Assembly: GCA_030390025.1 (NCBI GenBank)
Contig: CM059432.1
Location: 35,342,001-35,406,000, forward strand
Length of the DNA: 64,000 nucleotides
DNA from: Squalus acanthias
Taxonomy: Eukaryota
Direction of reading: 5' to 3'
In this document: positions 1 to 64,000 of the stretch, in pieces
How the letters are laid out: every line of letters starts with the position of its first letter
Position numbering within the stretch: the stretch's first letter is position 1
Notes under the pieces: generated by a model
Database searches by the model: none
Seen by the model: only the letters and a program-made list of their open reading frames with translations
What the model was told of the DNA's origin: nothing
Program-made: the position numbers and the translations under genes

Positions 1-29
1 TTTTCCCCCCGATTCCCATTGACTTCAGT

Positions 30-2013
30 TTTACTAGGGCTCCTTGATGCCAGACTCGGTCAAATGCTGCCTTGATGTCACTCTCACCTCACCTCTGGAA
101 TTCAGCTCCTTTGTCCATGTTTGGACCAAGGCTGTAATGAGGTCGGGAGCAGAGTGGTCTTGGCGGAACCCAAACTGGGCATCAGTGAGCAGGTTATTGG
201 TGAGTAAGTGCCGCTTGATAGCACTGTCGATGACACCTTCCATCACTTTGCTGATGATTGAGAGTAGACTGATGGGGCAGTAATTGGCCGGGTTGGATTT
301 GTCCTGCTTTTTGTGGACAGGACATACCTGGGCAGTTTTCCACATTGTCGGATAGATGCCAGTGTTGTAGCTGTACTGGAACAGCTTGGCTAGAGGCACG
401 GCTAGTTCTGGAGCACAAGTCTTCAGCACGATAGCCGGGATGTTGTCGGGGCCCATAGCCTTTGCTGTATCCAGTGAATTCAATTGGCTGAAGAATGGCT
501 TCTGTAATGGTGGGGACCTCGGGAGTAGGCCGATATGGATCAGCCTTGTCTTTTGCACTCACGTGCTGGGCTCCACCATCATTGAGGATGGGGATATTCT
601 TGGAGCCTCCTCCTCCCGTTAGTTGTTTAACGGTCCACCACCATTCACGACTGAATGTGACAGGACTGCAGAGCTTTGATCTGATCCGTTGATTGTGGGA
701 TCGCTTAGCCCTGTCTATAGCATGCTGCTTCCACTTTTTAGCATGCATGTAGTCCTGTGTTGCAGCTTCCCCAGGTTGGCACCTCATTTTTAGGTACGCC
801 TGATGCTGCTCCTGTACACTCGTTGTTGAACCAGGGTTGGTAATGGTACAGTGAGGGATATGCCGGGCCATGAGGTTACAGATTGTGGTGGAATACAATT
901 CTGCTGCTGGCCCACAGCGCCTCATGGATGCCCAGTTTTGAGCTGCTAGATCTGTTCTGAATCTATCCAATTTAGTACAGTGGTAGTGCCACACAACACG
1001 ATGGAGGGGGTCCTCAGTGTGAAGACGGGACTTCGTCTCCACAATGACTGTGCAGTGGTCACAGCTACCAATACTGTCATGGATAGATGCATCTGCGACA
1101 GGTAGATTGGTGAGGACGAGGTCAAGTAGGTTTTTCCCTCGTGTTGGTTTCTCTCACCACCTGTCACAGGCCCAGACTGGCAGCTATTGTCCTTCAGTAC
1201 TCAGCCACTCTTGGTGATGGACATTGAAGTCCCCACCCAGAGTACATTCTGTGCCCTTGCTACTCTCAGTGCTTCTTCCAAGTGGTGTTCAACATGGTGG
1301 AGTACTGATTCATCAGCTGAGGGAGGGCAGTAGGTGGTAATCAGCAGGTTGTTTCCTTGCCCATGCTTGACCTGAAGCCATGAGACTTCATGGGGTCTGG
1401 AGTCAATGTTGAGGACTCCCAGGGCCACTCCTTCCCGACTGTATACCACTGTGCCACCGGTGGGATAGGACATACCCAGGGATGGTGATGGAGGAGTTCG
1501 GGACATTGGCTGAAAGGTATGATTCTGTGAGTATGACTATGGCAGGCTGTTGCTTGACTAGTCTGTGGGACAGCTCTCCCAATTTTGGCACAAGTCCCCA
1601 GATGTTGGTGAGGAGGACTTTGCAGGGTTGACTGGGCTGGGTGTGCGTTGTCGTGTCCGTAGCCGGTGCCGAGGTTGATGCCGCGTGGTCCGTCCCGTTT
1701 CATTCTTATTATTTTGTAGCGGTTAGTTACAACTGAGTGACTTGCTGGGCCATTAAGTCACATATAGGCCAGACCAAGTAAGGATGGCAGATTTCTTTCC
1801 CTAAAGGACATTAGTGAACCAGATGGGTTTTTACGACAATCCGATAGTTTCATGGTTACCATTACTGATACTAGCTTTTTATTCCAGATTTACTTAATTA
1901 ACTGAATTTAAATTCCCCAGCTGCCGTGGTGGGATTTGAACTCACATCTACTGGATCATTAGTCCAGGCCTCTGGATTACTAGCCCAGTGACATTACCAC
2001 TACGCTACCGTAC
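30..2013 (-). mobile_element. Decayed LINE 'family A' (CR1/Jockey group), 5' half: tRNA-like head, APE endonuclease, start of RT
   Basis: APE motifs KVLLTNIWGL, IVILTESYL, GGTVVY, TYCPP; RT motifs KAMGPDNIP, PISLLSIISKVME, QFGFR; frameshifted; A/B-box head at about 1720-2013. Confidence 0.88.
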
Positions 2014-2219
2014 ACCCGACCTTCAATAGCAATACCATCGTCGAGTCTCCGAACATCAATATCTTGAGGGTCACCACTGACTTGAAGCCAAACTGGACTA
2101 GTCATATCAACACAGTGGCGACAAGAGCAGGGCAGAGCCTGGGTACTCTGCGATGCTTTGCTCAACTCTTGACCCCTTCAAAGTCTCTCCACCGTCTACA
2201 AGGCTTATGTCTGATAATT

Positions 2220-3480
2220 GATAAAGAGGGAGAAAATAGAATATGAGAGTAAACTAGCAAGAAATATAAAACGGATTGTAAGAGCTTCTACAGGTATGTA
2301 AAAAGGAAGAGATTAGCAAAAGTAAATGTGGGTCCCTTAAGAGGCAGAGACATTATAATGAGGAATAAGGAAATGGCAGAGACGTTAAACAAATATTTTG
2401 TATCTGTCTTCACAGTAGAAGACATAAAAAACATACTGGATATAGTGGGGATCCAAGGGTATAATGAGAGTGAGGAACTTAAAGCAATTAATATTAGTAA
2501 AGAAAAAGTACTGGAAAAATTAATGGGACTAAAAGCCAACAAATCCCCTGAACCTGATGGCCTACATGCGAGGGTTTTAAAAGAGGTGGCTGCAGAGATA
2601 GCGGATGCATTAGTTTTGATCTTCCAGAATTCCCTAGATTCCAGAATGGTCCTCGTGGATTGGTAGGTAGCATATGTAACCCTGCTATTCACAAAAGGAA
2701 GGAGAGAGAAAACAGGGAACTATAGGCCAGTTAGCCTGGCATCAGTAATAGGGAAAGTGCTAGAATCTATTATTAGGGATGAAGTAACTGGGCACTTAGA
2801 AAATCATAATATGCAGTGTCATCATGGTTTTATGAAAGCAAAATCATGTTTGACAAATCTGTTAGAGTTTTTTCAGGGTGTAACTAGCAGGGTAGATAAA
2901 GGGGAACTACTGGATGTATTTGGATTTTCAAAAGGCATTTGATAAGGTGCACACAAGAGATTGTTACACAAGATTAGGGCTCATGGGATTGGGGGTAACA
3001 TAGTAGCATGGATTGAGGATTGGTTAACGGACAGAAAAGAGAGTAGGAATAAACGGGTCATTTTCGGGTTGCCAAGTTGTATCTAGTGGGGTGCCACAAG
3101 GATCAGTGCTTGGGCCTCAGCTATTTACAATCTACATCAATGATTTAGATGAGGGGACCGAGTGTAACGTATCCAAGTTTTCTGACGATACAAAGCTAGG
3201 TGGGAGGACGCAAAGAGATATAGACAGGTTAAGTGAGTGGGCAAGAAGGTGGCAGATGGAGTATAATGTGGGGAAATGTGAAATTATCCACTTTCGTATG
3301 AATAGAAAAGCAGAATATTTTTGAAAAGGTGAGAGACTAGTAAATGTTGGTATGCAGAAAGATTTGGGTGTCCTTGTACATGAATCACAGGATGTTAACA
3401 TGCAGTTACTGGAAGCCATTAGGAAGGCAACTGGTACGTTAGCCTTTATTGCAAGGGAGTTGGAGTATAAGAGAATGGGG
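2220..3480 (+). mobile_element. CR1 LINE ORF2 fragment, decayed
   Basis: [55 protein letters not shown]. Confidence 0.9.
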
Positions 3481-3715
3481 GGGGGATTTTCGGCAAAGGA
3501 GATGAAGCCAGCGCTAGGAACGGCCACCCAGCTGATGGCTATTAAAGAGGCTGCACGGCATTCTGGTGGCTAGCTCATGGGATTGGGGGTAACATAGTAG
3601 CTCTCTACTAACAGCTGTTTGGGAGACTTGGAAATGAAGATTTCCCCCTTTCTTACAGACTTGACAACCACCACTGAAATATGATCGTGTGCATTATGAT
3701 AACTTTAAGCATTCT

Positions 3716-4352
3716 ATCCTGCCAATGGATTTGCAGGATCTTGCGGAGGCAGCGTTGGCGGTATCTCTCCAGTGCTTTGAGGTGCCTGCTGTAAATGGTC
3801 CATGTCTCTGAGGCATACAGGAGGGCGGGTATCACTACTGCTCTGTAGACCATGATCTTGACCAACGTCAGTGTTCGCGCTCAAGCCAACATCCTCAGCA
3901 TCGAAGCTTTGACCACGCTCGATCAGCTCTGATGGACGGGTCACATCGTCCGCATGCCCGATACGAGACTCCCAAAACAAGCGCTCTACTCGGAGCTCCG
4001 ACACGGCAAGAGAGCCCCAGGTGGGCAGAGGAAACGCTTCAAGGACACCCTCAAAGCCTCCTTGAAAAAGTGCAACATCCCCACCGACACCTGGGAATCC
4101 CTGGCCCAAGACCGCACAAAGTGGAGGAGAAGCATCCGGGAAGACGCCGAACACCTCGAGTCTCTTTGCCGGGAGCAAGCGGAAGCCAAGTGCAAGGAGC
4201 GCACGTCAACCCAAGCACCCCACCCACCCACCCACCGTCTGCCCCACCTGTGACAGAGACTGTAGGTCCCGCATTGGACTCATCAGTCACCTGAGAACTC
4301 ATTTTTAATGTGGAAGCAAGTCATCCTCGGTTCCGAGGGACTGCCTAAGAAG
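3716..4352 (+). mobile_element. RTE-clade LINE 3' fragment with inverted 5' segment and TSD aagcattct
   Basis: Minus: VYRAVVIPALLYASETW...ILQIHWQDR. Plus: TNVSV...MPDTRLPKQALYSEL...KRFKDTLK, zinc-finger-like end, (AAG)n tail. Confidence 0.9.
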
Positions 4353-4401
4353 AAGCATTCTTACCTTCACAGTACTTATTCATGTCTTTTATCTCCCACA
4401 G

Positions 4402-5513
4402 GGCCTTCACGCGTCCAGCAGGAGGTAGTCCAGATCGCCCATAACAACGATGACTCCTCAGAGCTCACTCTCTCTGAGGGTGCACCATCACAGGACTTAT
4501 GCAGACCATGCACCAGCTCAGATACTCGCACTTCAGTGGGAGAACTTAGAAAGGTTGTTGGGTTTTCACATGGTGACTCGCATTTCACAACTGAGCAAGA
4601 GCAGATGGTAGAATCAGGGACAGCAGTAGAGACCGCAGGCCGCTCCAAGCTCTGCTCAGCGGGACGCAGTTGCTGTACTTCGGGGTCCGTCAATGAACAG
4701 GATACGTCTTGAGCAGCATCAAAGAACGTGCGATGTATTGGCAGGCATTCCGGCCGCACTGTGCATGATTGCAGAGATTGGAGGAGTCTTGTCTCAAGCA
4801 TAAGTGGCAATGATGTCGCAGGCCTTTGTGATGATGTCTTCTTCCATGGAAAGAGTGGCCAACTGCATGGAGCATCAAACACGCCAATCCCACAAGTGTA
4901 TGATGCAGGTCTTCACCAATGGCTTGCACACTATGAATGCCACCTTAAATAGGATGAATGATACCCTAGCCTTGGCCATTCATCGCCCCATTGATCTGCA
5001 GCAAAGTGTTCTCCAGCGCATTGTTCACCTAATTTTTTTTTTGGTGCACGGCCCCTTTATGGGGTTGAGCGGGTCATTCACAGTTTTGCGCATGCGCGAA
5101 ATTTACATTGGAAAAGCCGGTCCTGGGTTGTGCAGACCGGCAGAGAGCTGCGCAGTCGCATGGCGACGCAGCTTAGTGAGAACGTTGGTTAGCAGGGAAG
5201 TGCAGTTGGACCATGAAATGAAATAATGGTGAAAGGGGACTTGGAAGTGGGAACTCGGCTCAAAGCGCTTCCATTGATCACCCGTTTACCCGCCCCACCC
5301 AATCAGTACCTCACATGCTGCCTTGTGTCCCGATGGCAGTCTGCCCGTGCACAGGTGGAGCAGTCTTTGGCAGGCCCCTCACAGGCTCCAAAACCCAGAA
5401 GACGTCGGCCAAGAGCAGCTCAGCCGTCTGAGCAGCCTGCCGCTACCGCTGCTGAAGCCACAGGGGTTGCACCACATAGAAGTGCTAGGAAAAGGAAGAA
5501 TAAAGATTTATAG
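4402..5513 (+). mobile_element. Probable decayed second (accessory) gene of the Harbinger transposon
   Basis: Acceptor ttttatctcccacag, broken ORFs ending in basic RSARKRKNKDL*, convergent with the transposase as in two-gene Harbingers; no Myb/SANT domain visible. Confidence 0.45.
5019..5187. mobile_element. Small MITE-like insert with imperfect TIRs
   Basis: Left cattgttcacctaa versus reverse complement of right end caacgttctcactaa; CpG-rich interior. Confidence 0.4.
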
Positions 5514-5762
5514 TTGCACAAGTGTATGCACATGGGTGTGTTACACAATGTTAGAATGTTAAAGTTTCTGTTTTATATTTGAGCCACATAAATATTATTC
5601 TTTTGCACCACTTTCCCACTTTGCCTATTTTTGGTTGTTGGCTGGCAAATAGCCTTTTCAGTTGTTTGATGATGAATGGGAAGACATGAATTGACGCCGA
5701 GCAATGGGGGGCTGTGAAAGTGGATTTTGCATGTGGTTGTGAGATGGGTGCACTGGTGGAAC

Positions 5763-6430
5763 CTAAGTGAACCTCGCAATAATGAGGGCATCCCGGGCAG
5801 CAATGTGGGCCATTGGTGGTGCATTGCCCGTATCATCTTCCTCCTCCTCTGAATCGTCCAAAGAGGCTCTATGCTCTGTGCCTTGTTCCTCCTGCAGGTC
5901 CAAACCTCGCTGCTGCGCAATGTTGTGCAGAGCGCAGCACACCACAACCATTCTCCAAACCCTGGCTGGTGCGTACTGAAGGACGCCGCTAGATCTGTCC
6001 AGGCACCTGAAACGCATCTTCAGCATGCCGATGACACATCTGGTGGTCATATGGTATTCATTGTATCGCTCCTGGGCCTCATTCCTCAGTTTTCTGAGAG
6101 GTGTCATCAGCCACGTTTTAAGTGGGTATCCCTCGTCTCCAAGCAGCCAGCCGGTAATTCTGCTTCGAAGTGCAAAGAGATCAGGGAAGGTGGACTGCCG
6201 CAGGACAAAAGCATCTTGGCAGCTTCCCGGGAATCTTGCGCACACCTGCATAAACATCTTTTTGTGGTTGCACACTGATGGAGTGGAAGCCCTTGCGGTT
6301 GACTAACACTCCTGGGTCATCTATAGGTGCCTTAATTGAAATATCTGTGCAGTCGATGACGCCTTGTACCTGTGGGAAGCCAGCCAGAGCCGCAAACCCG
6401 AGCATCCGCGTCATCGCAGGAAAAGTTGAC
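5763..6430 (-). mobile_element. PIF/Harbinger DDE transposase remnant
   Basis: [59 protein letters not shown]; frameshift near 6280 and a deletion at the third catalytic residue. Confidence 0.92.
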
Positions 6431-6551
6431 ATAATTGCCCACCCTGGTAAAGAAGCCATCAGGAAAATGGGATTACTGCAAGATTCAACGATCAGGGACA
6501 GACACTTCTCAGCTCAGAGCAACAATGCGTTTTGTACAAGCCTTGCCTCAA

Positions 6552-6557
6552 TTTATT
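6552..6557 (-). terminator. Candidate TBRG4 polyadenylation signal AATAAA
   Basis: tttatt on + strand about 1.26 kb past the stop codon; position only, no transcript evidence. Confidence 0.45.
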
Positions 6558-6769
6558 TCATCCAGTCATGCAATGGGGCTGCAAAACATACAGAAGTATA
6601 AAAACAAAACCTGTTACGGAACACAATCCCTTCAGTTCACTCACCTGCTGAATCTATGAGTAAAAGAAAGCAGATGCATTTATACAGCACCTCAACAGTC
6701 TCAAGCTGTCTCAAAGGGCTTACATTCCATTATTTACAAAAGTGTAAACATTGTTAAGTAAGTAAAAGA

Positions 6770-7155
6770 CTTTCACAACCTCAGGACATCCCAAAGCCTA
6801 TGAAGTACTTTTGAAGTGCAGTCACTGTTGTAATGTGGGAAATGTAGCAGCCAATTCACACACAGCAAGGTCCCACAAACAGCAATGTAATAATGACCAG
6901 ATAATCTGTTTTTAGGTGTTGGGTGAAGGCTAAATATTGGCCAGGACACCGGGGAGAACTCCCCTGCTCTTCTTCCAATAGTCCCATGGGCTCTTTTACA
7001 TCCACCTGAGGAGGCAGACGGGGCCTTGGTTTAACATCTCACCTGCAAGACGGCGCTTCCGACAGTGCAGTACTCCCTCAGTACTGCACTGGAGTGTCAG
7101 TCTAGATTTTGCGCTCATGTCCCTGCAGTAGGACTTGAGCCCACAACCTTCTGAC
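6770..7155 (-). mobile_element. DeuSINE (SacSINE1/AmnSINE1-like), inside the likely TBRG4 3'UTR
   Basis: Same family as the + strand copies at 25037, 33487 and 48420; core gtcctggccaatattt...aacagattatctggtcatt. Confidence 0.75.
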
Positions 7156-7816
7156 CAGTGCGAGAGAGGTCGGCTCTTGATGTCATGTGACCCAGTTTGC
7201 CCTTGCCTGATGCTCGGACATATTCAATTCCAGCTGGGGAGTCTTGGCCAATTTTTCCCTTTCTAAGTCAGGCCGGGCTGAAGCTCAGTACAGACCTTGT
7301 GTGTGGGGTAGGGAAGGGAAGGGGGAATTTTAGCTCAGAATTTCTGATCTTACAAGCCAAAACACAGAGGAAAATGTTTACTGCTCCACAATTAAAAACA
7401 AAATTCAAACTTGGAATCATTTAACAAGCTGCGCTCGAGCTCCTTTCAAAATCTTCCTGACCGCTGGTCTCCACTCCCATCGTTTGTTTGAGTCCTGCAT
7501 AAATGGAGTCTCACCTCCCTGCAAGTGGATAAAAAAGTGAAGTGGGGGGGGTGGGGAAATTGGAAAAGGGAGGGCTCGAAATAACGAAACATGATGTGTA
7601 AAGCTGGCAAAGAAAATGCCTGAACCTCCCAATCGTTAGCTGTGGAACCAGCATGTTCTTTTTAATTTAAAATATGTTCTGTACAGTACAAATCTCTCCA
7701 AGCACTGACTCCACTGAATCTTTTTTTGTCACATGGATTTCGGAGGGAACATTCTGGCTTCTCAGCCCGTCTCTTCAAGAGCAGTATCGTGGTGGAGCGA
7801 GGCGGGTCTCTGCGCT

Positions 7817-7918
7817 TCATTGTGCCATTTCCTCGGCTATGGCTTTGCTCATCTTGTCCTTTAAGTACGCGACCTTCTGCCACTCAGACTTCAACTCCAG
7901 CCACTCATAGTACGGAAC
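7817..7918 (-). CDS. TBRG4: TBRG4 last coding exon (102 nt including TGA), end of RAP domain
   Basis: ctgcag|[33 protein letters not shown]; the ten exons join into one 634-aa ORF. Confidence 0.95.
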
Positions 7919-8049
7919 CTGCAGTGAGAGGTGGCAGGGGGCGGGAACAGGAAATGAAGAAGATCATTTTCTCAACAGTCAAGCTTTTCACAAAAAATAT
8001 CCTTTATACATACATAGCATATGCTGGAATCTAATTGAGGGATTTGGGT

Positions 8050-8720
8050 GAATTCTGGAAACACACAGTTCGTCTGTGGAGCTAACAGACAAGTTAACAA
8101 CTCGAGTGTGACCCATCATCAGGACTGAGAAAATAAACAGCATTTAAATAGGATCAGAACAAGGGATTGGGGAGGGGAAGAAATGAAGCACATATAGGGG
8201 CGAGGAGTGTGGGTAAAAGGACCAAGATGGTTAAGTGGCTTAAGTGATATTTATATAAGACAATGGGGAGAAGCATAATAAAAGAAATTAAAGACATGAG
8301 GGAGACACGATAGGTGTGAATAGCAGAGGCAGCGAGGGGTAAGTGAGATCTGAAATTGATACAGGGGAAGCTGGCAAAACAACTGGATCCAGCAAAGAGA
8401 AGGCAAACAGGCCAACACTAAGGACACAGACTCACCTGCCAGCAGTGTGTTACAATGGAGGGTCTCCAACCCAAACACCTATGCCGACACCACATTATAA
8501 AGAAAGGAGAAGTTATAGTTAAGGTGTGAAGTTATTAAAGTCAAGGCCAGCGGGTCTGTAGAGTGCCGTAAAGAAATGGTGACTGTCCCTTGAGTTTTGT
8601 TCTGACGCTATTTAAATACAGTTGACTTTTCCAATGCTGATGAAGGTTGGCCCCAAAACATTAATTTGTCTGGTACTCTCCACAGACGCTGTGTGTTTCC
8701 AGTACAATACTGGATGTTGT
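8050..8720. mobile_element. Old degenerate Penelope-like element with inverted ends
   Basis: Decayed CTGATGA hammerhead-type terminal motifs in opposite orientation near 8100 and 8640. Confidence 0.45.
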
Positions 8721-8778
8721 CCCTGCAAAACTTGAGCTGCAATTAAGAGTCTCACAGGACATTATGGTATTCTGGCTT

Positions 8779-9162
8779 AAGAACATAAGAAATAGGAGCA
8801 GGAATAGGCCACTTGGCCCCTCGAGCCTGCTCCGCCATTCAATAAGATCATGGCTGATCTTGGGCTCAAAGCCACTTCCCTGCCCGCTCCCCATAACCTT
8901 TCACTCCCTTATCTTGCAAAAATTTGTCTATCTCCACCTTAAATGTATTTAATGACCCAGCCTCCACAGCTCTCTGGGGCAGAGAATTCCACAGATTTAT
9001 GACCCTCTGAGAGAAGAAATTCCTCCTCATCTCAGTTCTAAAAGGGCGACCCTTTATTCTGAAACTATGCCCCTGAGTTCTAGATTTCCCCACAAGGGGA
9101 AACATCCTCTCTGCATCTACCTTGTCGAGCTCCCTCAGTATCTTGTATGTTTCAATAAGATC
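8779..9162 (-). mobile_element. CR1 3' end
   Basis: FPLVGKSRTQGH...RNFFSQRVINLWNSLP plus gaatggcctattcctgctcc tail. Confidence 0.9.
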
Positions 9163-9273
9163 TACATGCTACATATTCTTGGTCATGGTACTGTTACGGA
9201 TCTGTCCCAGCAAATTTCTGGACTTTCAGAAAGCTTGTCGCCTGCCACTTCACAAAAAGAGTTGGAAACTTAC

Positions 9274-9388
9274 ATCCACAACCAAGAATCCAGCGGCCTG
9301 CAAATGCCGGCGAGCCATAGCGAAGCGTCCAAGTAGGTCCCGGCTCCGTGAGTTGTAGTTTGGGAACTCCCGAGCCACAAACGCCAAT
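9274..9388 (-). CDS. TBRG4: TBRG4 coding exon 9 (115 nt), RAP domain
   Basis: tcacag|(R)[38 protein letters not shown]|gtaagt; phase 2/0. Confidence 0.95.
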
Positions 9389-9655
9389 CTGTGAAGTTAA
9401 AGGGATGTTCAGATCGAGAATGGAACTGAGAAACGTAGAAGAGCTGAGGGCCATGGTACAAGGAAATCACCAAGAGAACAGGAGAGAAGGCGAAATAAAG
9501 TCTTCCCAGAATATATTACCTCGAACTATTCCACATTAACTTGCATATGACACCTATCTTTGTGCTACTGAGGTCTTTTACAGCCCTCCTCATTGTTTGC
9601 TTAAAAATGAGAAGTCGCACAACACCAGGTTATAGTCCAACAGTTTTATTTGAAA

Positions 9656-9692
9656 TCACAAGCTTTCGGAGCGCTGCTCCTTCGTCAGGTAA
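9656..9692 (-). ncRNA. Minimal type I hammerhead ribozyme motif on the TBRG4 sense strand
   Basis: UUAC-CUGACGA-A-GGAGC-AGC-GCUCC-GAAA-GC-UU-GUGA. Confidence 0.7.
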
Positions 9693-9918
9693 AGTGAAGG
9701 AATACAAATCAGCAAAGCATATATAGACAGAGAACAATGTGTAGCGTACAATGTCAGACGACTACAGTAAATCTTTCTGACTGCCCTCCATCACACCTCG
9801 GCAGAGAGACAATCAGGCCAGTCAGGAAGGTTAATGCCTTCCTGACTGGCCTGATTGTATCTCTGCCGAGGTGTGATGGAGGGCAGTCAGAAAGTCGTGA
9901 CATTGTACGCTACACAAT

Positions 9919-10648
9919 GGCCCAGAAATTAAAGACTGAGTGTTGACGCGGGGGTAAGGCTTCCCCGCGATATCTCACTCCGCACCTACCTTTTTCCTCC
10001 GGGCCCACACGAACTTTAGTTTCAAGGCTGCAGCTGTGCAGTGCTTGCGTGACCCAGAGACGTAGTTAGTTCGTGCGAGCTTTGGGATCACGTGATTCAG
10101 TTAGAGCCAATGGCAGCACACCATCTTTCATTCATAGTTTTGACAGGAAGACCTGTCAAAGCTATGAATAATATACCCCCCAAAAGAACAGCTAAACCTC
10201 AATTAAATTTAAAAAAAAAGCCATCACATTAATAAAATAAGTATAGTTAAATAAATTAACCACTTTAAACAAAAAATTAAATTTTTGAAAAAATTTAAAA
10301 TCTTTTTAAAAGTTATAAAAATAAACTTACCTTTCTTTAAAGTCTCTAAAAAAGATAAACCTGTTGAAAAAAATTTAAAATAATACTTAATTAACTACTT
10401 ACCTTGTTAAAAGAGGGTCTTACGCCTCCTTTCTTTATGTGTAAAATCTTCCATGCTTACCTGCGCGTTCAAAGCACTAAGTGCACTGCGTGCGCGCACG
10501 CGGTTCACCTAGGAACCGCCCCCTTTTGAATTCACGAAGTGCCGGTTTCCCGCGCATGCGCAGTGCATGCTGGAAACCAGCAATTGGAGACCTAAAACGC
10601 GAGAGTACACAGTGCGTACTCTCGCGTATTAGGTCTAATTTTCGGGCC
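9919..10648. mobile_element. Non-autonomous TIR DNA transposon (Harbinger-like), 730 bp
   Basis: Ends ggcccagaaatta and taattttcgggcc; flanks aat/att; removing it restores the right arm of the palindrome. Confidence 0.7.
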
Positions 10649-10694
10649 ATTGTTCTCTGTCTATATATGCTTTGCTGATTTGTATTCCTTCACT

Positions 10695-10731
10695 TTACCT
10701 GACGAAGGAGCAGCGCTCCGAAAGCTCGTGA
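10695..10731 (+). ncRNA. Minimal type I hammerhead ribozyme motif
   Basis: UUAC-CUGACGA-A-GGAGC-AGC-GCUCC-GAAA-GC-UC-GUGA. Confidence 0.65.
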
Positions 10732-10839
10732 TTTCAAATAAAACTGTTGGACTATAACCTGGTGTTGTGCGACTTCTCATTTTTGTCCACCCCAGTCCAA
10801 CACTGGCATCTCCGCATCATTGTTTGCTTAAACCTCCTA

Positions 10840-11170
10840 CTTTTGTATCAGCAGCAAATTTTAATATTGCGTTCCCATGTTCAAATCCAAATCATCTATA
10901 AATAGAGAGAAAAAAAGTGGACCCAGCACTGACCTCTGGGGTACACCACCTCCAATCCAACATTCTATCCCCGCTACTACATTTCCTTTCATACCACCTT
11001 CGTGAGTGAGACACCTCATCAGATGCTGTCTGAAAATCCATATAAACTACATCTATTGCATTTGCTTTATCTAGCCTATCAGTCACCTCTTCAAAGAAAC
11101 AGACCATCAGATTTGTCAAATATGACTTGCCTTTAGAAAATCCGTGACCAATGCAATGCATTTCTAAATG
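10840..11170 (-). mobile_element. Old CR1 RT fragment
   Basis: HGFSKGKSYLTNL...DVVYMDFQTA. Confidence 0.8.
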
Positions 11171-11504
11171 CTCACGTGGAGAACATCACAACCCAGCCCA
11201 ATTCTGACCTCACCCAACAAACGCACTTCCCAGCAAGGGGTCACTTGACTGTGATCTGTATCTAATGCTAGGGGCTGTACCTGACCCAGGAATGTGAGAT
11301 CCTAACGTTACATGTAGTAACCAAAGATACATGCCGGTTTCAACAGGTCAATTAGAGGCATGTTTAGCTAATACGAGCCAGGATAGCGTGTTTTTGCAAT
11401 ATTAGTACTCCAATGCTCAGCACTACAGTGAGACAGACTGGACTCGCCTGCCCAATTCAGTTCACGATCTGAGCAATCCCAAGCTGAGAGATTCTACATA
11501 GCGG

Positions 11505-11937
11505 AAACATAGAAACATAGAATCTAGGAGCAGGAGTAGGCCATTCGGCCCGTCGAGCCTGCTCCACCATTCAATACGATCATGGCTGATCATCCAAGTC
11601 CAGTACCCTGTCCCTGCTTTAATCCCACAGTACACATATCCCACCCTACCCCCGTAACCCCACGTATTTAATTCCCCCTAACATATCCCATCCTATCCCC
11701 ATAACCCCACATATTTAATCCCCCCCTAACACTAAGGGTCAATTTATCATAGCCAAATCAACCTAACCCGCACATTTTTTTGGACTGTGGGAGGAAACCG
11801 GAGCACCCGGAGGAAACCCACGCAGACACGGGGAGAATGTGCAAACTCCACACAGACAGTCACCCAAGGTCAGATTCGAACCCGGGTCCCTGGCGCTGTG
11901 AGGCACCAGTGCTAACCACTATGCCACCGTGTTGCCC
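11505..11937 (-). mobile_element. HE1-like V-SINE with CR1-derived tail
   Basis: Head ggtggcatagtggttagcact...ggttcgaatc; V-domain gtggagtttgcacattctccccgtgtctgcgtgggtttcctccgggtgctccggtttcctcccaca; CR1 3' tail. Confidence 0.85.
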
Positions 11938-12466
11938 AAACTAAAAAAAAAAAAATTTTAAACGGGCAGAAAGCAAATTTTCCTGCTCCAAGTCCCTATC
12001 CAGTCACTGCTGCTGGAAAGTGCGTGTCTTTGTGTGAATGTCAGGTGAGGAGAGGCTCATTGTGGTGATACTTACCTCCCCCACCCCCCAGCCCCACCAT
12101 GGGCAATCAGTCTGCCAATACTGAATATTTAGGCTCGCCCATGAAGGAGGAGGGGTAGGAATTCAGGCTAGTGGATGAAGTGCCGATCAAGCAGGCTGCT
12201 TTGCCCTGGAGAGTACCCAATACAGAAAAGCCTTATTTTCTTGCACAATTTTCAGGCGAATTGCTGACTAAGCCGCAGATTACTGATGGGAAGGGTCTCT
12301 GCAAAGTGCTAAATTAACGGCAGTTTGGTTCCGAGTGCCCAGGCTAACTAGGAACGCACACAGTTCTTCCATTTAGATTTAGGGGAGTCTTATTAAATTC
12401 CACTCAATGCAGAGATGATCATTTTCATTGTCGACTCCTACTATCCAGTGTATGCTCACTCCTTAC

Positions 12467-12578
12467 CTCTTGGCTCCAAAGGGCAGGAGCTTTGTCCCCT
12501 CTGGCTGAGATATGTGTGAAGCAGTGTACTCCCGCAGGGCAAGAGGCTTATTCTCAGAGTCAATCACAACCTCTCCAT
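12467..12578 (-). CDS. TBRG4: TBRG4 coding exon 8 (112 nt)
   Basis: gtgtag|(D)GEVVIDSENKPLALREYTASHISQPEGTKLLPFGAK-AG|gtaagg; phase 1/2. Confidence 0.93.
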
Positions 12579-12870
12579 CTACACACAAAGAAAAGAAACA
12601 TTAACCATCCACAAGCAGTAGCGTGCTAATCGCACTGCCGTGGACCAACGTGACACAGGCGCGTGCTGTTCACAACCCCCAAAGTCACGAGTTCCCTATC
12701 TCGGCCATGCCCACTACTTCAAGTACAGACAGGCTACCGAGAAGAAAAGGAAACAAGCATTAAATCAAAAAGATCTTTCAGGTACTCAGCACTGCAGATT
12801 AATGATTGCCTGCATTAACTATGCTCAGTCAGGGTATTTCAGAAAAAAATATTTAAATAGCATCTTACTA

Positions 12871-13222
12871 CAGGAAACTCTCTTTTAACCGGCACCCAAA
12901 TAACCGGAAATCTCTCTTAACCGGCAAAATTCTTGAGTAGGTAACCGGGGTTTTCCTTCATCTCTCCTTTAAAAAAAACCCCGAGGCGTTTGCCTTGTAT
13001 GGGAGCATGTAGATTGGGAGGGGAATGTGCAGCCCGGGTCGGCATCAGACACGACAGATGGTCAGCTGGCGGTCCCCGGGGAGACGGAGCTCCGAATGCA
13101 GGCGCATGTCAATGTGTACGGGGCTCTCGTACGTTGGGAGATATAACTCTCCGTTATCCGGACTTTTTGATTAACCGGCACCACGCCGGTCCCGTCGGTG
13201 CCGGTTAATAAAGAGTTTCCTG
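12871..13222 (+). mobile_element. Tc1/mariner (Tigger/pogo-like) MITE, copy 1
   Basis: TIR caggaaactct.t.ttaaccggcacc, TA duplicated on both sides. Confidence 0.88.
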
Positions 13223-14527
13223 TATGTTGAAATAGCTTAAAAGCATAATGACTGTTGTTCTGTAAACAAACACAGCAGCCATTCCGCAGTAGCAACGTTA
13301 CACAAACAGCAATGAATGAGCAGCTATTTTGATGTTGGTTGAGGGAGAATGTTGGCCAGTTTATTGGGAGAACTCCTTGCACTTCTTTGAATAGTGTAAT
13401 GAGATCTTTAATGTCACAGAATCAGACTTTAACAGCACGGAAGGCAACATTTCAATCCATTGAATTCTGAAAAAGCTCTCCACTTAGTCCCGTTCCCCAT
13501 ACACTTTTAATTCTCCCCCGCCCTCCAAATAATTATGAACTTCCCTTTTAAAACCTATAATGGATTGTGCTTTCATCATGTTTCTCGTCAGGCATCCCAT
13601 GTACTAGCAACCATCTTGTGCCAAACTTCTCCTGACCTCTCCCTTAATTCTTTTGATGCTAATCTTTAGTTTAAGCCCCTCTAGTTACATCCACCTGAAC
13701 TTGTCTTTGCTTTAATGTCTCAGTCAAAGGACGGCACCGTCGATAATGCAGAACTCCATCGGTACGGCACTGGGGTGTCAGCCTAGATTACATGCTAAAC
13801 TTTATGTGGGATTAGATTTGGATTGTCTAGCAAAGAGCTGGCAAAGACTCGATGGCCCAAATGGCCACCTTCTGTGCTGTAAACCTCTATGATATTGATG
13901 TGATCTGTGCTGTACCCAGTCAATACTCTGATTTCTGAGAGTGGGATTGAACACATGGGGTCATTAATCACCTTTACTTTCAGAACTATTCACTCATTAA
14001 CGATCCCCCTACAAAAAGCTACATGGGGAGTCACATTCTGCATAACAAGCAGCGATGAGATGAATGGCCGGTTAATCTGTTTTTGGTAAACTAGGTAAAG
14101 TCCCTGCTTGACAAGCACCCAGGATCACCAACCAACAGTGCCTGCTTTAATGTCTTTTCAAAAGGACAGCACCTGCAGCAACGCAACTTCCCTCAGTAGT
14201 GCACTCATGTGTATGCTTGGACAGTTTATCCTGTACATATGTGGGGTTTGGAAGGGGAAAGTCAGCCAGGCACTGCATCTCTGCACATTATCCAGTGCCT
14301 CCTGTTGAGCTTGTGCTTGTGGTAGCTGCTGGTTGAGGACAGGATCAGGTTCGATTGCAATGCCCTGCAAGACCAAATAGCTTGCTGACATGTGAAGAAT
14401 TGCCATTTGGGTGAAGCACAGGACAGCAACCGGCACCAGTGTAAGTGTAGCCCAAAAACAGTTCAAGAGAAGAACAGATGGGGTTAAAACTAGCGGGGGA
14501 AAAAGGTAACTAATTCTACCGACTCAC

Positions 14528-14776
14528 CGATCACCCAGCCGTACACAGTGTCGACTCCGCAGCGATATTTGGCCTGGTCTCCGAGGGCAGTTTGCAACGC
14601 CTCGCGCACGCCACTACCCAGCGGACTCAGCTTCTTCCTGGCTACTGAGGTCCAGGAATCCAGGCAGTGACTTGGCAAAAAGGGACCGCTATAGTCGGAG
14701 CACTCGAGTTGGGCTGCAGCGTTGATATGGACCAACTTCAGCTTGTAGTTCTCCCCTTTCTGTGGCTGGGTCCCTT
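14528..14776 (-). CDS. TBRG4: TBRG4 coding exon 7 (249 nt), FAST_2 region
   Basis: ttaccag|(E)GTQPQKGENYKLKLVHINAAAQLECSDYSGPFLP...VDTVYGWVI-G|gtgagt; phase 1/1. Confidence 0.93.
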
Positions 14777-15244
14777 CTGGTAACAGCAGAAACAAAGAAA
14801 GACATTAGCGAAGACCACTTCACCAATCCCGCCAAGGAACTGCTTCTCTACTTTGAGATCTGATTGCAACCGCAGCTGATTCACATCCGAAACCCGTCAC
14901 AAGGTGATGCACACAACAAATTACTTTTGTAGTGCAGTCACTGAGATTAGGTAGGTAAATACGGCAGCCTATTTTCAACCAGCAACATGCCACAGACAGC
15001 AATGATTTCATGTTTCTGGTGCTGTTGGTTGAGGGAAGAATGTTGGCCCAGACACCGAGAAAACTCTGCTCTTTGATGGAGGCTACTGATCTTTTACCAG
15101 ATGGGGCCTCGGTTTTTAACGTCTCATCGGAAGGTATCTATGGTAATGCAGCACTCCCTCTGTACTGCACTGGGCGTCAGCCTAGATTACGAGCTCAAAT
15201 TATTTTTAACTTGGGCCATCAAGACAGCTGGAAAAAATACTTTT

Positions 15245-15786
15245 ATTTGTTCTCAAGATATGGACAAAGCCAGTAAGGCTGCATTTAATTCCCATCACTA
15301 GTTCCCCTGGGAAGGTGGTAAGTGATTGTACGACTAAACGGCTTGTTAGGCCAATTCAACTGTGCAAAACAAAAGCACTTGCGTTCATTTGCCACTTTTC
15401 ACGTGCTTGGGATGCCCCAAAGTACTTCACAGCCGATGAATTACTTTTGAAGTGTAGTCATTGTTGTTTTGTAAACAAACGCGGCAGCTTATTTGTACAC
15501 AGCAAGTCCCCACAAACAGCAGTGACCAGTTAATCTGTTTTGGTAGTGTCCAAGTGGGACTGGAGTCACATGCAGGCCCAGACTGGGTAGTAGTGGCAAG
15601 TTCCCTTCCCTGAAAGACATTAGTGAATCAGTTGGGTTTTTATGACAATCTGGCAGTTTCCATGGTCATTTTTCTGGTGCCAGCCCACAAATTACCAGAT
15701 TTATTCAATTTCACAATTTCCTATGGTGGGTTGTGAACTCATGACCTCGGATTAGCTAACCAGTACCATAACCACACTATACCGTA
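15245..15786 (-). mobile_element. Family-A-derived SINE-like element interrupted by a DeuSINE fragment
   Basis: Body ggagtcaca...gacattagtgaa...ccacactataccgta shared with 1720-2013, 30217-30583 and 32402-32780. Confidence 0.65.
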
Positions 15787-15824
15787 ACAGTTTTAAACAA
15801 ACTCAGTCAAAATATATGGCATAC

Positions 15825-15969
15825 CTGTTAATTTTTTGAAGAACTGGGGCTCAAGTACTTGACTGAGGTAAAAAGGGTTAACCTGTTGTAATATAGAGAG
15901 AGACCAGACCAAATCAACTAGCAGGAACGGCTCCATCTCCACCAGGGCACTGCTTAGCTTTTCATGAAT
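15825..15969 (-). CDS. TBRG4: TBRG4 coding exon 6 (145 nt), not in the ORF track
   Basis: cctgtag|IHEKLSSALVEMEPFLLVDLVWSLSILQQVNPFYLSQVLEPQFFKKLT-G|gtatgc; phase 0/1. Confidence 0.93.
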
Positions 15970-16329
15970 CTACAGGGGAAAAAAAGATGTTTAAATAAAA
16001 AGGATACATTTACTGACAACACCCGCTGGTCATTCCAACTGTTTCTAATGTAAGGCCAAGGGCCCCAAGGTCTTGAGTTTTGGATGAGTTACTTTCTTCC
16101 TCTTCACCTTTTCCTCCACCCTCTCCCTGGTGCCAGCTGACCTCTGATACCTCACCCAAGTGGTCGTTCTCCACGAGCGAGTCCAGACAGGATGATGTTC
16201 GACCACGAGGGTGGTCATCACAGCCGCACCCTGGTCCTGCTCACATACAAACACACACTTCAGCAGGGCTTAGTGCACAGCAAGGAAGAGCCAATTTCTT
16301 CGTTCCAAAGCCAGGGAGAGGATGGGACA

Positions 16330-17100
16330 ATGTGGCCAAGTGTGAGGTCATCCACTTTGGGCCAAAGAAAGATAAATTGGAAGTATTTTCTAAATGATGA
16401 GAAACTAGGAACTGGAGAGAGCAAAGTCTAAGTACACAAATCATTTAAAGCTAGTGAACAGGTACAAAAAGTAATCAAAAAGGCTAATGGAATATTGACC
16501 TTTACCTTAAGAGGGCTGGAATACAAAGGGGAGGAAGTTATGTTTCAGTTATACAGAATCTTGCTCAGACCCCATCTGGAGTACTGCGTTCAGTTTTGGG
16601 CACCGCACCTCAGGAAGGATATATTGGCCTTAAAAGGAGTGCAACGCAGATTCACCAGAATGATACCGGGGCTTAAAGGTTTAAATTATGAGGACAGGTT
16701 GCATAAACTTGGCTTGTATTCCCTTGAGTTTAGATGTTTGAGGGGAGATCTGATTGAGATGTTTAAAATGTTAAAAGGATTCAATAGGGTAGATACAGAG
16801 AAACTATTTCCTCTGGTGGGGGAATCAAGAACCAGGGGACATAATCTTGAAATTTGCGCTAGACCATTTAGGACCAAAATCAGGAAGCAGCTTTTAACAC
16901 AAAGGGTAATAGAAATCTGGAATTCTCTCCCCCAAAAGGATGTGGAGCATTCAAGACTGAGATCAATACATTTTTGTTAGGTAAGGGTATCAAGGGATAT
17001 GAAGCTAAGGCAGATAAATAGAGTTGAGGTACGGATCAGTCATGATATAACTGAATGGTGCAGCAGGCTCAAAGGACTGAATACCCTGCTCTTGTTCCTA
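16330..17100 (+). mobile_element. CR1 3' fragment
   Basis: RPHLEYCVQFWAPHLRKD...RGDLIE...WNSLP. Confidence 0.9.
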
Positions 17101-17306
17101 GGAAACCAATTGTAGCATTTTGTGCTGACATTATGAGGGCAACTTTAACCAAACCTGCCCGTCGTGTACAACGCTGGTTTTACACCCGACCCTATTCTAC
17201 TCTCCATTAAAGTCACAACTTTCTGACTCAGGGAAAGTTGCTCCAACTGAGCCAAGGTTGACACAAATATCCCACATACTCCCCGACCAATCACCACCAT
17301 CTCTAC

Positions 17307-17417
17307 CTTAGTGTAGAAGGCTTCTCCTGCAGTTGGCTGATAATTGAGACGAGCGAAGGCCATGATAATGTTACAGAGCTGCACCTCAGTCATCTTGTCA
17401 CAGTGCTCAAATACATA
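17307..17417 (-). CDS. TBRG4: TBRG4 coding exon 5 (111 nt), FAST_1 region
   Basis: atacag|YVFEHCDKMTEVQLCNIIMAFARLNYQPTAGEAFYTK|gtagag; phase 0/0. Confidence 0.95.
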
Positions 17418-17672
17418 CTGTATGAGATAACACAACATGTTAATCCACCTGTATTGTTTGCCTTCTTCAAAACAGTTAAACACACAGAATCTCACTACTG
17501 TAACTAGAATCCGTCATTCTATATATATTTATAAACCATCTAAACCTATTAGCTTCCAGCCTGCAACTCACTCCAGGCCATCCATTATTCTATATATAAA
17601 CAATCCGAACCCCTCGATTCGATTCCAGCCTGTAACTCACTTCCAGGCATCCATTCTTCTATATGTAAACCA

Positions 17673-18317
17673 GAAACTTAATTGGACCAGCCACATAAAT
17701 ACTGTGGCAACAAGAGCAGGTCAGAGGCTAGGTATTCTGCGGCGAGTGTCTCACCTCCTGACTCCCCAAACCCTTTCCACCATCTACAAGGCACAAGTAA
17801 GGAGTGTGATGGAATACTCTCCACTTGCCTGGATGAGTGCAGCTCCAACAACACTCAAGAAGCTCGACACCATCCAGGACAAAGCAGCCGCTTGATTTGG
17901 CACCCCATCCACCACCTTAAACATCCACTCCCTCCACCACCGGCGTACCGTGGCTGCAGGGTGTACCATCTACAAGATGCACTGCAGCAACTCGCCAAGG
18001 CTTCTTCAGCAGCACCTCCCAAACCCGCGACCTCTTCCACCTAGAAGGACAAGGGCAGCAGGCATGGGAACACCACCACCTCCAAGTTCCCCTCCAAGTC
18101 ACACACCATCCTGACTTGGAAGTATATCGCCGATCCTTCATTGTCGCTGGGTCAAAATCCTGGAACTCCCTACCTAACAGCACTGTGGGAGTACCTTCAC
18201 CACACGGACTGCAGCGGTTCAAGAGGTGGCTCACCACCACTTTCTCAAGGGCAATTAGGGATGGACAATAAATGCTTGCCTTGCCAGCAACGCCCACATC
18301 CCATAAACGAATAAACA
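17673..18317 (+). mobile_element. LINE family A 3' fragment inserted in a 69-bp repeat array
   Basis: KLNWTSHINTVATRAGQRLG...YKAQVRSVMEYSPLAW; aaacca duplicated at 17667 and 18318. Confidence 0.88.
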
Positions 18318-18904
18318 AAACCATCTGAACCCCTTGATTAGATCCCAGCCTGTAACTCACTCTTGTGTACATTATATTCAATATAAACCATTCGAACCTC
18401 AGTTTGCTATATATAGCAGTATTTTTTAAAAGAGATAAAGGAGTTTTAGCAATAGTTACTAATGCACTTGGGTTACATCACATTCTGTGCCTTATCTGAC
18501 ATTAGTGAATTGCCTTGATTAAAACAGAGACACTTACTCTAAGAAATCACTCAGCAGATTTTTTAATTCCCCACCATACCTTAATCTGATTTGCGTAAAC
18601 TGCCCTTTTTAAAATATAAAGGTTCACTCTACACAAGCATTAGTTTAATTCTCCTCAGTCCCTGAATTAACTAGTGATGATGAATTTCATGTTCAAATTT
18701 CAGAGAGAGATGTTGTGTAAACCAGTAAAGCATCAAGATGGCCGTAAGAACAAGGAGAAAATTGACCAAGGATGAGCTTGTCCAATCAATGACCCTCCGT
18801 GTATGTGCATGCGCGGGCGGGCGCAGAAACCACTCCACAGGATGCACTTTCCCTTCCCAGTCTCCCTTGCTGATTGACAGGTACAGATGTGTGACAGAAT
18901 TTAC

Positions 18905-20690
18905 AAAAGCAAAATACTGCAGATGCAGGAAATCTGAAAACAGAAAATGTTGGAAAAACTCAGCAGGTCAGGCAGCATCTGTGGAGAGAGAAACAAGAGT
19001 TCCAGGTCGATGACCTTTCATCAGAACTGGAAAAAGTTAGAGATGTAACAGGTTTTAAGCATGTACAGTGACTGGGAAAGTGGGGGGTGGGGGGGTGGGG
19101 GGGTGGAGGGGAGGAAAGAACAAAAGGGAAGGTCTGTGATAGGATGAAAGCAGCAGAGATTAAATGACAAAAAGGTATGATGGTGCAAGGCAAAAGGGGA
19201 TGGTAATGGGACAAGTAAAGAAACAAAAGATGGGTCTAGAGGAGGTGTAAATGGCAATGGCAGAATCATTACCAACAGCTGCTGTCCAAAAAATGGGAGC
19301 AGAGGTTATGATCTGAAATTGTAGAACTCGATGTTGAGCCAGGAAGGCTGTAAAGTGCCTAATCGAAAGATGAGGAACTGTTCCTCAAGCTTCTGTTGAG
19401 CTTCATTAGAACAGTGTAGGAGGCCAAGGACAGAGAGGGAGTGGAGCGGAGAATTAAAGTGACAGGCGACCGGAAGCTCAGGGTCACGCTTGTGGACTGA
19501 ACGGAGGTGTTTCGCAAAGTGGCCACCCAAGTTTGCAGACGACACAAAGCTGGGTGGGCGTGTGTGTTGTGAGGAGGATGCAGAGAAACTCCAGTATGAT
19601 TTGGACAAGTTGGGTGATTGGGCAGATGCATGGCAGATGCAGTATAATGTGGATAAATGCGAGGTTATCCACTTTGGTGGCAAAAACAGGAAGGCAGATT
19701 ATTATCTGAACGGCAATAGATTGGGAAAAGGGGAAGTGCAACGAGGCCTGGGAGTCCTTGTGCACCAGTCGTTGAAGGTAAGCATGCAGGTGCAGCAGGC
19801 GGTAAGAAGGCAAATGGTATGTTGGCCTTCATAGCGAGAGGATTCGAGTACAGGAGCAAGGATGTCTTGCTGCAGTTATACAGGGCCTTGGTGAGACCAC
19901 ACCTTGAGTATTGTGTGCAGTTTTGGTCGCCTTATCTGAGGAAGGATGTTCTTGCCATGGAGGGAGTGCAGCGAAGATTCACCAGACTGATACCTGGGAT
20001 GGCAGGAATGACGTATGAAGAGAGATTGGGACGATTGGGCTTGTATTCGCTAGAGTTTAGAAGAATGAGAGGGGATCTCATTGAAACTTATAAAATTCTA
20101 ACAGGACTAGACAGACTAGATGCAGGAAGGATGTTCCCGATGGCAGGGGAGTCCAGAACCAGGGGTCACAGTCTAAGGATAAGGGGTAAGCCATTTAGGA
20201 CTGAGATGAGGAGGAATGTCTTCACCCAGAGAGTGGTGAACCTGTGGAATTCTCTACCACAGAAGGCAGTTGAGGCCAATTCATTAAATATATTCAAGAA
20301 GGAGATAGATATATTTCTTAAGGCTAAAGGGATCAAGGGATATGGGGAGAAAGCAGGGACAGGGTACTGAATTTGGATGATCAGCCATGATCTCATTAAA
20401 TGGCGGAGCAGGCTCGAGGGGCCGAATGGCCTACTCCTGCTCCTATCTTCTATGTTTCTATGTAATCTGCTTTTGGTCTCCCCAATGTAGAGAAGACTGC
20501 ATCGTGAGCAGTGAATACGGTATACTAAATTGAAAGGAGTACAAGTAAATCGCCGTTTCACCTGGAAGGAGTATTTGGGGCCCTGGATGGTGAGAAGAGA
20601 GGAGGTGAAAGCGCAGGTGTTGTATCTCCTGCGTTAGCATGGTAAGGTGCCGTAGGAAGGGGAGGGGCTGTTGGGAATGATTGAAGAGAG
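18905..20690 (-). mobile_element. Penelope-like element (GIY-YIG endonuclease plus terminal repeat) split by a CR1
   Basis: FTCTPFNLVYRIHCSRCSLLYIGETKSRL joins GGHFAKHLRSV...VACHFN...EQFLIFRLGTLQP..LN across the insertion. Confidence 0.88.
19531..20463 (+). mobile_element. Well-preserved 5'-truncated CR1
   Basis: KFADDTKLGG through the C-terminus with one frameshift; ttctatgt repeat tail. Confidence 0.93.
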
Positions 20691-22039
20691 ACGGAATTTA
20701 TTTTCCAGATTAAGTCCTATTAACTAAAGCAGTTTAAACAAAGCAGGACAGGAATTAGAGGCATCAGGTTTTCTAGGCAAATCAACACAGGATTATGAAG
20801 GGAGTTGTAATTTGGAGTGTCAGCTTATATTTTTCTTCCTCGGTTTAATTTCAGAAGGGCACGTGAATTTCTATTCCCGTCGAGTGATATCATTGCTGGG
20901 AGCCGAACTACTGCCCCATTCCCACAATTTTTATTTTGGCACCCAATGTCGGCATCAAGCACTCTCAGATCAAGTACAGCATGGGTTAGATGCAGTTAAG
21001 CTCCTTGCTCATGGTAAATCAGACAAAACACTTTTATAAGGAGAGGAGTGTTACACAAGGTAACGTACAACATATTAGTAGCTGCTAAAGATGGAGCTAT
21101 GCCCTGTTAAGGCCACAAAGTCAAACTGTTGTTAAGTAAACAGAGGATCAGGTCAATCAGAGTTTAATTGTTTGGAGAGCGACCTACATAGGTTGGAAGA
21201 TGATTGTCAGTTTCAAACTGCAGCTCAGAAGCACCTAGCATTAAATGACTTGTTCTTTTCCTTTTTTATGATTGTTTTGTTTCTGTCTGATGTGTGACAG
21301 CTAGAGTATACGAATAAAATGCTCGCTGAATGTAATGTATGGCTCTGATGGAGTCCTTTCTCTTCCACCATCTGAGCATTACCAATTATTTTCTGTAACA
21401 TCCAACTTCTACCTGGTTACCCATTTCTCCTGAAGGCGCCGTCATGCTGGGGTAATTCATCCCAAGCCACCATTCTTCACCCAAGATTACAGCGAAGGCT
21501 TACCCTGTACTCATCCATTGTCCATACACATGCACTTACCAGCAGGAATCAGCTCATTTCTGTTCTCATTGGGCTCCTGCGCAGTACACTACACAAATTC
21601 CGACCTCCGCCACCTGCATGAAATACCGCTTGCCTATCACCCCGGTCCTCTTTGACCTCCTCCTTTTTGGTCCTTGTTTACAAGCCCTTCCTGGGGCTCA
21701 TTCAACCTGACATCTGCAACACCCTCCAACCCGAGGTCCAGCTCCCACTCTTCCAGCTTTGGCCCACCATATATTCCTCCCCACTTCCTTTGCTCCACCT
21801 TCAATTGGTATAACCTTTAGCCCTGTCACTTCCCCCTGGAATTCTCGTCTCACTATATCTCTCTCACCTTCAAAGGCCTTCTCAATAGGCTACCTATTTA
21901 ACTTGTGCCTCCAATCACCTCACCATACTCCTCTACTACTACCCGAGCAGGAACTTGGGATTTTTTGCTACTTCAAAAGCTGCTGGATAAGTACAGATTA
22001 TTGTAGCCTCCCTACCCCAGGGTCACCGATGTTTTTTTA

Positions 22040-22940
22040 AATTCGTTCATGGGATGTGGGCGTTGCTGGCATGGCCAGCATTTATTGCCCATCCCTAGTT
22101 GCCCTTGAGAAGGTGGTGGTGAGCCGCCTTCTTGAAACCGCTGTAGTCCGTGTGGTGAAGGTACTCCCACAGTGCTGTTAGGGGGGGACTTTCAGGATTT
22201 TGACCTAGCGACGATGAAGGAACGGCAATATACTTCCAAGTCAGGATGGTGTGTGACTTGGAGGTGGTGGTGTTCCCATGCGCCTGCTGCCTTTGTCCTC
22301 TAGGTGGTAGCGGTTGCCGGTTTGGGAGGTGCTGCTGAAGAAGCCTTGGCGAGTTGCTGCAGTGCATCTTGTAGATGGTACACACTGCAGCCACGGTACG
22401 CCGGTGGTGGAGGGAGTGAATGTTTAAGGTGGTGGATAGGGTGCCAATCAAGCGGGCTGCTTTGTCCTGGATGGTGTCAAGCTTCTTGAGTGTTGTTGGA
22501 GCTGCACTCATCCAGGCAAGTGGAGAGTATTCCATCACACTCCTTACTTGTGCCTTGTAGATGTTGGAAAGGCTTTGGGGAGTCAGGAGGTGAGACACTC
22601 GCCACAGAATACCCAGCCTCTGACCTGCTCTTGTTGCCACAGTATTTATGTGGCTGGTCCAGTTAAGTTTCTGGTCAATGGTGACCCCCAGAATGTTGAT
22701 AGTGGGGGATTCGGTGATGGTAATGCCGTTGAATGTCAAGGGGCGGTGGTTAGACTCTCGCTTGTTGGAGATAGTCATTGCCTGGCACTTGTGTGGTGCG
22801 AATGTTACCTGCCACTTATCAGCCCAAGTCTGAATGTCGTCCAGGTTTTGTTGCATGCGGGCATGGACTGCTTCATTATCTGAGGAGTTGCGAATGGCAC
22901 TGAACACTGTGTAGTCATCAGCGAACATCCCCATTTTTGA
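22040..22940 (-). mobile_element. LINE family A 3' part (RT FADD to end)
   Basis: GMFADDYTVF...WADKWQVTFAPHKC...LGVTIDQKLNW. Confidence 0.9.
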
Positions 22941-23066
22941 CCTGGTGCACTGTAATGCCCCAACCGCTGCCCTAGATACGACCAACTAACATAACACAGC
23001 ATAGGGGGGTGGAACTTGGCTTTAAAGAGAAAGCTCCAATGTCTGTGTTAGTCTTTGCTACCTCAC

Positions 23067-23224
23067 CTGTGCCAGAGCCTCAAACAGAGGCAGATTGAGC
23101 CACTTCAGGTAAGCAAATGACTTTGTGCATCGCATGACGTCAATGGGGCTCAGCTCCGGTACCCTGGGGAGAAGCTCGGCTGCTAACCGCTGGAAAACCT
23201 GCGTCTGCTGGAAATTCAGCTTCC
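23067..23224 (-). CDS. TBRG4: TBRG4 coding exon 4 (158 nt)
   Basis: ccgcag|(G)[19 protein letters not shown]...[19 protein letters not shown]|gtgagg; phase 1/0. Confidence 0.95.
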
Positions 23225-24619
23225 CTGCGGGAACATCAAAAGGCAAATGAAAACTTTTCCGTAGCTCCTATGTTTTATTTAATGAAGGAATATTTTTGGG
23301 GAAAGCAGATAAAACATTTGTTTTTAAAAAACCTTCCAATATGATGATGTACTCCAGACCCCCACTTCAGGCAGTTCTTTTTTACTTCAGGGTTCTTCGT
23401 AGTTCTCAATGTTGCTGCATTGCTATGGGGTGCTGCCAATCATGGCCAAGACACTTCCTCATAGGGTGGGTGAAGAAACATGACAGAGTCAAACTATATA
23501 GCTTCCCAACACCATCAGCAGAGCCACTGTAGCAGCTCCCTCACGATTTCTGTATCCTCTTTACTGGGCTGCGAGTGCAGCCTGGCCCAGGTAGGCCTTA
23601 AAAGAACAAGCTAGGTGCAGAGAAAATATACAGTCACATTTCAGAGGTAAGAATGGAGGGGCAAGCAGGACTGTGGGCAGTCTGGCTGGAGCCAAAGCTC
23701 AAAAAAATTAAGGGGGTGATCTGAGCGAGGTATTTAAAATAATGAAGAGAATCGACAGGGTGGATAGGGAGTGTCCCTCCAGCAATCGAGTTAAGCTGGT
23801 TAAAAGAAAATCCAGTGAAAGGTCTTCACACAAAGGGGTTGGAGAATGTGGAATGCACTGCTCCAGAAGATCGTAGACAAGGTCAACTGATGTGGTGAAA
23901 ATAGAGATAGCTGTTTAATTGGGAAGTAAGGGTATTAAAGGATATGAAGAAAGGGCAGAGAATTGAGATTAAAAAGATAAAAGAATTGCCACGACTAACA
24001 AAATGGCAGAGCACACCTGGGAAGGTGAATAGTTAAGCTTGTTCCAATACGTCTCCCTTGTACCCCTCAGTTGCTTCCTGTCAAACGTCCATCTGGTTCC
24101 TTGTTGAATCTGATGACACCATCCACCTGGCCATATATTCACTACCCTCTGTGTATAATTAAATCTAAACTGGCTGCTCACCTTCCCTCTCGAGTCCACG
24201 TCTGCTCCTGTATACCCTATGATTATCAAACATCATTAGAGATCAGTTGATTTTTATCCCCGAGTACATCTAAAAAAAAATTATTTTAATTGGTGGTTTA
24301 CATGGAAGATAAGTGCGATAAAGTTACGTGGCACAGGCCATCTAATTCTAAATCAGCAGGACGAGCTCAGTTAGCAGCTGTGAGTACAACAACTTGCATT
24401 TATATAGCGCCTTTAACGTAGTAAACACACTACCCGACGAGATACTCAGCTCCATACATCAAGATGGTCACCGTTTCTTTTGCATTTGCTCATCCATCTC
24501 AGAACTGGGGTGCTTCAAATGGGCTGAGAATACCTCCAGTAAGTATGGAGGGGAGGGAGGAATTCAGCCAGGGTTCCTGCTCCTGATCATTATCTAGTGA
24601 CCCCGGGAAATAACTCCCA

Positions 24620-25475
24620 GGAATCAATCATCATTTATTATAAAATCATCTGAACCCCTCAATTAGATTCTAGCCTGTAACTCACACCAAGGTATCCGTT
24701 ATTCTATATATAAAGCATCTGAACCCCTCGATTAGATTCCAGCCTGTAACTCACACCAAGGTATCTGTTATTTTATCAATAAACCAACTGAATCCCTTGA
24801 TTAGCTTCCAGTCTGTAATTCACTCCCAGGTATCCATTATTCTACTTATAAACTACCCATACCCCTCGATTAGATCCCAGCTTGCAACTCACTCCTGGGT
24901 ATCTGTAATTCTATATATAAACCACCTGAACCCCTCAATTAGATCCCAACCTATAACTTATTCCCTGGTATGCGTTATTCTATATATGAACCACCCAAAC
25001 CCCTCGATTAGTTTCCAGTTTGTAATTCCCTCCTGGGTGTTAGCTGTGGCTCAGTGGTAGCACCATCACCTGTGAGTCAGAAGGCCATGGACTAAAGCCC
25101 GACTCCAGAGCACATAATCTAGGCTGACACTCCAGTCCAGTACTGAGTGAGTGCTGCACTTTCAGAGGTGCCGTTTTTCAGACGAGATGTTAAACTGAAG
25201 CCTTGTCTGCCCTCTCAAACAACATCACTAAAAACACATTATCTGCTCATTATCTCATTGTTATTTCTGTGGCCTTGATGTGTGCAAACTTATCTGCTGC
25301 ATTTGCCGACATTACAACAATGACTAACTACACTTTGAATGTGAAGTGCTTTGGGATGACCAGAGTTCTGAAAGACGCTATATAAATGCAAGTTTTTCCT
25401 TCCTTTCTTCTATTGTTCTATATATAAATACCCGAACCTCTCGATTAGTTTTCAGCCTGTAACTCACTCCCGGAT
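24620..25475 (+). repeat. 69-bp minisatellite, about 6 units plus 1, split by a DeuSINE (25037-25405)
   Basis: tgaacccctc-like motif at 24651, 24720 and 24789; same unit at 17500-17672 and 18318-18400. Confidence 0.85.
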
Positions 25476-25786
25476 GTCAGTGACACAGTATTTAAAACAG
25501 AAAGTGCTGGAAATACGCCAGCAGGTCCTTCAGCACAAAAGACGGCGTCACTTTTTGATTGCACACTTTTCATCGGAACACAGAACTACTTATGAAAGGT
25601 CTGCACCCAGATGCTGATGGACCTGCTGTGTCTCTCCAGCATTTTGTCTTTATTTCAGAATTCCTGTGCCTGCAGTGCTTTCTGTCCATCTGTTAAACAC
25701 TGTAGGCGCCGTCACAAGGAACATTTCGCTTGTTTTGGTCCTAGTTTGTGCACTGCATCGGTCAGAGACTTCGGACTTTCACTAAC

Positions 25787-25958
25787 CGTAAGCAAACGCC
25801 ATGTCAATCAGTACTCCAGTCTTCAGGTCAAACTGCTTCTGCATGAAGTGGTATGAGAGGGCACGGAGCAAGGGAATGGAGCGTCGATTCTGCATCGCCA
25901 AGGCCAGCGTCACCTTTCTTATGTCATCGGGAGTGAAATACTCAGCCAGTTCCAAGCC
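25787..25958 (-). CDS. TBRG4: TBRG4 coding exon 3 (172 nt)
   Basis: tttcag|[37 protein letters not shown]...DMAFAY-G|gttagt; phase 0/1. Confidence 0.95.
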
Positions 25959-26019
25959 CTGAAACATAAAGTTGACAGGTGTACAGTCAAAATGCACACT
26001 TTGCAAAGACTCAGAAGAA

Positions 26020-26440
26020 AAGAACTTGTATTCATATAGCACCTTTCACAATCTCAGGACATCCCAAAGAGCTTTACAGAAAATGAAGTACTTTCTGAAG
26101 TGTAGGCACTGTTGTAACGTAGGAAATAAGGCAGCCAATTTGCACACAGCAAGGTCCCAGAATCAGCAACGAGATAATGACCTGATCATCTGTTTTAGTA
26201 ACGTTGGCTGATGGATAAATGTTGGCCAATTCACCGGGAGAACTACCCTGCTCTTCTTCCGATAGTGCCATAGGATCTTTTACATCCACCTGAGAGGGTA
26301 GATGGGGACTGGGTTTAACGCCTCATTCAAAAGATGGCACCTCCAACAGTGCTGCGCTCCCTCAGTATTGCACTGAGCTGTCAGCCTAGATTATATGCTC
26401 AAGTCTCTGGAGTGGAACTTGCTACCACTGAGCCAAGACT
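26020..26440 (-). mobile_element. DeuSINE copy
   Basis: Reverse complement of the 33487 family. Confidence 0.8.
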
Positions 26441-26829
26441 GACAGCTGAGCGGTGAACAGGTAGGTGAGGTTTAAGTATTTCACACAGATGGCGGTGAAT
26501 GTGGGAGCAGTCTGCTAATTCAAAAGCAAACTGGATAGACATTTGGCAGAAGAACTGCTGGAGGGTCTGAGAGAGAGAGAGTCGTGCCTGATATTTCTCA
26601 AACTCTGGGACCAGCCAGATGGGTCTCGGAATCCCTTGCAAGTTTCTACTTGCTATTGCCTCTCCTGTAGATTCTTCCAATTCCATTTTTTGCTATGCGT
26701 TTCCCTCCCCCACATCAGTTTTCTCCTGTCCTCTCCTGACTGAATGCTCTTGGTGAGTTAGTAGATCGGTGCCAGCTGTCCTGCAGTACACTGCCTAAGT
26801 GGCCACTCTTCATTTGTGAGCACAGACAG

Positions 26830-27230
26830 TATATAACACATCATGTGTTACTGGGTGCATCCCTCCAGTATATAACACACCACGTGTTATAGAGTGCAAC
26901 GCTCCAGTATGTAACAGTGTGCGCTACATAAAATTTACAGCGTAGAAACAGGCCATTTGGCCCAACTAGTCTATGCTAGCGTTTATGCTCCACACGAGCC
27001 TCCTCCCACTATATTTACTTCATATCAACATATTCTTCTATTCCTTTCTCCCTCATGTACTTATCTAGCTTCCCTCTAAATGCATGTAATACTTCAGTAT
27101 ACAACACACCATGTGTTCCTGGGTGCAACACTCCAGTATATAACGCGTATATCATACAATAGCAGATCTATATATAACTTGTGTGTTACTGAGTATAACA
27201 TAACACACTATTACTGGGGTGCAACATTCT
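26830..27230. repeat. Degenerate ~39-bp tandem repeat with an inserted CR1 tail (about 26925-27085)
   Basis: Recurring cagtatataacac...gtgttactgggtgcaac. Confidence 0.6.
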
Positions 27231-27269
27231 TGTGTTGATGATAAAACACACTACGTGGGTCGTGTGTAC

Positions 27270-27593
27270 CTTATCCTCCAGTCTGTCCATCAGTGCACTC
27301 GACAGGTGTCCGAGCTTCGTCATCAACGTGGCCACAGTCTTTGCATCTGTGACCTCAGTCCACCGCAGCTCCACATTTTTTATTATGTCGCTAAGTAGCA
27401 CTTTCTGCCCATCTGTCCGTGCATAGCTGGTGTAGTAGTCGGCCAGCGAGGTGAGGTTTTTAAAGGTCAAGCGCCTCAACCGCCAGTGAATCTCGTTTTC
27501 AACGGACCGTAGGACGCGGTTGTTGGCATCCAGTCTGATCACAAAGAGGCTCCGCAGCAGGCTGACCAGGTTCCCATTCCACACTGCAGAAAT
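27270..27593 (-). CDS. TBRG4: TBRG4 coding exon 2 (324 nt)
   Basis: tttcag|ISAVWNGNLVSLLRSL...SVENEIHWRLRRL...ELRWTEV...LMDRLEDK|gtacac; phase 0/0. Confidence 0.95.
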
Positions 27594-28169
27594 CTGAAAG
27601 AAAAACCGTTTAAACCAGAGGTCACACAACCAGTTGGGTGTGAGGGCCAGGATCAGCAGGAGATCCGTCTTGGGAATATGCTGTAGTACTTCATTTCCCC
27701 ACTGGGTGGCAGTATAACTGTGAAATGGTTGATGTTATATTGCACGACCTGATTTCAGCCCAGAGGGAAGCGCATACAGCCTCACCACCCACAGTATCCA
27801 ACTGCTTCTCTTTTACCCCCAGAGTCCTTACATACACTTTGTGACATTGCTGTACAGTGTGTTACACGGGTACTTACAAGAGAATATAATGACACACTGA
27901 GGTTATTGGCACAATGAAGAGTAAGCTGGCAGCCGCTGCTTTGGGAGTCTGGGTAATTTGGTGCTGTTGCTTAGATTCAGAAGAGTCAAGGAAATTTACT
28001 GGGTCCTAACCATACAGAGAGATCACGCAGGGCTGGGTCACTGCCCTACGTAAGTCTTTCACAGCCCAGTCGAGCAGAAAGAATCCCTGATAGTTTGTGA
28101 ATATGTTCTTAATTAAACCATTCTTACCATCTTGTGGGACAGTCCGACAGGGAGAGAATGCAAGAACCG

Positions 28170-30155
28170 AAGGGAGTGTGAGTGTGCATGTGTGTGTGAG
28201 AGTAAGAGAGCGTGATAGTGAGCAAGAGAGAGACAGCGTGAGTGTGTGTGGGAGGGTGAGAGAGTGTGACAGAAAGTGTGAGGGTGAGTGTGTGAAAGAG
28301 AGTGAGTGTGAGAATGTATGCAAGTGAGAGTGAGAGAGAGGGGGAGAGAGAGTGAGTGAGGGAGAGAGTTAGAGACAAGAGCGAGCGAGAGACGAGCGAG
28401 TGAGACAGAGCGAGCGAGAGACAGAGCGAGCGAGAGACAGAGCGAGCGAGAGACAGAGCGAGCGAGAGACAGAGCGAGCGAGAGACAGAGCGAGCGAGAG
28501 ACAGAGCGAGCGAGAGACAGAGCGAGAGACAGAGCGAGCGAGAGACAGAGCGAGCGAGACAGAGCGAGCGAGAGACAGAGCGAGCGAGAGACAGAGCGAG
28601 CGAGAGACAGAGCGAGCGAGAGACAGAACGAGCGAGAGACAGAACGAGCGAGAGACAGAACGAGCGAGAGACAGAGCGAGAGACAGAGCGAGAGACAGAC
28701 AGAGCGAGCGAGACAGAGCGAGCGAGACAGAGCGAGCGAGAGACAGAGCGAGAGACAGAGCGAGCGAGAGACAGAACGAGCGAGACAGAACGAGCGAGAC
28801 AGAGCGAGCGAGACAGAGCGAGCGAGACAGAGCGAGCGAGACAGAGCGAGCGAGACAGAGCGAGCGAGAGACAGAGCGAGCGAGAGACAGAACGAGAGAC
28901 AGAGCGAGCGAGAGACAGAACGAGCGAGACAGAGCGAGCGAGAGACAGAGCGAGAGACAGAGCGAGCGAGAGACAGAACAAGTGAGAGACAGAGCGAGCG
29001 AGAGACAGAGCGAGAGACAGAACGAGTGAGAGACAGAGCGAGCGAGAGACAGAACGAGTGAGAGACAGAACGAGTGAGAGACAGAACGAGTGAGAGACAG
29101 AGCGAGCGAGAGACAGAGCGAGCGAGAGACAGAGCGAGCGAGAGACAGAGCGAGCGAGAGACAGAACGAGCGAGAGACAGAGCGAGCGAGAGACAGAGCG
29201 AGAGACAGAGCAAGCGAGAGACAGAACGAGTGAGAGACAGAGCGAGCGAGACAGAACGAGCGAGACAGAGCGAGCGAGAGACAGAGCGAGCGAGAGACAG
29301 AGCGAGCGAGAGACAGAGCGAGCGAGAGACAGAACGAGCGAGAGACAGAGCGAGCGAGAGACAGAGCGAGCGAGAGACAGAGCGAGAGACAGAGCGAGAG
29401 ACAGAGCGAGAGACAGAGCGAGCGAGAGACAGAGCGAGCGCGCGAGAGACAGAGCGAGAGCGCGAGAGAGAGCGAGAGCGCGAGAGACAGAGCGAGAGCG
29501 CGAGAGACAGAGCGAGAGCGCGAGAGACAGAGCGAGAGCGCGAGAGACAGAGCGAGAGCGCGAGACAGAACGAGAGCGCGAGAGGGAGCGAGAGAGAGCG
29601 AGAGCGCAAGAGACAGAGCGAGCGAGACAGAGCGAGCGAGAGACAGAGTGAGCGAGACAGAGAGCGAGCAAGAGACAGAGCGAGCGAGAGACAGAGCGAG
29701 CGAGACAGAGCGAGCGAGACAGAGCGAGCGAGAGACAGCGAGCGAGAGACAGAGCGAGCGAGAGACAGAGCGAGCGAGACAGAGACAGAGCGAGCGACAG
29801 AGCGAGCGTGAGCCAGAGCGTGAGCGAGAGACAGAGCGAGCGTGAGCCAGAAGCGAGCGAGAGACAGAGCGAGCGAGAGCCAGAGCGCGAGCGAGAGCCA
29901 GAGCGCGAGCGAGAGACAGAGCGAGCGTGAGCCAGAGCGCGAGCGAGAGACAGAGCGAGCGTGAGCCAGAGCGCGAGCGAGAGACAGAGCGAGCGACAGA
30001 CAGAGCGAGCGACAGACAGAGCGAGTGAGAGACACAGTGAGTGTGAGACAGAGTGAGCGAGAGTGTGCGTGTGAGAGAGAAACAGTGAGAATGTGAGAGT
30101 GAGGGAGTGTGAGTGAGTGTGTGAGAAATAAAGTGTGTGAGAGTGTGTGAGAGTG
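28170..30155. repeat. Compound microsatellite, core (GAGACAGAGCGAGCGA)n, with GT/GA flanks
   Basis: Directly visible. Confidence 0.97.
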
Positions 30156-30216
30156 TAATTATTCATGTGAGTCTCCAACCGCATCCTGATCCTGACTTCC
30201 CCACACATTTTTAAAA

Positions 30217-30583
30217 ATTCATTCTAGGGAAGTGGGTGTCGCTGACAAGGCCGGCACTTATTGCCTTTCCCTAGTTGCCCTACTACAATGGTGTGGCTTG
30301 CTTGGCCATTTCGGAGAACAATTACAAGTCAACCATGTTGGTGTGGGACTGGAGTCACATATAGGCCAGACCGGGTAAGGACATCACATTTCCATCCCGA
30401 AAGGACATTAGTGAACCAGCTGGGTTCTTATGACAATCTGACAACTTCATGGTCACTTTTAGTACTACCAACTTTTTATTTCCAGATTTTTTAAAACTGA
30501 ATTCAAATTCTCAAACTGCCATGATTTGATCTCGCATTCTCTGGATTACTAGTCCAGTAACATAACCACTACACTACCGTACC
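30217..30583 (-). mobile_element. Family-A-derived SINE-like element (tRNA-like head plus LINE A tail)
   Basis: Head matches 1720-2013; tail matches the LINE A 3' end at 22040-22105. Confidence 0.8.
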
Positions 30584-30689
30584 AATCATCCTTCCGAAAC
30601 CAATGCACCGAAAACACAACATAATATTCTACTGTTGTTAACGACTCTTTTGACGAGCACAAATTTCACACGAAAAGAAAACCACTGAC

Positions 30690-31106
30690 CTGGCTGTCGA
30701 CGGTGTTCAACAGATGCTGGAAGCGCCCGTCTCCCGCGACACCCTGCGTCTCCAGTTTCTGCTCCACCACCTGGCGACACACACGGATGAGCAGCGCGGC
30801 CGCTTGGTTCCCGGTGACCTTTCGGCCCGAGGGAACCTGCAGGAGCTCCTCCGTGCTCGAGGCCGACTCGATCAGCTCGTCCACTTTCGTACGTTCCGGC
30901 TGGTGGGTGTAGGTCTGCTCGGCGGCGGGAGATGAGTCGGGCGGGTGACAGCGAGCAGACGTGTGGACGCCAGCCAGCAACGCCAGTGACTGGTGTGGTT
31001 CTGCCCTGCTCCGTCTGCAGGGAGTTAGCACGGTGGCAGGGGCCGGCACGGTGAGGAATGAAGCACCCAGGTGCCGCGTGCATCTGCGGATAAGCCGAGC
31101 CGCCAT
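30690..31106 (-). CDS. TBRG4: TBRG4/FASTKD4 coding exon 1 (417 nt), N-terminal mitochondrial presequence-like region
   Basis: ATG at 31106, MAARLIRRCTRHLGASF...FQHLLNTVDSQ, donor CAG|gtcagt. Likely acceptor ttttgctttag| gives exon start 31159 (53 nt 5'UTR). Confidence 0.9.
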
Positions 31107-31239
31107 CTTTGTTGCCAAGAAGTGGATAGAAACACCTTTAACGTCACATCTCACCACACCTAAAGCAAAAACAAATTGCGATGGCGACATTAAAATGAAT
31201 ACATGTTTAGAGTAATGGCTCATCGTGTTAAAATGTCTC

Positions 31240-31825
31240 ATAGTACTTAAAATAGGAACAGGAGGCAGCCATTCAGCCCTTCAAGCCTGTTCTGCCAATC
31301 AATCAGATATTGGCTGATCTGTACCTTAACTCCATGTAGTCTTGTTTGCTTCGATATCCCTTGATACCCTTACCTAATGAAAATCTATCGATCTCAGTCT
31401 TGAAAATTTCAATTAACCCAGCATGCACAGCCTTTTTAGAGAAGGCGGAAAGAGTTCCAGATTTCCACTACCCTTTGTATTAAAAAGTCCTTCTGATTTC
31501 CCTCCTAAATGGCCGAGCTCTAATTTTAAGATTATGTCTCCTTGTTTTCTATTCCCCCACCAGAGGAAATAGCTCATCAGTATCCACTCTATCGAATTCC
31601 TTTTTCATTTTAAACACCTCGATTAGATCACCCCTCCACCTTATAAACTCAAGGGAAGACAAGCCAGGTTTTATGCAACCTGTCCTCATAATTTAATCCT
31701 TTAAGCTCTGGTATCATTTTGGTGAATCTGTGCTGTACTGCCTCCGAGAGCAACATCTCTTTCCTGATGTGCAGTGCCCAAAACTCATGCAATACTCCAG
31801 ACGGGGTCTGACCAAGGCTTCATAC
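31240..31825 (-). mobile_element. CR1 3' fragment, followed by a DeuSINE (about 31830-32170)
   Basis: Similar to the reverse complement of 16330-17100. Confidence 0.8.
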
Positions 31826-32401
31826 AATCTGACATAAGTAGTGTGCAGCCAGTCTCCTTCTGCAAACTCCTACACACAGCAGAAATGAATGACCAGTTAA
31901 TTTGTTTATCGTTGCTTTTACCGAGGGAACAATGTTGGCCAGGACACCAGGAGAGCTCCTGTGTTCTGCTTCGAATAATACAATGGGATCTTTAATGTCC
32001 ACCCGGTAGGTAGACGGGGCCTTGGTTTAACGCCTCATCCAAAAGACAGCATCTCCAACAATGCTGCACTCCCTCAGTATTGCACTAGAGTATCAGCCTA
32101 GACTATGTGCTCAAATCCTGAAGTGAGGCTTGAAATGACAACCATCTGACCCAGGGTTCTCCCACTAAGCCAAACTGGTGTATGAACTAAAGCTTCAGGG
32201 TGTTCAGGAGTGAGCAACAGTGAAGCAATGGCATGGCCCAGGGACAGCAATGGAGTGAAATGATTAAGATAACCATTGCACATGTGCTGTGTGGCTGAAT
32301 AAAATAATAAGCAGAATAGAAAATGTAAATCTGAAAGACCACTTCCACAGGGGCTGGAGCATAAGAGGGTACAGGCTCAAAGGGCTGATGTTATTTTTTT
32401 C

Positions 32402-32780
32402 ATTCTCAGGATGTGGGTATCGCTGGCAAGGCCAGCATTTTTGCCCATCCCTAATTTCAACTGAGTGTCTTGCTAGGCTACTTCAGACAGCAGTGAAGAG
32501 TCACCCACGTTGGTGTAGGTCTGGAATCACATATAGGCCAGACCAAGTGAGGATGGCAGATTTCCTTCCCTAAAGGACAATAGTGAACCAGTTGGGTATT
32601 TACAGCAATTCAACAGCTTCATGGTCACTTTTACTGATACCAGCTTTTTATCTCCAGCTATTTATTTTAAAAAACAGAATTCAAATCCACAAACTATCAT
32701 GTTGGGTTTTGAACGCATGTTCCATGGATTATTAGTCCAGGCCTCTAGATTACTGGTTCAGCAACACAACCACTACGCTA
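32402..32780 (-). mobile_element. Family-A-derived SINE-like element
   Basis: gcccatccctaatt tail joined directly to the caactgagtg head segment. Confidence 0.8.
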
Positions 32781-33242
32781 TCAGGAAGTTATTTTTCACA
32801 CAAAGATTAACATATTGAATGAACTTCAGTATAGAGGCAATGACCCTGAAATTAGTCAAGAAACTGTTGGACGCTGTGATGGCAGGTGGTTGAGCTAGGA
32901 TTACTGGCATCTCCATTCCATTCCCCCCAATCCCCACCCTATGCACTGTTGGTATCCCCAAACCGCACCCCCCCCCCCCCCCACCCTTCTAAGTAACTCC
33001 ATCCCCGCTTCCCCTGGCACTGTTGGTATCCCCCATGGTGCTGTTGGTATCCCTCATCCCCCAGGCATTGTTGGTATCCCAATCCCCTTTCCCTGGCACT
33101 GTTGGAATCCCTAACCTTCCCCACACCCCACCCCCGGCACTTCTGCTGTCTCCTCCCTCCATTCCCCTTGGTACAGCTCCCATCTCTGCTCCCTTAGGTC
33201 CATAGGAAGCAGACTTGAATGTTTATGTCAGACAACATAGTT

Positions 33243-35302
33243 TACCAGATCTGGCTGGACCACATAAAGCATTGTCGGGTCCTGCTCTCCTCTGCCAAAA
33301 CTGCTCACTATTCCAGGATCATCCTAGAATGCTAAGATAACCCCCGGCTTCTCTTCACTACAAACCATCTTCTGAAACCCCTCTCCACTGCCTCCTCCAC
33401 CCTCACCTCCATCGAGTGCGAGGAGCTCATGGACTTCTTTCTCACTATGAATGAGACCATCCATTCAGCTGCCTCACTGCCACACTGTCAGCTGTGGCTC
33501 AGTTGGGAGCACCCTCGCCTCGGAGTCAGAAGGTTGTGACAAAAATCTAGGCTGACACTCCAGTGCAGTGGTAAGGGAGTGCTGCACTGTCAGATGAGAC
33601 GTTAAACCAAGGCTCCATCTGCCCTCTCAGGTGGACGTAAAAGGTTTTATGGCACTATTTCAAAGAAAAGCAGGGGAATTATCCCCGGTGTTTTTTATTC
33701 CAATATTTATCCCTTGATTATCACTAAAAAAACCAGATTATCTGGTCATTATCACATTGCTGTTTGTAGGAGCTTGCTGTGCACAATTTGGCTGCGGCGT
33801 TTCCTACATTACAACAGTGACTACCTCATTAGGACGTCTGGTGGTCGTGAAAGGCACTATATAAATGCAAGTCTTTCTTTATTTTCTTTTTCCTGCCGCT
33901 TCCTTCCCTTCCTCTAGCCCACCAGGTCAAACATCCCCTAAGGATCCCCCCTGCCCAAGCCCTGAACTCACATCTTTCTCCAGTTTCTCTCCAATCTCCC
34001 CTCATTCCCTCTCTGAGCTCATCTTGTCCATGAGACCCACCTCTTGCTCCCTCGATCCTATTTCCATCAAACTGCTGACTACCCGACTTCTCTTCCTGAC
34101 CCCCATGTTAGCTGATATTAACAGTTCCCTCTCCCCTTCAAATCTGCCGTCATAACCCCTCTCCTCAAAAAAACAACCCTTGACCTTTCTGTCCTTGCAA
34201 ACTACTGCCCCGTATCCAACCTCCCTTTCCTCTCCAAAGTCCTTGATTGTGTTGTCACCTCCAAAATCCGTGCCCATCTTTCCCACAGCTCCATGTTTGA
34301 ATCCCTCCAATCAGATTTCCACCCCAGCCACAGTACTGAAACAGCTCTAATCAGTCACAAATAACATCCTATGTGACTATGACTGTGGTAAAATATCCCT
34401 CCCCATCCTTCTCGACCTGTCTGCAGCCTTTGACACAGTTGACCACACCATCGTCCTCCAACGCCTCTCCTCCGTCGTCCAGTTGGGTGGGACTGCCTGG
34501 TCTGGTTCCATTCTTTTCTAGCCAGTCATAGCCAGAGAATCACCTGCACTGGCTTCGCTTCCGGTTCCTGCACCGTTACCTCTGGGGTCACCCAAGGATC
34601 TATCCTTGACCCCCTCCTATTTCTCATCTACATGCTGCCATTCTGCAACATCATCCGAACAAATGTCAGGTTCCACATGTACGCTGATGACACCCAGTTC
34701 TACCTCACCACCACCTCTCTCAACGCATCCACTGTCTTTAATTTGTCAGACTGCTTCTTCAACATCCAGTACTGGAATGAGCAGAAATTTCCTCCAACTA
34801 AATATTGGGAAGACCGAAGCCATTGTCTTCGGTCCCCGCCATAAACTTGGTTCCCCAGCCAACGACTCCATCCCTCTCCCTGACAACTGTCTGAGGCTGA
34901 ACCAGACCGTTCGCAACCTTGTTGTCGTATTTGACCCCGAGATGAGCTTCCAACACCATATTTCCACCTCCATAACATCACCCAACTTTGCCCCGCCTCG
35001 GTTCATCTCATCTGCTGCTGAAACCCTCATCCATGTCTTTGTTACCTCTAGACTTGACTATTCCAATGCTCTCCTGGCCACAGTCCCATCTTCCATCCTA
35101 CTTAAACTTGAGCTCATCCAAAACTCTGCTGCCCGTATACTAACTCGCACCAAGTCCCGTTCACCCATCACCCCTGTGCTCGCTGACCTACACTGGCTCC
35201 CAGCCCAGCAATGCCTTGATTTTAAAATTCTCATCTTTGTTTTCAAATCCCTCCATGATCTCACCCCTCCCTGTCTCTGTAACCCTCTCCAGCTCTACAA
35301 CC
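33243..35302 (+). mobile_element. L2-clade LINE ORF2, decayed, with a DeuSINE at about 33487-33885; tail resumes near 38373-38490
   Basis: LLDLSAAFDTVDH, HMYADDTQFY, FLQLNIGKTE, SRLDYSNALL, ITPVLADLHWLP. Confidence 0.9.
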
Positions 35303-38300
35303 GGGACCAATATTCTCGCGTTTGCTAGTGCTGTTGGGGAGGGTTTAAACTAGCTTGGCAGGGGGATGGGCACCAGCATATAGGAGTAGAAAAGAGGAAT
35401 AAGGTGTATAAAAGAGTGAGTGTGTTGGATAGTACTAGAGAAGATAATACTAGAGGCAGTAGTAGTACCATATTAGATAGGAGCAGACTAAGAAAGACTA
35501 CGAAAAATTCAAAAATGGGTTTAGAATGCAAGTACGTAAACGCACAAAGTGTGGTGAATAAGGTTGGTGAGCTACAAGCACAATTAGCTGTGTGGCAATA
35601 TGATGCTGTGGCAATAACGGAAATGTGGCTTAAAAACGGTGAGGACTGGGCACTTAATATTCATGGGTACAAGGTGTTCAGAAAAGATAGGGAAGGAAAA
35701 ACAGAGGTGGGGTGGCAGTGCTGATTAAGAAAGACATTGTAGTGTTGGAAAGAGAGGATGTTCTTGAGGGACAAGGACAGAATCCATTTGGTCAGAGTTG
35801 AGGAGCAAAAAGGGTATGATCACACTATTGGGGGTATTCTATAGGCCTCCAAATAGTGAGAGGGAGGTAGAGGAGCAAATCTGCAGGGAAATCGCAGAGA
35901 TATGCAAGAGCTATAGAGTGGTGATATTGGGGAACTTTAATTACCCAAATATCGATTGGGATAATGCTAGGGTAAAGGGAAAGGAGGGGGAAGAATTTCT
36001 GAAATGTGTTCAGGAGAATTTCCTTGACCAATATGTTCTTGGCCCAACTAGGAAGGAGGCATTGCTGGATCTGGTGCTGGGGAATGAGGTGGGCCAGGTC
36101 GACCAAGTGTCTGTGGGAGAACACTTGGGTACGAGTGATCATATCATAAGATTTAGATTAGCAATGGAGAGGAGCAAGGAACAATCTAGAGTGGAACTTC
36201 TAAACTGGAATAGGGCTAACTTCAATGGGATGCGAAAGGATCGAGACAGGGTAAAATGGAACCAAAGACTGACAGGAAAAACTGTAACGGAACAATGGGT
36301 GATCTTCAAGGAGGAGATGTTCCAAGTACAGGCTAGGTACATTCCAACAACAGGGAAGGGTAAGGGGACCAAAGCAAGGGCTCCTTGGATGACGAGGGAG
36401 ATAGAGAAGATGATGAAACAAAAAAAGAGGGTGTACGATGCATGTCAGGTGAATTCTTCAAGGGAGAACCAGACCAAATACAACAAGTTGAGAGGGGATG
36501 TGAAGATGAAAATAAGATTGGCAAAGAGAGATTATGAGAGTAGAATGGCGGTTAACATAAAAGGGAACCCAAAAATCTTCTACCGGCATGTAAACAGTAA
36601 GTGGGTAGTAAGAGGGGGGGAGGGGCCTTTTAGAGACAAAGTAGGTGATATATGCTGAGGGGCGCAGGGCAAGGCTAGAATACTCAATGAGTACTTTGTA
36701 TCGGTGTTTACTAAGGAGGTGAATGCTGACAAAATATCGGTAGCAGTGGAAAAGGTAGAAGCAATGGAAGGGGTGAAAATTGATAGACAGGATATACTAG
36801 AAAGGCTGGGTATGCTTAGAGTGGATAAGTCGCCTGGTCCAGATGGCTTGCATCCCAGGTTGCTAAGGGAATTAGGGGAGGAGATAGCAGAAGGGCTTGC
36901 CATAATTTTGCAATCTTCCCTAGATGCGGGAGAGGTGCCTGAGGATTGGAAAGTGGTAAATGTGACACCATTGTTCAAGAAAGGGTGTAAGGACAATCCT
37001 AGTAACTACAGGCCGGTCAGTTTAACATTAGTGGTGGGTAATGTTTTAGAAACAATAATCAAGGAAAAAATTAACGGGCATTTGGAGAGGTTTAAGCTAA
37101 TTAAGGAGAGCCAACACGGGTTTGTAAAAGGAAGATCGTGTTTGACTAATCTAATTGAATTTTTTGATGAAGTAACAGGGAGGATTGATGAAGAGAATGC
37201 ACTGGATGTTGTCTACATTGATTTTCGGAAGGCATTTGACAAAGTACCACATAGAAGGCTGGTTAACAAAATTGAGGCTCATGGAATAAGTGGGTCAGTG
37301 GCAGCTTGGATAAGGAATTGGCTTAAGGACAGAAAACAGCGAGTTGTGGTAAATGGCTGTTTTTCAGACTGGAGGATGGTAGACAGTGCTGTTCCCCAAG
37401 GGTCAGTGCTGGGGCCACTGCTTTTTTTGATATATATATATAAATGACTTGGATATTGGAATAGAGAGTAGAATTTCTAAATTTGCCAATGACACCAAAC
37501 TTGGGGGTGTGGCAAACAGTGATGATGATACCAATTGACTGCAACAGGACATAGAAAGGCTAGCAGAATGGGCAGACAAGTGGCAGATGGAATTTAATAC
37601 AGAGAAGTGTGAGGTGATGCATTTTGGCAGAAGGAACAGGGAGAGGCAATATACACTTAATGGCACAGTTTTAAAAAGTGTGCAGGGACAGAGGGACCTG
37701 GGAGTTAATGTGCATAGGTCCCTGAAGGTGGCAGGACATATTGAGAGATTGGTTAACAAAGCATATGGGATCTTGGGCTTCATAAATGGAGGTATTGAGT
37801 ACAAAAGTAGAGAACTAATGCTGAACCTTTATAAAGTGCTGGTTAGGCCACAACTGGAGTATTGCGTCCAGTTCTGGTCACCACACTTTAGGAAGGATGT
37901 GAAGGCCCTTGAGAGGGTGCAGAGGAGATTTACCAGAATGGTTCCGGGGATGGGGGATCTTAGCTACAAGGACAGGTTGGAGAAGCTAGATTTGTTTTCA
38001 TTAGAGCAAAGGAGGTTGAGGGGTGATTTGATAGAGGTGCACAAGATTATGACTGGTTTGGATAGGCTAGACGGGGAAAAGCTGTTCCCACTAGTTGATG
38101 GTACAAGGACTAGGGGACACAGATTTAAGGTTTTGGGCAAGAGATACAGGGGGGAATGTGAGGGAAAAATTTTTTACGCGAGTGGTGAGGACCTGGAACT
38201 CGCTGCCGACAGAAGTGGTGGAAGCGGAGACACTCAATGTTTTCAAGGGGAGATTGGATAGACACTTGAGGGAAATAAACTTGCTGGGCTACGGGGATAG

Positions 38301-38370
38301 AGCAGGGGAATGGGACTGACTGGATTGCTCTTCAGAGAGCCGGCACGGACTCGATGGACCGAATGGCCTC
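35303..38370 (+). mobile_element. CR1 LINE: end of ORF1, near-complete ORF2 and 3' UTR
   Basis: [59 protein letters not shown]; several frameshifts. Confidence 0.93.
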
Positions 38371-38502
38371 TTTTTGATCATCTGTCTTAATATCTCCTTA
38401 AATAGCTCGGTGTCAAATTTGATCAAGCTCCTTGCGATGTTTTACTATGTTAAACACACTACTGTATATAAATGCAAGTTGTTGCTGTTATGCTGTAGGT
38501 AT

Positions 38503-40325
38503 CATAAGAACATAAGAAATAGGAGCAGGAGTTGGCCATTTGGCTCTTCGAGCCTGCTCCGCCATTCAATAAGATCATGGCTGATCTGATCTTGGCCTCA
38601 ACTCCACTTTCCTGCTCGCTTCCCATAACCCTTGATTCCTGTTTTTAAAAAATCTGTCTATCTCCGCCTTGAATATATTCACTGACTCAGCCTCCACAGC
38701 TCTGTGGGGTAGAGAATTCCAAAGATTCACGATTCTCTGAGAGAAGAAATTCCTCCTCATCTCCGTTTTAAATGGGCGACCCCTTATTCTGAAACTATGC
38801 CCCCTAGTTCTAGATTCCCCCACGAGGGGAAACATCCTCCCTGCATTTACCCTGTCAAGCCCCCTCAGAATCTTATATGTTTCAATAAGATCACCTCTCA
38901 TTCTTCTAATCTCCAATGAGTATAGGTCCAACCTGCTCAACCTTTCCTCATAAGACAACCCCTTCATCTCTGGAATTAACCTAGTGAACCTTCTCTGAAC
39001 TGCCTCCAATGCAAGTATATCCTTCCTTAAATATGGAGACCAAAACTGTACGCAGTACTCCAGGTGTGGTCTCACCAACGGCCTGTACAGCTGTAGCAAG
39101 ACTTCCCTACTTTTATACTCCACCCCCCCTTGCAATAAAGGCCAATATTCCATTTGCCTTCCTAATTACTTGCTGTACCTGCATGCTAACTTTGTGTTTC
39201 ATGTATGAGGACACCCAGATCCCTCTGTAGCGCAGCATTCTGTAGTCTCTCTCCATTTAAATAATATTTTGCTTTTCTATTCTTCCTACCAAAGTGGATA
39301 ACCTCACATTTTTCCACATTATACTCCATCTGCCAATTTTTTGCCCACTCAATTAACCTATCTATATCCCTTTACAGACTCTTTCTGTCCTCTTCACAAC
39401 TTGCTTTCCCACCTATCTTTGTATCGTCAGCAAATTTGGCTACAGTACACTCGGTCCCTTCATCCAAGTCATTAATATAGATTGTAAACAGCTGAGGCCC
39501 CAGCACTGATCCCTGTGGCACCCCACTAGTTACAGTTTGCCAACCTGAAAATGACCCATTTATCCCGACTCTCTGTTTTCTGTTAGTTAGCCAATCCTCT
39601 ATCCAATCTGATATATTACCTCCAACACCATCTTGTGCAGTAACCTTTTATGTGGCACTTTATCGAATGCCTTTTGGAAATCCAAATACACCACATCCAC
39701 TGGTTCCCCTTTATCCACCCTGCTCATTACATCCTCAAAGAACTCTAATAAATTTGTCAAACACGATATCCCTTTCATAAAAGCATGTTGACTCTGCTTG
39801 ATTGTATTTTGATTTTCTAAATGTCCTGCTACTACTTCCTTAATAATGGATTCGAACATTTTCCCAATGACAGATGTTAGGCTAACTGGCCGATAGTTTC
39901 CTGCTTTCTGTCTCCCGCCTTTCTTGAATATGGGCGTTACATTTGCGGTTTTCCAATCCGCTGGGACCTCTCTAGAATCCAGGGAATTTTGGAAGATTAC
40001 AACCAATGCATCCACTATCTCTGCAGCCACTTCTTTTCAGACCCTAGGATGCAGGCCATTAGGTGCAGGGGACTTGTCAGCCTTTAGTCGTATTAGTTTG
40101 CCAAGTACTTTTTCTCTAGTTAGAGTGATTGTTTTAAGTTCCTCCCTTTCGCCCCTTGATTTTCCACTATTATTGAGATACTTTTAGTGTCTTCTACCAT
40201 GCAGACAGATACAATATATTTGTTCAAAGTCTCTGCCATTTCCTTGTTTCCCATTATTAATTTCCCAGTCTCCCAGGGACCAACATTTACTTTAGCTACT
40301 CTCTTCCTTTTTATATACTTGTATC
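38503..40325 (-). mobile_element. CR1 ORF2 3' half
   Basis: NYRPVSLTSV, DFQKAFDKVPH, RPHLEYCVQFWSP. Confidence 0.93.
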
Positions 40326-40389
40326 CTCCGCACGCCCCCCCCCCCCCCCCCCCGGATCCTGTTGATATCCGCAACCCCTGCCCCGATGC

Positions 40390-41665
40390 TCGTAGCACCT
40401 CCACCCACTCTCCCTGGCACTGCTGGTATCCCCACCCCCTCTCCCTGCTGGTATCCCCACCCCCTCTCCCTGGTGCTGCTGGTATCCCCACACCCTCCCC
40501 TCGGCGCTGCTGGTATCCCCACCCCCTCTCCCTGGTGCTGCTGGTATCCCCACCCCCTCTCCCTGGCTCTGATGGTATCCCCACCCCCTTCCCCCGGCGC
40601 TGCTGGTATCCCCACCCACTCTCCCTGGCTCTGCTGGTATCCCCACCCCCTCTCCCTGGTGCTGCTGGTATCCCCACCCCCCTCCCTGGCTCTGCTGGTA
40701 TCCCCACCCCCTCTCCCTGGCTCTGCTGGTATCCCCACCCCCTCTCCCTGGCACTGCTGGTATCCCCACCCCCTCTCCCTGGCGCTGCTGGTATCCCCAC
40801 CCCCTCTCCCTGGTGCTGCTGGTATCCCCACACCCTCCCCTTGGCGCTGCTGGTATCCCCACCCCCTCTCCCTGGTGCTGCTGGTATCCCCACCCCCCTC
40901 TCCCTGGCTCTGATGGTATCCCCACCCCCTCTCCCTGGCACTGCTGGTATCCCCAACCCCCTCTCCCTGGCGCTGCTGGTATCCCCACCCCCTCTCCCTG
41001 GCGCTGCTGGTATCCCCACCCCCTCTCCCTGGCACTGCTGGTATCCCCACCCCCTCTCCCTGGCGCTGCTGGTATCCCCACCCCCTCTCCCTGGCGCAGC
41101 TGGTATCCCCACCCCCTTCCCCCGGCGCTGCTGGTATCCCCACCCCCTCTCCCTGGCGCAGCTGGTATCCCCACCGCCTTCCCCCGGCGCTGCTGGTATC
41201 CCCACCCCCTCTCCCTGGCTCTGCTGGTATCCCCACCCCCCTCTCCCTGGCGCTGCTGGTATCCCCACCCCCTCTCCCTGGTGCTGCTGGTATCCCCACC
41301 CCCTGGCGCTGCTGGTATCCCCACCCCCTTCCCCGCTGGTATCCCCACCCCCTCTCCCTGGTGCTGCTGGTATCCCCACCCCCTCTCCCTGGTGCTGCTG
41401 GTATCCCCATCCCCTCTCCCTGGCACTGCTGGTATCCCCACCGCCTTCCCCCGGCGCTGCTGGTATCCCCACCCCCTCTCCCTGGCTCTGCTGGTATCCC
41501 CACCCCCTCTCCCTGGCGCTGCTGGTATCCCCACCGCCTTCCCCCGGCGCTGCTGGTATCCCCACCCCCTCTCCCTGGTGCTGCTGGTATCCCCACCCCC
41601 TTCCCCTGCTGGTATCCCCACCCCCTTCCCCTGCTGGTATCCTCCTTCCCCTTGGTATCACCCCT
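40390..41665. repeat. GC-rich ~31-bp minisatellite (ctgctggtatccccaccccctctccctggNN)n
   Basis: About 40 visible units; degenerate relatives at 32930-33170. Confidence 0.95.
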
Positions 41666-42044
41666 ATTTGTCCTATGAATGGGTCCCAGCTGAATGGCGA
41701 CTGCATGTTGAGATGGTGCCACTCTGTGCAGGAAGCCCTGAATGGAAAAGAAACGAGGGGCAAGGGCAAAGGTGTGATGGGAAAGGCTCACAGCTAGTGG
41801 CCGGTTTGGTTACCATGACTAATGACCCAGACCGGTCTTTCAAATGCCGATCAATCCGTTGTGCATTTCCTATTAATGATGAGGATTTATTTCCGATACC
41901 ATAACACAACATTTTTGGGAAAGCGATCTTAAAACAGTCTCACAGAAAGAAGATGCAGCACCAGTTCATAGACATAAACAGACTGGTGAATTGACTAGTC
42001 ATATGGCAGATCTAATTTAAAGCAGAAGTGCAGACAAGTGTTGA

Positions 42045-44340
42045 CTAAAAGCCGACAAATCCCCATGACCCGTTGGCCTACATCCTAGGGTTCTAAAAGA
42101 GGTGGCTGCAGAGATAGTGGATGCATTGATTTTGATCTTCCAGAATTCACTATTTTCGAGAACGGTCCCCGTGGATGGGAAGGTAGCAAATGTAACCCCG
42201 CTGTTCAAGAAAGGAGGGAGCGAGAAAACAGGGAATTATCGCCAGTTAGCCTGACATAAGTAGTAGGGAAATTGCTAGAATCTATTATTAGGGAAGTGGT
42301 AACAGGACTCTTAGAAAATCACAATGATTCGGCAGATTTTATGAAAGAGAAATTGTGTTTGATAAATCTATTAAGAGCTTTTTGAGGGTGTAACTAGCAG
42401 AATTGATAAGTGGGGAATCAGTGGATGTAGTATATTTGGATTTTCAGAAGGCATTCGATAAAGTGCCACAAAAGAGGTTGTTACACAAGATTAGGGCTCA
42501 TGGGATTGGGGGTAATATATTAACATGGATTGAGGATTGGTTAACAGACAGAAAAGAGAGTAGGAATAAACGGGTCATTTTCAGGATGGTAGGGTGTAAC
42601 TAGTGGAGTGCCGTAAGGATTAGTGTTTGGGCCTCAGCTATTTACAATCTATATCAATGACTTCGATGAGGGGACCGTGTGTAATGTATCCAAGTTTGCT
42701 GACGATATAAAGCTAGGTGGGAAAGTAAGCTGTGAGGAGGACATGGAGGCTCAAAGGGATATGGACCAGTTAAGTGATTGGGCAAGAAGGTGGCAGATAG
42801 AGTATAATGTGGGGAGGTGTGAAATTATCCTCTTTGGTAGGAAGAATGGAAAGGAGGATATTTTTTTAAAAGGTGAGACACTAGTAAATGTTGGGATTCA
42901 GAGGGATTTGAGTGTCGTACACGAATCACAGAAAGAATAACATACAGGTACAGCAAGCAATTAGGAAGACAAATAATATGGTAGCCATTATTGCAAAGGG
43001 GTTGCAGTATAAAAGTTTTCTGCAATTATATAGGGCTTTGGTGAGACCACACCTGGAGTACTGTGTACAGGAAGTGTATACTTGTCTTAGAGGGGGTGCA
43101 ACAAAGGTTCACTAGACTGATTCCTGGGAGGAGAGAGCTGTCCTATGAGGAGAGATTGAGTAGAATGGGCCTATATTCTCTGGAGTTTAAAAGAATAAGA
43201 GGTGATCTCATTGAAACATATAAAATTCTTCGAGGGTTGACAGGGTCGATGCTGGCTGGAGAGTCAAGAACTAGGGGTCATAGTCTCAGGATAAGGGGTT
43301 GGCCATTTAGGACTGAAATGAGGAGAAATTTCTTCACTCAGAGGGTTGTGAATCTTTGGAATTCTCTACCTCAGAGGGCTGTGGATGCTCAGTCGATTAG
43401 TATTTTCAAGACTGAGATTGATAGATTTTTGGGTACTAAGGGTATCAAGGGATTTGGGGATAGGGCGGAAAAGTGGAGTTGAGGTCGATGATCAGCCATG
43501 ATCTTATTGAATGGCAGAGCAGGCTCAAGGGGCCGTATGGCCTACTCCTGCTCCTATTTCTCATGTTCTTATGTTCTAAGTGCAAAGTGATACATTTTGG
43601 TAGGAAGAATGAGGAAAGGCAATATGAACTACATGGTACAATTTTAAAGGGTGCAGGAACATGGAGATTTGGGGGTGTATGTACACAAATCTTTGAAAGT
43701 GTTAGGACAAGTTGAGAAGGTGGTTATAAAGGCATACGAGATCCTTGGCTTTATTAATGGAGGAATAGAGTACAAAAGCATAGAAGTTATGCTAAACACT
43801 GGTTAGGCCTCAGCTGGAGTATTAGGTCAATTCTGGGTACCAGGAAGGATGTCATGGCCTTGGAGAGGGTGCAGAAGAGATTTACTCGTATGGTACCAGG
43901 GATGAGGGACTTCAGTTATGAGGAGAGACTGGAGAAGTTGGGTTGTTCTCCTTAGAGCAGAGAAAGTTAAGAGGACATTTGATAGAGGTGTTCAAAATCA
44001 TAAAAGAGTTTTGATAGAGTAAATAACGAAAAACTGTTTCCAGTGGCCGAAGGGTCAGTAACCAGAGGACACAGATTTAATAAGATTGAGACGACAAGAG
44101 GAAACCTTTTTTTGCACAGCGAGTTATTGAGATCTGGAATGCACTGCCTGAAAGGGTGGAGGAAGCAGATTCAATAGTAGCATTTAAAAGAGAATTGGAT
44201 AAATACTTGAAAGGAAAAAGTTTACAGGGCTATGGGGAAAGAGCAGGGGGGTGGGACTAATTGGATAGCTGTACCAAAGAGCCGGCACAGGCACGATGAG
44301 CCGAATGGCCTCCTACTGTGCAATATTATTCTATGATTCA
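42045..44340 (+). mobile_element. Two tandem CR1 3' fragments, junction near 43575
   Basis: RT motifs and two separate gaatggcct-type 3' tails. Confidence 0.9.
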
Positions 44341-44884
44341 ACGGCAATACTTATTTCTTTGGAAAAGTGGAGATTTCAAGGTGATTTAACAGAAGTTTCC
44401 ACGGTTGCCAAGACAAATGACAAAGCTGAAGGCTGGGGGCAGGGAGGCACAAAATAAAAAATCTGGAAGTCAGGCAGAACCTTTTCACTCAAAGGGAGAG
44501 GTCGTTGAAACAGACAGTATAAAGGGGTTCAGGAGACAATTAAACACGTTTTGGAGAGAAGGGGTGATAAAAATGAGCTTTTTTTGTCTGATTATCTACC
44601 AGCTACTTTAGTGCTGGCCTTGGTACACACGAAGGTAATTATGAGGGGGGACTATGTTTCAAGCTGCAGGAGTGTACATTCCAGGATGTAAAAGGGTTAG
44701 TTCACCTGCATTATTTCTTAGGAGCATTTCCTGAAACTTTTCTGCCGAGATGTCATTCTATGCAGTTGGACACTTTGGTCGGATATAGGCAGGCCTGGTA
44801 TTTTGCTGCAAGAGCCAGAAGCATTTTGAGTACATACTCTCCACGCACTTGCCATCCTGTGAATCTAACGTAATTACGAAAGGT

Positions 44885-45183
44885 GAGGGAGTCAAGAACA
44901 AGGGGACATAATCTTAAAATTAAAGCTAGGCCATTCAGGAAAGAAATCACGAAGCACGTTTTCACACAAAGAAAATCTGGAAGTCTCTTCCTCAAAAGGC
45001 TGTGGATGCTGGGACGGTTGAAGCTTTCAAGACTGGGAGCGATAGATTTTTGTTAGGCAAGGGTATCAAAGTATATGGATCAAAGGCAGGTAAATGGAAC
45101 TGAGGTGCAGATCAGCCATGAACGAATTAAATGGCGGAGTAGGCTTGAGGGGCTAAATGGCTTACTCCTGTTCCTAACGTTCC
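44885..45183 (+). mobile_element. CR1 3' end
   Basis: ggagtcaagaacaaggggacat...tggcttactcctgttcct. Confidence 0.8.
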
Positions 45184-45934
45184 TAGATGGGATTGTCTAA
45201 TGTTGTTCAGAATATCTTCAAAAGACAGCGTGGGATATACCCGTGGCGGACTTTATGCCACTCAGGAGTCAGCCTGAAGACAGCAAACAATTTGGACTGA
45301 GCCAGTATCTCCTTGGTAGTCTTTTGCCACATAAAAAGTGACTGTGTTTCAAAGACCAATTTAATTTTTAACGTTGCAAAGGTAAGCATCTTTATTGCTC
45401 TGAATTTTCAGAGAACAGTGAAGTTTGCAATTACTATAAATACTGATGTATTGAGTACTTTATTTTCCTGTTAAATATTAAATAAATTTGTATTTAGTTT
45501 ATACCCTGAGCCCTGGTCTGAGAGTAAATATTTATCCACCTAACCAAAGACAAGGAGACAATAAAGTAGCAAATGATAACACTCCAGTGAGCTGGGCTTA
45601 CAGTAGCAAGAGATCTCGGTTTGACCCCTGGGCCTCGCTATGTGCATCTAGATATTGGGCAGGTAAAAGCATACTAAGGTCCATGGAGCTTACGGGAGTG
45701 AGTAGTGATGCTGAACCCCAGAAAATATCTAGCATAGAAGCCCAAAAAAGTAGCAATAGGATTGAGGGATATCCTGAGAAGGCAATAGGTGGCGATGATG
45801 AAAAAGTATGAACAAACTTGTTTGGAGCAAATCATTGTTTCCCCAGTTTTAAAAATTGCGTTCTTATAGGAACGTGTTCAATCAGCAAATTCCTGTTTGT
45901 GACACAAATGGTTCCAACCTACAGATACAAAATG

Positions 45935-46730
45935 AAAATACTGCAGATGCTGGAAATCTGGAATAAAAACAGAAAATGCTGGAAATACTCAGCCAGTCAG
46001 GCAGCATCTGTGGAGAGAGAAATAGAATTAACGTTTCATGTCAATGACCTTTTGTCAGAACTGGAAAAAGTTAAGAGATGTAACAGGTTTTAAGCAAGCG
46101 CAGAGGCAGGGAAGGGGGGGGGGGAGGGGAGGAAAGAACAAAAGGGAAGGTCTGTGATAGGGTGGAAGGCAGGAAAGATTAAATGACAAAAGGAGATGGT
46201 AATGGGACAAGTAAAGAAACAAAAGATGAATCTAGAAAGATGTGTAAATGGGAATGGCAGAAACAGCTGCCATGTGAAAAAATAGGGGTAGAGGTTATGG
46301 TGAAATTGTTGAACTCGATGTTGAGTCCAGAAGGCTGTAAGGTGCCTAATCGAAAGAGCTTACATTGAGCTTCAATGGAACAGTGTAAGAGGCCAAGGAC
46401 AGAGAGGTCAGCGTGGGAGTGAAGCAGAGAACTAAAGTGACAGGCAAACGGAAGCTCAGCGTCATGCTTACGGACTGAACGGAGGTGTTTCGCAAAGCGG
46501 TCACCCAATCTGCATTTGGTTTCCCCATGCCTTCCACCCTATCACAGACCTTCCCTTTTGTTCTTTCCTCCCGTTCCCCCCTTTCCCTGCACCTGCTTAA
46601 AATCTGTTACATCTCTAACTTTTTCTAGTTCTGACAAAAGGTCATCGACCTGAAACGTTAACTCTGTTTCTCTCTCCATAGATGCTGCCTGACCTGCTGA
46701 GTATTTCCAGCATTTTCTGTTTCTATTCCA
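45935..46730. mobile_element. Penelope-like element with an inverted partial terminal repeat
   Basis: Minus GDRFAKHLRSV...RLGTLQPSGLNIEF; 46533-46730 is the inverse of 45960-46170; hammerhead cores mutated to CTGACAA. Confidence 0.85.
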
Positions 46731-47089
46731 ACTTACACAGTCTTGGGTACAGAGATAGTTTTGTTGGGGAAATGCTATAAATGGTATTTGCAATTGTAAA
46801 ACTATTTAAGCACATGTTAAGCAGTGTTTTCTTTTAACTGAAATATGTTCTGGCAAAACAAGCCCTTCATTCCATTTGATCTGCTTCCTGAATACCATCC
46901 CTACCATCTCATTACAGCATCCAACTGTTTCTCAAATGAGTCCAGTATCCGAGCCTCAACCTGGCAGCCCACTGCAGCTGTTGATCACCCTGTGGAAAGC
47001 ATTGCTCGCTGGTGTCTGTCATACACTTGCCCTTCACAGGGGAAGGGGATACTGGTAGTACGGGGGGAGACAGCTGGGGATTCAGTCAA

Positions 47090-47311
47090 GATGCGGAGAT
47101 GCCGGTGTTGGACTGGGGTGGACAAAATTGAGAGGTCGCACAACACCAGGTTATAGTCCAACAGTTTTATTTGAAATCACAAGCTTTCGGAACTATCGCT
47201 CCTTCCTCAGGTGAAGTAAATTTACTTCACCTGAGGAAGGAGCGATAGTTCCGAAAGCTTGTGATTTCAAATAAAACTGTTGGACTATAACCTGGTGTTG
47301 TGCGACCTCTC
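47090..47311. mobile_element. Penelope-derived perfect palindrome with an 11-bp TSD
   Basis: Arms 47130-47220 and 47221-47311 with no spacer; gattcagtcaa at 47079-47089 and 47312-47322. Confidence 0.9.
47227..47264 (+). ncRNA. Minimal hammerhead motif, mirrored on the minus strand at 47177-47214
   Basis: UCAC-CUGAGGA-A-GGAGC-GAUA-GUUCC-GAAA-GC-UU-GUGA. Confidence 0.72.
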
Positions 47312-47639
47312 GATTCAGTCAAAGCCAGGGAGTGGGGTACTGGTAGCGCCGGGGGGAGGGAGTGGCTGGTTGTTCCAAGATTGGGTGAGTGGCTGGGGAT
47401 ACCAATGGGGCTGGAGCTGGGTGCAGTGACACCGGGGGGGGTGGCTTGACCTCTGACCCCAGACGAGTGCCGGACACCGGTTAACCTCAACAGTACCGCG
47501 AACCGCCAGCCACACGCCCAGGCCCGGGTAGCCCCAGCAGCCCTGCCGTCGGCGGTAGCGGGCCCAGCCTCTCCTCCTCCAGTCCAGCCCAGCCCAGCCC
47601 AGCCCAGATTTGTCATTACGGTCAAACCCTTGCACTCAC

Positions 47640-47840
47640 TCACCCACTTCCCCGTAACCGGCATGGCCGCCGTCCGACGTCATTCACACATGACCGGACG
47701 TATACGATCACGTGTGCAGATCGTTACCTGAGTAACCGCGGCCGACCAACCAATCGGCCCGTCCGCATGCCGTGATCACGTGTCCAGGGAGCATTTTCCT
47801 GCGAAGCCAAGCTGGAGGGGACCGTGATCACGTGAAGAGG
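47640..47840 (-). promoter_or_regulatory. TBRG4: Putative TBRG4 promoter and first exon
   Basis: CpG-rich unique sequence between the CCDC12 3' end and TBRG4. GATCACGTG three times (CACGTG at 47709, 47777, 47829), CCAAT at 47750, CRE-like GACGTCA near 47676, minus-strand donor TGG|GTGAGT at 47643. Confidence 0.7.
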
Positions 47841-48087
47841 GACTGCAGCTCCTCAGTGGAACTCAGTCAGTAATCTCCCTGTGCTGCACCTGGGCACAGT
47901 GTCAAGTCCCATTGATGCAAACAGAAGTTTTAATTCACATACAAATAAATCTTCCTGTATAATAATTTCTCCTGTACCTGCATTTTTATGCTTTCTCCTT
48001 GGTTATTTTAACTCCCCCAAACTCTCCGCCCCACTGAAGCCCACACTCTAGCATTACCTCCATAAACCACTCCACCTCCTGTAAGGT

Positions 48088-48397
48088 CTCTTCTTAGGCA
48101 GTCCCTCGGAACTGAGGATGACTTGCTTCCACATTAAAAATTAGTTCGCAGGTGGCTGATGAGTCCAATGCGGGACCTACAGTCTCTGTCACAGGTGGGG
48201 CAGACAGGTGGCTGAAGGGGCAGGTGGGGTGCTTGGGTTGATGTGCGCTCCTTGTGCTTGGCTTCCACTTGCTCCCGGCAAAGAGACTCGAGGTGTTCGG
48301 CGCCTTCCCGGATGCTTCTCCTCCACTTTGTGCGGTCTTGGGCCAGGGATTCCCAGGTGTCGGTGGGGATGTTGCACTTTTTCAAGGAGGCTTTGAG
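48088..48397 (-). mobile_element. RTE LINE 3' end, same family as 3861-4352
   Basis: KKCNIPTDTWESLAQDRTKWR...CPTCDRDCRSRIGLISHLRT. Confidence 0.9.
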
Positions 48398-48419
48398 GAA
48401 ACACTTCCTGTAAGGTGCC

Positions 48420-48810
48420 AGTCTTGGCTCAGTGGTAGCACTCTCACCTCAGAGTCAGAAGGTTGTAGGTTCAAGCCCTGTTCCAGAGACTGGAGTATAA
48501 AATCTAGGCTAACACTCCAGCACTACTTAGGGTGTGCTACTCTGTGCCTTTTTTAGATGGGACGTTAAACCGAGACCCCGTCTACCCTCTCAAGTGGACA
48601 TAAAAGATCCCATCTTTTGAAGAGGGGAGTTCTCCCCAGTGTCCTGGCCAATGTTTATCCCTCAACCAGCATCAACACTGCTAATCTGCTCATTTATCTT
48701 ATTGCTGTTTGTGGGACCTTGTGTGTAAATTAGATGCCACGTTTGCTACAATACAACTGTGACTACACTTCAAAAGTACATCATTTTGTGTGAAGCATTT
48801 TGGGATGTCA
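48420..48810 (+). mobile_element. DeuSINE copy
   Basis: tggctcagtggtagcact...ggttcaagcc head plus Deu core. Confidence 0.8.
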
Positions 48811-50544
48811 TAAGGAGGAGGATTTTAAATTTGAGGTGCAAGGGTCCAGGGCCAATGTAGGTCAGCAAGGGCAGGGGAGATAGGCAAGTGGGAGTTGGTG
48901 TAGGTTAGGATATAGGTAGTATAGTTTTGGATGAGCTGAAGTTTACAGAGGGTGGAGGATGAGAAGCCGGCCAGGAGAGTATTGGAGTAATTGAGTTGGA
49001 GGTGACAATGGCATGGATATAGGTTTCAGTGGAAGATTGCCAAAAAGAGTCTAGGCTCAGATGGTTTACATCCCAAAATACTGAAATAGCAGAGGTACTA
49101 ACCATATTTTTCCATTTGGAAACAGAAATTATGCCAAAGGACTGGAGTGTGGCAAATAAGGAGATCATTATTTGCAGTTAGTTAGCGCCTTTGACGTCCT
49201 TGGAATGTCCCAAATGTTACAGCCCTGTTCCAGAAATGGATAAACCAGGTAAATACAGGACAATTAATCACACCTTAATTATGAGTACAGGTCTAGGGTC
49301 CATAATACGAGATATTAGTGAACCTTGAGAAAGTCATGGGTTAATCAAGAACAGTCCCCATGGATTTAAAGACACTATATAAATGCAAGTCACTGTTGTT
49401 GGATCTGTAACAAATAAAAATAGATAATGCTGGAAACACACAGGTCGGGCAGCATCTATGAGAGAGGAAGGTAGGGTTAATGTTTCATGTCAATATCCTT
49501 TCTCTCTCTACAGATGCTGCCTGACCTTTTGGATGCTTCCAGCATTTTCTGTTTTTATTTCAGATTTTCCAGCATCTGCAGCACTTTGCCTTTATGGATT
49601 TGTAAAGGGCAGGTTGCGCTTGTCTAATTAAAAAAAAATCAAGTGTGTAGATAAAGGAAATGTAATAGCTGCTGATTATCTGGATTTTAAAAATTTGCTA
49701 TTATTTTTAAATTATTTGTTCATTGGATGTGAACGTCGCTGGCAATATTGAAGTTAATGCCCATCCCCTAGTTGCCATGAGAAGGTGGCACTGCGCCTTT
49801 TCCTTGAACTTCTGCAGTCTTTGTGGTGATGGTACTCCTACAATGGTGGTAAGTAGGGAGTTCCGGGATATTTACCCAGCGAAGATGAGGGATCGGCCTT
49901 GTGAGTCTAAATCAGGATGATATGTGACTTCGAGGGGAACTTGGAGGTGATGGTGTTCCCACGACATTGCTGCCCTTGTCGTTCACGGTGGTGAAGGTCG
50001 AAGCAAAAGATTTTCAGACATAGTTCCATTTAAACAACCTGTTGCAAAAATGAAGGAGCTTGATGTTAAATAGAATGTCGCTGTATAGATAGAAAGAATA
50101 AAAAGCAAAGAATACTGGTAAATGGATGTTTTTGCATTGGCCAGGATGTGGTTATGGTACACTCCAGGGGTCTCTGCTGGCTCCTGTTTTCATATATATA
50201 TACTGGCTTAATTAGGCATGGCAAACTATCAGGAAGAATGCAAGAAATTGCTAAAGGTGTAGTGGCAGATGCAGTTCAATACAGATGTGAGGTAATTCAT
50301 TTTAGGAAGCACAACAGTGCAACAAGGTAGATATTGGAAATGTTAAGATCTATAAAAGAGCTTGCTTTTATATAGCACCTTTCACGACCTCAGGATGCCA
50401 CAAAGCGCTTTACAACCAATGAAGCACTTTTGAAGTGCAGTCACTGTTGTAATTTGGGAAACGGGCCAGCTAATTTGCACATAGCAAGGTCCCACATTCA
50501 GCAATGATACTGAGCACCTTCATTTTATCAGCAAGCCCTTTTTA

Positions 50545-52025
50545 AAATTCAACTTGGGATATGGGCATCGCTAGCAAGGCCAGCATTTATTGTCCATCCC
50601 TAGTTGCCCTCGGGAAAGTGGTGGTGAGCTGCCTTCTTCAACCGCTGCTATCCGTGTGGTGAAGCTATTCCCAGTGTTGTCAGCTATGGATTACCAGGAT
50701 TTTGACCCAGCAATGATGAAGGAATGGCGATGTATGTCCAAGTCAGGACAGTGAGAGATTTGGGAGGGGAACGTACAGGTGATGGTGTTCCCATGGGCCT
50801 GCTGTGCTTGTCTTTCTAGGTAATAGAGGTCACAGGTTTGGGAGGTGCTGTCAAAGAAGCTTTGGCGAGATGCTGCAGTACATCCTGTGGATAGTACACA
50901 CTGCAGACACGGTACTCTGGTGGTGGAAGGAGTGGAAGTTTACGGTGGTGGATGGGCTATTGATCAAGTGGACTGTTTTGTCCTGGATGGTGTCGAGCTT
51001 CTTAAGTGTTGCAGCTGCACCCATCCTGGCACTCCTGACTCCTACATGGCATTTATCAAAAGCCTTTTGAAAATCCATATAGACCACATCCACTATACTT
51101 CCTTTTTCAATGCACTCTGTTGTTTCCTCACTTACTTTTATCCCAAACTAACTAGGGATATTTAAAATTTTCAGATACTACTTGCCTTTCACAGATTTGT
51201 GCTGGCTGTCCTTAATTAATCCATGCCTTTCTGAATAAGTATTAACCCATACTATGACCTCCAGAAGCTTATCCATTATTGTTAGGCTGACTGGCCAAGA
51301 GGTACCCAATTTATTACTTTCTCCATTTTTGAACAGAACTATTAAATTGGCAACCCTGCAATCTTCTAGAACAACTTCCATATCCAACAATGTTTGAAAG
51401 ACTGTGGTCAGAGCCTCTACTATTACATCTCTGACTTCCCTCAGCATTCTAGGATGTAACCATCAGGGCCTAATGCCCTTTCCACTTTGAGCTCCATCTT
51501 TTACGGTATCACTTCCTTATCTTTAGTCATCCTATCTAATAGCCACAGCTCCTCCTCTTGTACCCTCTTGATTCCCACTACCAAACTCCACCATAAAGAT
51601 TGAACAGGTTGGGGTTTTTTTCTTTAGAAAAGTGAAGTCTTAGAGGTGACTTGATAGAGGTCTTTAAAATGGTTTGGACAGGGTAGATCTGGAGAGAATG
51701 TTTCCACTTGTGGGAGAATCCAAAACTAAAGGCCATAAATAAAATATAGTTACTAATACATCCAATAGAGAAATAAGGAGAAATTTATTTACTCAGAGTG
51801 GTTAGAATATGGAACTTGCTACCACAGGAAATGGTTGAGGCAAATAGCTTAGATGCTTTCAAAAGGAAACTAGACGAGTACGAGAGAAAAGGGAATAGGA
51901 TACGTTGAAAGGCTGAGATGAAGCAGATGGAATGGGAGGAGACTCGTGGAGTATAAACACCAGCATAGACCAGTTGGGCCGAATGGCCTGTTTCTGTGCT
52001 GTATATTCTATGTAATTCTATGTAA
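50545..52025. mobile_element. Cluster: LINE A 3' fragment (-, 50545-51030), old CR1 (-, 51030-51500), CR1 3' end (+, 51600-52025)
   Basis: LKKLDTIQDK, DVVYMDFQKAFDK and CR1 tail motifs. Confidence 0.8.
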
Positions 52026-52157
52026 AAAAAAACTGAAGCAAACTACTCATTTAGTATCTCTGCCATTCTGTCACAAGATTGACTTTTCATCTCTAAAGGG
52101 TACGAAAACAAATCAAATAGAACTCAGCTGCGCCAGGTTTTTGGGTTACAATGCCTG

Positions 52158-52340
52158 TACTGGTGGGATGTGGGTGGCCCTGTGGGTCGTGTTGTCAGGG
52201 TTGGTGAAATGCGGTGGCCCAATGGGTCGGATTTCCAGGGCTGGTGGAATGTGGGTGGCCCAATTTGTCGGGTCTCTGGGGCTGGCCCGATGGATCAGGT
52301 TGTCCAGGCTGGTGGAATGCGGGTGGGTCTGGCCCATGTG
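52158..52340. repeat. Degenerate ~40-bp tandem repeat
   Basis: ctggtggaatg.gggtggccc recurs about 4-5 times. Confidence 0.7.
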
Positions 52341-52447
52341 CTGAAGTCTGAACCATCCTGGTTGAGACTATTTGACCAGTCACTTACTTCAAACGTCAAC
52401 ACATGATTTATTTCACTGTAACCCAGGTGGTTTGATTTGTACTTTGT

Positions 52448-52453
52448 TTTATT
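52448..52453 (-). terminator. Candidate CCDC12 polyadenylation signal
   Basis: tttatt on + strand about 1.5 kb past the stop codon. Confidence 0.4.
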
Positions 52454-53992
52454 ATAAATCAGTGCAGCATTTCATACAAAAACGTACAAAAAAGGGTTGT
52501 CCAAAACATCACAAAGCAGAAAGGATAACCAGCAAACAAGGGGGTAATCTACTTAGTGAAACCCCAACTCCAACTCGTGGCAACAGCACACACAAACCGA
52601 CAGAGAAACACAGACACACCCCACACACCTCTCAGAGACAGACAGACAGAAACACATCTCCACACAAACAGGAATACAGACACACCCAACACAGATAGAC
52701 ACACACACAGAGACATACAACCTTCACAGATATACAGAAAGAGACAACGTACAGACACAACATTTTAGGCTGACGCTCAAGAAGAAACTCAGTTTTTAAA
52801 AAGTAAAATTGCTGGAACATACAGCAGGTCTACCTGCGTGTTTAACGTTTGGAGTATGAACTCTTGACCATTTCTGATGGAGGATCTTTATCTGAAACAC
52901 TCACCTGCCTTTCCTTTCAGATACTGCCCGGCATGTCCTATACTTCCAGCATTTTGGGATTTTTTTTGTTTCAGATATCCAATCTTTGTAGATTTATATT
53001 ATGTTTGAGCTCGGACTACAGGTCTGCAGCCACTGGTGTGAATTACACTCTGTGATTGCAATAGGTTTTAACTTCCACACTAGTGCAGGCTTTACTCTCA
53101 GATCCGGATACAAGCTCTGGTCCTTGTATGACCTCACAGCCCCCATTCCTCCCCCACCGCCACCCCCAATTCACAGCAATTCGATTAGATTTCCCGAAGG
53201 ACCAAGTGAGCTGAAGGTAGAGATCGTGACAATAAGGCTCTCTCAGGGAGATCTCTGCAGTTAATTATGCTGCAGTTTAAGAGCGGCTTTGTGCTGAGCT
53301 TAGTAGGTTTCTCCCCTTAAAACCAACGTCAAGCAATTCACCGCATCGAAATCTGGGAGAGAATGCACAAGAGGAGGCAGCACTCTAAAGTGAATGACTG
53401 CTTGTGCATAACTGCACAATACTTGGTTAGACTGCACCAAGTACGGTGTCCAGCTCTGGTCAGCAAGACACGAGGGAGTCATCCAAACCCTGGAGACAGT
53501 GCAGAAAAGAGTCACAAGGCTGATCTTTAGTATCAGAGGGACTGAGTTACAAGGAGAAACTCAGGCTCTTCGACCTGGAAAGGAAGTGACTGAGAGGGAT
53601 CAAGTGGAGGTGTATAAGATAGTAAATGATATAGAAAAAGTAAATCCTGGGACACTTAAAGATAAACTGTGACAAGGGAACAAGCAAATTTAGCACTGAT
53701 GTCAAGAAGTTCTTCCCACATCAACATATGGAATGGACTTCCAGGTAAGGCAGTAGAGACACTGGAATCATTGAATAAACAGCTGGGCAGTCATGGTGGG
53801 GAGGACTGCAGGATCTTCCTGGAAGAAGGGCCTCCTCCATCTTTGCTGTGACCTACATAAGATGCACCAGGACGTTTCCTTTTGAGGGTGGAGGTGAACA
53901 AAAGACTACAGATGATGTGGCAGTGTTCTTATTCAGAGATCTGGCTGGTTTGTGACTGGCCCAACCCCTATTGTCCACGTGAGAGCCTCGAG

Positions 53993-54072
53993 TCACTCAG
54001 AGTCGTAATCTTCCTGTTTCACTGCTCCAACCGCAGATGCCAGGTCATCTTCATTGCCTTTTAGCTTCTCCC
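53993..54072 (-). CDS. CCDC12: CCDC12 last coding exon, 80 nt including TGA
   Basis: ctgcag|(R)EKLKGNEDDLASAVGAVKQEDYDSE*; phases consistent. Upstream exons not found in the window. Confidence 0.9.
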
Positions 54073-54616
54073 CTGCAGGATTGAAAATAAATAATAAACT
54101 ATATTAATGTTACCCCAATAATATTTTTAAATTTAAGAACAGGCTTCCTTCCTTCTCTTCCCCCCCCCAACCCACCATCCCCCACAAACTAACAAATTGC
54201 TTGATGGCAGTTGTGCCCAGAATTTCAGTGCTTACTGCTTCTATGATCACACTTGCACAAAGTCAGACATAATATAAATACAACCCTATGCATGTGTGAC
54301 TAATTGAGTGTATGTGTAAGCGAGAACGACTGAGTGACTGAGCGAGAGAGAGAATGAGAGTGAGTGAAAATGAAGGAGTCTGAGAGTGAGAAAGAGTTGG
54401 AGAGTGAGAGAGATTGTGAGAGAGAGTGAGTGAGAAACTTTGAGAGAGAGGGGGAATGAGAGTGGGAGAGAGAGAGAGCGAGTACAAGAGATATATTTTG
54501 TGACAGTATGTTGGATGCTGCAGGATCCAGTTTGGCTGTGATGCCCCTCCCCCAAATGGTGGAACAGCACCATTGTATGTGTGCTCTGCAGCCAGTTGTT
54601 TTTGTTTAACGCTAGC

Positions 54617-54840
54617 AAAATACTGCAGATGCTGGAAATCCGAAATAACAGAAAACGATGGAAATCCGAAATAACAACAGAAAACGCTGGAAAAACTCAG
54701 CAGGCGAGGCAGCATCCGTGGAGAGAGAAACAGAGTCAGAACTGATGAAAGGTCTCAACCTGAAACGTTAACTCTGTTTCTCTCTTCACGGATGCTGCCT
54801 CGCCTGCTGAGTTTTTCCAGCGTTTTCTGTTGTTATTTTG
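54617..54840. mobile_element. Fold-back Penelope terminal-repeat element with an intact hammerhead core in the loop
   Basis: Inverted arms around CTGATGA-aaggt-ctca-acct-GAAACGTTAAC. Confidence 0.75.
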
Positions 54841-56071
54841 TTTTTGTTTAACTGTGGCTTTCTCCACGTTTATTTATTTATTCTCCCCAATCTTCTTCCT
54901 CCTCTCCTGAAGGTAATGACATCCAATGGGCACTGTGGGAGGTTGGTCTGCAGGTTGTTCAACATTGACTGGCATCACAGCCACAGCCGAGACTGATCCT
55001 GATCTCGCCCAAAGTTTACACACACACTTTTCACAGGGATATACCTGTGTGAACAGGTAGACAAAATTACGGCACAGGAGGGCATTCGGACCATCGCACC
55101 AGTGCTGAGGACATCCCTTTAATCTATAAAGCTATTTCCCTGTATTCTATTATATTCCTCCTTTTCAAATACTTACTCAATTCCCTTTTAAATTGTATTA
55201 TAGTCTCTGCCTCGGTAACCACGTGTGGTAAAGCATTCCATAATGTAAAAATCATTCGGGTCAGGAAATTGCTTTCAAGTATCAGCTTGGCTCAGCTTCC
55301 ACTGGAGCACATAATCCTAGGTAACTTGTTCCACAACTCTATTCCCTTCTGGGTGAAAAAGTTTCTGCTGACTTCCCTTCTTACTCTTAGCTTGCAGTAC
55401 TGAGGGTAAGCTGCACTGTCGGAGGTGCTGTCTTTCGGATGAAACGTTAAACCAAGGCCCCCCATCTGCCTTCTCAGGTGAAAGTAAAAAATCCCACAGC
55501 ACTATTGGAAGAGATGGGGAGTTCTGCCAGTGTTCTGGCCAATATTATTCCCTCAACCAACATCACAAAAAACATTCTACCTATCTCATTGCTGATTGTG
55601 GGACCTTGCCGTTAGCACATTGGCTGATACGTTTTCCTACAGTACAACAGTGAAGCCCTGGGACGTCCTGAAGTCGTGAAAACTGCTATATAAATGCAAG
55701 TTCTTTCATTTTCATAGATCAACCCGCATCATCTCTCTCAATCCCCCTCCTCTAAAGCCTTTGAACTAATTTTCCACTTCAGTGTCATTCCCCAGAAACT
55801 CATTCCACAACTCTATTTCCCTTTGGGTGAAAAAGTTCCTGCTGACTGCCCTTCTTACTCCTAGCCAGTTCATTTTTAATTTGTGTCTCTGGGTTTTGAA
55901 CCCTTCACCACAGTGAACAAATTGTCTCAATCAGTTTTGACAACTTCTTTTCGTAATCGTCAATGCTTCAGTCAGCTGCCTTTGAATGCGACGAAGCCAG
56001 TTAAATTGCTCAGGGTGTAGCCTTTAAATCGGTGAGAACCAGCTTGCGATTTCCCTTCATTAATTACTCAC

Positions 56072-56148
56072 GGATTAGTTCCGCTATTGCTCTCTGCGTC
56101 CTCTTCTCCAGCTTTTCCAGTTTCTTGGCCACATCCCTTTTCAGATCC
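56072..56148 (-). CDS. CCDC12: CCDC12 penultimate exon, 77 nt
   Basis: ttgcag|(W)DLKRDVAKKLEKLEKRTQRAIAELI-C|gtgagt. Confidence 0.95.
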
Positions 56149-56365
56149 CTGCAACAGAAAACCAGTCTTTACCACCACAGCACCCCTCAAAAATGCCCTC
56201 TAATCCAGCGTTAACTTGGCAATCGCAGAAAGCCCGCAGGATGGCCAGTTTGAGAAACTGAAAAATGTCACATGGGGGAAGTAGGACAGGTAGATTAACT
56301 TACATACAAATTAGATAAATTTCTTTCGAAAATAATATCTTGGAATACAAAAGTAAGTCACGTAC

Positions 56366-56400
56366 CAGTCAGGCTTCCTGGGTGCAAGGTTCACCAAGTC
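56366..56400 (-). CDS. CCDC12: CCDC12 (Cwf18 family spliceosome protein) internal exon, 35 nt
   Basis: ttgtag|DLVNLAPRKPD-TG|gtacgt; matches the conserved NLAPRKPDW motif. Confidence 0.9.
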
Positions 56401-56519
56401 CTACAAAGTAAAAAGTTAAAACATTAATCATATTTTAATAACAGTTTAAGAATGGGAAGTCAGCTATTCCAGCTCTTCAAAACCATATTGAGAACCAGGA
56501 GAGTAACAAGACAGGCCAT

Positions 56520-56735
56520 CACGGTCCTTTCACCTCTAAGACATGGTTCAAATCCAGTCCAGATCTACGAGATGTCTACTGGCTGTAAGCATCCTACAAG
56601 AAACAAACTTGAGCATTGGCACAAGAACTGGCAGTCTCACTCAGAGGCTGCAGGACGGCTGATGAGGGTAAGGAACTGTCACATCTTGGAGACTGGGATC
56701 AAGGCACATTACAGGAAGCTTCACTATGTATCTAG
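56520..56735 (+). mobile_element. Degenerate LF-SINE-related element
   Basis: Collinear blocks cctttcacctcta, ggttcaaatccag.ccag, ttggcac, tggcagtctca, aggcacatt, ggaagctt resemble the LF-SINE consensus as recalled. Confidence 0.55.
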
Positions 56736-56854
56736 GGGTCACAGCTGAGATTCTTCACCTCTCATTTCTAATCTTGGCTGAAACACAGAACAGAAAGGAG
56801 TCTGGGAACTACTTTGGCATGATTGGAAGTCACAAATGGGACATTTGCCAAGTA

Positions 56855-57218
56855 CAGGAAACTCTTTATTAACCGGCACCGACGGGACCGGCGTGGTGCC
56901 GGTTAATCAAAAAGTCCGGATAATGGAGAGTTATATCTCCCAACGTACGAGAGCCCCGTACACACTGACATGCGCCTGCATTCGGAGCTCCGTCTCCCCG
57001 GGGACCGCCAGCTGACCATCTGTCGTGTCCGCTGCCTACCCGGGCTGCACATTCCCCTCCCAATCTACACGCTCCGATACAAGGCAAACGCCTCGGGGTT
57101 TTTTTTAAAGTTATTTTTAAAGGAGAGATGAAGGAAAACCCCGGTTACCTACTCAAGAATTTTGCCGGTTAAAAAAGATTTCCGGTTATTTGGGTGCCGA
57201 TTAAAAGAGAGTTTCCTG
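56855..57218 (-). mobile_element. Same MITE family, copy 2, opposite orientation
   Basis: Near-identical reverse complement of 12871-13222, TA TSD. Confidence 0.88.
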
Positions 57219-57282
57219 TAGTTGGCAACCCAACACTGGTATCACATATAAACTCGGAGCCTCGGTCAAAATGTCCACCCTT

Positions 57283-57848
57283 GTGAAGGAGACCACACGT
57301 GGAGTATTGTGCACAGTTTTGGTCTCCTTACCCAAGGAAGGATATACTTGCCTTAGAGTGGGTGCAATGAAGGTTCACTAGATTGATTCCTGGGATGAGA
57401 GGGCTGCCCTACGAGGAGAGATTGAGTAGAATAGGCCTATATTCTTTGGAGTTTAGAAGAATGAGAGGTGATCTCATTGAAATGTATAAAATTCTTAGAC
57501 GGCTTGACAGGGTAGATGCAGAGAGGCTGTTTTCCTGGCTGGAGAGTCTAGAACTAGGGATCATGGTCTCAGGATAAGTGGTCGGCCATTTAGGACTGAG
57601 ATGAGAAATTTCTTCACTCAGAGGGTTGTGAATCTTTGGAATTCTCTACCCCAGAGGGCTGTGGATGTTCAGTCGTTCAGTATATTCAAGACCGAGATCG
57701 ATCGATTTTTGGACACAAAGGGAATCAAGGGACATGGGGATAGGGCGGGAAAGTGGAGCTAATGTAGAAGTTCAGCCATGATCTTATTGAATGGCGGAGC
57801 AGGCTCGAGGGGCCATATGACCTACTCCTGGCTCCTATTTCTTATGTA
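57283..57848 (+). mobile_element. CR1 3' fragment
   Basis: LPYEERLSRIGLYSLEFRRMRGDLIE plus tail. Confidence 0.9.
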
Positions 57849-58164
57849 ACTGATGGTTGGTCAGTTGTTCTGGCTCCTGAATAGGACCTGATGCCAAAGT
57901 GGGAGTTGCGGGGCTCAATTCTTCTCACTCAAGCACCAGCAAGCCAATGCTCTACCGGACAGGGTGGTCTAGTTGGACAAGCAAAGGGAAGCTTACCAGT
58001 ACTCTGTTGGTAATCTGTGTGATTTTAGCTGTTTAACTCTAGCAGTATTCTTGCGCATACTTGAGGGCGTCCCCAATACTTGGCTTTTGCTAACCCACGC
58101 CTAATCTCTCTGGACTGACGCAAGTGCACTCCATGTCAGGGACTCTCCCGAAGCCTCTTAAGAG

Positions 58165-59400
58165 ATCGAGTTCCAGATTTTCACTACCCTTTGTGTGGAA
58201 AAAATGCTTCCTAATTTCACTCCTGAACGACCTGGCATAATTTTAAGATCATGCCCCCTTGTTCTAGATTCCCCTACCAGAGGAAATAGTTTCTCTGTAT
58301 CTATCCTATCGAATCACTTTATAATTTTAAACACCGTTTAGATCATCCCTCAACATTCTGAACTCAAAGGAACACAAGTCAAGTTTATGCGATCTGTCCT
58401 CATAATTTAACCCTTTAAGCCCTGGTATAATTCTGGTGAATCTGCGCTGGACCCACTCCAAGGCCAAAACTGAAAGCAGTCCTCCAAATGGGGTTTGGCC
58501 AAATCTCTGTACAATTGAAGCATCACTTCCTCGCTTTTGTATTCCAACCCCCTTGGCGTCACAAGAGGAACGAAGAAAGTCAAAATACAACAACTTGTAT
58601 TGTTATAGCGCCTTTAACTTAAAAACATCCCAAGGCATGATACAAATTGAAATATAGGGAAAAGGGGCGCCGAGACAAGAGAGAGAGAGAGAGAGAGATT
58701 CGGAGTGGTGCCTGGGAATCTGGTTAAGGTGGGTATTGAGATGGCTTTTAGAGGAAAGAGAAAAGAAATGGAGAGGGGATAGGGTTTAAGGAGTGAGCCT
58801 CAGTGATTGGGACCAAGGGGCTGAGGCTTCAGTCTCCACTGAGGCAAAGGAGGGGGAAGCACAGAAAAGGCCAGTATCTTTAGGACAAGGGGATACAAGG
58901 CTGGAGGAGGTTACAAAGATACGGTGGGGAAAGGCTGTGACGAGATTTACTTTAAAAGACAGTAAAAACAATGTTTTTTATTCATTCTCAGAAAGTGGGC
59001 ATCACTGGCAAGGTCAGCATTTATTTCCCATCTCCAGTTTCCCTTGAGAAGGTGGTGGTGGGCCTGCCTTCTTGAACCACTGCAGTCCATGTGGTGAAGG
59101 TACTCCCACAAAGTTGTTAGGTAGGGAGTTCCAGGATTATGATCCAGCAATGATGAAATAACAACGATATATGTCCAAGTCAGGATGGTGTGTGACTTGG
59201 AAGGGAATTTGTAGCTGCTGGTGTTCCCATGCACCTGCTGCCCTTTTTCTTCTAGGTGGTGGAGGTTGCAAGCTTGGGAGGTGCTGCTGAAGCCTTGGTG
59301 ACTTGCTGCAGTGCCTCCTGTAGATAGCACACTGCAGCAGAGTACACCAGTGGTGAAGGGAGTGGATGTTCAAGCTGGTGGATGGGTTGCCAATCAATAT
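58165..59400 (-). mobile_element. CR1 fragment (58165-58555) and LINE A 3' fragment (58975-59400)
   Basis: VQRRFTRIIPGLKGLNYEDR; LNIHSLHH...KSHTILTW. Confidence 0.8.
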
Positions 59401-59759
59401 TGCTGTTAACAAAAGACATTTACACAGTGTCTGTGACCAGCCTCCTCACAACCCCCGTGGTCTTAGCTATTAATTTATTCTTGCCTCCCCCTAGTTGAAA
59501 GTATTGACTCATGGTGCAGTACAGTTCCACGCGTAGGCCTTTCTCTGGTACGTCAATCGGTCTTCATGTGCAAGCCTAAACAGTGAGCGTTTGCGTGCTA
59601 TTGAACCATGGAGGGCATCGCAGCCAAGTACAATTCTATTCTCACCAACTGGCCACATAGATGCACACAGCAGGAGTCAATGCATACCCATCAGCAGTGC
59701 AAAATGTGATTTCTTTCCTCCTAAACCCAGGAGCACCGATACCAATGCAGTTTGTCATG

Positions 59760-62700
59760 GAGTGCAGATTTGGAATAGAGTGCTAAGCTGCGAGTTTGGT
59801 GAGTGAGGGAGTAACTCTTAAAGGTTAATCTCTTATTTTTATAAATTCTCGTCTTGTGTGCTTGCAATTAGCATTTAAATTTACTGTTTCAAGTTTTAAG
59901 TTTCTTCCAGGCTTGGGCAGGGCTAAGCAAGCTCTGTGCTGGAGAGCAGGTGATAGTAATTAATTAATTAACTGGTCTAATCGGGTTCTGTAACTGCCAG
60001 AGAGCTCACTTATTTAAATCTCAGCAGTATAAATAAGAGAGACCAGAGTGCAGTTTTGGAATAGAGTGCTAAGCTGCGAGTTTGGTGTGCCTTCCTTTTT
60101 CCATCTTTGTCAGGTTCCTGGTGTGGCGAGGCGGCGGCAAAGGGTTTAAAAGGCTCCAGAGACCAGGTAAGGCGGGACCAGTCTCCGAACTCGGAGAGAG
60201 GTAAAAATAATCGAGGTGTGACATCACCAGAAAGCAGGTAAGTAATTGGTTGGTGAGTATTTCTCTCTTTTTAAACTTAAACTCTGTGGATTGTAGTTAA
60301 TAAGGCCTTTCTGGTGCAGAGTGACGGTTGGTAAACCATTTAACTGGTGTAATTTAGAGGGATTGATTTAATTTAAATCCAATTAATTAGAGGGGATACT
60401 AGCGTCTATAATCGGGCAGAGTGTCCATAACTAACAATAAAAAATTTTAAAATTAATTACATAGAATGGAGCAGGTGATGTGTTACTGTTGCGAGATGTG
60501 GGAGCCGGTGGACCCCATTGAGGCTCACGGTGATTACATCTGTGACAAGTGTCTGCTGCTACAGGAACTCCAGCTCCGTATTGATGAGCTGGAGTCTGAG
60601 CTTCAGACACTGCGACACATCAGGGTGGGGGAGAAGTACCTGGACTTTGTGTTTCAGGAGGTGGTCACACCTATGAAGTTAATTAATTCAGATGTAGCCC
60701 ATGGTCAGGGACAGGACGGTGTGACTACGAGTGAGGCAGGTACGGGGATCCAGGAGGTAGTGTTGGAGGAGCCGCAGCCCTTGCTCTTGTCCAACAGGTT
60801 CGAGGTTCTTACTCCCTGTGGGGACAGGAGCAGGGAGGATGAGCAACCTGGCCACAGCACCGTGGAACGGGGGGCCATTCAAGAGGGGGTAGTAAATAGA
60901 AATGTTGTAGTGGTAGGGGATAGTATTATTAGGGGGATAGATAGAGTTCTCTGCAGCCGAGAGCGAGAGTCCCGTAGGCTGTGTTGCCTGCCCGGTTAAG
61001 GACATCTCCTCTGGGCTGGAAAGAAACTTGCAGTGGGAGGGGGTGGATCCAGTTGTCGTGGTCCATGTTGGTACAAACAACGTAGATAGGACAAGGAAGC
61101 AGGTTCTGTTAAAGGAGTATGAGCAGCTAGGGGTCAAATTAAAAAACAGAACCTCAAGGGTATTAATCTCTGGATTATTACCTGAGCCACGAGCGAATTT
61201 GGCTAGGACAAATAAAATTAGAGTTAAATGAGTGGCTCAAAGACTGGTGTGGGAGAAATGGGTTTTGCTTCCTGGGACACTGGCACCAGTACTGGGGCAG
61301 GAGGGAGCTGTTCCGTTGGGACGGGCTTCACTTGGCCAGTGCTGGGACTAGAGTCCTGGCGGATCATATAACTAGGGCTGTAGAGAGGGCTTTAAACTAA
61401 CTAGTGGGGGGAGGTTCCTAGAGAGCAAATAATAAAAATGACAACAGAGAAGGTCATAGACTTAGGTAGCAGTGGGGAAATTAAAAACCAGAGTGTGTCA
61501 GGAAGGGGCAGAAGGTATGGAGTAAAAGGTAAAGTAATAAAAAGGGCAAAAGCAGGAACTAAGTGTCACAAAATATATTTGAAAGTTCTCTATCTGAATG
61601 CACGTAGCATTCGTAACAAAATAGATGAGTTAATGGCACAAATAACTACATATGGGTATGATCTTGTGGCCATTACAGAAACATGGCTGCAGGGTGACAA
61701 TGCCTGGGAATTAAACATACCAGGTTATTTAACAATCAGGAAGGACAGGCAGGAAGGAAGGGGAGGTGGGCTAATAAGGGAACATCTTTAATTATGGGGG
61801 ATTTTAACTCTCATATTAATTGGACAAATCAAATTGGGCAGGGCTGCCTTGAAGATGAGTTCATTGAGTGTATTAGGGATGGGTTTCTTGAGCAGTATGT
61901 AACTAAACTGACCAGGGGGCAAGCAACCTTAGATCTGGTCCTGTGTAACGAGACAGGATTAATTAAAAATGTCCTAGTAAAGGATCCCCTTGGAATGAGT
62001 GACCATAACATGGTTGAATTCCATATTCAATTAGAGGGTGAGAAGGTTGGATCTCAAACAAGCGTGCTAAGCTTGAATAAAGGAGACTATGAAGGTATGC
62101 GAGCGGAATTGAGTGGAGTGGATTGGGAAAATAGATTAAAGGGTAAGACGATACATGATCAGTGGTGTACATTTAAGGAGTTATTTTACAACTTCCAAAA
62201 AATATATATTCCACTGAGAAGAAAAGGGTGTAAAAGAAAAGACAGTCATCCATGGCTAAGTAAAGAAATTAAGGATAATATTCGACTATAAGCCCTTGTT
62301 TTTAAGGTAGCAAAATCTAGTGGGAGGATAGAGGATTGGGAAAACTTTAAAAGACAGCAAAAAATAACAAAGATTGATTAAGAAAGGGAAGATAGATTAT
62401 GAAAGTAAATTAGCAAAAAATATAAAAACAGATAGTAAGAGTTTTTATAGTTATATAAAAAGAAAAAGGGTGGCTAAAGTAAATGTTGGTCCCTTAGAGG
62501 ATGAGACCAGGAAATTAATGGTGGGAAATATGGAGATGGCAAATACACTGAATGAATATTTTGTATCAGTCTTTACAGTAGAGGACACTAAGAATATCCC
62601 AACACTGGACAAACAGGGGGCTTATAGGGGGGGGGAGGAGCTAAACACGATCAAAATCACTAAGGAAGCGGTACTCGGTAAAATAATGGGACTCAAGGCG

Positions 62701-64000
62701 GATAAATCACCTGGACCTGATGGCTTACATCCTAGGGTCTTGAGGGAAGTGGCGGTAGGGACTGTGGATGCATTGGTAATTTTCCAAAACTCCCTGGACT
62801 CAGCAAAGATCCCGGCAGACTGGAAAACTGCTAATGTAACACCCTTATTTAAAAAGGGCAGTAGATAGAAGGCTGGAAACTATAGACCGGTTAGCCTAAC
62901 ATCTGTGGTAGGTAAAATTTGGGAGTCCATTATTGAGGAGACAGTAACGGGACATTTGGATAATCATAATTTAATAGGACAAAGTCAGCATGGTTTTATG
63001 AAGGGGAAGTCATGTTTGACAAATTTGCTGGAGTTCTTTGAGGAAGTAACACACAGGGTGGATAAAGGGGAACCAGTGGATGTGGTGTATTTAGACTTCC
63101 AAAAAGGCATTTGACAAGGTGCCACACAAGATTATTGCTTAAGATAAAAAATCACGGGATTGAGGGTAATATTCTGGCATGGATAGAGGATTGGCTATCT
63201 AACAGAAGGCAGAGAGTTGGGATAAATGGTTCATTCTCAGACTGGCAATCAGTAACTAGTGGTGTTCCGCAGGGGTCAGTGCTGGGTCCCCAACTCTTTA
63301 CAATCTATATTAACGATTTGGAGGAGGGGACCGAGTGTAACATATCAAAGTTTGCAGATGATACAAAGATGGGAGGGAAAGTAGTGAGTGAGGAGGACAT
63401 AAAAAATCTGCAAGGGGACATAGACAGGCTAAGTAAGTGGGCAGAGATTTGGCAGATGGAATACAATACTGGAAAGTGTGAGGTTATGCACTTTGGCAGG
63501 AAAAATAGTAGAGCAAGTTATTATCTTAATGGCAAGAAACTGGAAAGTACTGAAGTACAAAGGGATCTGGGGGTCCTGGTGCAGGAAACTCAAAAGGTTA
63601 GTATGCAGGTGCAGCAAGTGATTAAGAAGGCCAATGGAATGTTGGCTTTCATTGCTAAGGGGATAGAATATAAAAATAGGGAGGTATTGCTTCAGTTGTA
63701 CAAGGTATTGGTGAGACCGCACCTGGAATACTGCATACAGTTTTGGTGTCCATACTTAAGAAAAGACATACTTGCTCTCGAGTCAGTACAAAGAAGGTTC
63801 ACTCGGTTAATCCCGGGGATGAGGGGATGGACATATGAGGAGAGGTTGGGTAGATTGGGACTATACTCATTGGAGTTCAGAAGAATGAGAGCCGATCTTA
63901 TTGAAACATATAAGATTGTGAAGGGGTTGGATCGGGTGGATGCGGGGAGGATGTTCCCGATGGGTGAAACTAGAACTAGGGGGCATAGTCTTAGAATAAG
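59760..64000 (+). mobile_element. Near full-length CR1 LINE (5'UTR, ORF1, ORF2), inactivated, runs off the window
   Basis: ORF1 from 60466: CxxC...CxxC, leucine zipper, esterase motifs VVGDSIIRG, CLPG, VHVGTNN. ORF2: YLNARSI, ITETWL, GDFN, KFADDTK. Stops, frameshifts and an APE deletion near 61775. Confidence 0.95.

Follow-up and report, generated by a model that had tools for sequence, protein, structure and literature searches.

RNA polymerase III (Pol III) normally makes only non-coding RNA. In the available parts of Kojima (PMC5786205), LINEs are described as Pol II transcripts and SINEs as elements that cannot encode a protein. The shortest Pol III terminators given in the accessible part of PMC8466645 are TTTT (T4) and TVTTT. 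The Zenon LINEs of elasmobranchs, hagfish and coelacanth are described, in the sections available of Stuart et al. (2026; PMC13343379), as all lacking ORF1 and all ending in poly(A), a tail unique among CR1-group elements, and the 5′ ends of lepidopteran Zenon were reported, in the accessible part of PMC6740152, to have no tRNA homology. Type 6-like IRESs in non-LTR elements appear in the available portion of PMC3894237 as speculation only. In the literature outside Repbase, Dfam and subscription papers, no description of a Pol III-transcribed autonomous LINE or of a Zenon head was found. The available main text of PMC13343379 gave no match to "tRNA" or "polymerase III", its supplement of 400-letter consensuses gave none to "tRNA", and no mention of terminator avoidance or of an AUG-less start was found in the accessible parts of that paper.

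The window analyzed here is the whole 64,000-nt stretch of Squalus acanthias DNA at CM059432.1:35,342,001-35,406,000 (GCA_030390025.1), to which all positions refer. Its minus-strand positions 2017-1 hold the first 2 kb of a LINE, a decayed, full-length copy 3.3 kb long, which extends ~1.08 kb beyond the left edge of the window and there carries a stem-loop, AATAAA and poly(A). From 5′ to 3′, the LINE consists of a tRNA-derived head, a body of ~200 nt, a single endonuclease-RT frame and poly(A). An initial annotation, made from the sequence alone, had placed a minus-strand LINE at 30..2013; the element and its strand stand, whereas the real head start lies at ~2017 rather than 2013. The features of this family are the following:

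1928..2017, minus strand: tRNA-derived head (Rfam tRNA, 23 bits; 5′ junctions of 40 copies; tRNA-Gln alignment)
1997..2007, minus strand: A box TAGCGTAGTGG, starting 9 nt from the 5′ end
1932..1941, minus strand: B box GTTCAAATCC, 65 nt past the A-box start
1721..1927, minus strand: spacer and conserved body, common to LINE and SINE (near-identical by eye in five elasmobranch consensuses); this copy has a ~45-nt deletion near 1756
1738..1752, minus strand: hairpin with a 7-nt loop centered on AGC (weak candidate for an anticodon mimic)
1718..1729, minus strand: 5′ border of the AUG-less frame, with an in-frame stop at 1729-1727 and a conserved GCT at 1720-1718 (per-copy translations)
1701..1703, minus strand: ATG of the initial annotation, out of frame with the endonuclease
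1..1720, minus strand: decayed single ORF with Arg-rich leader, APE endonuclease, linker and RT start, running on leftward
2018..2204, plus strand: inverted fragment of the RT region of the same LINE, adjoining the head
17669..18325, plus strand: 5′-truncated 3′ copy of the same LINE
22030..22985, minus strand: 5′-truncated 3′ copy of the same LINE (C-terminal half of RT)

The A box, the B box and the ATG read in the initial annotation are present at 2007-1997, 1941-1932 and 1703-1701, respectively, and the pieces at 17673-18317 and 22040-22940, which it had assigned to the same family, were found to be 92% alike. The start of the APE domain, KVLLTNIWGL, lies at 1621-1592 on the minus strand. 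The Pfam domains Exo_endo_phos and RVT_1 were matched on better-kept copies and on pieces of the window.

By sequence comparison, this family is the catalogued elasmobranch Zenon (CR1-Zenon) of the available parts of PMC13343379, in line with the earlier remark that it may already be catalogued. It combines APE and RT in one ORF, lacks ORF1 and has a poly(A) tail. Published consensuses from the accessible supplement were compared by eye over the first 400 letters of each. Over these letters SquAca_Zenon-1, with a length of 3.3 kb, is essentially identical to the 5′ majority of the genomic copies. Head and body start all seven elasmobranch rows (SquAca_Zenon-1/-2/-3, CarCar, ScyCan, RhiTyp and HypSab_Zenon-1), which represent five species, four sharks and one ray, and such a start was not seen in the two hagfish rows and one coelacanth row within the same span. 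Across the elasmobranch species in this material, the A box is conserved and the region between the boxes varies; three species have a perfect GGTTCGAATCC B box, and that of the stingray consensus is degenerate. No T4 was seen by eye in the first 400 letters of the seven rows. Since Zenon LINEs as a whole are known to lack ORF1, its absence is ordinary here, and the head is the unusual part.

The head appears to be tRNA-Gln-like, Gln being the sole tRNA type that was aligned with it. Its alignment score against two genomic tRNA-Gln genes was 52-54, compared with a mean of 28 and a maximum of 46 for shuffles. The Rfam tRNA model covers 2008-1928 at a score below its gathering score of 29, and ARAGORN called no tRNA in the head. 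The anticodon arm was found to be duplicated, 21 nt (1988-1972 and 1967-1951). Elsewhere in the genome, a tandem array of the tRNA-Gln motif with ~1.19-kb spacing occupies C21:3336223-3486159 onward and contains at least 94 of the 157 genome matches.

Copies were searched for in the 3.7-Gb genome. With head and ORF together as the query, 7,176 candidates were obtained, and 40 of them were scored and retrieved. In these copies similarity begins sharply at GGGAACGG, the 5′ end of the majority sequence, and stops at poly(A) ~3.3 kb downstream. Their majority sequence contains one stop-free frame of 971 codons, which holds the endonuclease and RT domains, and a 54-nt 3′ UTR with AATAAA ~45 nt upstream of the poly(A). 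Individual LINE copies are decayed, at ~4-5% from the majority. A second search was made with the endonuclease alone, avoiding selection for the head. The head was present from within the first 20 nt at 29 of the 39 other loci (27 by BLAST, 2 by flanking sequence, both used in place of a strict box regex, which undercounts with 25 A and 22 B boxes); nine of the others are truncated inside the head or body and one at the ORF edge. Full-length copies are thus consistently headed, the remaining 10 being 5′-truncated, and a chance insertion of a SINE beside a LINE is ruled out by this search. The claim that no room is left for an ORF1 also holds, because the 5′ region measures 335 nt from the 5′ end to the frame border and none of the 39 endonuclease-picked loci has another 5′ ORF. 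Where a few loci had upstream sequence in common, it turned out to be the 3′ part of this family in inverted orientation, a segmental duplication or unrelated short repeats. Exact 23-mer matches in the genome number 3,877 for the endonuclease start, 9,908 for the body and 36,530 for the 3′ ORF. No target-site duplications above control were detected in 20 full-length copies, and no relatives were found in viral contigs, by protein or by body motif. The idea of an older Zenon subfamily with a different head was dropped, since a query with 50530-51040 gave only uniform 83-84% matches.

An inverted piece of the same LINE longer than 150 nt is present at 10 of 79 loci (L031, which is 2018-2204 of the window, L076, L077, L078, L079, L082, L042 and others). 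Locus L076 has a clean twin-priming layout, forward over 6-1532 and inverted from 1533, and at several other such loci a 3′ fragment is joined head-to-head with a 5′ end. Such 5′ inversion is best known from mammalian L1.

The window also contains SINEs that share both ends of the LINE:

30208..30582, minus strand: older SINE, with the 3′ tail of the LINE attached to head and body
32387..32780, minus strand: second SINE of the same build

The SINE 3′ part corresponds to the last ~80 nt of the LINE. The SINE is a high-copy element, and its exact junction pattern occurs 184 times in the genome, in several junction types, and those seen end before the GCT. The head majority of 30 pattern-picked SINEs differs from that of the LINE in 3 of 254 columns, and that of 25 older SINEs in 26 of 252. 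Median divergence is 4.2% for the LINE, 7.1% for the pattern-picked SINEs and 8.4% for the older SINEs, in sets that were picked differently. The younger SINE head tracks the LINE, which favors repeated internal deletion of the headed LINE or head exchange; at the first origin, the LINE may have captured the head from a SINE, or the SINEs may derive from the headed LINE. A motif search for a known conserved SINE domain (Deu, Meta, V or CORE) in the body gave no assignment: the longer body motifs were absent from the searchable supplements of PMC4824008 (all but one file) and PMC5786205, and short body motifs gave only chance-like matches in V-SINE/RTE rows.

Other features surround these repeats. 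A fragment of a DDE_Tnp_4 (Harbinger/PIF-type) transposase is located at 5763-6302 on the minus strand (E 8e-20), and an exon with a FAST_1 domain match at 17145-17513 on the minus strand (E 9e-8). Exon-like frames at 27186-27734 and 30666-31280 (minus strand) have no Pfam match and are possibly exons as well. In view of the FAST_1 exon, a FAST-kinase-domain gene probably contains the repeats in its introns. Long stretches of simple or tandem repeat at 28100-30220 and 40120-41900, a GA-rich microsatellite and a GC-rich minisatellite inside a CR1, yield spurious long frames.

The depletion of T4 described in the initial annotation was confirmed by counting. The sense strand of 30-2013 contains no T4, compared with 3.0 expected (base shuffle, P 0.044); 17673-18317 and 22040-22940 also contain none, and are uninformative alone because only 0.7 and 1.0 are expected in them. 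The neighboring CR1s are T4-rich, as had been claimed, with 13 and 8 in pieces of ~2.5 kb and 1-4 in shorter pieces. The family majority has no T4+ or TVTTT on its sense strand, and the two together occur 19 times on the antisense strand. For the sense strand, base shuffling predicts 7.0 (P 0.001), synonymous-codon shuffling 3.4 (P 0.016) and a first-order Markov model 3.3 (P 0.035). This combined count was devised after T4 alone had come out weak in the majority, with P values of 0.018, 0.12 and 0.25 under the same three nulls, and it amounts to a test of one ancestral sequence because the copies are not independent. Against codon-shuffled controls, a comparison that the initial annotation had proposed for T4, the combined count is significant and T4 alone is not. 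TTT runs in the frame number 5, compared with 11.2 expected (P 0.005), whereas runs of A, C and G match the codon-null expectation. Thus, the A-richness of LINE sense strands, to which part of the depletion had been ascribed, is not the cause of the loss of T runs. Avoidance of Phe at the amino-acid level was likewise rejected, the Phe content being low and no outlier (z -1.5; 5 of 92 homologues equal or lower).

Among genomic segments, which share ancestry, the observed/expected ratio of T4 was 0.09 for Zenon (162 segments), 1.44 for CR1 (94) and 0.86 for L2 (10). In metagenomes 80 relatives were found, not necessarily all Zenon, and 47 of them, whose frames reach 700 codons or more, were compared. 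Each of these 47 has at least 7 T4 and at least 13 terminators, and their TT observed/expected ratio is 0.90-1.36 versus 0.70 in the Zenon majority; they are distant (28-43% identity), T-richer (24-36% versus 19% T) and may lack their 5′ ends. A B-box regex matched upstream of none of the 47. ARAGORN found no tRNA at 45 metagenome loci, a result that is uninformative because the program also misses the shark head. Of the tails that could be parsed, 11 of 46 in the LINE (79 copies) and 9 of 28 in the SINE (55 copies) hold T4+ runs, located between the 3′ stem and the A tail. These runs are variable (e.g., L033, L040, L053 and L070), resembling the elongation of terminators in T+ SINEs, and absent from the majority, and according to the accessible part of PMC8466645 T-runs before an A tail can also arise after insertion. 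The sense-strand counts support avoidance of Pol III terminators beyond what composition explains.

The start of the frame was found to differ from that proposed. The initial annotation had the ATG at 1703 leading into KVLLTNIWGL, but in this copy the two are out of frame, at an offset of 97. Among 40 copies, 22 could be parsed; relative to the endonuclease, this ATG is in phase 2 in 15 of them, phase 1 in 3 and phase 0 in 4, and in the majority it opens an overlapping 48-codon frame. It was therefore rejected as the start codon; where the triplet was readable, in 49 copies (60 of 79 were parsed), 17 have ATA and 5 have ACA instead. Eight ATGs lie ahead of the frame in the majority, whose long frame reaches its first in-frame ATG only downstream of the endonuclease. 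Translated copy by copy (60 of 79 parsed), the sequence runs from a stop through 3-4 codons and an Arg-rich leader into KVLLTNIW. The conserved GCT is followed by ACG in 26 copies, ACA in 10 (the copy of the window also has ACA), ATG in 5 and ATA in 1, the codon being unread in 18; this spread is expected from CpG decay of ACG. By eye, in the available consensuses of five species, the stretch from GCT to the leader is open in the endonuclease frame with length changes of whole codons; the ACG is not conserved as such, and every main consensus has the out-of-frame ATG. In several full-length relatives inspected, a similar basic leader opens with Met. Internal initiation at a non-AUG codon would be the simplest reading of this arrangement. 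Because the out-of-frame ATG recurs in the main consensuses of all five species, an AUG start there followed by a -1 frameshift may offer an alternative route.

By sequence, the family has this layout, a constant head and a SINE that shares its ends, and it lacks an ORF1, sense-strand T4 and TVTTT, and any in-frame AUG ahead of the endonuclease. We lean toward the explanation that Zenon source elements are transcribed by Pol III from the internal A and B boxes and translated cap-independently from a non-AUG start. TFIIIC/B would drive initiation at the GGG of the 5′ end; selection would have removed terminators, allowing Pol III to cross 3.3 kb and halt at a T-run in the tail or flank. On the resulting uncapped RNA with its upstream AUGs, ribosomes would be loaded internally via the body and start at or next to the GCT/ACG codons. 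The protein would then bind the 3′ stem-loop and insert the RNA by target-primed reverse transcription. It would also move the SINE, which most likely derives from the headed LINE by repeated internal deletion. Against Pol III transcription stand the chance-level P values of T4 alone under the codon and Markov nulls, the AATAAA before the poly(A), which also suits Pol II, the degenerate stingray B box in the available consensus, and the precedent of RTE-1_DAn, which has a tRNA-like sequence without a Pol III claim in the accessible part of PMC5786205. Internal initiation has against it a 5′ region that folds no better than shuffles (z -0.32 and -0.37, in folding z-scores of about -0.3 to -0.5 overall).

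Alternatively, a captured SINE 5′ end may act as a Pol II promoter, or ride along with one, so that a capped RNA is polyadenylated at the AATAAA and the T-poverty stems from a different bias against U-rich stretches, such as one that keeps out splicing or decay signals. LINEs are generally taken as Pol II transcripts in the available text of PMC5786205, the 3′ UTR contains AATAAA, T4 alone is within chance under two nulls, and the sense strand is T-poor overall, at 19%. However, the A and B boxes are kept across the sharks and the ray in the consensuses available, the depletion affects only T and only the sense strand and includes TVTTT, the 8 upstream AUGs with no in-frame AUG suit cap-dependent scanning poorly, and lepidopteran Zenon 5′ ends, in the accessible part of PMC6740152, are without tRNA homology. 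On balance, this explanation appears rather unlikely.

In a second alternative, Pol III would make only the template, as for a giant SINE, and the protein would be supplied in trans by some copies, through spliced transcripts or Pol II read-through, with no IRES. The head, the terminator avoidance and the missing AUG would then be explained without translation of uncapped RNA, and SINEs with the same ends are mobilized in trans as well. However, the 971-codon frame is open in the majority, and in the available consensuses of five species the leader reads in frame from one shared GCT, its length changing only in multiples of three; both suggest translation in cis from a fixed start, and supply in trans seems improbable.

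Returning to Pol III transcription with cap-independent translation, the body was considered as a candidate IRES. Of the 79 LINE copies, 43 were readable at the hairpin at 1738..1752, and 41 of these retain the central AGC of the loop, with a variable base before it; this AGC is complementary to the in-frame GCT 17 nt beyond the stem. The hairpin is part of the MFE fold in 13 of 24 intact copies. AGC and GCT(A) allow 3-4 pairs, and background hairpins have a complement within 28 nt in 14 of 30 cases for 3 nt and 5 of 30 for 4 nt. One other body stem has an A-U/G-U/G-C series across species, a covariation judged by eye. Rfam IRES models gave no match at E<=10 or E<=5. The AUUU (SLIV) and CAGCC (SLV) loops were absent from the body by eye, which excludes only types 6a/6b, as types 6c-6f are without some of these loops. 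A non-AUG start at the frame border, a feature of type 6, is seen in the sequence as a stop with no in-frame AUG before the endonuclease. A dicistrovirus-like IRES in the body is thus weakly supported. An HDV-like ribozyme in the body was rejected: no Rfam match was obtained, and cleavage there would remove the head that the copies retain. The fullest version, in which a tRNA promoter, a 3.3-kb terminator-free strand, a factor-independent IRES and an AGC mimic pairing with GCT to set the frame form one Pol III unit, is decidedly improbable; if true, it would place a type 6-like IRES in a cellular genome.

Elasmobranch Zenon is an abundant LINE that carries a SINE-type promoter in sharks and a ray, with a coding strand free of Pol III terminators. 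If the Pol III explanation is true, the boundary between LINE and SINE would be blurred and a natural protein-coding Pol III transcript would exist, and the family would allow a direct test of the translation of uncapped retrotransposon RNA and of the origin of bipartite SINEs.

Several described systems share some of these features. The dicistrovirus IGR (type 6) IRES, in the available parts of PMC12221177, bioRxiv 10.1101/2024.04.17.590008 and PMC4132737, combines a non-AUG start with an adjacent anticodon-like hairpin in a PKI arrangement, which the candidate hairpin of Zenon resembles; unlike that IRES, Zenon has 3-4 possible pairs, not above background. RTE-1_DAn and elements related to it, as presented in the accessible part of PMC5786205, are also LINEs with a tRNA-like sequence, described without a Pol III claim, and belong to the RTE clade. 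B2, Dip and Ves, which are T+ SINEs, in the available part of PMC8466645, resemble Zenon in their internal A and B boxes, a 5′ end at about tRNA position 1, no internal TTTT or TVTTT, AATAAA before the A tail and T-runs in some tails. Like tRNA-derived SINEs, the Zenon LINE has a head with A and B boxes; unlike them, it is neither short nor non-coding, being 3.3 kb long and encoding endonuclease and RT in its 971-codon frame, whereas its 380-nt partner is both. The bipartite SINEs/SIDEs of Kojima (2018; PMC5786205) and Persaeus, derived from lepidopteran Zenon (PMC6740152), likewise consist of LINE 5′ and 3′ ends in the parts of these papers available. In the bipartite SINEs/SIDEs described there, the tRNA head is added to the non-autonomous derivative, and in Persaeus it is absent, whereas in shark Zenon it is carried by the coding LINE.
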